Assembly: GCA_964553335.1 (NCBI GenBank)
Contig: CAZKKW010000005.1
Coordinates: 11,199-55,246 of the forward strand
Length of the DNA stretch: 44,048 nucleotides
Direction: 5' to 3'
Source of the DNA: an uncultured Hyphomicrobiales bacterium
Lineage (GTDB): Bacteria; Pseudomonadota; Alphaproteobacteria; Rhizobiales; JACESI01
Of the stretch, positions 1 through 44,048 are shown piece after piece. How positions within the stretch are numbered: the stretch's first letter is position 1; every line of letters begins with the position of its first letter. The translations under genes and the position numbers were made by a program. The notes under the pieces were generated by a model. That model searched no databases and was not told the origin of the DNA. It saw nothing but the letters and a program-made list of their open reading frames with translations.

Positions 1-1650
1 CCAGCACCAGCGCCGGCTCCAACCAGTCTGCGTGTTGCCCAACCAAAACCTCCGGCAAAACCAAGCCGCCGCGCAATGACTGAAGCCCAGCCACCATTGC
101 CAACATTCAAAGATCCATCAGAATTTGAATTGCCACCGCTTCACCTCTTATCAGAAGCACCTGCTAACCGTGGTGAACACCAGCTTTCAAACGATGAATT
201 AGCAGCCAACGCTCAATTGCTTGAAGGTGTATTGGAAGACTTCGGTGTTAAAGGCGAAATTGTCCACGTTAGACCGGGCCCTGTTGTAACCCTTTACGAA
301 CTAGAACCAGCACCGGGCATTAAATCTTCCCGCGTGATCGGCCTTGCCGATGATATTGCTCGTTCAATGAGCGCAATTGCCGCCCGTGTTGCTGTAATCC
401 CCGGTAAAAACGCAATTGGCATCGAACTACCAAATGCCTCACGCGAAACCATTTATCTACGGGAAAGCATTGCATCTAAAACCTTTGAAGCAAACAAAGG
501 CAAATTGCCAATCTGCCTTGGCAAAACCATTGGCGGCGAAGGCGTTATCGCAGACCTTGCCAAAATGCCTCACTTGCTTGTGGCAGGTACCACCGGTTCT
601 GGTAAGTCCGTTGCGATCAACACCATGATCCTCTCCCTCTTGTTCCGCATGACACCTGAACAATGTAAAATGATCATGATCGATCCTAAGATGCTGGAAC
701 TATCTGTCTATGATGGCATTCCGCATCTTCTAACCCCCGTGGTGACAGATCCGAAAAAAGCCGTCGTTGCGTTGAAATGGACTGTGCGCGAAATGGAAGA
801 TCGTTATCGTAAAATGTCCAAAGTTGGCGTTCGAAACATTGATGGTTTCAACACCCGCGTAAAACAAGCCGCTGAGAAAAACGAGCCGATCGTTCGCACC
901 ATACAAACCGGTTATGATCAAGAAACAGGTGAAGCAATTTATGAGCGCGAAGAACTCGATCTTGCGCCATTGCCATTCATCGTGGTGATCATCGATGAGA
1001 TGGCCGACCTTATGATGGTTGCTGGTAAAGATATTGAAGGCGCAATCCAGCGCTTGGCACAAATGGCGCGTGCAGCGGGCATTCACGTCATCATGGCAAC
1101 GCAGCGTCCATCCGTTGATGTGATCACGGGTACGATTAAAGCTAACTTCCCGACACGGATTTCATTCCAAGTAACATCTAAAATCGACAGCCGCACCATT
1201 CTTGGCGAACAAGGTGCGGAACAATTGCTTGGCATGGGTGACATGCTTTATATGGCCGCCGGTGGACGCACCCAACGTGTGCACGGTCCGTTTGTGGATG
1301 ATTCTGAAGTTGAAGACATTGTTATGCACCTCAAAGACCAAGGCATTCCACAATATGTGGGCGCTGTGACCGAAGAGGTTGATGAAGAAGGCGATGCAAG
1401 TGCCAGTGGTGAAACGGGTGGCAATGTCGAAAGCGATGACCCTTACGATAAAGCGGTTGCCGTTGTCCTTCGAGACAAGAAAGCATCAACCAGTTACATC
1501 CAACGCCGCCTTGGTATTGGGTATAATCGCGCCGCCTCAATTATTGAGCGCATGGAAGAAGAAGGTGTGGTCGGTCCAGCCAATCACGCCGGTAAACGCG
1601 AAATTTTAGTCGGTAGTAATCCCGATGAAGACTTCGCTTTCAAGGAATAA
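1..1650 (+). CDS. ftsK: DNA translocase FtsK, C-terminal part (5' end lies outside the window)
   Basis: Frame 1 is open from base 1 (Pro/Ala-rich linker PAPAPAPT... before the listed Met). Walker A GTTGSGKS, Walker B region [13 protein letters not shown], and a C-terminal winged-helix gamma domain ([14 protein letters not shown]) are present. Confidence 0.95.
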
Positions 1651-1801
1651 GCAAAGAATTTGCTCTTTAGTATATGAGTTACTGCTGTAGTAATGGCGCG
1701 AATCTGTCATTCATGCTGCAGTCAGACTGAGTGAGTTAGAAAAAAGCGGTAGTTCAACGAACTTTCGCCTCTTTTGACCACTTTATTTGCAGCATCTACG
1801 A

Positions 1802-2506
1802 ATGTGGGAAATTCTATCAATGATACACAACCATAATCACCATAAAAATCAGCACAACGCACGCGCAATCGCGAAAGCTGAAACCCGCAACACTGCCTTT
1901 GTTGTTGGCGTCGTTCTGTTCCTCTCGGTGCTCATCTTTTCATTCATCTTTGCAACAACCGCCCATGCAGCACTGACTAGGGATCAAAAAAATGTCCTAA
2001 AAAGCATTAGCAAACAAATGAACGGTTATAAGACAATGGCCGGTAAATTCGTTCAAACCGGACCGAACGGTAATGCTGTTGAGGGTAAATTCTTTATGCA
2101 TCGCCCAGGCTTAATGCGTTTCAAATATAATAAGCCTGCCACAATTGACATTATTGCGGATGGACGCAGTGTTGCTGTCATCAACACCAAGCTTGAAACC
2201 CAAGACTTGCTACCACTGAAAAAGACGCCGCTTCGCTATCTCCTGCGCCGCAAATTGAACCTTAATAAGGTCAAAGGCATCAAGAATGTTGGCCTGCTTG
2301 GAAATTCAATTGTCGTGATTATCGAAGACCCAGAAGCGTTTAATGAAAGCCAATTGCGCCTCTTCTTCACAAAAGACACTTATGAGCTGGAACAGTGGAT
2401 TGTAACAGACGCCCAAGGCCTCGATACCTCGGTCCAAATTTACGACACCAAAAAAGGGCCGAAGTTGAAATCGAGCCTCTTTAAAATCAAATATCCTGGC
2501 GAATAA
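1802..2506 (+). CDS. lolA: Outer-membrane lipoprotein carrier protein LolA-like
   Basis: Hydrophobic signal-like segment ending ATTAHA/ALT, followed by a LolA-type body (GKFVQTGPNG..EGKFFMHRPGLMRFKY). The ftsK-lolA adjacency is widely conserved. Start is uncertain (TTG 1787, ATG 1802 or ATG 1820). Confidence 0.75.
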   Translation: MWEILSMIHNHNHHKNQHNARAIAKAETRNTAFVVGVVLFLSVLIFSFIFATTAHAALTRDQKNVLKSISKQMNGYKTMAGKFVQTGPNGNAVEGKFFMHRPGLMRFKYNKPATIDIIADGRSVAVINTKLETQDLLPLKKTPLRYLLRRKLNLNKVKGIKNVGLLGNSIVVIIEDPEAFNESQLRLFFTKDTYELEQWIVTDAQGLDTSVQIYDTKKGPKLKSSLFKIKYPGE

Positions 2507-2541
2507 AGCCTTTACTAACAGATGGTCAACTGACCATGTAG

Positions 2542-2572
2542 AAGCCGGTGCCTTTGCATCGGCTTTTTGTTT
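2542..2572 (+). terminator. Rho-independent terminator after lolA
   Basis: 10-bp stem AAGCCGGTGC / GCATCGGCTT (one G-U pair) with a CTTT loop, followed by TTTTTGTTT. Confidence 0.55.
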
Positions 2573-2652
2573 GGGATAGCACGACACAACACATCGTCTT
2601 TAACCAATCATTGCGCTATGCTCGATCAAATTTTGATCGGAACCGAACTTCA

Positions 2653-3456
2653 ATGTCAGTCTTTAAAATTATCAGTTGGAATATCAATTCTGTCCGCCTT
2701 CGCATCAACCTCGTAGAAAAATTATTGGAAGCTGAAAATCCTGACGTGTTGTGCTTGCAAGAAACCAAATGCCACAACAACCAATTTCCAGAGACTGCAT
2801 TCAAGAAGATGGGTTATCCCTATATCGCCAAGCATGGCCAAAAAGGCTATCACGGTGTCGCTACAGTCTCGCGCATTCCCTTTACAGACAGCTTTTCCCG
2901 TGATTTTTGCGAAATGGGGGATGCCCGCCATATAGCAACCGATTATAAAATTGGTCCAGGCATTCGGGTTCATAACTTCTATGTTCCTGCCGGTGGCGAT
3001 GAAGCAGACATTGAGAAAAACCCAAAATTTGACCACAAAATGAAATTCGTTTCGGAAATGAACCAATGGATTGGTGGCGACGAATCTAAGCGCCCTGCCA
3101 TTTTGGTTGGCGACCTCAACATTGCACCTTATGAAAGTGATGTTTGGGATCACAAGAAGCTTTTGAAGGTTGTAAGCCACACACCGGTTGAAACGGAAGC
3201 CCTTGAAGCAGTTCGACAAAAAGGTAATTGGATTGATACGCAACGGTTATTAATTCCGGAGCCGGAACAGTTATTCACTTGGTGGAGTTACCGTTCGAAA
3301 GACTGGGAAGGTGCCAACAAAGGCCGTAGGCTTGACCACATCTGGGCGACCGAGGCTCTTGATGGAACAATCGCTTCAACCAAAGTGATAAAACATGCCC
3401 GCGGTTGGGAGCGTCCCTCTGACCATGCGCCTATTGTGACAGAATTTAAATTCTAA
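2653..3456 (+). CDS. xthA: Exodeoxyribonuclease III
   Basis: MSVFKIISWNINSVRLR...LCLQETK N-terminus and C-terminal PSDHAPIVTEF are typical of the ExoIII/AP-endonuclease family. ATG 2653 fits better than the upstream GTG 2548. Confidence 0.9.
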   Translation: MSVFKIISWNINSVRLRINLVEKLLEAENPDVLCLQETKCHNNQFPETAFKKMGYPYIAKHGQKGYHGVATVSRIPFTDSFSRDFCEMGDARHIATDYKIGPGIRVHNFYVPAGGDEADIEKNPKFDHKMKFVSEMNQWIGGDESKRPAILVGDLNIAPYESDVWDHKKLLKVVSHTPVETEALEAVRQKGNWIDTQRLLIPEPEQLFTWWSYRSKDWEGANKGRRLDHIWATEALDGTIASTKVIKHARGWERPSDHAPIVTEFKF

Positions 3457-3477
3457 ACGAGTTGATTTTAGTCAATT

Positions 3478-3987
3478 TTACTGGATGAAATCCAACCGTG
3501 CGGCGACACCATTGAATGTACCTACGGTGTGGTTGATTTCTTCACGCAGATAGTCCTGCAAACGCTCAGCATGACCTGGGTAGTTTTCCAGTATTTTTCG
3601 AAAAACCGAACGTTCAAATAATTGATATTTAACATCCCCCACAGCTTTTGCCGTAACGGGACGCTTGCCACTGGTAATCAAAGCATAAGGGTCCACAACA
3701 GCACCTGCCTGCAATCGTGTTCGCTCAACCATTTCCCCTTTTGAATGGATCAAAAGGCTCAATTCACCGCTTTCCAAAAAAATAGCGCCACTGGAAGCAT
3801 CACCTTCCATAAAAAGGCTCGTCCCATCTGACGCTGTCAAACTACGGCTATTAAAAACAATGTGGTGAAGCGCAATATCATCCAATATCGCAAAAAGCGG
3901 CACAGATTTTAATCGGTCGATTTTTTGGTCCAACATTGCCCCGCCCCAAAACTTACGATGGCCGACTAAAAGCCGGTCGGCCATCAT
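3478..3987 (-). CDS. Stand-alone cyclic-nucleotide-binding domain protein
   Basis: cNMP-binding beta-barrel pattern (LFAILDD..., FMEGDASSGAIFLESGELSL, RPVTAKA). No DNA-binding or other output domain is visible. Start is uncertain (3987 or ATG at 3936). Confidence 0.7.
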   Translation of the reverse strand: MMADRLLVGHRKFWGGAMLDQKIDRLKSVPLFAILDDIALHHIVFNSRSLTASDGTSLFMEGDASSGAIFLESGELSLLIHSKGEMVERTRLQAGAVVDPYALITSGKRPVTAKAVGDVKYQLFERSVFRKILENYPGHAERLQDYLREEINHTVGTFNGVAARLDFIQ

Positions 3988-3996
3988 AAACTGATT

Positions 3997-4680
3997 CTAT
4001 GGATTTAATTTATAACCACCACTTTCAGTCACAAGCAATTCCGCATTAGACGGATCGCGCTCGATTTTCTGACGCAAACGATAAATATGCGTCTCTAAGG
4101 TGTGCGTTGTAACCCCAGAATTGTAACCCCAAACTTCTTCCAGCAAGATATCACGCGTAACCGGCTTATCACCGACACGATAGAGATATTTCAAAATCGA
4201 AGTTTCTTTTTCCGTTAAGCGAACTTTTGCGCCTGTTTCATCAGAAAGCACTTTCGCGCTTGGACGGAAAACATAAGGCCCAATTGTGAAGGTCGCATCT
4301 TCACTTTGTTCGTGCTGTCGCAGTTGCGCGCGAATACGAGCGAGCAAAACAGCAAAACGGAATGGTTTTGTTACATAATCATTCGCGCCCGCTTCAAGAC
4401 CCAAAATAGTGTCCGAATCTGTGTCGTGACCAGTCAGCATAATAATCGGCGCTTTAAATCCACCTTTACGGAGAATCTTAACAGCTTCACGACCATCCAT
4501 GTCTGGCAAACCAACATCCATAATGAGCAAATCACAATGCCCATCACGCGCCGCTTTAATACCTTTCGTGGCATTTTCTTGATGCTCAATGTCAAATTCT
4601 TCGTAGAGACTGAGTTGTTCAACCAACGCTTCACAAAGATCAGCGTCATCATCAACTATTACAATTTTCCGCGCAGTCAT
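3997..4680 (-). CDS. OmpR/PhoB-family response regulator (receiver plus winged helix)
   Basis: Receiver motifs VDDD..., LLIMDVGLPDMDG, ANDYVTKPF. C-terminal winged-helix motif LTEKETSILKYL...THIYRLRQKIE. Confidence 0.9.
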   Translation of the reverse strand: MTARKIVIVDDDADLCEALVEQLSLYEEFDIEHQENATKGIKAARDGHCDLLIMDVGLPDMDGREAVKILRKGGFKAPIIMLTGHDTDSDTILGLEAGANDYVTKPFRFAVLLARIRAQLRQHEQSEDATFTIGPYVFRPSAKVLSDETGAKVRLTEKETSILKYLYRVGDKPVTRDILLEEVWGYNSGVTTHTLETHIYRLRQKIERDPSNAELLVTESGGYKLNP

Positions 4681-4808
4681 ATTAGTACCCTTTGTTTGCC
4701 AAATATTTCGGTCTTCATTTTCAATTTCGAATCCAGCAAGATAGCTCTAGTATGGCTATTTTGAGCATCCAGTAAACTAGGTCCATCACAGATATATGAG
4801 GTTCTGGC

Positions 4809-5339
4809 ATGAACATTGTGTTTGTTAGAAGAAACTGGAAATCACTTTCCCGTGGCAATTTCGTGATGGGGCAGGGAAATAGTCAAATCATTGCGCCTTG
4901 TGCCCTTGGTCGATCTGGCATGACAAGTCGCAAAAAGGAAGGTGATGGCGGCACACCAATCGGATGTTTCGGCGTACTCAATGTCTATTTTCGTCCAGAC
5001 CGCGTTGCTCGACCAAATACGGCACTTCCCGTCTATGAAATTTCACCTGATATGGGCTGGAGTGACGCTAAAACCGACAGAAACTATAACAAATTGGTCA
5101 AATTACCTTACCCAACATCACACGAAACTCTAACCCGAGATGATCATCTCTACGATTATATGGTGGTATTGGATTACAATATTTCCACACGCAAACGGGG
5201 AGGCGGAAGTGCCATCTTTTTTCATTTGGCCCATCCCGATTTCAGACCAACTGAGGGATGTGTTGCTGTTGAAAAATCTGTGATGGAGCAGTTTTTAGAA
5301 AGAGCAAATTCAGAAACGAAATTCGTCATCCAGCAGTAA
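4809..5339 (+). CDS. L,D-transpeptidase catalytic-domain (YkuD-like) family protein
   Basis: FFHLAHPDFRPTEGCVAV matches the His ... [S/T]xGC active-site pattern of YkuD-type domains. The protein is a small single domain. Confidence 0.65.
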   Translation: MNIVFVRRNWKSLSRGNFVMGQGNSQIIAPCALGRSGMTSRKKEGDGGTPIGCFGVLNVYFRPDRVARPNTALPVYEISPDMGWSDAKTDRNYNKLVKLPYPTSHETLTRDDHLYDYMVVLDYNISTRKRGGGSAIFFHLAHPDFRPTEGCVAVEKSVMEQFLERANSETKFVIQQ

Positions 5340-5356
5340 AATGTGATGAAATTCGT

Positions 5357-6010
5357 CTATCCACGCCCACCAAATATCGCACTTCCTACCCGAATATGGG
5401 TCGCACCCTGCGTTAAAGCCACTTCAAAATCAGAAGACATGCCCATAGAAAGATGCGGGAGCGAATGTTTTTTTGCAAGTTCGCGCAACTGCGTGAAATG
5501 AGGCGCCGGATCTTCATCAAAAGGCGGGATGCACATGAGGCCGATCACATTAAGCCCTATTTCCTGCACGCAGGTTATAATGAAACTGTCTGCCTCTGCA
5601 GGTAAAACACCTGCTTTTTGTGGCTCAGATCCAGTATTGAGCTGAATGAAAACGGGCAAGTTGCGCTCTTGCTTTTTCATTTCAGACGCCAGTGCCTTTG
5701 CGATTTTTTCACGATCAACCGTGTGAATAACATCAAACAACGCCACAGCATCAGCCGCCTTATTCGATTGTAAGGGGCCGATAAGATGCAATTTTGTATC
5801 AGGATAAGTTTTCTTCAAACCCGGCCACTTACCCTGACTTTCCTGAACGCGGTTTTCACCAAATACACGATGGCCTGCTTCAAGCGCTGGAAGAATGTGC
5901 TCCGCATCGAAGGTTTTTGAAACCGCAATTAACACGGCATCATCCGAACCCGACGGTGAATTTTCGACAGCATCTTTAATCGTTTTCAGCCTTGTCTCGA
6001 TGCTTTCCAT
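5357..6010 (-). CDS. yggS: YggS-family pyridoxal-phosphate homeostasis protein
   Basis: AVSKTF...VFGENRVQE...HLIGPLQSNK...SMGMSSDFEVA pattern typical of YggS/PROSC. ATG 6010 (MESIETRL) is the likely start rather than 6091. Confidence 0.85.
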   Translation of the reverse strand: MESIETRLKTIKDAVENSPSGSDDAVLIAVSKTFDAEHILPALEAGHRVFGENRVQESQGKWPGLKKTYPDTKLHLIGPLQSNKAADAVALFDVIHTVDREKIAKALASEMKKQERNLPVFIQLNTGSEPQKAGVLPAEADSFIITCVQEIGLNVIGLMCIPPFDEDPAPHFTQLRELAKKHSLPHLSMGMSSDFEVALTQGATHIRVGSAIFGGRG

Positions 6011-6160
6011 CTCACCTTTTCCTTTAGCCTTCAATTTCAACATCATAAACCAGCCAAACCAAGGCGCATCAAGCCCTTGAAGGTTGACCAAAGCTGTTAA
6101 TTCTGGTGTTTGTCACATCAACTAACAAATCACCTTTTTCAAGAGCACGTCGTATTCAAA

Positions 6161-8776
6161 ATGGCAACTGAACGCTACAATCCCCGCGAAACTGAACCAC
6201 GTTGGCAATCATACTGGTCTGAGAACAAAATTTTCGAGACCGACAACGAAGATCCGCGCGAAAAATATTATGTGCTGGAAATGTTTCCCTACCCATCTGG
6301 CCGCATCCATATGGGCCATGTTCGAAATTATACGATGGGTGATGTGGTTGCACGATTTAAACGCGCCAAAGGATTTAATGTTTTGCACCCTATGGGTTGG
6401 GATGCCTTTGGGATGCCCGCCGAAAACGCGGCGATGCAAAACAACACCCACCCAAAAGCATGGACCTATGAAAACATCGCAACCATGCGCGACCAGCTCA
6501 AAAGCATGGGGCTATCGCTTGATTGGTCCCGTGAATTTGCCACATGCGATGTAGATTACTATCACCGCCAGCAAATGCTGTTCCTCGATTTCCTCGATAA
6601 AGATCTCGTTTATCGCAAAGAAAGCAAAGTCAATTGGGATCCAGTGGATCAAACTGTTCTTGCAAATGAACAAGTGATTGACGGATGTGGCTGGCGTTCT
6701 GGCGCACCAGTGGAACAACGCAATCTTACCCAATGGTTTTTCAAGATTACCGACTTCAGCCAAGATTTGCTTGACGAACTCGACAATTTGGACGGATGGC
6801 CAGAAAAAGTGCGCCTGATGCAGCGAAATTGGATTGGCCGCTCGGAAGGGTTGCGCATTCATTTTGAATTTGCAGGAGCAGCCCCGAGTGAAGACAAAAC
6901 CCTTGAAGTTTTCACAACACGCCCCGATACTTTGTATGGCGCAAGCTTCATGGCTGTCGCTGCCGAACATCCGCTGGCGCTTAAAGCTGCTGAAACCAAT
7001 CCAGAACTAACGGCCTTCATTGATGAATGTCGGAAATTGGGAACAAGTGTTGCAGCCCTTGAGACCGCTGAGAAAAAGGGTATTGCCACAGGCTTCAAGG
7101 TCAAGCACCCCTTGGTTGAAGGCCAGGAACTCCCGATTTATGTCGCAAACTTCATTTTGATGGATTACGGCACCGGCGCCATTTTCGGTTGTCCGGCCCA
7201 CGACCAACGAGATTTAGATTTCGCCCGGGCATACGGGTTGCCGGTAAAACCTGTTGTTTTGCCGAAAGGTGAAGAAGCGGCTTCGTTCGAAATCGGCAAT
7301 GTCGCCAATACCGACGATGGTGTTTTGTTTAATTCTGAATTTTTAGATGGCCTCAGCATTGATGAAGCAAAGGATGCCGTTGCCAACAAGCTTGAAAACA
7401 TCAAGGTCGGCGATATTGAGCAGGGAATGCGGCAGGTTAATTTCCGTTTGCGTGACTGGGGTATTTCCCGCCAGCGCTACTGGGGTTGCCCAATTCCGGT
7501 GGTTCACTGTGATCATTGTGGCGTTGTTCCCGTTAAAGCGACAGACCTTCCAATCGAACTGCCAGAAGACATCAACTTTGACAAACCAGGAAATCCGCTC
7601 GATCGCCACCCAACATGGCGCGATGTTGCTTGCCCTTCGTGCGGCAAGCCGGCAAAACGTGAAACTGACACAATGGATACATTTGTCGATTCGTCATGGT
7701 ATTTCGCCCGCTTTACAGATCCAAAAGCAGACACACCAACCACGCCGAAAGTCGCAAGTGATTGGCTTCCTGTTGATCAATATATCGGCGGCATTGAGCA
7801 CGCGATTTTACATCTGCTTTATTCAAGATTTTTTGCCCGCGCCATGGGCGTTGCAGGTCACTTGAATGCTGACGAACCTTTCAAAGGATTGTTTACGCAA
7901 GGTATGGTGACCCATGAGACTTATAAATCAGACGACGGCAAATGGATAAGCCCTGCCGAACTTCGATTTGAAGAAGAGGGCGGGTCGCGCAAAGCCTATC
8001 TTTTAGACGGTGGTAGTGAAGTTAAAATTGGTGGCATTGAGAAAATGTCGAAATCCAAACGCAACACCGTTGATCCCACCGATATTCTTGAAACATACGG
8101 TGCCGATACAGCCCGCTGGTTCATGTTATCTGACACACCGCCTGAGCGTGACCTCGAATGGACCGCTGCAGGGGCCGATGGAGCCTTCCGATTTGTTCAG
8201 CGGATTTATCGCCTATTTGCAGAGTTCAAATCGCTAGGCTTAGACGCCAAGGCTGAGATACCAGATGCAATCGATGGGCAAGCATTGGAATTGCGTAAAC
8301 TCGCCCATAAAACCATTTCTTTGATTGAACAAGATATCGAAAAACTTGGGTTTAACCGAGCAGTTGCTCGGGTTTACGAGCTTGTCAATTTCATGGCTAA
8401 GATCAAACTAAACGATCAGAGCGATGATACAATAAAGGCGGTTTATGGTGAGGCTTTGACTTACCTTGCCATTTTGATCAATCCGATGATTCCCCATTTG
8501 GCCGAAGAATGTTGGATTATACTTGGCAATGAGACAAGCCTATCAAACACCGATTGGCCTGTTTTCGATCCGGCACTTTTGGTTGAGAATGAAATTCTTA
8601 TGCCGGTACAAATTAACGGCAAAAAGAGAGCAGAATTGACAATTGCCGCTGACGCAGATCAAAAAACCATCGAAGATGCTTTGATGAAACTTGAAGCCGT
8701 ACAAAATGCTTTGAATGGTGGAGCACCTAAGAAATTGATTATTGTGCCAAAACGCATTATCAATGTTGTTGTATAG
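6161..8776 (+). CDS. leuS: Leucyl-tRNA synthetase
   Basis: Class I HIGH motif ([13 protein letters not shown]) and KMSKS motif ([10 protein letters not shown]). Length is about 870 aa. ATG 6161 (MATERYNP) is the likely start. Confidence 0.97.
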
Positions 8777-8799
8777 CTAAGGAATTAAAGGTTAAGTCT

Positions 8800-9324
8800 T
8801 TGAGTAGTAAGAAGATTTTAAAAATATCGGGCTTTGCTCTAACCGCTTTATGGTTAGCTGGTTGCCAAGTCCAACCGTTGCACTCAACGGCTGCCCTATC
8901 CGACGGCTCCGCATTAGGCTCAACTTTGGCATCGGTTGAAATTGCAGAACCCAATTCGCGGTTAGATCAACTCGTCCGGAATGAATTGCAATTTTCATTA
9001 AGCGGTGGAACCCAACCTACAGGAAACTCCCCCTACGAACTTAGGTTCATAACAAGAAAGCAAGTTCGCTCAGTTGGCATTAGTGATGTTGATTTTGGAC
9101 CGAGAGCATTCTTTGTCGATATTTCATCCGATTATGTTTTGACAGATCGACGCAAAGCAGCGCCAATCGCGCAAGGAACCGAAAAAGCAACAGCCTCTTA
9201 TGATCGTGTCGACCAAGAGTTCACCAATGTGAGATCTGAGCGCGATGCTGAAATCCGCGCGGCAAAAGCGACCGCATTGAGACTACGTCAAGCGATTGCA
9301 ATCGCGCTCAAAAAAGCCCGCTAA
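8800..9324 (+). CDS. lptE: LPS-assembly lipoprotein LptE-like
   Basis: Lipobox LWLAGC near the N-terminus, about 170 aa. Sits in the conserved leuS-lptE-holA order. TTG start. Confidence 0.7.
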   Translation: MSSKKILKISGFALTALWLAGCQVQPLHSTAALSDGSALGSTLASVEIAEPNSRLDQLVRNELQFSLSGGTQPTGNSPYELRFITRKQVRSVGISDVDFGPRAFFVDISSDYVLTDRRKAAPIAQGTEKATASYDRVDQEFTNVRSERDAEIRAAKATALRLRQAIAIALKKAR

Positions 9325-9339
9325 AAATGGTCGTGACCC

Positions 9340-10374
9340 GTGCAGCTTAAAGCAAACGAAGTTGAACGATACATCAAAAACAAAGCGGGTTTTCACCCAG
9401 TCATTTTAATATATGGCCCAGACCAAGGCTTAGTCTCCGAGCGAGCCGATGTAATCAGTCATCTGGCACTAGAGGGAAACGACGACCCTCTTTCAAAGCT
9501 AACATTAGAATCAGACGACATTGCCAACGACCCTGGTCGGTTAATTGATGAAGCAAATGCTGTTGCGCTCTTTGGGGGCGATAAAGTCATTCGCGTGCGA
9601 TTAAACGGAACGAGGCAAATCACCAAATCTATTTCTGCCGTATTGGACGAAGGAAGTGGGCAATCAATTGTTCTAATTGAAGGTGGTGATCTTAAAAAAT
9701 CAAACCCTGTGCGTTCATTGATCGAAAAATCAAAAACCGCAATCACCATCCCCTGTTATGCAGATGACAATCGCAGCCTCAATATGTTGCTGCAAGAAGA
9801 GCTGCAGACAAATAACATGCGCATTTCTCAAGATGCTCAATCACTCCTGCTGTCCCTGATTGGCCAAAACCGACAAACCAGCCGCAATGAAATTCAAAAA
9901 CTCTGCCTTTATGCCCATGACAAAGGCGAGATTACGGTTGATGACGTCAACCTGTTAGTGGGAGACGCATCTGCCTCTTTGGTTGATGATACAATCGACT
10001 GGATTTTATCAGGCCAACTTCAACTTGGGTTAAACAATTTCGAAAACAGCCTGGTTATGGGGCATAATTCATTTCAAACAATCATCGCACTCCAACGCCA
10101 TCTCACCAGATTGCAGCTCTTAAGCGATGACGTGGCAAAGGGCGCGTCTGTCCGTGATGTTATAGACCGCGCACGTCCACCCATTCATTTCAAACGCAAG
10201 CAAGCAGTCTCGAAACAGGTGACAATTTGGCGTGGGGAAATGGTGAAAAAGGCGCTTGGTTATGTTCAAGACGCCATTGCTGAAAGCCGCGAGAAGTCGT
10301 CACTATCAGATACTGTCTTCCGCGCCTTGCTTTTGAAGCTTGGTAATGCGGCGAAACGGCGCGCTAATCGCTAA
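9340..10374 (+). CDS. holA: DNA polymerase III delta subunit
   Basis: 344 aa in the position after leuS-lptE as in E. coli. The N-terminal clamp-loader-like region (VILIYGPDQGLV) fits the delta family. GTG start. Confidence 0.8.
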   Translation: MQLKANEVERYIKNKAGFHPVILIYGPDQGLVSERADVISHLALEGNDDPLSKLTLESDDIANDPGRLIDEANAVALFGGDKVIRVRLNGTRQITKSISAVLDEGSGQSIVLIEGGDLKKSNPVRSLIEKSKTAITIPCYADDNRSLNMLLQEELQTNNMRISQDAQSLLLSLIGQNRQTSRNEIQKLCLYAHDKGEITVDDVNLLVGDASASLVDDTIDWILSGQLQLGLNNFENSLVMGHNSFQTIIALQRHLTRLQLLSDDVAKGASVRDVIDRARPPIHFKRKQAVSKQVTIWRGEMVKKALGYVQDAIAESREKSSLSDTVFRALLLKLGNAAKRRANR

Positions 10375-10398
10375 CCCGCCACCTCTCATTTTTATCGA

Positions 10399-11292
10399 CT
10401 AGTTCTTCAGTAGCGCAATCAAACCATCAAGCTGCTCAAGAGACTTAAAACGAATACGCATATCGCCCTTTTCGCCATCGCCCTTCATATCAACAGAGAC
10501 AACAAGCCCTAGATGATCGGTTAAACTTTTTTCTAACGCCAAAGTATCAGCGTCTTTTTTTGGCTTTGCACTGCTAGAAGGTGTTCGACCTGACGATTTC
10601 GCCGTCAAAGCTTCCGCATTTCGAACTGTCAAACCATCTTCAACGATCTGTTTTGCCAGCAGCTCAGGGTTGTCAGCTGTAATCAAAGTGCGTGCATGAC
10701 CAGCCGTAAGCTTACCTTCAGCAATATAAGTCTTCACACTTTCAGGAAGCTTCAACAAACGGGTCATATTCGCCACATGGGACCGACTTTTGCCGATCAC
10801 ATCGGCAAGCTCCGCCTGACTATAATCATAGTCTTTTGCCAACTGGTCATAACCCAACGCTTCTTCGATTGCATTAAGGTCAGCTCGCTGAACATTTTCA
10901 ATAATCGCAATCTCAAGCGCTTCCTTGTCGGAGACTTTGTGGATAAGTACGGGGATTTCATGGAGACCCGCCATTTGTGCAGCACGCCACCTCCGTTCAC
11001 CAGCGATAATTTCAAAATGGTTCTCATCACCAACAGGATCAGGACGGACGATAACAGGCTGAAAAATACCGCGTTCTTTAATAGAAGAGGCAAGATCCCC
11101 CAACTCTTCCGGCGCAAACACTTTACGCGGATTGTTTTTGCTAGGCGCAAGAAACTCTATCGGCACCCGACGTTGATTGCGGGCCGCCTCTATCGTTGCA
11201 TCTTCATCACCACCCATTTCACCAATAAGAGCCGCAAGCCCTCGGCCTAATCGTTTCTGACCCGAATCTTTTTTCTGCGCTGAATCTGACAT
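10399..11292 (-). CDS. parB: Chromosome partitioning protein ParB
   Basis: ParB-box motifs QPVIVRP and IIAGERRWRAA, and an HTH segment (SQAELADVIGKSRSHVANMTRLLKLP). Lies directly downstream of parA. Confidence 0.95.
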   Translation of the reverse strand: MSDSAQKKDSGQKRLGRGLAALIGEMGGDEDATIEAARNQRRVPIEFLAPSKNNPRKVFAPEELGDLASSIKERGIFQPVIVRPDPVGDENHFEIIAGERRWRAAQMAGLHEIPVLIHKVSDKEALEIAIIENVQRADLNAIEEALGYDQLAKDYDYSQAELADVIGKSRSHVANMTRLLKLPESVKTYIAEGKLTAGHARTLITADNPELLAKQIVEDGLTVRNAEALTAKSSGRTPSSSAKPKKDADTLALEKSLTDHLGLVVSVDMKGDGEKGDMRIRFKSLEQLDGLIALLKN

Positions 11293-11336
11293 CTTATTTC
11301 TTTCTTATAAATCAAATAGTTAGAGAGTGTATACGG

Positions 11337-12152
11337 CTATGCCGCACATAATTTTCTCTCACGCTGGATAACTTCGGACGCAAGTTTCAAATAAGCCTGA
11401 CTTCCTGAGCACTTGAAATCATACAACAAGGCCGGCTTACCATAGGACGGGGCTTCAGAAACACGAACATTGCGTGGGATCACAGTTTTATAAACTTTAT
11501 CGCCCATATAATCACGGACATCAGCCACAACTTGGCCTGAAAGATTATTACGAGCGTCATACATTGTAAGAACGATACCATGAATAGTGAGATCTGAATT
11601 AACGGTCTGTTTTACCTGCTCAACGGTTTTGAGCAATTGACTCAAACCCTCTAGCGCAAAGAACTCACACTGCAATGGCACCAAAATGGACTGTGATGCT
11701 GCCAAAGCGTTGATCGTAAGCAAATTCAAAGAAGGCGGACAATCGATAAGGAGATAGTCGAAAGGCACGCCTTCGGCATCAATAACACCACTCTCAACAC
11801 TTTTTCGAATACGAAACGCGCGATCTTCAGCGCTGGCAATTTCCATCTCAACACCCAAGAGATCGAGAGTTGACGGCGCGACAGAGAGGCGAGGGACGTC
11901 AGTTTCAACAACAACTTCCGACAGGCTATTGTTGCCAACCAACACATCATAGGTTGAGCGCTCTCGCTTTGAGCGATCCAAACCCACACCAGTGCTGGCG
12001 TTGCCTTGCGGATCCATATCCACAATAAGGACGCGCTCGCCAATAGCGGCAAGGGCAGTGCCCAAATTTATCGCCGTTGTCGTCTTACCAACACCGCCCT
12101 TTTGATTGGCAACGGTAATAACCCGCGGCTTTTTAATTTGAGTGGAAGACAT
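11337..12152 (-). CDS. parA: Chromosome partitioning ATPase ParA
   Basis: Deviant Walker A NQKGGVGKTTT and the VLIVDMDPQGN motif. Sits in the rsmG-parA-parB order. Confidence 0.95.
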   Translation of the reverse strand: MSSTQIKKPRVITVANQKGGVGKTTTAINLGTALAAIGERVLIVDMDPQGNASTGVGLDRSKRERSTYDVLVGNNSLSEVVVETDVPRLSVAPSTLDLLGVEMEIASAEDRAFRIRKSVESGVIDAEGVPFDYLLIDCPPSLNLLTINALAASQSILVPLQCEFFALEGLSQLLKTVEQVKQTVNSDLTIHGIVLTMYDARNNLSGQVVADVRDYMGDKVYKTVIPRNVRVSEAPSYGKPALLYDFKCSGSQAYLKLASEVIQRERKLCAA

Positions 12153-12177
12153 GCATCGATCCTTTACAACTACATAC

Positions 12178-12849
12178 TCAAGAGGTCTTGCGCCTTATGG
12201 CCCCAATTTCCGCAATGACACCGTCAGTTTGGTCTTTACCTGGAAGAGCCTGACTATGTTTTACCAAATCAAAATCAAATATGTTAGCAGCTTCTGCGAT
12301 CTCCCCATTGATATCCCGACCTTTGTGAAAAAAACACACCGAACCCTTTGACACATAATTTTCACTAAAGGCTAGGAGGTTTTTAAGCGCTGTAACCGCT
12401 CTGGCCGATATGAAATCAGGTTTGAGATCTGATTTCTCAACAAATTCTTCAATCCGCGAAGAGTGCACAACAGCATTGATGCCTGTTTCTCGAATGACGG
12501 TTCGCAAAAACGCCACTTTCCGCTTATTGCTTTCAACCAAATGGACAACTGAGGATGGATCATCTGCATTCAATTGTTTTTGCAAAATAGCGGTAACAAG
12601 GCCCGGAAATCCTGCCCCGCTGCCAAAATCAAGCCAGACACCCTTTGGTCCATTGATCTTAATGAGCGCGGAACTGTCGCAGATATGTCGAACCCAAAAA
12701 TGCGCGAGTGTTTCACGTGAAACAAGATTCTGTGCTGGTTGCCATTTTAAGATCAAAGAATAGTAGTGATCAAACCGTTCAATCGTTTCGTTTCCGACTC
12801 CAAATTCATCAATCAGAAATTGGCGGCCAATATTTGCATCATCATTCAT
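12178..12849 (-). CDS. rsmG: 16S rRNA (guanine527-N7)-methyltransferase RsmG (GidB)
   Basis: SAM-binding motif LDFGSGAGFPGL. Sits in the conserved mnmG-rsmG-parA order, with its start 3 nt after the mnmG stop. Confidence 0.9.
   Translation of the reverse strand: MNDDANIGRQFLIDEFGVGNETIERFDHYYSLILKWQPAQNLVSRETLAHFWVRHICDSSALIKINGPKGVWLDFGSGAGFPGLVTAILQKQLNADDPSSVVHLVESNKRKVAFLRTVIRETGINAVVHSSRIEEFVEKSDLKPDFISARAVTALKNLLAFSENYVSKGSVCFFHKGRDINGEIAEAANIFDFDLVKHSQALPGKDQTDGVIAEIGAIRRKTS
12709..12724. promoter_or_regulatory. parS: parS centromere-like site (perfect 16-bp palindrome) inside rsmG
   Basis: TGTTTCACGTGAAACA read directly from the sequence. It is identical to the canonical chromosomal parS consensus. 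On the minus strand it encodes L-V-S-R-E-T of RsmG. Confidence 0.85.
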
Positions 12850-12851
12850 AG

Positions 12852-14711
12852 CTAGGCTGCCGCGCGCCTCTTGATAAAGGCCAGCAATAATGACAAAGCC
12901 GCTGGCGTAACGCCATCAATTCTAGCCGCCTGCGCTATGGTCTCTGGTTGCACCGCTTTTAATTTCTGAACAACCTCATTAGAAAGACCTGCAATTTCAT
13001 CAAACGCCAAGCCATCAGGTAATTTCATCGCCTCGTCACGCTTCAAAGCAACCACATCAGCCTTCTGTCTTTCAATATAAACCGCATATTTCGCATCAAT
13101 TTCCAATTGCTCCTGAAGCTCAACATCATAATCGTTGAATTCAGGCCAATGCTCTTTAATGGTTTCTATCGTAACGTCTGGAAATGAGAGAATATCAAAC
13201 AAACGCCGTCGCACGCCATCCTGATTGATCTTAAATCCTTTGGCTTGAGCTTCATTGGGCGTCAAAATTATTTTCTTTGCTCGATCTATGATCGATACCA
13301 ATGCAGCTTTCTTTCGTATGTAAGTCTCTTCTCGCTCAGTTGATACGCATCCGAATCGACTTCCTATCTCGGTCAATCTTTGATCCGCATTATCAGCGCG
13401 AATGGATAACCGATACTCAGCCCGCGAGGTAAACATACGATAGGGTTCACTCACACCTTTCGTTATCAAATCATCAATCAACACACCTATATAAGCATCT
13501 GATCGATCAAGAACCAAAGCCTCAAGCCCGCTACATTTGCGAGCGGCGTTTAACCCTGCCATAAGCCCTTGGGCGCCCGCCTCTTCATATCCTGTCGTCC
13601 CGTTAATCTGCCCCGCAAAATAGAGATTAGACACCCGTTTGGTTTCTAACGACGACTTCAATTCCCGCGGATCAATATAATCATACTCAATCGCATAACC
13701 AGGTTGCAAAATAGTAACATTCTCTAACCCTGGTATCGTCTTGATAAATTCAACCTGAACATCCTCAGGAAGCGATGTGGAGATTCCATTCGGATAAACT
13801 GTCGGATCATCCAACCCTTCCGGCTCTAGAAAGATTTGGTGACGATCACGGTCTTTAAAACGCACGATCTTGTCTTCAACCGACGGACAATAACGCGGCC
13901 CAACTCCATCTATCTGACCAGAGTACATGGCAGACTTGCCAATATTATCAGCGATGATTTGATGGGTTTTCTCATTTGTATACGTGATATGACACTCAAT
14001 CTGCGGCACATCAATCTGCTTATTCAAAAAAGAAAACGGTGTTGCTGGATCATCAGCTTGTTGCGCTTCTAGATTTGTATAATTGATCGTCCGACTATCA
14101 AGTCGCGCAGGTGTCCCCGTTTTCAGGCGTCCAACGGCAAAACCTTTATTATACAGGGTTTGGGCCAAGCCAATACTCGGTTTCTCTCCCATACGACCTG
14201 CAGCAATTTTCTTATCGCCGATATGAATCAATCCGTTCAAAAAAGTGCCCGTTGTTAAAACAACTGCACCAGCGGTTAGAATGCTACCATCAGCAAGAAC
14301 AACACCATTTACTTGACCTTCTTCGATAACGAGGTCTTCCACACCACCTTCAACCAATTCAAGATTATCAACTTCTTTAAGGGCTGCCTGCATCGCCTCA
14401 CGATAGAGCTTTCGGTCTGCTTGCGAACGCGGGCCGCGAACAGCCGGGCCTTTGCGGCGGTTTAACATACGAAATTGGATGCCCGATTTATCAATCACCC
14501 GACCCATTAGACCGTCTAGTGCATCGATCTCACGGACAAGGTGGCCTTTACCCAAGCCACCAATTGCCGGATTACACGACATAACGCCAATCTGGGATAA
14601 TTTATGAGAGACCAAAGCAGTATGCGCGCCAAAACGCGCAGCGCTGGCTGCGGCCTCACAACCAGCATGCCCCCCACCAATGACAATCACATCATAATTT
14701 TTTTGCGCCAT
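12852..14711 (-). CDS. mnmG: tRNA uridine-5-carboxymethylaminomethyl modification enzyme MnmG (GidA)
   Basis: FAD-binding N-terminus [15 protein letters not shown], 619 aa, GidA-type body ([18 protein letters not shown]). Confidence 0.97.
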
Positions 14712-14783
14712 AACACATCCATTAATCTGATTGCGTTGGTTTAGTTCATATTGGTAATAGCATCAATGATTCTTTGCGCCATA

Positions 14784-14799
14784 TGTTTCACGTGAAACA
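14784..14799. promoter_or_regulatory. parS: parS centromere-like site (perfect 16-bp palindrome), mnmE/mnmG intergenic
   Basis: TGTTTCACGTGAAACA, 7 nt from the mnmE stop codon and 72 nt upstream of the mnmG start. Confidence 0.85.
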
Positions 14800-14805
14800 A
14801 TATGG

Positions 14806-16173
14806 TTACTTGCCAATACAAAATTCTCTGAAGATCACGTCAAGCAGATCATCAACATCCACCCGACCGGTCACTTTGGCCAACAAATCCGCCGCCTTGC
14901 GTAATTCTTCCGCACGCAATTCAATCTCTGGCCTATCTATCAAGGCGCTCCTCAAACAGATAACGCATCCTTGTAGAGCGTTGCGGTGGCGCTCACGAAC
15001 AGCAATCAGCGATTCACCGTTTCCAGTTAGAGTTTTCGCTTTTTCCTGTAATCCCGAAAGCAACTCATCAACACCATCAACCGAAACATTCGAGATCAAA
15101 TAATTAAATCGGTTGCGAATCGATTGAAGTTCGTCTGCTGATAAGCTGTCAATCTTTGTCCCTATCACCAGAACATCGGTATCTAAGCGCTTCAAATCAT
15201 CCAACTCATGACTTTCAAGATCATCTGTATCCTGACAATCGACCAGATATAAAATCAAATCAGCTTCACTCAGACGGTTTCGTGCCCGCTCTACACCAAT
15301 CTTTTCAACTTCATCATCGGTTTCTCTTAATCCTGCCGTATCAGATAACCTCACAGCCACACCGGCAAGATCGAGATTCACATCTAAAATATCGCGGGTT
15401 GTTCCAGATTGAGCGCTAACAATAGCGACATCCCGCTTTGCCAAAACATTCAATAAGCTCGACTTTCCAGCGTTAGGTTTACCAGCCAACACGATATTCA
15501 CGCCGTCTCTTATCCGCTCTGCAAACCCAGAGCCAACAATCGCCTGCTCCAACTCCAGAACCAAGGCTTGAACCCGCGCCCAAACTTGATCAGAAACAGA
15601 GCCTGGGACATCGTCCTCATCTGGAAAATCAAATTCTGCTTCTAAATAGGAACGCAGGCGAATCAATTCCAAACGCCAGTTATCGTAAGTTTCAACCAGC
15701 CCACCGGCCGTTTGATATAACGCCAGCTGCCTTTGGCTCTCCGTTTCGGCTTGGATAAGATCAGCCAGGCCTTCAACAGCAACCAGATTGATCCTGTCTT
15801 CATAGAACGCCCGCTTCGTAAACTCTCCAGGCTCAGCTAACCGCAGGCCATCAATAAGAGATAGTTCACAAAGCACGGCTTCAACAACCGCACGACCACC
15901 ATGGCAATGTAGCTCGATCACATCTTCACCGGTAAAGCTGGCTGGGGCTTTGAAATACAAAACCAGTGCTTCATCAAGAAGCGAGCCACTGTTTGCACTA
16001 AAGAGCTTACGCACAACTGCTTTGCGCGGTTCCGGAATTGATACATGTAATGTTTCGAGGGCGAATCGACAATGAGGGCCAGAAAGCCGAATGACAGCCA
16101 CACCCGCAGGCGGGTGCCCACTGGATAAAGCATATATAGTATCTGATGAACCAAGGTCATACATAATATGCAA
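14806..16173 (-). CDS. mnmE: tRNA modification GTPase MnmE (TrmE)
   Basis: N-terminal DTIYALSS..AGVAVIRLSG, G-domain GKPNAGKSSLLN / DTAGLR, and the C-terminal CIGK tetrapeptide typical of MnmE. Start may be ATG 16164. Confidence 0.95.
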   Translation of the reverse strand: MHIMYDLGSSDTIYALSSGHPPAGVAVIRLSGPHCRFALETLHVSIPEPRKAVVRKLFSANSGSLLDEALVLYFKAPASFTGEDVIELHCHGGRAVVEAVLCELSLIDGLRLAEPGEFTKRAFYEDRINLVAVEGLADLIQAETESQRQLALYQTAGGLVETYDNWRLELIRLRSYLEAEFDFPDEDDVPGSVSDQVWARVQALVLELEQAIVGSGFAERIRDGVNIVLAGKPNAGKSSLLNVLAKRDVAIVSAQSGTTRDILDVNLDLAGVAVRLSDTAGLRETDDEVEKIGVERARNRLSEADLILYLVDCQDTDDLESHELDDLKRLDTDVLVIGTKIDSLSADELQSIRNRFNYLISNVSVDGVDELLSGLQEKAKTLTGNGESLIAVRERHRNALQGCVICLRSALIDRPEIELRAEELRKAADLLAKVTGRVDVDDLLDVIFREFCIGK

Positions 16174-16226
16174 TCCCTGTCGGTTTTAAATATTCCGGAT
16201 ACGAATCGAGTCTAAAGCAAATGCGA

Positions 16227-17492
16227 CTACGTATTCATTGATTCAAAGAACTCGTCATTATCTTTTGTCTGACGTAGCTTATCAATCAAGAATTCAATCG
16301 CATCAACAGAACCCATCGGATTCAAAATACGCCGCAGCACATACATCTTCTTCAACTGATCCTTATCAACCAAAAGCTCTTCTTTCCGCGTACCAGAACG
16401 CTGAATGTCAATGGCTGGGAAGATCCGTTTATCAGATGCCTTACGATCAAGAATAATCTCAGAGTTACCCGTGCCTTTGAATTCCTCAAAGATCACTTCA
16501 TCCATCCGACTACCAGTCTCAATAAGAGCAGTCGCGATGATCGTAAGCGATCCACCTTCTTCAATATTACGCGCTGCACCAAAGAAACGTTTAGGACGTT
16601 GCAGCGCATTCGCGTCAACACCGCCAGTTAGAACTTTACCAGAAGATGGGACAACCGTGTTATAGGCACGACCAAGACGGGTAATTGAATCGAGTAAGAT
16701 CACCACGTCGCGGCCATGCTCAACCAAACGCTTGGCTTTCTCAATCACCATCTCCGCCACCTGAACGTGTCGCTGCGCTGGTTCATCGAAGGTTGAGGAA
16801 ACCACCTCACCGTTCACCGTACGCTGCATATCGGTTACTTCTTCAGGACGTTCATCAATTAACAAAACAATCAAATAACACTCTGGATGGTTAGCCGTGA
16901 TCGATTTTGCGACATTCTGCAAGAAAACCGTCTTACCAGTTCTCGGCGGCGCCGTAATCAAACCACGTTGGCCTTTACCAAGGGGTGCCGCTATATCGAT
17001 CACTCGCGCAGAAAGGTCTTTTCCGGTCGGGTCAAGCACTTCCATCTTCAAACGCTCTTCCGGATAAAGCGGCGTCAAATTATCAAAATGAACTTTGTGG
17101 CGCGTCTTTTCAGGGTCTTCGAAATTTAGCGTATTCACCTTCAACAAAGCAAAATACCGCTCACCCTCTTTTGGGCTTCTAATTTGGCCTTCTACCGTAT
17201 CTCCAGTTCTCAAAGAGAACTTACGGATCTGCGTCGGTGAAACATAGATATCATCAGGACCTGGCAAATAGTTTGCGTCCGGCGATCTTAGAAAAGCAAA
17301 CCCATCTTGAAGAACCTCAACAACCCCTTGACCAATAATATCGATTTCTTCTTCAGCAAGCTGTTTTAGTATCGCAAACATTAATTCTTGTTTGCGCATT
17401 GTGCTTGCACCTTCAACATCATGCTCTTCAGCAAATGATAAAAGTTCTGTTGGCGACTTTTCTTTAAGCTCTTGAAGCTTCATCTCGCGCAT
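16227..17492 (-). CDS. rho: Transcription termination factor Rho
   Basis: N-terminal MKLQELK...EL..AE domain, RNA-binding domain, and Walker A PPRTGKT. An AGGTG SD precedes ATG 17492. Alternative starts are 17501 (GTG) and 17483. Confidence 0.97.
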
Positions 17493-17644
17493 GGCGGACA
17501 CCTATATTTCAAATTGAGATTGCTCAAAACGAGCGAGAAAGACAGGGAATAAACACCTATCTTAAAAAGGAGAGGTCTATCGGCTACATCATGATTGTGA
17601 GAATTTCAAGGAAAAACTAATACCTTGAGTTTCAATAGTGATGA

Positions 17645-18067
17645 TTAAAACGGTTTCACAACCACCAAAATGACAATCAAAACCATCAAAAGGGTCGGCA
17701 TCTCGTTTGCAAATCTGAAAAATTTCGCAGGGCGATTGTTCTGATCTGTAGCAAAATCCTTCACCCATCTAACGCAAAACATATGAAAAGCAGACATTAA
17801 AATAACCAGAAAGATCTTCGCATGGATCCATCCTTGTTCATGATGACTGCCTAAAATCATTAAGGCGATCCCAAAACCCCAAGTCGCTATCATCGCGGGC
17901 GTCATAATCGCTTTTAAAAGCCGGCGTTCCATCAGCTTAAAGGTCTCTGACTGCACGGAACCAACTTCAGCATCCACATGATAGACAAACAAACGCGGCA
18001 GATAAAAAATCGCTGCCATCCAACAAATTACAGAGATAATATGCCCTACAAGAACCCATTGATACAT
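17645..18067 (-). CDS. hemJ: Protoporphyrinogen oxidase HemJ-like membrane protein
   Basis: 140 aa with about four hydrophobic segments. HemJ/UPF0093-type N-terminus (VGHIISVICWMAAIFYLPRLFVYH). Lies directly downstream of hemE. Confidence 0.7.
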   Translation of the reverse strand: MYQWVLVGHIISVICWMAAIFYLPRLFVYHVDAEVGSVQSETFKLMERRLLKAIMTPAMIATWGFGIALMILGSHHEQGWIHAKIFLVILMSAFHMFCVRWVKDFATDQNNRPAKFFRFANEMPTLLMVLIVILVVVKPF

Positions 18068-18079
18068 CGGTGAACTTCC

Positions 18080-19114
18080 TTAGCCTTTAAACGAACGAAC
18101 TGTTTCAATCATCAGTTCAACATTCTCAATTGGTGTTGGCGGGGTAATACCGTGACCTAAATTAAAAATATGAGGGCCAGATTTTAGTTCCTCACAAATC
18201 CGCTGGGTTTGATCTTTTAACTTTGAACCGCCACCAATGAGAAGCAAGGGATCGAGATTTCCCTGGACACACGTCCTCGTTTGAATTTCTTCTCGCACAT
18301 AAGATAACGGCACCGTCCAATCGACACCAACCCCATTGATATCTGTCTCATCAATAAACTTAGGTAGCTTAACGCCTGCCCCTTTAGGAAAGCCGATAAA
18401 TCTTGTCCCTGGTTTTTCTGCTCTTACTTTTTCGATAATCTTTTGCAGCGGTCGAATACTAAATTGCTCAAAATCTCTTTCACCCAATACGCCCGCCCAC
18501 GTATCAAAAACTTGAAGACAATTAGCACCAGCATTCACCTGCTCAATTAAATACCGGCTAGAAGCCTCTATGAGGATATCTATCAGTTTTTGAAAAGCTT
18601 CAGGTTCCTTCATAGCAAAAATCCGCGCAGGCCCCTGATCAGGTGTTCCATGTCCGGCAATCATATAGGTCGCAACTGTCCAAGGCGCGCCGCAAAACCC
18701 AATAAGAGCCGTCTCAGTCGGAAGCTCGGAGCGCAAACCCGAAACTGTCTGAAAAACAGGTTGAAGGTGTTCTAAAATGCGTTCTACGCTCAACTGATCA
18801 ATATCTTCCTTAGAAATTGGTTCCAAGACAGGACCACGTCCTTCTTCAAAACGAACATCTTGTCCAAGGGCATCTGGAATGACCAAAATATCAGAAAACA
18901 ATATCGCAGCGTCAAAACCAAATCGGCGAATTGGCTGCATCGTTACTTCGATAGCGTGTTCTGGTGTGTAGCAAAGATTTAAAAAACTTCCTGCTTGTTT
19001 TCTCAGTTCTCGATACTCAGGAAGATAACGACCAGCTTGACGCATCATCCAAACAGGTGGGGTCTTAAAAGTTTTTCCATCAAGGCTATCAAGAAGCTTC
19101 ATCTTCATTTCCAT
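18080..19114 (-). CDS. hemE: Uroporphyrinogen decarboxylase
   Basis: PPVWMMRQAGRYLPEY signature near the N-terminus and a C-terminal FNLGHGI motif. Start may be one of three ATGs (19114, 19108, 19102). Confidence 0.95.
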   Translation of the reverse strand: MEMKMKLLDSLDGKTFKTPPVWMMRQAGRYLPEYRELRKQAGSFLNLCYTPEHAIEVTMQPIRRFGFDAAILFSDILVIPDALGQDVRFEEGRGPVLEPISKEDIDQLSVERILEHLQPVFQTVSGLRSELPTETALIGFCGAPWTVATYMIAGHGTPDQGPARIFAMKEPEAFQKLIDILIEASSRYLIEQVNAGANCLQVFDTWAGVLGERDFEQFSIRPLQKIIEKVRAEKPGTRFIGFPKGAGVKLPKFIDETDINGVGVDWTVPLSYVREEIQTRTCVQGNLDPLLLIGGGSKLKDQTQRICEELKSGPHIFNLGHGITPPTPIENVELMIETVRSFKG

Positions 19115-19650
19115 ACAATTGTTGATTCTCCGAACACATCGAAGGTGGCTGTTCTCTCATGATTTTTAACCTTCAAGCAACAAAAATAGAATCTTATTTT
19201 TTATGACTACTATTATTAGATAGGGGAATTTCGGGAATTAGATTCTGTTTACATCTTCGTTTTTAATCCACAGAAATGCACAAATGTGGAAACTCCAAGA
19301 TATGATGTTTTTAAAACTAAGAACAATCTCAATAACTATTTATTATCAATAGGTTACAGATATTAATAGATAACAATAAGACATTGATAACTCAAGAATG
19401 AATTGGCAAGTTTGAAATTCTCACGGTTTTCACAGTCTGTGAAGTTTTCTTGAAAGAGTATTTTCACTGGGGGCAATTTTTCGAATAATCTTGGATGAAT
19501 AATCAGCCCCGTTTTACCGATTATGTTTTTTCACAACTCCTACACAGGCTCCATCAAAAGCCGTGTACAAAAATCAGTTTTCCTTGCACGTTGAAATTGA
19601 ACGCTTTCACCGATATGTCTGCATAAGAATTTTGCAGAAAGCTGTATCTT
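19115..19650. other. oriC: Probable chromosomal replication origin (oriC)
   Basis: 536-bp non-coding gap, visibly more AT-rich than the flanks. Bordered by hemE, as at characterised alphaproteobacterial origins. Genes diverge from it on both sides (a long minus-strand run to the left, a plus-strand run to the right). DnaA-box-like 9-mers are present, and parAB with two parS sites lie 4-7 kb away. Confidence 0.6.
19264..19293. promoter_or_regulatory. Inverted pair of DnaA-box-like 9-mers
   Basis: TAATCCACA (8/9 to TTATCCACA) at 19264-19272 and TGTGGAAAC (7/9 to TGTGGATAA) at 19285-19293, 12 nt apart and facing each other. Weaker 7/9 matches are at 19343-19351 (TTATCAATA) and 19527-19535 (TTTTTCACA). 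Confidence 0.5.
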
Positions 19651-20253
19651 ATGTCCCTGATTTTAGCCTCGAAATCATCTGCCCGCGGCGCATTGTTAAA
19701 AAACGCTGGCCTTCAATTTGAAACGCAAGCCGCCGATATTGATGAACGTGCAATTGAATTGCCTCTTTTAAACTCAGATTTCGGACCAGCTGACATCGCG
19801 GAAGTGCTGGCAGAAGCAAAGGCGCTTGACGTTAGCAACCGTAATCCCGGTGCTTATGTTATCGGCGCGGATCAAACCATGAGCTTTAAAGATCAAGGTG
19901 AGCTTCATCGTTATAATAAGCCGGTTGATATGAAGGCTGCCCGCCAACAGCTTTTAGCCCTTCGTGGCCGCACCCATAATCTTCATGCCTCTATTTGCGT
20001 TGTCAAAGATGGGACGACTGTTTTTCGCTATAGTGATGATGCTCATATGACCATGCGTGATTTGACACCGGAATTTGTTGGTCGATATCTCTCACTGGTC
20101 GGCGATAGTGCGCTGCAAAGTGTCGGCTGTTATCAGCTGGAAGGGCCGGGCATTCAATTGTTTGAAAAAATCGAAGGCAGCTATTTTACAATTCTCGGGC
20201 TTCCGCTTTTACCTCTGCTTGATTTTCTAAGAACTGTCGGGGAGGTTGAATAA
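19651..20253 (+). CDS. maf: Maf-like nucleoside triphosphate pyrophosphatase
   Basis: N-terminal [13 protein letters not shown]...DIDE pattern typical of Maf. About 200 aa. Confidence 0.85.
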
Positions 20254-21092
20254 TGACAAGTGAACCGATTAAAGCGGGCGTGATTGGTTGGCCAATCCAC
20301 CATTCGCGCTCACCTATCATCCATAATTATTGGCTAAAAGCGCAATCAATCAACGGACAATATGAAACGATCGCTGTTTCTCCTGAAGAGGCAGATAGCT
20401 TTTTCAAAGGCTTTAAAACATCTGGCCTTGCCGGCTTTAATATTACGCTTCCGCACAAAGAGGCGGTTATTCCTCATCTTGATTATGTTGATGAAGCGGC
20501 AACGGCGATTGGTGCTGTTAACACGGTGTGGCTTGAAGATGGTAAAATGTGCGGCAGCAATTCAGATTGGATCGGGTTTTCCGACAATCTCGATCATTTG
20601 GCCGCAGGTTGGGATCAGCAAAACGAACACGCATTGATCTTAGGCGCCGGGGGTGCGGCGCGTGGGGTTATCTATGCCCTTATAAAACGCGGATTTAAAA
20701 ATATAACGGTTGCGAATCGAACGTTAAGTCGCGCGGAAGAGCTGGCCCAACATTTTGGATCAACTGTAAAGGCGATCGAGCTTCAAAAAGCAGATCAACT
20801 CATTGAAAGTTCCACTCTCATTATCAATACAACCAGCCTTGGTATGGATAAAAATCCGCCCTTGCCCCTCACTTTGGAGGGAATAAAACCCAATTGTCTC
20901 GTAACCGATATCGTTTATACGCCACTTGAAACCCCTTTGATCAAACTGGCTAAATCGAAAGGTAACCAAACCGTCGACGGTCTTGGCATGTTGCTTCATC
21001 AGGCAAAAATGGGATCAAAGCTTTGGTTTGGTGGCGATCCAATTGTAACCGATGAATTACGCGCCATTGTGATGAAAGATATGGGGCTTTGA
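20253..21092 (+). CDS. aroE: Shikimate dehydrogenase
   Basis: [16 protein letters not shown]..., NITLPHK, and Rossmann motif GAGGAARG. Its start overlaps the maf stop by 1 nt. Confidence 0.9.
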
Positions 21093-21093
21093 T

Positions 21094-21678
21094 ATGATCA
21101 TCCTCGGTCTCACAGGATCAATCGGAATGGGAAAATCCACCACGGCAAATATGTTTCGCGAGATGGGCGTTCCTGTTCATGATGCTGACGCAACCGTGCA
21201 TGATCTCTATGAAAGTGAACTTGTCGCCCCTTTAGAAGCTGAATTTCCAGGCATTACACAAAATGGCACGATTGATCGTGCGGCCTTGTCAAAATATGTG
21301 GTTGGTAATGAAGCAGCGATGAAAAAACTCGAAGCCCTGGTTCACCCCGCTGTTCAGCAACGAGAAAAAGCCTTTCTATCTCAAGCAGAAAATGACGGCG
21401 TTCCCCTTGTTGTGTTAGACAATCCGTTGCTTTTTGAAATGGGTAGAAGTGAGCGTGTTGATAAAATACTGGTCGTCACAGCGCCAGAAAGTGTGCAGCG
21501 TGAACGGGTCTTGGCTCGCCCTGAAATGACGGTAGAAAAATTTGAACATATATTGGCCAGACAAACGGCAGACAGCGAAAAACGGCGCCGCAGCGATTTT
21601 ATTCTAGATACATCCCTCGGACTAGAAGCGGCAAAAGAGGCTGTTTCAAAAATCATCAAGCAATTATCCTCTGAATAA
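21094..21678 (+). CDS. coaE: Dephospho-CoA kinase
   Basis: P-loop [12 protein letters not shown] at the N-terminus. About 194 aa. Sits in the aroE-coaE-dnaQ order. Confidence 0.9.
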
Positions 21679-21749
21679 GCCTTATTCACCTACATATTTC
21701 AGCCAATCATTGCATGAAGCAGACTATACTGATGAGAGCGAGGTGAGGT

Positions 21750-22454
21750 ATGCGTGAAATTGTCTTTGATACGGAAACCACAGGCTTTGATCCAGCATCG
21801 GGTGACCGTGTTGTCGAGATCGGCTGTGTGGAACTGATTAATCAGGTACCAACTGGCAACACCTATCATGTTTATATAAACCCTGAACGCGATATGCCGG
21901 AGGGCGCGTTTAAGGTTCACGGGCTTTCTGAAGAATTTCTCTCAGACAAACCAAAATTTGCCGAAATTGCTGATGGATTCATTGAGTTTGTTGGTGATGA
22001 CGGCATTTTAATTGCGCACAATGCCACTTTTGATATGAAGTTCATCAATTTTGAGCTGAAAAAATTATCGCACCCCGCTTATAGCAATGACCGTGTTATC
22101 GACACGCTTGAAATTGCAAGACGCAAACATCCCATGGGACCGAATAGTCTAGATGCGCTTTGTTCACGCTATAATATTGATAATTCCAAGCGTGAAAAAC
22201 ACGGGGCGCTGTTGGATGCTGAGTTATTGGCCGATGTTTATATTGAGCTTATGGGTGGTAAACAGCGTGGGCTTGATTTTGCAACAGATGAAAAGGTTGC
22301 AACCACCACCCAAACATCCAACAAGCGTGAAGCAATCCAGCGACCAAACCCTCTGCCATCCCGTTTGACCGAAGAAGCAAGTGCCGCCCATCGAGCTTTT
22401 GTTGATGATCTTGGTCCAGATACGCTGTGGCACAAGGTCTGGAATGAAAAATAG
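21750..22454 (+). CDS. dnaQ: DNA polymerase III epsilon subunit (3'-5' exonuclease)
   Basis: Exo I FDTETTG, Exo II IAHNATFD, and Exo III HGALLDAELLADVY. A GAGGTGAGG SD precedes the ATG. Confidence 0.92.
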   Translation: MREIVFDTETTGFDPASGDRVVEIGCVELINQVPTGNTYHVYINPERDMPEGAFKVHGLSEEFLSDKPKFAEIADGFIEFVGDDGILIAHNATFDMKFINFELKKLSHPAYSNDRVIDTLEIARRKHPMGPNSLDALCSRYNIDNSKREKHGALLDAELLADVYIELMGGKQRGLDFATDEKVATTTQTSNKREAIQRPNPLPSRLTEEASAAHRAFVDDLGPDTLWHKVWNEK

Positions 22455-22472
22455 GCAGCCAAAGCCGCCTAT
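22450..22472. terminator. Possible bidirectional hairpin between convergent dnaQ and secB
   Basis: AATAGGCAGC-caaa-GCCGCCTATT forms a 10-bp stem with one mismatch. It overlaps the dnaQ stop codon. There is no strong T-run, so it is weak as an intrinsic terminator. Confidence 0.4.
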
Positions 22473-22502
22473 TCCGTTAAATTACAAAAGGAGGCAAACG
22501 AT

Positions 22503-23009
22503 TTAATTCGTTTTTGCACCTTCACCTTCTTGCTCAACACGCTGGCGATAAAGCGCTGCGAAATCGACGGGGTCGATCATCAACGGCGGGAAGCCACCAT
22601 CGCGTGTACCCTCTGCAACGATTTGACGTGCAAACGGGAAAAGCAATCTTGGGCATTCGATCAAAACAACAGGGTGTACATGCTCAGCTGGGACGCCTGT
22701 AATTCTGAAGACACCTGCATAAAGCAATTCAACATTGAAAAGCACATCGTCTTTTGTTTTCGCTTCTGCTTCGAGCTTGATTGAGACTTCGTATTCTGTC
22801 TCACCCAAAGCTTGAGCGTTTACATTGACGGCAATGCTGATTTCTGGTTGTTCCTGTTGACCCTGCAAAGACATTGGCGCCCGTGGGTTTTCGAAGGAAT
22901 AATCTTTCACATATTGTGCAAGAGTATTGAGTTGAACCTGAGCGTTTGGATCCGGTGCACCAGCACCATTTTTATCAGCTTCGGTCTTTTTAGCAGGTTT
23001 CTTAGCCAT
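22503..23009 (-). CDS. secB: Protein-export chaperone SecB
   Basis: [10 protein letters not shown]..., [12 protein letters not shown], and [13 protein letters not shown] match the SecB family. A GAGGA SD precedes ATG 23009. Confidence 0.9.
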
Positions 23010-23089
23010 TATCGTCCTCATAAAATGTTCGCCGAGGTGCTAACACGCACGGGACAATGAAACAAGCTATTCGAGTAAATTGGCAATAA

Positions 23090-23605
23090 TTACTTATTCC
23101 ACGGGGATTTTGGATCAGTGGGGCCAAATTCTGTTTCATCCAAATCAATCACCGGCCCTTGTTTGGAGGCATCGTGTGCGTGGGTATCAGGATTTTGACC
23201 AAATGGATCGCCGTTTTGTTGAGATTGTCCATTTGGTGTGATCATTTGAAAAGACATCCGTGATTTTAAAAAAGCCCAAATTCCATCGCGAACTGGCGGG
23301 ATAAATAATAAAAACCCGCAAGTATCAGTGACAAAACCAGGCGTGAGGAGAAAAATGCCAGCCACAACTAGCATCACACCATGAACCAGCGCGCGTCCAG
23401 GCATCTGATTTGCCTGTGTCTTTTCTTGTGCTTCCCGCAGAAGCTGAAAACCTTGGTGGCGAAGCAGAAGCGTTCCTAAAAAGGCGGTGACAAGAATCAT
23501 GCCCAATGTTGGCCAAAGGCCAATGATATCGCCAACCATAATAAAGACAGAAATCTCCAAAATTGGGATAGCAAGGAGCAAAAAGGGCAAAAAACTAAGG
23601 CGCAT
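23090..23605 (-). CDS. fxsA: FxsA-family membrane protein
   Basis: N-terminus LLLAIPILEISVFIMVGDIIG...LLRHQG is typical of FxsA. C-terminal low-complexity tail. Confidence 0.8.
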   Translation of the reverse strand: MRLSFLPFLLLAIPILEISVFIMVGDIIGLWPTLGMILVTAFLGTLLLRHQGFQLLREAQEKTQANQMPGRALVHGVMLVVAGIFLLTPGFVTDTCGFLLFIPPVRDGIWAFLKSRMSFQMITPNGQSQQNGDPFGQNPDTHAHDASKQGPVIDLDETEFGPTDPKSPWNK

Positions 23606-23845
23606 GATACTTTCTAGAACAATTTTACGGCAAATAAGGGCTTCATTAGTTGGCGAGAACGGTAGTTATATGCGATGTAAGCGTTGAATGAAAAAAATAC
23701 CAGCACATATAATGTAAACCACATTATCTCATCTATTGCCCAATAAGTGATAGAAATGCCGGTAAGTTATGAAATTGGATGCTTGGCGATTGCGTCGAGA
23801 CGCTGTTTTCATGATTTTTATGAACGCAAACAAGAGTACAGGCCA

Positions 23846-24571
23846 ATGCAGCTCGATTTTTACACTATTCTCGCTATCGCCATTACGGTTGTTGTTATTT
23901 TCCAAATTCGCAATGTGCTGGGAAAGCGCAACGGCAATGAGCGTCCGCCCTTTGATCCCTATTCTTCAAAGTCTGAAAGCAAGGCCGATAAAAACGGCAA
24001 TGACAATGTGGTTGAGCTGCCACGACGCAAAGGAGCGCCTGAACCTGTTTTGAACCCGCAATTGCAGGAAGACCATAGCGTTACTGCTGTGATCGACCGT
24101 CTTGCAGAAACAGGAACTGCTTTGAATGAAGGCCTTAAGAAAATTGTCGACGCTGATTATACGTTTGATCCCGAAGAGTTTCTTGGTGGCGCGAAGTCAG
24201 CCTATGAGTACATTGTTACCGCTTTTGCGGCCGGCGATCGTAAAACACTCAAAAATCTTCTTTCAGCTGATGTCTTCGATGGGTTTAGTGAGGCGATCAA
24301 AGATCGCGAACAACGTGATGAAACAATCGACTTCTCATTTGTTGGTATAAACAAAGCGAAAATTGTGTCAGCTGATCTTATTAAAGGCATGGCGCGTATC
24401 GAGGTTGATTTCAAAAGTGAGATCATTCAAGCAACAATGGACGAAGAAGGTCGCATTGTTGACGGTGACCCAAATGCCGTGGATGAAGTGAAAGATCTTT
24501 GGACCTTCGAGCGTGATACCACATCGGGTGATCCAAACTGGAAGTTGGTTGCGACTGAAACACCAGACTGA
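23846..24571 (+). CDS. Tim44-like domain protein with N-terminal membrane anchor
   Basis: A single N-terminal hydrophobic helix (FYTILAIAITVVVIF), a polar linker, then a Tim44-like C-terminal domain (FLGGAKSAYEYIVTAFAAGD...WTFERD). ATG 23846 is the likely start. Confidence 0.75.
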   Translation: MQLDFYTILAIAITVVVIFQIRNVLGKRNGNERPPFDPYSSKSESKADKNGNDNVVELPRRKGAPEPVLNPQLQEDHSVTAVIDRLAETGTALNEGLKKIVDADYTFDPEEFLGGAKSAYEYIVTAFAAGDRKTLKNLLSADVFDGFSEAIKDREQRDETIDFSFVGINKAKIVSADLIKGMARIEVDFKSEIIQATMDEEGRIVDGDPNAVDEVKDLWTFERDTTSGDPNWKLVATETPD

Positions 24572-24579
24572 GGCTGGAG

Positions 24580-25686
24580 ATGGCGATGTCTTCGCTTTTA
24601 AGTGACGCACTGACATTTAATGATCTGCCCGGTTGGGCAGAGGATGATCACGCCGCTGCCCTTGATGCGTTCTTAAAGAGCGCCCGAAAAATGCAGGAAA
24701 AGCCGCCCAAAACGCGGTCGCTTGGTTTAGATGGGGAAGCTTTGTCAGAAATTGGCAGTTGGTTGATGTCCCTTGATGAGGGCGTTTTAGGGAGTGAAGC
24801 CCGTTTATTTTTCGAAGACTATTTTGTCCCACGCTTGATACATCCTTCCGCTAACGCCAAAAGCGGCGATCGTGGATTTGTAACCGGGTATTATGAGCCA
24901 GAGGTTTTGGGGTCACGCATAAAATCAGATCGGTTTAGTGCGCCCCTTTTGCGTCGGCCCTATGATCTGGTTCGTGTTGTTGATTTGGCCGAGGAAGATG
25001 TTCCTGAAAATTGGGATCATGAAGTCCGTTTTGCCCGTCAGTTGGCAGACGGCATTGCGCCTTATCATGACCGCGAAGCCATTTCGACAGGGGCGATTGA
25101 TGATCAAGAGCTTGAGATTGTTTATCTAGAAGATCCGGTTGATGCTTTTTTCATTCATATTCAAGGATCGGCCCGTATTCGGCTGCATGAAGGCGGCGTG
25201 ATGCGGGTGAGCTATGCCGCTAAATCTGGCCATGCTTATACGGCAATTGGGCGCGAGTTAATTAAGCGCGGTGAAATTGCGCGTGAAGAAATGTCGATGG
25301 AGGCAATTCGCTCTTGGTTGGGTGATCATCGAGACCAACAAAATGAAATAATGTGGCAAAATCAGTCTTATATTTTCTTTGATGAAATTGAGAACCTCGA
25401 TCCTAAAGATGGCCCCATTGGTGCAGCCAGTGTCCCCTTGTCATCAATGCGCTCTATGGCAGTTGATCGTTTGCTTCACACATTTGGTTCTCCAATCTTT
25501 CTCAACGCCAATTTGGAGGGCGGATTTCAGCACTTGATGATTGGCCAAGATACTGGCTCTGCAATAGTTGGTCCCGCGCGAGGTGACATTTATTTTGGGA
25601 GTGGTCTTGAAGCAGAAAAAATCGCGGGCGCGGTTCAGCATGCAGCGGACTTCTATTTGCTTTGGCCAAAAAACCAACCTTTTTGA
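24580..25686 (+). CDS. mltA: Murein transglycosylase A (MltA) homologue
   Basis: MltA/3D-domain motifs (VTGYYEP, FFIHIQGSARI, YAAKSGHAYTAIGRELI, SMAVD, GQDTGSAI). No N-terminal hydrophobic signal is visible. Confidence 0.85.
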   Translation: MAMSSLLSDALTFNDLPGWAEDDHAAALDAFLKSARKMQEKPPKTRSLGLDGEALSEIGSWLMSLDEGVLGSEARLFFEDYFVPRLIHPSANAKSGDRGFVTGYYEPEVLGSRIKSDRFSAPLLRRPYDLVRVVDLAEEDVPENWDHEVRFARQLADGIAPYHDREAISTGAIDDQELEIVYLEDPVDAFFIHIQGSARIRLHEGGVMRVSYAAKSGHAYTAIGRELIKRGEIAREEMSMEAIRSWLGDHRDQQNEIMWQNQSYIFFDEIENLDPKDGPIGAASVPLSSMRSMAVDRLLHTFGSPIFLNANLEGGFQHLMIGQDTGSAIVGPARGDIYFGSGLEAEKIAGAVQHAADFYLLWPKNQPF

Positions 25687-25700
25687 TTTAGGTTTGAGTT

Positions 25701-26297
25701 ATGGCAAAACGATCAAATAAAAATCTTAGCGCTGAAGACCGGCGATTGTGGAAGCAAGTCACCGATACAGTGACACCTCGACAAGTTAACTTGATTGAAG
25801 GTGATGAGGCTTTTGCAGCGGCCATGCAAGATGTTCAAAAAATAAAAAAATCCGCGCTTTCAAAAGTTGCAATGCCGTCCTATTCGCCGCCAAGAGATTC
25901 TCAAAAATCATTTTCCACAACCGTTCCACCTTTGCTCGGTTACAATAAACGCGAGAAGTCTCGGCTCGCACGAGGGCATACTACTTTAGATGGAAAGATT
26001 GATTTGCATGGTTTAACGCAGGACCAAGCTCACCGAGCTTTGCACATATTCATTGGCAGAGCTGTTGCCAGCGGGTGGAAAAATGTGCTTGTTATTACAG
26101 GTAAAGGAAAAACACATTTTAACCCTGGTTTAAAATCACATGGGGAATGGGGGCAAGAATCACCGGGAGTTCTTCGGCGAAAAGTACCTCAGTGGTTAAG
26201 TGAACCTTCGGTAAGAAATATGGTTCTTGGATATGAAACTGCTAGTTCATCACACGGTGGGACTGGTGCGTTATTCGTGAGACTTAGAAGAAAATGA
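25701..26297 (+). CDS. Smr-domain protein
   Basis: C-terminal Smr domain (IDLHGLTQDQAHRAL...VLVITGKG). Confidence 0.8.
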   Translation: MAKRSNKNLSAEDRRLWKQVTDTVTPRQVNLIEGDEAFAAAMQDVQKIKKSALSKVAMPSYSPPRDSQKSFSTTVPPLLGYNKREKSRLARGHTTLDGKIDLHGLTQDQAHRALHIFIGRAVASGWKNVLVITGKGKTHFNPGLKSHGEWGQESPGVLRRKVPQWLSEPSVRNMVLGYETASSSHGGTGALFVRLRRK

Positions 26298-26376
26298 CAA
26301 GCTTTTTTGGTGACGATTAAAATGAGTGTCTTTCAAAGAGCCTATGATCATTTGTTAAAGAGATGCGGATTAGACG

Positions 26377-26748
26377 ATGACCCCATTTGGACAAAAAATT
26401 CGGCAGATACGCCGGGCAAAAAATGTCAGTTTAAAAGAAATGGCTGAGGGAGTGGGTGTGTCCAGCGCCTATTTATCGGCTTTGGAGCATGGCAAACGCG
26501 GCACGCCGACATGGGCGATGGTGCAGCGGATTATTGCCTATTTCAACATCATCTGGGATGAGGCAGAGGAGCTTCAGCGGCTGGCTGAAATTTCCAATCC
26601 TCGTGTTGTTGTGGATACAGCGGGCCTTGACCCTAAAGCGACAGAACTTGCAAATCGCCTATCGACGGATATTGGTCGGGTTAACGTGACTGTGTTGGAA
26701 GATATGATCTTGATGCTCGCGAAGGGCGTTGTAAAAAATGACAAATAA
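26377..26748 (+). CDS. XRE-family helix-turn-helix transcriptional regulator
   Basis: N-terminal HTH IRQIRRAKNVSLKEMAEGVGVSSAYLSALEHGKRG. 123 aa. Confidence 0.75.
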   Translation: MTPFGQKIRQIRRAKNVSLKEMAEGVGVSSAYLSALEHGKRGTPTWAMVQRIIAYFNIIWDEAEELQRLAEISNPRVVVDTAGLDPKATELANRLSTDIGRVNVTVLEDMILMLAKGVVKNDK

Positions 26749-26755
26749 GATCCGG

Positions 26756-26786
26756 TTTAAGCCGCTATAAAATGTAACGGCTTAAA
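26756..26786. terminator. Hairpin between convergent HTH gene and hslU
   Basis: Perfect 9-bp stem TTTAAGCCG / CGGCTTAAA with a 13-nt loop. It is followed on the plus strand by a TTTTT run 6 nt later, and it overlaps the last codons of hslU. Confidence 0.4.
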
Positions 26787-28072
26787 TCTGCATTTTTGGC
26801 AAGATCACCAATTTCCCGATTGACGAATTCAGCGTCTATTTCAACAGTATCACCAGCGCGATCTGTTGCAGTGAAGCTAATATCATCCAGAATGCGCTCG
26901 ATCACAGTTTGCAATCGACGTGCGCCGATATTTTCAACGCTGGCGTTAATCGAAACCGATAAATCTGCAATCGTATCAATGGCATCTTCTGTGAATGAAA
27001 GTGTCACGTCTTCTGTTCCCAAAAGGGCCACAGATTGTTTGATCAAACTTGCTTCTGTGTCACTTAAAATGCTGACAAAATCATCTTTGGTGAGCGCTTG
27101 CAGTTCCACGCGAATTGGCAAACGGCCTTGAAGCTCTGGCAGGAGGTCGGATGGTTTTGAGACGTGGAAAGCACCGGATGCAATGAAAAGAATATGATCG
27201 GTTTTAACCGGACCATATTTTGTGGAAACGGTTGTTCCCTCAACCAGTGGTAAGAGATCGCGCTGCACCCCTTCGCGCGAAACATCGCCGCCACGAGCAC
27301 CATCACGCACAGCAATTTTATCAATCTCGTCTAAGAAGACGATGCCATTATTCTCAACCGATTCCATCGCCTCGGTGACAACTTGATCGTCATCTAAAAG
27401 CTTGTCGGATTCTTCGGCTAAAAGAACGTCGTATGAATCGCGCACCATCAGTTTGCGAGTTTTCGTACGACCGCCGAACGCTTTGCCGAACATATCATTG
27501 AGGTTCATCACACCAATAGATCCGCCAGGCATGCCCGGAATATCCATATTGGGCATACCGCCGCCATTGTCTGCGACTTCGATCTCAATTTCTTTTTCAT
27601 CGAGCTGACCTTCGCGTAATTTCTTACGGAAGCTATCGCGGGTTGCGGGGCTTGCTGTATCGCCAACCAGCGCATCAAGCACGCGGTCTTCCGCCATTTG
27701 ATGCGCTTTGGCTTCCACATCTTTACGCTTTTTCTCGCGGATGAGACCGATGCCCACTTCCACCAGATCGCGGATCATTTGTTCCACGTCGCGGCCAACA
27801 TAACCAACTTCTGTAAATTTAGTCGCTTCGACTTTTAAAAACGGGGCACCTGCCAGTTTTGCAAGCCGTCGTGAAATTTCTGTTTTACCCACACCGGTTG
27901 GGCCGATCATGAGGATGTTTTTAGGCATGACCTCTTCACGCATGGACCCTTCCAGCTGCTGTCGCCGCCAACGATTGCGCAGCGCGATGGCTACAGCACG
28001 TTTGGCGTCTTTTTGGCCAATAATGTAACGATCAAGTTCGGATACGATTTCGCGGGGAGAAAAATTTGTCAT
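26765..28072 (-). CDS. hslU: ATP-dependent protease ATPase subunit HslU
   Basis: N-terminus [30 protein letters not shown], Walker [11 protein letters not shown], Walker B FLDEIDK. 435 aa. Confidence 0.97.
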
Positions 28073-29202
28073 GCGGATTGTTCTTCTTTGAGTTCAAAAA
28101 GTTGCGCTGAAGCAATCGGTGGTACGCGGTTGGCAATTGCACTTGGGACAATGGTCATAATGAGGCGTCGAAGCGGAGACCAGCCAATGCCGAGGACGAC
28201 AACCAATAGGCCTATAAATAAGATGGGTACAGCAAATTGTAAGGAGCTATCTAAACCAAGTGCTTTGACAATTTGAGTGAAAGCCCCGGCCATATAAAGC
28301 AGGCTGGAGACAAGAAAGGCGCGTCGGTCGATAATGAGAGCGATCAAGGTAAGAATTGTAAACACTGCCAGAATCAGTGGGATGCTAATTTGATCCCATG
28401 AGCTGGTCGCTAAAATGGAATGGATCATCAAGGGCGCGGCCAGAAGATGCAGCCAGAATGCATTTTCTGAAAGACGAGTTAAGCGCAACCGATCTTTGAG
28501 ATCAAAATTCATGGCGAAGAGGAAGACGATGAAGCCAAGCCCACCAATAACAAAACGCAGGTCATAGGTTTCAAGGTCCAAAAAGATGCTTTTGATAATT
28601 GAAAGACCAAGCCCGACCAATGTGGCCGCAACCACAAGCATGACAAATGGCAGGCGATATCTGACATAAAAAAGAGAAATGCCAATAAAGGCGCTTAAGA
28701 AAAACAAAACAAGGCTTATCGACTTTAATTGAACCGCTGATTGTGTAAGGAGGCTTGCAGCAGGTGCTGAAATTTGCATGCCAAACAAACCCGCCCATAA
28801 AGCAATCGCTAGGCTGAGAATTAGACTTGATAAGGGAAGCCGAAGTTTGCGCGTTACAATTTCGGCGATGATAATACCTATAATCAAAAGAATGGCAGCG
28901 CCCACAGCACCTGTCATAAATTCAACTAAGCTGCGCTCAACAGTCTCTTTCAGCGCGTTCCCTGTAATTGCGAAATTCAAAACAGTCGCACCAATGCTTA
29001 AAAATAAAATCCCCAGCGCGATGAAAATATCGCGAAAGCCGCGAAGCAGCCGGAACGGTTCATCGCGTGTTTCAAGTTCTTGGAAACGAGGGCTGTCATC
29101 ATTGGCATGAATTCGCTTCGAAAAGGCGTTGAGTTGTTCAGCCTGCTCACCCGTAATGATGCCTTCGCTCACCGCATTAGCAAGGTCGGTTTTATTCAGC
29201 AT
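28069..29202 (-). CDS. Polytopic membrane protein of unknown function encoded between hslV and hslU
   Basis: About 377 aa from ATG 29202. A roughly 70-aa polar N-terminus is followed by about ten hydrophobic segments (by eye). Its start overlaps the hslV 3' end by 11 nt, and its stop overlaps the hslU start (ATGA). I do not recognise the family with confidence. Confidence 0.7.
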
Positions 29203-29767
29203 CCATTGTCTCCACGACAAGATTGTCATTGGTATAGACGCAAATGTCGGCAGCAATCTTCATGGATTTTCGTGCAATGTCTTCGGCGCTTAAATCCATA
29301 TCACTGAGTGCACGGGCTGCGGCGAGCGCATAGTTGCCGCCAGAACCGATGGCTGCAATCCCGCCTTCCGGTTCAAACACATCACCAGCACCGGAAATCA
29401 TCAGGCTGACTTCTTTGTTCGCAACCAGAAGGAGCGCTTCAAGATTGCGCAAATATTTGTCCGTGCGCCAATCTTTTGCCAGCTCCACGGCCGCCCGCAT
29501 GAGATTGTCTGGATATTGCTCAAGCTTGGTTTCCAATCGCTCCAATAGCGTGAAGGCATCTGCCGTTGATCCGGCAAAGCCTGCAATCACATCGCCATTG
29601 CCGATGCGGCGCACTTTTCTGGAGTTTGATTTTACAACGGTTTGCCCCATAGAGGCCTGACCATCACCTGCAATAACCACTTTGCCATCTTTGCGGATCA
29701 TTACAATGGTTGTTGCGTGGACCTTGCCAAAGGCAGATGCGTGGTTGTTATCGCCTGAAAAGTTCAT
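29192..29767 (-). CDS. hslV: ATP-dependent protease subunit HslV
   Basis: [21 protein letters not shown] with the catalytic Thr, and a [14 protein letters not shown] motif. ATG 29767 is preceded by GGAGGA. Confidence 0.95.
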
Positions 29768-29924
29768 GTTTCCTCCTGCGGCCAACAGTGCGTCAAACGG
29801 ATTTTAGTCTGATTTTTTGAGCCGTTGGTCAATTTCTGTCGCTTTATGTAATCACCTCGGCGTGATTTGCAAACAGCCGAGTGGGATATGCCTGTTAGGA
29901 TCGCCATAAAAGTTGGAGAATAAC

Positions 29925-30878
29925 ATGAAAGTCGGATTTATTGGTCTTGGTAATGTGGGCGCGAAACTTGCGGGTAGTTTGGTGCGCAATGGTTTTGATA
30001 CGGTGGTGCATGATTTATCGAAAGAGGCGGCTGAACCTCTTCTCATCGCTGGCGCTGCGTGGGCCAATTCACCGAAAGAAGTGGCAGAAATTTGTGACGT
30101 TGTCATCACTTGCCTTCCAAGCCCTGCGGCTTGTGCAACGGTGGTTGAGGGTGAGAACGGTCTGATTGAAGGTTTTTCAAAAGGTGATATCTGGCTTGAA
30201 ATGAGTACGACGGACGAGGCGGAAGTTAAACGTCTCGGCGCGAAGCTTGAACCGTTCGGTGTGATGGCGATGGATTGCCCCGTTTCTGGTGGGTGCCATC
30301 GCGCGGCAACGGGTAATATTTCAATTTTTGCCGGTGGACCGCGCGAAAGTTTTGATCGTGTACTTCCTTTGCTTACCCGATTGGGTCGCCGTGTTTTGCA
30401 CACGGGACCATTAGGGTCAGCATCGATTTTGAAAGTCATGACCAATTATCTCGCCACCGCAAACCTTCTCACTGTCTGCGAAGCGCTTACTACCATGAAA
30501 GGTGCGGGCCTTGATATGGCAACGACCTATGAGGCGATAAAAATCTCATCTGGCACGTCGTTCGTGCATGAGACTGAAAGCCAAGTCATTTTAAACGGCA
30601 GTCGCTGCGTCGATTTCACCATGGATTTGGTGCTGAAAGATATTGGCCTCTTCCAAACAATCGCAGAACGCGCAGGGATTGATCTTGAAATCTCACCACT
30701 GATCATTGATCTCATGAAAGATGGTCAAAGCCGTTTTGGTGCGCGGGCACAATCAGACCGCATGATTGAGCGGTTTGAAGACGCAACAGGGCTGGAAATC
30801 CGCGCTGATGGGTTCCCCGCAGAACTGTTGGATGATGAGCCGGAAGAAGAAGGTTATGAGATAAAGCCTGCGACCTAA
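29925..30878 (+). CDS. NAD(P)-dependent oxidoreductase, 3-hydroxyisobutyrate/6-phosphogluconate dehydrogenase-like
   Basis: Rossmann N-terminus MKVGFIGLGNVGAKLA and a beta-hydroxyacid dehydrogenase-type body (GSASILKVMTNYL). A GGAGA SD precedes ATG 29925. Confidence 0.8.
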   Translation: MKVGFIGLGNVGAKLAGSLVRNGFDTVVHDLSKEAAEPLLIAGAAWANSPKEVAEICDVVITCLPSPAACATVVEGENGLIEGFSKGDIWLEMSTTDEAEVKRLGAKLEPFGVMAMDCPVSGGCHRAATGNISIFAGGPRESFDRVLPLLTRLGRRVLHTGPLGSASILKVMTNYLATANLLTVCEALTTMKGAGLDMATTYEAIKISSGTSFVHETESQVILNGSRCVDFTMDLVLKDIGLFQTIAERAGIDLEISPLIIDLMKDGQSRFGARAQSDRMIERFEDATGLEIRADGFPAELLDDEPEEEGYEIKPAT

Positions 30879-31007
30879 GGTTTCATCTTAAGCATGCTGT
30901 TTGTTTGAACGGGGATGAAAGTTGCTCTCAACCAAAAGCAATGTTAAGTCCCCCTTCATCTAAAAGCGCTAGTTTCTAGTGACAGATATTTGCAGAGAAG
31001 ATGACCC

Positions 31008-31601
31008 ATGCGTACTGGATCGATTAAAAGAACCACGAATGAAACTGATATTAGCGTTGAGCTGAACATTGATGGCACAGGCGCCTATGATGTTGAGACG
31101 GGCGTTGGTTTCTTTGATCATATGCTGGAACAGCTTTCGCGCCACTCTTTGATGGACCTTAAAGTCCGCGCCAAAGGTGATTTGCACATTGATGCACACC
31201 ACACATCGGAAGATGTGGGTATTGCCATTGGTCAAGCGTTCAAACAAGCACTTGGCGACATGAAAGGCATCACTCGTTATGCCTCTCTTGATTTGCCAAT
31301 GGATGAAACGCTAACCCGTGCCGCCGTGGATGTTTCTGGTCGTCCTTATCTCGTATGGAATGTGGATTTCACGCGCGACAAGATTGGTGATTATGACACG
31401 GAGCTTTTCCGTGAGTTCTTTATAGCTTTTGCCCAAAACGCTGGCATTACGCTGCATATTCAAAATATCTATGGCGAGAACAATCACCATATTGCAGAGA
31501 CCTGCTTTAAGGCGGTTGCGCGGGTGCTGCGCATGGCAGCAACGGTTGACCCACGCGCAGCTGATAGTTTGCCAACCACCAAGGGTAAACTCGGCGATTA
31601 G
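31008..31601 (+). CDS. hisB: Imidazoleglycerol-phosphate dehydratase
   Basis: [28 protein letters not shown], and NHHIAE match the IGPD metal-binding motifs. Confidence 0.95.
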
Positions 31602-31703
31602 GGTCTAGCCCTTAGAGTTTCATCGTCATTTCCTTGCACTTTCAGCTAAAATTCGCCAAATAGATATTAATCGCTTTGTCTGAATTGGAAGAGTAGTGGG
31701 CCC

Positions 31704-32207
31704 ATGGCCGCGTATCGTGTTTTTGAATTTCCAAATGCTATGCCCGAACAGGTGCAGGACGGCAGAAATGTCGAATTGATACGCGATGGTTTTTCCTTCC
31801 TCGTGGTCTTGTTTCCTGCCGTCTGGCTTTTGTGGAATCGTGTATGGTTCGGCTTTGCGATTTATGTTGTGTTTATTCTGGCCTTTGTCTTAGCCAGTGA
31901 ATTGATCAATCCGTTGATCGGCGTGTTGTTGAATAGTCTGCTTGGTCTTTATCTTGGGTTTGAAGGCACAAATTGGCGGGCGAAAAAATTTCTTGGTAAT
32001 GGCTGGCAGGAAGTGGACGTTGTTTTGGCGAGCAACTATGAAGAAGCTGAAATGCGCGCCTTTGCAAATCGCATTGACGATGTAGTTGAAGAGAAACCAG
32101 AACCAATTCTTCCGAACCGAATTTCGCAAGTATTGAAAAGGCCGCCATCAAAAACAAAACCAGTGATTGGGTCTTTCCCATCCCCATCAACAAGGCCGCG
32201 TTCATGA
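31704..32207 (+). CDS. DUF2628-like small membrane protein inside the his operon
   Basis: Two to three hydrophobic segments after a [22 protein letters not shown] motif. Its stop overlaps the hisH start (ATGA at 32204-32207). Confidence 0.65.
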
Positions 32208-32854
32208 AAATTGCGATTATCGATTACGGCTCAGGTAATTTGGCCTCAGCCGGAAAAGCCTTTGAGCGTGCCGCAAGAGAAGCAGGCTTGGACGCGGAGG
32301 TTTCTATTACCTCAGATCCTGATTATGTCGCCAAAGCAGACCGCATTGTTTTGCCAGGTGTTGGCGCTTTCGCAGATTGTCGTAAAGGACTTGATAGCGT
32401 CGATGGAATGCTGGCCTCGCTCAATGAAGCCGTGACCCAAAAAGCACGACCGTTCTTCGGCATTTGCGTGGGCCACCAGCTTATGGCGAGCCGTGGGTTG
32501 GAAAAGGAAACAACAAACGGCCTTGATTGGATTAAGAGCGATGTTGTTGAAATTGAGCCAGATGACCCGAGCTTGAAAATTCCGCATATGGGTTGGAACA
32601 CGCTGGATGTGAAATTTGATCACCCCATCTTTGACGGCATTGAAACGGGCAAAAACGGTCTTCATGCTTATTTCGTGCATTCCTATCATATGGTGCCGAT
32701 GGACGGCGATGTCGTTCTCGCGACCTCAAACTATGGTGGCGACATCACGGCGATGGTCGCCCACGAAAACCGCATCGGCACTCAATTCCACCCAGAAAAA
32801 AGCCAGACACTTGGTCTGGCTTTGATTGCTAATTTCTTGAAATGGAAAATTTAA
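32204..32854 (+). CDS. hisH: Imidazole glycerol phosphate synthase, glutaminase subunit HisH
   Basis: [11 protein letters not shown], catalytic GICVGHQ, and FHPEKS are class I amidotransferase motifs. Confidence 0.95.
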
Positions 32855-32855
32855 G

Positions 32856-33590
32856 ATGATCCTCTTCCCCGCCATCGACCTTAAAGACGGTGAATGTGTG
32901 CGCTTGAAGCTTGGTGATATGGATCAAGCAACGGTTTTCAACGATGATCCGGGTGCGCAGGCCAAGGCGTTTCAAGATCAAGGCTTTGAATGGCTCCATG
33001 TGGTTGACCTCAACGGTGCCTTTGCGGGTAAGCCGGTGAATGGGGACGCGGTCGATGCGATTTTAAAAAGCACCACCAACCCTGTGCAGCTCGGCGGTGG
33101 TATTCGTGATTTGAAACAAATCGAGACGTGGCTTGATAAGGGCATTAAACGGGTGATCCTCGGCACGGTGGCGGTGCGTGATCCTGAGCTCGTTAAAGAG
33201 GCCTGCCGTTTATTCCCTGATCAAGTGGCCGTCGGCATTGATGCCAAGGGCGGATATGTGGCGGTTGAAGGATGGGATGAAACATCTGAACTCACCACGA
33301 TTGATTTGGCGAAGAAGTTTGAAGATGCGGGTGTATCGGCAATCATCTTCACGGATATTGACCGCGATGGCATTTTGAAGGGTCTCAATTTCCCGTCCAC
33401 CATTGCGCTTGGGAATGCGGTTTCTATTCCGGTTATTGCCTCTGGCGGTTTGGCGTCGATTGATGATGTGAAGCGCTTGATGGAGCCGGATTGCGCAAAG
33501 TTAGAAGGCGCCATTTCCGGCCGCGCCCTTTATGATGGTCGCCTTGATCCGGCTGAAGCGATGGCGGTGATTAAGGGGACAGCATCATGA
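32856..33590 (+). CDS. hisA: ProFAR isomerase HisA
   Basis: [12 protein letters not shown]-terminus and (beta/alpha)8 phosphate-binding motifs (GGGIR, ASGGL). Its stop TGA overlaps an ATG (ATGA at 33587-33590). Confidence 0.95.
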
Positions 33591-33715
33591 CCCTCAAATC
33601 CCGTGTAACCCCCTGTCTTGATGTGAAGGATGGACGTACCCGCCTCGCGCGCAGCAACGTAGTTGTGAGCACGGGCAAAAGGAAGAATCGACGCGATGAA
33701 GGATTGTCCATATGA
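33587..33715 (+). CDS. Possible 42-codon mini-ORF 1 (HisF residues 1-17 fused to a 25-aa basic tail)
   Basis: Translates as [42 protein letters not shown]. Its ATG overlaps the hisA stop and its TGA overlaps the next ATG. It inherits the hisA-end SD (AAGGGGA). Translation has not been demonstrated. Confidence 0.3.
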
Positions 33716-33840
33716 CTCTCAAATCCCGTGTAATTCCCTGTCTTGATGTGAAAGATGGACGTACCCGCCTCGCGCGCAGCAACGTAGTTGTGAGCACGGG
33801 CAAAAGGAAGAATCGACGCGATGAAGGATTGTCCATATGA
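33712..33840 (+). CDS. Possible 42-codon mini-ORF 2 (HisF residues 1-17 fused to the same 25-aa tail)
   Basis: Translates as [42 protein letters not shown]. An AAGGA SD lies 8 nt upstream, supplied by the insert. Its TGA overlaps the hisF ATG at 33837. Confidence 0.3.
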
Positions 33841-34607
33841 CTCTCAAATCCCGTGTAATTCCCTGTCTTGATGTGAAAGATGGACGCGTCGTTAAGGGTG
33901 TCAACTTTGTTGATCTTATGGATGCTGGTGATCCGGTGGAAGCGGCGAAAGCTTATGATGCGGCAGGTGCGGATGAGCTAACATTTCTCGACATCACCGC
34001 GTCATCTGATAACCGCGATACGATCTTTGATGTGGTGCGCGAAACGGCGGAGCATTGCTTTATGCCGCTCACTGTTGGTGGTGGCGTGCGCAAGGTGGAA
34101 GATATTCGCAAACTGCTTTTGGCAGGTGCCGATAAAGTGTCGATTAATACCGCTGCGGTTAAAAATCGTGATTTTGTCAATGAAGCCGCCAATAAGTTTG
34201 GCAATCAGTGCATTGTCGTTGCAATCGACGCGAAGGCCGTGGGCGATACCTGGGAAATTTTCACCCATGGTGGACGTGAACCAACAGGCATCAACGCGAT
34301 TGAATTTGCCAAAGACATGGCGGCACGTGGGGCGGGTGAAATTTTGCTCACGAGCATGGACCGCGATGGAACGAAGTCGGGTTTTGATAACAAAGTCACC
34401 CGCGCAATTGCTGATAGCATTTCTATTCCAGTGGTTGCATCTGGCGGTGTTGGTGAGCTTGATCATTTTGTCGATGGTGTGAAAGAGGGCGGTGCGAGCG
34501 CAGTGCTTGCAGCCTCCGTTTTCCATTTTGGTACATTCACTATTGGCCAAGTGAAGCATCATATGGCAAAAGCTGGTATAGACATGCGACTTGACGGTCT
34601 TGCTTGA
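33837..34607 (+). CDS. hisF: Imidazole glycerol phosphate synthase, cyclase subunit HisF
   Basis: Intact 256 aa. N-terminus [19 protein letters not shown], plus DELTFLDIT and SGGVG motifs. Confidence 0.95.
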
Positions 34608-34617
34608 GGCAATTTTT

Positions 34618-34944
34618 ATGACCAAATTCACCTTAGAACAATTAAACGCCATCATTGATGAGCGGGCGAAAGCCAGCGATGGATCGTCTTATACGGCGAG
34701 CCTCATTGAAAAAGGTGTTAAAAAATGTGCGGAAAAACTGGGCGAAGAAGCGACAGAAGCCGTGATTGCGGCTGTCACAAATGATCGGGCGGAGCTTACA
34801 AAAGAATCCGCCGATGTGCTTTATCACCTTTTAGTCTTACTCAAAGTTTCCGATATTGAGCTTGATGATGTATTGAAGGAACTGGAACAGCGCACCGCGC
34901 AAAGTGGCCTTGCTGAAAAAGCCTCACGTAGTGCAAAAAGCTAG
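34618..34944 (+). CDS. hisE: Phosphoribosyl-ATP pyrophosphatase HisE
   Basis: LEQL..II..R......SYTASL...G..K...K.GEEA.E..IA and [13 protein letters not shown] match the HisE/MazG-like family. ATG 34618 is the likely start. Confidence 0.9.
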
Positions 34945-34954
34945 TTAGAAAAGA

Positions 34955-35923
34955 TTGCGGGCAATATTGGATATAGCGGTAGACGATAAGCTAACGCCCC
35001 ACCGTGTTTTTGAAAAAGAAACATGGGCGGCTTTGCGCGCGGACCAAACGCTACCGTTGTCTTTAAATGACCTTGCCAAGCTGCGCTCGCTCAATGACCC
35101 AATCTCATTGCAAGAAGTGCAAGAAATTTACATGCCGCTTTCAAGGCTGCTTTCCATGCATGTGCAGGCTGCAAAAGAGCTGCACTTAAAGCGCCAAGAG
35201 TTCATGAATTTAGAAAATTCTCAAAAAACACCTTTTGTGATCGGTGTTGCGGGCTCTGTCGCGGTTGGAAAATCGACAACGGCGCGTGTTCTTCAAGCCC
35301 TCTTATCGCGCTGGCCAAGTTCGCCGAAGGTGGATTTAGTCACCACAGATGGTTTTCTGCATCCAAACAGAGTGTTGGAAGAGCAAGATTTGATGGGGCG
35401 CAAAGGTTTTCCTGAAAGTTACGACTTGCCCGCTTTGTTGCGTTTTCTGTCTGATATCAAGGCCGGTAAAGCACGCGTGGAAGCGCCGGTTTATTCGCAT
35501 TTTTCTTATGACATTGTGCCGAACGAAAAAATCTACGTAGAGCAGCCGGACATTTTGATCCTAGAAGGCCTCAACGTTTTGCAAACCCGCGCTTTGCCCA
35601 AGGATGGCGAAGCGGTACCGTTCGTTTCTGATTGTTTTGATTTTTCCGTCTATATTGATGCGGATGAAAAAAATATCTCAAAATGGTATCTCGAGCGCTT
35701 CATGAAATTGAAGGATAGTGCTTTTACAAATCCGCAATCCTATTTTCATCATGTGGCGGCTATGTCTTTTGAAGAAGCAAAGGAAATGGGTGAACATTTG
35801 TGGAATACAATCAACCGCGTCAATTTGGTTGATAACATTCAGCCGACCCGACCAAGAGCGAGTCTAATTCTGCGTAAAGGTGAAAACCATCTCATTGAAT
35901 CGGTGAGTCTGCGCAGGCTTTAG
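34955..35923 (+). CDS. coaA: Type I pantothenate kinase
   Basis: P-loop [38 protein letters not shown]. About 320 aa. TTG start is uncertain. Confidence 0.9.
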
Positions 35924-35964
35924 CGTTGATTATTGAAGAACTCATAAAATTACTGTTTTGGCGG

Positions 35965-35993
35965 GTTGATTTTTCCGTCCAAAAGACTGATAT
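35965..35993 (+). promoter_or_regulatory. Candidate RpoH (sigma-32)-type promoter for grpE
   Basis: GTTG-N18-CTGATAT compared with the alphaproteobacterial heat-shock consensus CTTG-N17/18-CYTATNT (one mismatch in each element). It ends 37 nt upstream of the grpE ATG. Confidence 0.4.
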
Positions 35994-36029
35994 CCAGCTT
36001 AATTTGATCCATTAAAAATTGGGACAGCC

Positions 36030-36734
36030 ATGTCTGACGAAAATACGCAATATCCAGACGAAGACGAAAACTCAAATGTTGAATCGCTCTTTGATAATCC
36101 AGAAGACGAGATGAGCGAAGAGGAATTTGAGGCGGCGATTGAAAAAGAAGAGCAAGAAGCCGCCGCCGAACCAGCCCCGCGTGATCCAGCAGATGTGATC
36201 GTGGCGCTCAACGAAGAAAATACAGAGCTTAAAAACAAAGCCATGTCGTTGCTTGCCGATATGGAAAACCTGCGCCGCCGTACAGAACGTGAAGTTAAAG
36301 ATGCGCGCCAATATGCGGTCGCCAATTTTGCCCGTGATATGCTGAGTGTTAGCGACAATATGAGCCGTGCGTTGCAAGCACTGCCAGATGATGCGCGTGA
36401 AGGCGCGGATGAGACGCTCAAAACCTTGCTTGAAGGTGTTGAGATGACAGACCGCGATTTGCAAAACCAGTTGTCTAAGAACGGTGTTGTTCAACTTAGC
36501 CCTGAAGGTGAAAAATTCGATCCGAATTTCCACCAAGCAATGTTCGAGGTGCCAAACACTGAAATTCCAAATGGTACAGTTGTGCAAGTGGTCCAGGCTG
36601 GTTACCAAATTGGAGACCGTGTCCTTCGCCCTGCCATGGTTGGTATTTCTAAAGGGGGCCCGAAAGCTGCGGCGGCACCTGTAGTAGAAGAAGAAGCGCC
36701 GCAAGATGGCCCATCAGTTGACAAATCAGTCTAG
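36030..36734 (+). CDS. grpE: Nucleotide exchange factor GrpE
   Basis: Acidic N-terminus, coiled coil with [15 protein letters not shown], and a C-terminal beta domain (FDPNFHQAM...[14 protein letters not shown]). Confidence 0.95.
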
Positions 36735-36783
36735 CGCTTAGCGCTAGATTTGTTTGCATTCCAAGCTTTGTATTCTTAGGGTT

Positions 36784-37326
36784 TTATGAATTGAGATCGT
36801 AATCGCGATCAAATTCTTGGAACAAAATTGGTTCATCAAGAAAGCGCGCTAATTCATCAGCAGCGCGTTTTAACGTTCCACCGCCAAATACAATCCGCAG
36901 ACTTGGGTCAATATTGTTTCGTTTGCACTCGTTGACCAGCGCTTCTGTGCTTTGGAGACGCTGAATGCGCTTTACATAATTTTCAGCTTGTTTTTTGCGC
37001 TGTTCCAATGCGCATAAATGACGACGCATTTTTTCAGCACCAATTTCATTGGCAGCAGCAAGCAGCGTGCGTCGTTTTTTAGTCGCTTTCTTGATTTGCT
37101 TTTCGATCCCGCGCGCAATCATTAAAGCGTCATTTTCATATTTTTTTAGCGAACTAGATGTTTGGGACACGCAATCATGTGCGAGTCCATCGCATTCGTA
37201 AGCGCACTGATCCGAAAAATCCCACATATTTGCCCCCGTAACACCCGTAATATGCTCGATTATATAAATAAAACTAGCTGAACTGAGTTCATTAAGTTGT
37301 TTAACACTCTTATGAACTATGTTCAA
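36784..37326 (-). CDS. Hypothetical protein (about 147-180 aa), family not recognised
   Basis: Open frame with a Cys-containing N-terminal part (CAYECDGLAHDC), a Lys/Arg-rich predicted helical middle, and an acidic C-terminus. Start is ambiguous (TTG 37326 or ATG 37227 with a GGGGG SD-like run). Confidence 0.5.
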   Translation of the reverse strand: MNIVHKSVKQLNELSSASFIYIIEHITGVTGANMWDFSDQCAYECDGLAHDCVSQTSSSLKKYENDALMIARGIEKQIKKATKKRRTLLAAANEIGAEKMRRHLCALEQRKKQAENYVKRIQRLQSTEALVNECKRNNIDPSLRIVFGGGTLKRAADELARFLDEPILFQEFDRDYDLNS

Positions 37327-37363
37327 TAGTATTTTGGGTTTTTATTCCAAATTTAGTTAAATC

Positions 37364-37433
37364 ATGAACCTCGTTCATATTTTTTTGATTAAAGTTATTT
37401 TGACTAAAGTTATATTGTTGATTAATAACAATA
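37364..37433. promoter_or_regulatory. Candidate operator cluster upstream of the TetR gene
   Basis: Inverted repeat ATGAAC-ctc-GTTCAT (37364-37378). Direct repeats GATTAAAGTTAT and GACTAAAGTTAT (37387-37398, 37402-37413). Inverted repeat TATTGTT-gattaat-AACAATA (37413-37433). All lie in the AT-rich divergent region. Confidence 0.35.
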
Positions 37434-37463
37434 TGTTGGGATTTATGCGGCTTAAAAACGAGA

Positions 37464-38090
37464 TTGAAAATGGAACAATCTTATCGGGATGAGATGAGAG
37501 AAAAGCTCATCCTGGCAACAATTGACCGTCTCGCTGTTTCTGGCATAAGCGGCGTTCATGCGCGCGATTTAGCGAGTGAGGTCGGCTGTGCGGTTGGTAC
37601 GATTTATAATCTTGTTGGTGACCTTGATAATCTTATCCTCTTGGCATGTGCGCGTACGTTCAAAGAATATCAGGCATATGTGACAAATTATTTGCAACAA
37701 GAGAAAGAAAAGGGGGCGACCAATCTCCAATTGTTAGAAGCATTGGGTGCCTCTTATGTGGATTTCTCGTCTCTCCATCGTTTGCGTTGGCAGGCAGCTT
37801 TCGAAGTACGCTACGACAAAGATAGTGATTTTCATCACATTTTTAAGACGGGGCAACGCGAGCTTTTATGTCTTATTGTCGACATTCTCAAAGAGATAAA
37901 TGCCGATGTTGATGAGAAGGAATTAGCAAGTATTGGCCGAGCACTTTGGGCTTCTGTTCACGGTATTTCCATGCTTGCGGCCTCAAATCCGAGGGGCGCA
38001 CTGTCAAGAGAAAAAATCCTCATTCAATGTAATCGGATTATTCATCCCGTTATTGAAAGTTTGGAAAGGCGCGAAAAGCCCAAACCCTAA
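37464..38090 (+). CDS. TetR/AcrR-family transcriptional regulator
   Basis: N-terminal HTH (ISGVHARDLASEVGCAVGTIYNLVGD) and an all-helical C-terminal domain. Start is TTG 37464 or ATG 37470. Confidence 0.85.
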   Translation: MKMEQSYRDEMREKLILATIDRLAVSGISGVHARDLASEVGCAVGTIYNLVGDLDNLILLACARTFKEYQAYVTNYLQQEKEKGATNLQLLEALGASYVDFSSLHRLRWQAAFEVRYDKDSDFHHIFKTGQRELLCLIVDILKEINADVDEKELASIGRALWASVHGISMLAASNPRGALSREKILIQCNRIIHPVIESLERREKPKP

Positions 38091-38095
38091 TGGGT

Positions 38096-38713
38096 TTAAT
38101 CAGGCTTTGTCACACGTCTGAGCGTCAAATTGATACGACCACCATTTTTAAGCAGCGTTGATGTATCGGGGTAGATGCGATCAACACCGTGAAAACAAAG
38201 CCTGCTTTTCCCGCCCATTATAATAATGTCTCCGCTTTCCACTTTTAAAGAAGCGGTTCGTCCCTCCCGAACATCTTCACCTGCTCTGAAACGACAGGTT
38301 TCGCCCAGAGAAATTGAAATGACGGGTGCTGTAAAATCTTCCTCGGTGCGATCTTGGTGCAACCCCATTTTGGCCTCGCGATCATAAAAATTGATGAGAC
38401 AGGCTTCTGGTGGATGCGGGTAGTTCGAAAATTCCTCCCATACTTGCTGCACCTTTTGCGGGATGTCAGGCCACGGCGTGCCGGTTACAGGGTGAGTTGG
38501 CTGATAGCGATAGCCATTTTCTGCGTCTGTTACCCATCCAAGCGGCCCGCAATTGGACATGCGAACTGACATTTTTTTGGCGGTTGCTGGCATGGTTGGT
38601 CGAAAAAGGGGAGCCGTTTTGAGTAGTTCGCGAATCTCATCACGTAGTTCTTCTTGCTCGTTCCTCGTAAGATACCCGGGTATGTGCCGAACACCATTTG
38701 GTAAAATCAACAT
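38096..38713 (-). CDS. alkB: Alpha-ketoglutarate-dependent dioxygenase AlkB
   Basis: Fe(II)/2OG motifs: HQDRTE (HxD), ISISLGETCRF, GDIIIMGG.SRLCFHGV, INLTLRRV. Confidence 0.88.
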   Translation of the reverse strand: MLILPNGVRHIPGYLTRNEQEELRDEIRELLKTAPLFRPTMPATAKKMSVRMSNCGPLGWVTDAENGYRYQPTHPVTGTPWPDIPQKVQQVWEEFSNYPHPPEACLINFYDREAKMGLHQDRTEEDFTAPVISISLGETCRFRAGEDVREGRTASLKVESGDIIIMGGKSRLCFHGVDRIYPDTSTLLKNGGRINLTLRRVTKPD

Positions 38714-38750
38714 TTTCCTGCCAATCTGAGTAATTTTCCGTGATCTGACG

Positions 38751-38779
38751 CTTGCAGTCCGCGACAGGTATTCTTATAT
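38751..38779 (+). promoter_or_regulatory. RpoH (sigma-32)-type promoter for dnaK
   Basis: CTTG (38751-38754), an 18-nt spacer, then CTTATAT (38773-38779). This is a complete match to CTTG-N17/18-CYTATNT. It implies a leader of about 175-180 nt before the ATG at 38961. Confidence 0.6.
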
Positions 38780-38960
38780 AGCTTCCGAACCGCGTAAGCG
38801 GGTGGGGCTTGTTTTTATTTGTTGAAAATAACAACGAACGAGACCCAATTCCGCTACAAATATTGCATTAGAAGCCTGCTGGTTGAAAGACCGGGCCTTT
38901 AGGGGTTGTAGAACGCTTAAAAAAGGTTCACACAACGGCTTGCTTGTTAAGGAGACAAAT

Positions 38961-40892
38961 ATGGCTAAAGTCATTGGTATTGACCTTGGAACCACCAACT
39001 CTTGCGTTTCAGTTATGGATGGCAAGGAACCTAAGGTTATTGAGAACGCGGAAGGCGCGCGTACCACACCCTCTATGGTGGCATTTTCGGAAGACGGAGA
39101 GCGCCTTGTTGGACAACCAGCAAAACGGCAAGCTGTTACCAATCCAGAAAATACGCTCTTTGCAGTAAAACGTTTGATTGGTCGTCGTTTTGATGATCCA
39201 ACCGTTGGCAAAGATAAAGATTTGGTCCCATTCAAAATTGTCAAAGGTGACAATGGCGATGCTTGGGTTGAGGCAAGCGGCGACAAATATTCTCCTTCAC
39301 AAGTTTCCGCAATGATCCTTCAAAAAATGAAGGAAACAGCTGAGAGCTTCCTTGGTGAGACAGTAGAGCAAGCGGTGATTACAGTTCCTGCTTACTTTAA
39401 TGATGCTCAACGTCAGGCAACAAAAGATGCCGGTAAAATTGCGGGTCTTGAAGTGCTTCGCATTATCAACGAACCAACAGCGGCGGCGCTGGCTTATGGT
39501 CTTGATAAAAATGACGGTCAGACAATTGCTGTTTATGACTTAGGCGGCGGTACATTCGATGTGTCTGTTCTTGAAATCGGCGATGGCGTATTTGAAGTAA
39601 AATCAACCAATGGCGATACCTTCCTTGGGGGTGAAGATTTCGACATGCGGTTGGTTGATTATCTGGCTGATGAATTCAAAAAAGAACAAGGCATTGACCT
39701 GCGTGGCGACAAACTCGCGCTGCAACGTTTGAAAGAAGCAGCAGAAAAAGCAAAAATCGAGCTTTCAGCTGCCACACAAACTGAAATCAACTTGCCATTC
39801 ATTACAGCCGATGCGTCCGGCCCTAAACACCTGACCTTGAAGCTAACCCGTGCAAAATTTGAAGCGCTGGTTGATGATTTTGTCCAGCGTACAATTGGCC
39901 CCTGCAAATCAGCATTGAAAGACGCTGGTATCTCTGCATCCGAGATCGACGAAGTCGTTCTTGTTGGCGGTATGACGCGGATGCCGAAAATCCAAGAAGC
40001 TGTAAAACAGTTCTTCGGCAAAGAGCCGAACAAAGGTGTGAATCCTGATGAAGTGGTTGCCATGGGTGCAGCTATTCAGGCAGGTGTTTTGCAAGGTGAC
40101 GTTAAAGATGTTCTTCTTCTTGATGTCACGCCATTGTCTCTTGGTATTGAAACGCTCGGTGGCGTGTTCACACGTTTGATCGACCGCAATACAACAATTC
40201 CGACGAAAAAGAGCCAGACCTTCTCAACGGCTGATGATAACCAAAATGCTGTGACCATCCGCGTTGCCCAAGGTGAGCGTGAAATGGCGGCGGATAACAA
40301 AAATCTTGGCCAATTCGATCTTGTTGGTATTCCGCCAGCACCACGCGGCGTTCCGCAAATTGAAGTAACCTTCGATATTGATGCAAACGGTATCGTGAAT
40401 GTGTCTGCTAAAGACAAAGGGACCGGCAAAGAACAGCAAATTCGCATTCAAGCATCAGGCGGCTTGTCTGATGACGATATCGAACAAATGATCCAAGACG
40501 CAGAAGCAAATGCTGATGCGGATAAGAAGAAGCGCGAATCTGTAGATACAAGAAACAACGCTGAAACGATGATCCACTCTGCTGAAAAATCTTTGGCAGA
40601 ATACGGTGATCAAGTTGGCGAAAGTGACCGTCAGGCGATTGAAGACGCGGTTGCAGATTTGAAAGCTGCGATTGAAGGCGACGAAATCGACAATGATGAG
40701 GTTCAAGCAAAATCAGAAGTATTGGCTCAAGCAAGCATGAAGCTTGGTGAAGCCATGTACCAGTCTGAGCAGGCAGCAGCCGAGGCAGACGCTGCGGCAG
40801 ATGCGGCAGGCGATGACCACGACGATGATGTTATGGACGCTGATTTTGAAGATGTTTCAGACGACGATGACGATGAGAAACGCTCGGCATAA
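38961..40892 (+). CDS. dnaK: Molecular chaperone DnaK (Hsp70)
   Basis: [33 protein letters not shown], and an acidic C-terminal tail. An AAGGAG SD lies 6 nt upstream of ATG 38961. Confidence 0.98.
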
Positions 40893-40936
40893 TCAATTGT
40901 CTTGAACAAATCAGCATTTGCATATTTAATGCATTT

Positions 40937-40969
40937 AAGACGACGACTTCAAAATCGTCGTCTTTTTTT
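40937..40969 (+). terminator. Strong rho-independent terminator after dnaK
   Basis: Perfect 10-bp stem AAGACGACGA / TCGTCGTCTT with an 8-nt loop, running into a T7 tract. Confidence 0.8.
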
Positions 40970-40992
40970 GTCGCCCGTTATGGAATGTAGGC

Positions 40993-41832
40993 ATGGACAA
41001 ACTTGAGACAGAGCCCTTCGGTACATTTGCGCTTTCCAAAACTCAGAGTTTTATTATTAGCTTGGCAGGTAATTTGCCAGACAACAAAATCGGGCGTTGG
41101 GGTATATCTCTTTGCCGAAAACTAGCGCTTGGCAGCAGTAAGGGGCCGTTTGATGTGACGGTTGAGGGGGGGCTCAATCTCAGATTACACCCCAAAGATA
41201 ACAGATGCGAAAAGCGGGTGATTTGCGGGGCTCAGACTTGGGATAGCAAGGAGCGCAAAGCGCTGACCGATATGCTGAAAATGTATAATGAGCCGCGTCC
41301 TTTTGTATTCCTTGATGTCGGCGCTAATGTGGGTCTTTATTCTTTATTCCTTGGAGAAGCCGCCCGCCAATTATCAAAAGACGTGAAGCTTATCGCGGTT
41401 GAGCCTGACAAAACCAATGCCGCGCGACTGCATATCAATGCTAAGGCCAGCAATATAAATATCACTCATATGCCCGTTGGTATCGGTGCTGAAAGAATGG
41501 TGGCTCGCCTGATTGGAGGAGAGAAAAACAGAGGCGAAATCAAAATTGGCATGGCACAAGATAATGAACCGACCATCGACGTTATGCCTTTATATGACCT
41601 TTGCCAAAATCTAAATCTTGAAGAAATCGATGCGATGAAAGTTGATATTGAAGGCTATGATTTTCAGGCGCTTGAGCATTTTTTCAAGACGGCAAAACAA
41701 ACCCTTTGGCCCAAACGCCTCGTCATAGAAACACGTGATCCATCATTTGATATCTTAGGTCTGTGTCTTGCAAATGGTTATGAGCTAGATTTTCAAGCAG
41801 GCATTAATGCTGTTGTTTCTCGCAAGAGTTAG
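40993..41832 (+). CDS. FkbM-family SAM-dependent methyltransferase
   Basis: SAM-binding motif FLDVGANVGLYSL and the FkbM-type MKVDIEGYDFQAL motif. Confidence 0.8.
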   Translation: MDKLETEPFGTFALSKTQSFIISLAGNLPDNKIGRWGISLCRKLALGSSKGPFDVTVEGGLNLRLHPKDNRCEKRVICGAQTWDSKERKALTDMLKMYNEPRPFVFLDVGANVGLYSLFLGEAARQLSKDVKLIAVEPDKTNAARLHINAKASNINITHMPVGIGAERMVARLIGGEKNRGEIKIGMAQDNEPTIDVMPLYDLCQNLNLEEIDAMKVDIEGYDFQALEHFFKTAKQTLWPKRLVIETRDPSFDILGLCLANGYELDFQAGINAVVSRKS

Positions 41833-41849
41833 TTTTCATTCTTGCAAAT

Positions 41850-42854
41850 TTAGAGATTTATGCCAGTCAATATCTTTGTCGCGAGAATATCCAAATGATT
41901 TTCTGCCAAGACATCTAGATCACGTGCTTGGTTTTCCAGTTTGCTGAATGTTGTATGTTGATCCAAGGCAATACGAGCAAGGTGACCATCAGTTTCTAGA
42001 TTTCTAATATAGCTTTCTTCAAGCCCTGATAAATTTCGGTTCCAAGGTTGATAGACGCATAAGGGACTTTGAGAACAAACCGCTTCTGTGATCATCGAGT
42101 TGGAATCTTCACCCACAACAACAAAAGAAGCTTGAACAAGCTCTTCTTCCAAGTTGAAAGCCCCAGTCGTTCGGTAATCATGATAAATCAAAGCTGGTAG
42201 GCGTTTCGATAAAGCAGTCAGCGCATCAGAAACATAATCATCTGTGCGGCGCGAATTGCAGACAACCACATTGTCAAATGTTGACGTGGAACTTTCGCAT
42301 GCCTCAGTGATTATTTTTAAGAGCGTGTCCCAGTCTTGTTTGGTGTAGTGATGGGTTTTGCAGTCCCCACCCAGAAGAAACAGTATCGACGACTTTGAGC
42401 GAGCAGGGAATGTTTTGTCTGGATCTATATTACAGGGTTTTAGCGCGACCATATAGGGAGGCATATTTTCAAATTGCTGATAGGGCACAAGTATGGTTTT
42501 AAAAGCAGTTGTTGGAACTTTACGAACGGTACCGCAGAATATGTTTGGTACGCCTAAATAACGCGCTAAAGAAATATTGGCAGGCAATGTCGCCCCACCT
42601 GCAGAGACAATTAAATCTGGTTTTTCTACAGGGACTTTGGCAGCCGCAACCAACTCAATCAAGCGCGGTTTAGGCTTTATTGAATGGCTTAAAAACCGAC
42701 GAAGCCCATTCATTGAAGAGGTGAGGCGATTAGTCGGCAATTTGATATTTTGCCAATCTAATTCAATAGAACGGTGGCGGGATAATGCCGTAACCACGCC
42801 CTTACTCTGATTGAAATGGCCCGGTTTATCGTCAGCAAGAACAAGGATTCTCAT
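41850..42854 (-). CDS. ELM1/DUF1022-like (GT-B-like) protein
   Basis: N-terminus MRILVLADDKPGHFNQSKGV is typical of bacterial ELM1-family proteins. About 335 aa with a two-lobed Rossmann-like pattern. Confidence 0.65.
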   Translation of the reverse strand: MRILVLADDKPGHFNQSKGVVTALSRHRSIELDWQNIKLPTNRLTSSMNGLRRFLSHSIKPKPRLIELVAAAKVPVEKPDLIVSAGGATLPANISLARYLGVPNIFCGTVRKVPTTAFKTILVPYQQFENMPPYMVALKPCNIDPDKTFPARSKSSILFLLGGDCKTHHYTKQDWDTLLKIITEACESSTSTFDNVVVCNSRRTDDYVSDALTALSKRLPALIYHDYRTTGAFNLEEELVQASFVVVGEDSNSMITEAVCSQSPLCVYQPWNRNLSGLEESYIRNLETDGHLARIALDQHTTFSKLENQARDLDVLAENHLDILATKILTGINL

Positions 42855-42889
42855 TGGTTTAGCCAAAATGCTCACATTTCCTGTCGAGA

Positions 42890-43846
42890 TTATAATGTCT
42901 TAATTTTACTGAAAATTTCCTCAGCAGATTTTTTTGCCTCATGGCGATACATACGAATTTTTTCCAACTCTTTTTCAGAAAAAGCCGCCGGAACGATATC
43001 GGTTTGGTTTTCTAGAGTCTCAAGATCGACAAGGCGTTCATTCAAATCAAGATCATCAGCCAATGCTTCCAATTTATGCGTATTTGAAGATACCGCAAGA
43101 AATGGGATTTCCAAGCATAATGCGATGGTAATCATATGGAAACGACCACTCACCACTCCTTTTGTCTGATTGCTTAAAAGAGCAATGAAATCGTCAAATT
43201 GCCCTATCGCATTTTGATTTCTTGAACGCCGTAAACCTTTGGGTGAAAAATAAGATAAAAGTCGCTTGAGATGATATTTATATAATCTCATTTTATTTCT
43301 ATTCGGGCGCGCCAGTATCGGTAAATATTTTGCATTATGCCGTTTTGCCAGCTCAAACAATCGTTGTCGTATTTGTTTTCGTGTTGAGCCATTGTACAAA
43401 ATATCGCCTTTGAGTGCCGCTGTATTCGCGTCCCATGTAAGCGTTAAATCAGGCATAAATAAACTATCAACACCAAGTTCACGTAACCGCTTTTGGCTGT
43501 AGCGATCTCGCACCGCTATGAAGTCAAATTTCTTGATCTCGTGGTCAATTGCGGCATCGTTGTTTTGATATAATGAATTTATGAGCACTGCTTTTTTCTG
43601 GCGCGAGTGAGCCCAATCAGGCACCTGTGCGATGCGCTTGGCAGCCTTCGAGCTGCCATGCAATGACCCCTCACCATTAACAATCGCGATATCGAAATCA
43701 CTGACATTATCCCAGTTTTGATTGAGGGACAGGCGGTCTACAAATTCTATTCCAGCCAAACGAGCATAATGGTCAATCTGTCTATTGACCAAAATACAGC
43801 CATGATGGCCAATTTCATCGGTGGTATTAATAAGAACAGCGCGCAT
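42890..43846 (-). CDS. Polysaccharide pyruvyl transferase family protein
   Basis: N-terminal NTTDEIGHHGC, NGEGSLHG, and C-terminal VVSGRFHMITIALCLEIPFLAVSSNTHK match the CsaB/WcaK-type pyruvyl transferase pattern. ATG 43846 is the likely start. Confidence 0.75.
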   Translation of the reverse strand: MRAVLINTTDEIGHHGCILVNRQIDHYARLAGIEFVDRLSLNQNWDNVSDFDIAIVNGEGSLHGSSKAAKRIAQVPDWAHSRQKKAVLINSLYQNNDAAIDHEIKKFDFIAVRDRYSQKRLRELGVDSLFMPDLTLTWDANTAALKGDILYNGSTRKQIRQRLFELAKRHNAKYLPILARPNRNKMRLYKYHLKRLLSYFSPKGLRRSRNQNAIGQFDDFIALLSNQTKGVVSGRFHMITIALCLEIPFLAVSSNTHKLEALADDLDLNERLVDLETLENQTDIVPAAFSEKELEKIRMYRHEAKKSAEEIFSKIKTL

Positions 43847-43974
43847 TATCGAAAACAACAATCATTTTAAGCGGGTTACACCTAAGGCATGGCATAAACT
43901 TATGGCACCTTATGGCGCAAGCTGATTTTTAGGAAACATTAGGCGTTTCCAATGCTGCTGCTGAGGCATAGTTC

Positions 43975-44048
43975 ATGAAATTAAGGAGAGATCCTAATTT
44001 TTCATGTGATAGTTGCGTACAATGCGAGCTCAACATTCCACGTCAGCG
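43975..44048 (+). CDS. Possible 5' end of a Cys-motif protein (truncated by the window end)
   Basis: A GAGG SD lies 8 nt upstream of ATG 43975. The frame is open to the window end (MKLRRDPNFSCDSCVQCELNIPRQ) and contains CxxCxxC. With only 24 codons visible, this call is very tentative. Confidence 0.25.
   Translation, partial: MKLRRDPNFSCDSCVQCELNIPRQ

Follow-up and report, generated by a model that had tools for sequence, protein, structure and literature searches.

At the locus analyzed, the neighboring genes in the window (the whole stretch of DNA under study, 44,048 nucleotides) are hisB, DUF2628, hisH, hisA, hisF, hisE, coaA, grpE, and TetR, and the element described here follows the fourth gene of the cluster and precedes the fifth. 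At this hisA/hisF junction, TRF identified a single tandem array (33587 to 33886; period 125, 2.4 copies, 97% matches, score 572). The 50-nt head of hisF is present three times, at 33587, 33712, and 33837, and head copy 1 differs from the other two at four positions (92% identity). The 77-nt stretch that contains the insert is identical in both copies (33635 to 33711 and 33760 to 33836); elsewhere in the window there is no further copy of it with ≤3 mismatches (0 expected by chance) and no other head-duplication event. ATGA overlaps are found on one strand at 33587 to 33590, 33712 to 33715, and 33837 to 33840, and the peptides of the mini-ORFs start with MTLKSRV(T/I). The features are the following.

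32856 to 33590, + strand: hisA, 244 aa (ORF list; Pfam His_biosynth for the identical protein at loci L001 to L015, see below)
33587 to 33711, + strand: unit 1, 125 nt, comprising head copy 1 (33587 to 33636) and spacer (33637 to 33711), from TRF, repeat families, and alignment
33712 to 33836, + strand: unit 2, 125 nt, with a head equal to the real hisF head and a spacer identical to that of unit 1
33587 to 33715, + strand: mini-ORF 1, 42 codons, its TGA overlapping the next ATG; also predicted as a gene in contigs of independent origin
33712 to 33840, + strand: mini-ORF 2, 42 codons, its TGA overlapping the hisF ATG
33642 to 33676, + strand: imperfect hairpin in the center of the unit 1 spacer (33767 to 33801 in unit 2), from RNAalifold, alignment columns 56 to 90
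33630 to 33635, + strand: 5' strand of the closing helix, ATGGAC, hisF codons 15 and 16 of the head (33755 to 33760 in unit 2)
33706 to 33711: 3' strand of the closing helix, GTCCAT, just before the next ATG (33831 to 33836 in unit 2)
33699 to 33703, + strand: Shine-Dalgarno (SD)-like AAGGA, 8 nt before the next ATG (33824 to 33828 in unit 2)
33837 to 34607, + strand: real hisF, 256 aa, PF00977; its first 50 nt (33837 to 33886) are the third head

The best named matches of the real hisF product are "imidazole glycerol phosphate synthase subunit HisF." The two hexamers belong to a 20-nt inverted pair that is 70% complementary. An initial description made from the letters alone (the sequence-only reading) had reported the three heads, the 125-nt period, the ATGA chain, the AAGGA motif, and the hexamers, and it was borne out in every detail.

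The array is a genuine junction cassette, restricted to lineages within one clade of uncultured Hyphomicrobiales and variable in copy number. Its natural alleles, labeled L0xx, are loci obtained by exact-protein look-ups in independent assemblies from ENA, Logan, and NCBI. The junction length between fixed anchors was 97, 216/222, or 347 nt, corresponding to 0, 1, and 2 units, respectively. No unit was present in L001/5/8, L037, and L042-44, and a single unit was present in L002/4/6/10/14, L007, L009, L016/17, and L035/36. Two units were found in L003/L011, where they differ from each other and from the units of the window. One-unit alleles are widespread and diverged and two-unit alleles are rare, a distribution that, along with the identical inserts of the window, agrees with the earlier proposal of an older insertion or duplication followed by a recent 125-bp duplication. 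Differences between alleles amount to entire units and break within the direct repeats, as expected of a copy-number polymorphism that arises by unequal recombination. The junction of L001 (0 units) corresponds to that of L007 (1 unit) minus the unit, and the two differ at 3 of 771 hisF positions; this pair and the existence of 0-, 1-, and 2-unit alleles speak for an unstable amplification hotspot, which the sequence-only reading had listed among its candidates. The left 22 nt are identical between the two heads of L007, and L037 bears a copy-1-type head with 0 units, both in keeping with head-by-head recombination. The flanks of units are mosaic between lineages. At the same junction, L045/46 harbor a second, unrelated palindromic insert.

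All outgroups (HisF 88 to 92% identical) have a plain 4-nt hisA/hisF overlap, so the cassette is derived. Whether the junction is a plain ATGA in relatives had been raised at the outset, and these outgroup sequences show that the ancestral junction, as reconstructed from them, was a plain hisA/hisF ATGA overlap. The cassette was found in at least five lineages, between which the 4-fold (silent) sites of hisF differ by 31 to 53%. Half of the in-group lineages do not have it, and the cassette is therefore dispensable. The upstream head resembles the upstream heads of other lineages more than it resembles the local hisF head; it thus travels with the insert and is not a fresh target duplication, which runs counter to the long target duplication that had been considered initially.

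The translational geometry is retained across the alleles. An open frame (40 or 42 codons), an SD, and the ATGA end were kept in all 20 of the 20 units, which encode 11 different peptides and include one in-frame 6-nt deletion; however, we estimate the chance of an open 25-codon frame at ~30%, so that the statistical support for frame maintenance is weak. The same-strand 4-nt stop/start overlap occurs at the three sites of the window as well as in each of the 20 units. The SD is GGAGGA in most other lineages as compared to AAGGA in the window, with anti-SD duplex energies ranging from -5.5 to -9.3 kcal/mol. No internal promoter or terminator was detected in the array, nor was a terminator-like site in the segment from 32800 to 34700. 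ATGA overlaps support termination-reinitiation coupling (PMC6728339), and on the basis of this geometry it is plausible that the mini-ORFs serve as a uORF-like relay, one of the candidates of the sequence-only reading.

In the 73-nt spacer core, 57 of 73 columns were invariant among five lineages, as compared to 37 of 127 (29%) 4-fold sites of hisF (binomial P of about 7e-18). Two spacer blocks of 14 and 15 nt were invariant across lineages in which 71% of the 4-fold sites vary. The mean pairwise difference was 0.118 in the spacer versus 0.26 and 0.42 at the adjoining third positions on either side, and there was no trough of divergence in the flanks. The low spacer divergence could partly reflect a younger age plus recombinational spread between lineages.

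The RNAalifold consensus contains a hairpin with an inner 5-bp stem (CAAC(G)..GTTG) that includes a compensatory pair: column pair 70/78 appears as AU/UA/GC and pair 68/80 as GU/AU, with 100% of cells paired. The closing helix covaries at columns 45/124 (UA/UG/CG). Taken together, 97 to 100% of cells were paired, and two pairs show double changes (AU/UA/GC and UA/UG/CG). The observed covariation score was matched in 0 to 2 of 500 shuffles; as just five independent lineages are available, this covariation comes from two pairs and a small number of events. The inverted hexamers vary between lineages, with compensation, and are not conserved as sequence. The closing helix is part of the minimum free energy structure of the window and of L017, and a local alternative competes with it in GGAGG-type alleles. 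Single-sequence folding energies were no better than those of shuffled sequences (z of +0.6 to -0.8). The variable spacer columns fell on codon positions 1, 2, and 3 in the proportion 6/7/4 (count on the alignment), with no third-position excess, which together with the compensatory changes at paired positions places the constraint on the nucleic acid and not on the peptide.

The predicted structure covers the SD/AUG region of the next start. In constructs derived from the window, the computed opening energy of the hisF start decreased from 12.2 to 5.8 kcal/mol with the cassette. Among natural alleles, predicted hisF start accessibility was 5.1 to 14.8 kcal/mol with 0 units and 5.2 to 9.3 kcal/mol in unit-bearing alleles, without a consistent difference; since these ranges overlap, we dropped the claim that the cassette opens the hisF start site. 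The window gave no gathering-level match in Rfam 15. The best sub-threshold match was a nematode snoRNA (16.7 bits, as compared to a threshold of 52 bits), and none of the known families appeared at E ≤ 10. The spacer holds a short conserved RNA structure outside known families.

The reading that we favor, with slightly better than even confidence, is that of one old insertion, followed by gain and loss of units between hisF heads, a tolerated rebuilding of the stop/start overlap, and a spacer that acts in cis as RNA. The unit is a decoy copy of the first ~46 to 50 nt of hisF joined to a spacer of ~73 to 75 nt, and the cassette would have arisen once, by a single old insertion or duplication. 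Its copy number may shift where the hisF heads form direct repeats, through homologous recombination or replication slippage, and head-by-head recombination would lead either to exact loss, restoring the plain ATGA, or to the gain of a unit. Ribosomes leaving hisA would translate a throw-away mini-ORF, terminate on the next AUG, and reinitiate, so that hisF would still be fed. We infer that the cassette is tolerated, and in part selected, because each unit rebuilds the SD, the start codon, and the stop/start overlap. The spacer would function in cis as a folded RNA, with its central hairpin and with pairing that covers the bases immediately before the next AUG. Such a fold might tie hisF initiation to upstream translation or set the HisF level in another way, in neither case by way of the peptide.

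We consider it rather unlikely, while giving it real weight, that the cassette is a neutral scar, namely, a one-off functionless duplication or insertion that is younger than the lineages, was passed between them by homologous recombination, and drifts in copy number by slippage. Such a history accommodates the dispensability of the cassette with its frequent 0-unit alleles, the mosaic flanking sequence, the unremarkable thermodynamic stability, and a predicted start-site accessibility that does not change consistently; most of the third-position variation in the copy-1 head is, moreover, explicable by gene conversion from the real head. However, silent divergence next to the unit is not lowered (0.26 and 0.42, as given above), changes at paired positions are compensatory or wobble preserving in two helices, and the 14- and 15-nt blocks are invariant against a background in which most 4-fold sites vary.

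The spacer might also have arisen by plain tandem duplication of a 125-nt junction segment consisting of the last 75 nt of hisA and the first 50 nt of hisF, an origin that we judge improbable. The copy of the hisA tail would then have diverged, keeping only the SD and the stretches involved in pairing with the hisF head. The exact geometry is what such an event would produce, and a 42-codon chimeric ORF ending in ATGA would result automatically. In addition, the 3' end of the consensus spacer, GACGCGATGGAG--GATTA, resembles the hisA end, GAAGCGATGGCGGTGATTA, and the bases AAUCCCGYG of the hisF head are the pairing partner of both 3' ends, that of the spacer and that of hisA. Nevertheless, the global alignment of the spacer with the hisA tail was not significant (P = 0.07), and among 4370 windows scanned for local similarity to the spacer, the tail came no higher than rank 167. 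The remaining spacer is without similarity, although the spacer now evolves slowly, and hisF positions 51 to 125 were likewise dissimilar (P = 0.5, global alignment). As for a source elsewhere in the window, blastn-short gave nothing longer than 11 to 15 nt.

Still less probable, in our opinion, is that the hisF start is the target of a small mobile or site-specific element, be it REP/MITE-like, an IS200/IS605-type single-stranded DNA hairpin, or an integrative remnant with a replacement hisF start. Its attractions are the presence/absence of units with exact boundaries in near-identical backgrounds, copies in tandem, imperfect inverted ends of 20 nt, a conserved hairpin with a variable stem, and the palindromic insert, unrelated to the cassette, at the same junction in L045/46. 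Against it stands the search for dispersed copies, which we conducted with degenerate patterns, blastn-short, and a covariance model (R1). In the 44 kb of the window, only the two array copies were found by patterns (≤3 mismatches), blastn-short, and the covariance model, the last of which scored 102 bits as compared to 10.6 bits for the next-best hit. Beyond the window, R1 recovered only known copies and nothing else above 21 bits. Pattern scans of 185,579 GTDB species genomes, JGI metagenomes, and IMG/VR viral contigs yielded no real further copy; the 6, 11, and 0 loci in these genome, metagenome, and viral collections, respectively, were all unrelated chance matches in DNA of 57 to 72% GC. 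Distant blastn searches of plasmids and phages gave matches with E ≥ 2 only, and among 5.8 billion proteins the mini-ORF tail was seen only at the hisA/hisF junction. The REP/MITE-like element put forward in the sequence-only reading thus has no second copy in any of these collections.

The neighboring genes contain no integrase or transposase family among their Pfam matches, and there is no tRNA in the window. Dispersed repeats of the REP/BIME/MITE type occur in many copies, as compared to the two array copies and chance matches observed here, and have conserved inverted ends and short target duplications, whereas the ends of the cassette are 70% complementary over 20 nt, the hexamer is unconserved as sequence, and the direct repeat measures 46 to 50 nt. 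We also rejected an attL/attR integrative element: no integrase or transposase is among the neighboring genes, and the heads are not hybrid att-like sites, since the upstream head is wholly of a conserved "unit type" and no copy of the local head.

Two further explanations carry hardly any weight. A functional basic micropeptide encoded by the mini-ORFs is very hard to sustain: all 20 units have an open frame and the tail residues RLAR, VVSTGKR, and GLS are invariant across units, but these residues also show no synonymous variation, so that the nucleotides and not the residues appear fixed, the variable columns show the 6/7/4 distribution without third-position excess, the mini-ORF head carries replacements (I8T, C10W, L11F, and D15G) where the real HisF is invariant, and a Pfam search with the mini-ORF peptide gave no match. 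At the protein level, the tail peptide is not conserved. That the repeat was expanded by misassembly of a short-read metagenome-assembled genome (MAG) is just as hard to credit: the window apparently derives from a MAG, as do its named close relatives, and its identical spacers make the second unit dependent on reads spanning 125 nt, but 1- and 2-unit alleles occur in independent assemblies from other samples and other assemblers, and the private variants in the middle head and both spacers of L003 cannot result from collapse of 1-unit alleles.

The favored reading, an old insertion with rebuilt overlaps and a spacer active as RNA, can be compared with known systems. As in tandem-duplication polymorphisms, there are n-1, n, and n+1 alleles with exact boundaries at direct repeats of 46 to 50 nt. 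Ordinary unstable duplications are young and unconstrained, whereas the unit of the cassette is conserved across species-level divergence, with a structured and constrained spacer. With REP/BIME/MITE elements the cassette shares its small size, hairpin potential, imperfect inverted ends, location between operon genes, and presence/absence polymorphism; it differs from them in its single locus, the absence of a copy family, the long duplicated head within the unit, and the retention of translated geometry. The insert of L045 at the hisA/hisF junction does look like a member of this class. The leader-peptide attenuator of enteric his operons likewise combines a short ORF in a histidine operon with nearby RNA hairpins, but the cassette is internal to the operon and not a leader, its geometry is different, its mini-ORF has no His codon, and no terminator accompanies it; we therefore rejected an attenuator. 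Programmed bypass of the T4 gene 60 or byp-like type was also rejected: the GAT GGA codons match in successive heads, but they are followed by CGT, CGA, or AAG instead of a stop codon, and the real hisF is equipped with an SD and ATG of its own.

The closest parallels are found in translation. Each step from hisA through the mini-ORFs to hisF is a 4-nt ATGA overlap with an SD upstream, as in termination-reinitiation coupling (Huber et al. 2019, PMC6728339), the difference being that the overlap is reiterated by way of one or two throw-away ORFs that copy the start of the downstream gene itself. Among the intra-operon minigenes and uORFs with an influence on translation of the next cistron are the axe-txe minigene (PMC8708949) and S. 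meliloti upstream RBSs (PMC13285730). Like these, the mini-ORFs are short, lie directly upstream of the start that they overlap or abut, and are of a kind whose translation can open or occlude the downstream RBS; unlike them, the N-terminus in the cassette duplicates the regulated gene, presence and copy number vary within the clade, and there are no amino-acid-sensing codons. Full-text literature searches turned up general work on ATGA coupling and minigenes and neither a reiterated gene-start cassette nor such an ATGA chain.

Unusual as it is, the cassette probably has a modest tuning effect or is carried as a passenger, and does not amount to a machine of a new kind. There is also some room for a stronger, doubtful version, in which the cassette would be a self-contained cis "translational relay" under RNA selection, made of the decoy gene start and the structured spacer, that gates or tunes HisF synthesis relative to HisA/HisH in copy-number steps and has spread between species of the clade by recombination; if true, it would represent a modular, copy-number-tunable intercistronic regulator without a described family. 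The organism is uncultured, and the practical impact is therefore limited until testing in a surrogate host. If the cassette sets HisF output, it would be a case of natural intra-operon tuning by the addition or removal of a small module that leaves promoters and coding sequences untouched, and it would illustrate how reconstruction of a stop/start overlap can render harmless an insertion that lands in it. Even if neutral, it would provide a clean, datable natural case in which a translationally coupled junction gains and loses a unit.

Positions 33587-33886 of the window form a single long-period array between hisA and hisF (Tandem Repeats Finder; period 125, 2.4 copies, 97% matches). The sequence and the ORF list give the following arrangement.

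Features at the hisA/hisF junction of the window
32856-33590: hisA, 3' end ATGA
33587-33715: mini-ORF 1, 42 codons, TGA overlapping the next ATG
33712-33840: mini-ORF 2, 42 codons, TGA overlapping the next ATG
33837-34607: real hisF

The first 50 nt of hisF (the head) are present three times, and copy 1 differs from the other two at 4 positions. A 77-nt stretch that includes the 75-nt insert is the same in both units and has no further match in the window at up to 3 mismatches. AAGGA is located 8 nt upstream of each ATG, and ATGGAC and GTCCAT are inverted hexamers. The sequence-only reading had described the period, ORFs, head copies, AAGGA motifs and hexamers, and their positions, accurately. 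The sole other repeat joining hisA and hisF is a 22-nt direct repeat (33349-33370 and 34348-34369; 82% identical, 999 nt apart), which corresponds to the paralogous T-D-x-D-R-D-G motifs of the two genes. AT-rich short tandem repeats with periods of 15 and 21 are found downstream of grpE (37381-37425 and 37593-37634).

Related alleles (L numbers) were gathered by exact HisF and HisA protein look-up in public assemblies, covering several samples and assemblers. Measured from a fixed anchor in hisA to one in hisF, junction length was 97, 216-222 or 347 nt, corresponding to 0, 1 and 2 units.

Alleles by number of units
0 units: L001, L005, L008; in later look-ups, GCA_039964305.1 (L037) and L042-44
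1 unit: L002, L004, L006, L007, L009, L014; in later look-ups, L016/17 and the NCBI MAGs GCA_039973685.1 and GCA_039975815.1 (L035/36)
2 units: L003/L011 and the window

Unit copy number is thus polymorphic. In L003, the second 2-unit allele, the spacers differ from each other and the middle head has a private variant, so this allele cannot derive from collapsed or expanded 1-unit alleles. Together with the independent assemblies carrying 0, 1 or 2 units, this makes an assembly artefact, which the sequence-only reading had named as a way to refute the array, very unlikely.

The nearest named proteins to the window HisF are those of "Hyphomicrobiales bacterium" MAGs, and identity to HisF of the named genera Hoeflea, Aquamicrobium and Mesorhizobium is only 78-81%. 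A plain ATGA junction had been proposed as the state to look for elsewhere, and all relatives with 88-92% HisF identity have this 4-nt overlap and no insert. Plain ATGA is therefore ancestral and the cassette derived. HisF identity is at least 98% within the clade containing the window (the in-group), yet lineages differ from one another at 31-53% of their 4-fold degenerate sites; the same 31-53% accompanies 98-100% HisF identity when the window gene (33837-34607) is compared with L007, L009, L017, L035, L037, L042 and L045. These lineages are species-level, and at least five carry the cassette. The sequence comparison suggests that the whole HisF protein is under unusually strong purifying selection.

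Individual alleles illustrate how units are gained and lost. L007, with one 119-nt unit, differs from the 0-unit L001 at 3 of 771 hisF positions; the left 22 nt of its two heads are identical, and L007 minus its unit equals L001 exactly. L037 has 0 units, but its head has the wording typical of upstream copies, the pattern that a deletion between heads would leave if the crossover fell at the right-hand end. The window's middle head equals the real hisF head and its two spacers are identical, which fits recent slippage or unequal exchange, in agreement with the recent 125-bp duplication proposed from the sequence. These three patterns indicate that copy number probably changes via recombination between direct repeats, and precise unit loss would regenerate the ancestral junction.

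In all 20 units examined, the frame stays open for 40 or 42 codons and has a terminal ATGA, the 119-nt type being set apart by an in-frame 6-nt deletion. The 20 units encode 11 different peptides, variable spacer columns number 6/7/4 at codon positions 1/2/3 (alignment A2 of the units), and the codons of invariant mini-ORF residues carry no synonymous differences. Replacements (I8T, C10W, L11F and D15G) have accumulated in the head copy at sites never variable in real HisF. By these measures, the peptide is not conserved as a protein. The spacer is conserved: across five lineages, 57 of 73 columns are invariant, as compared to 37 of 127 4-fold sites in hisF (binomial P ~7e-18). Its mean pairwise difference is 0.118, whereas third positions differ by 0.26 in the 90 nt of hisA directly upstream and by 0.42 in the real hisF head directly downstream; there is thus no local divergence trough suggesting a recent sweep that included the flanks. 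Upstream head copies are more alike between lineages (0.23) than real heads (0.42).

In the RNAalifold prediction, alignment columns 56-90 form an imperfect central hairpin, whose inner pair 70/78 is A-U, U-A or G-C by lineage and whose pair 68/80 is G-U or A-U. The hexamers form a predicted spacer-closing helix (columns 44-49 with 120-125); its pair 45/124 is U-A, U-G or C-G, and the non-pairing C-A was never seen. Together, the two helices have 97.4% of cells paired, and they covary: none of 500 shuffles scored as high for covariation or had as many double changes as the real alignment, in a test of five independent lineages only and on a structure derived from the very sequences tested. The signal was lost when partner columns were slid by 1-3. 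Single-sequence folding energies were not better than those of shuffles. In GGAGG-type alleles, a local AUGGA/UCCGU hairpin competes with the closing helix. The SD region (ACGCG..GGAUU) complements hisF codons 4-7 (AAUCCCGYGU), and it is predicted to pair either with the same unit's head or, across the start codon, with the next one.

At the ancestral junction, the hisA 3' end is predicted to form an analogous, stronger hairpin (~-15 kcal/mol) with the hisF head, with SD and AUG buried. Sites of this type occur in the window (33561-33608) and at the 0-unit junctions L001:2975-3022, L037 and L042:1175-1222, where hisA 3' GCGG.UGAUU.AGGG pairs with hisF codons 2-8 (CCCU..AAUC.CCGC), which buries the first AUG together with its SD. 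The hisF bases paired by the hisA 3' end are also paired by the spacer 3' end. This modeled hairpin would be a structural basis for hisA-hisF coupling older than the cassette.

As to the origin of the 75 nt, a tandem duplication of 125 nt spanning the hisA/hisF junction would yield exactly the cassette geometry, and the 3' end of the spacer consensus resembles that of hisA (GACGCGATGGAG--GATTA versus GAAGCGATGGCGGTGATTA). However, global similarity to the hisA 3' end is not significant (P = 0.07), nor is its rank of 167 among 4370 against the rest of the window. Nor is the spacer similar to hisF nucleotides 51-125. The idea of a cassette that opens the hisF start was dropped, and no direction of effect is claimed, since a computed effect was seen in window-derived constructs but none across natural alleles. 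The REP/MITE, integrative-element and attenuator readings each failed a defining feature. For the REP/MITE-like origin suggested earlier, no second spacer copy was found in the window or in plasmid and phage collections; a degenerate pattern of both invariant blocks retrieved only unrelated high-GC DNA from 185,579 species genomes and JGI metagenomes, and had no match in IMG/VR. The array had no Rfam family match and no promoter-like or terminator-like site, the window no tRNA, and the neighbors (hisB, DUF2628, hisH, hisA, hisF, hisE, coaA, grpE, TetR) no recombinase. Among 5.8 billion proteins, the mini-ORF retrieved four clusters only, which were placed at the hisA/hisF junction by the contigs retrieved for them or, for the others, by contig-length or peptide matches.

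Another in-group lineage (HisF 98% identical) has a different 105-nt insert at the junction (L045:1096-1200, L046:691-795), where the hisA stop is TAG, without overlap or hisF-head duplication. This insert brings its own SD (TTAAGGAAATGCC-ATG), looks REP/MITE-like and is predicted to fold as a long near-perfect palindrome (-43.8 kcal/mol, z = -3.3); the junction has thus been hit at least twice independently. Some in-group lineages have ~630 nt inserted between hisH and hisA (L016:2637-3269, L017:72-704, L037:1-469). A 99-aa ORF lies there on the opposite strand, and its best Pfam hit (E = 0.1) is not significant. The window lacks this stretch, and its hisH adjoins hisA. The DUF2628 gene (31704-32207, 167 aa), which shares a 4-nt stop/start overlap with hisH, keeps its position between hisB and hisH in all related loci.

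The most likely account, which we hold with moderate confidence, combines a single origin, translatable units, head-by-head copy change and a spacer acting as folded RNA. The cassette would have arisen once and stayed translatable through the SD, AUG and stop/start overlap rebuilt by each unit; ATGA overlaps support termination-reinitiation (PMC6728339). Copy number would shift through head-by-head recombination, and the spacer may be constrained as a folded RNA that makes hisF initiation depend on translation upstream, or that sets HisF output in some other way. The sequences show the polymorphism, its polarity, the conservation and the covariation, whereas we infer the relay, any tuning and the mode of recombination. 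The cassette is dispensable. A full-text literature search returned ATGA coupling, uORFs and minigenes, and no reiterated gene-start cassette. Its components, namely, a stop/start overlap, a minigene, a duplication polymorphism and a small hairpin element, are known; what is new is their combination, with conservation across species and a structured spacer confined to a single locus.
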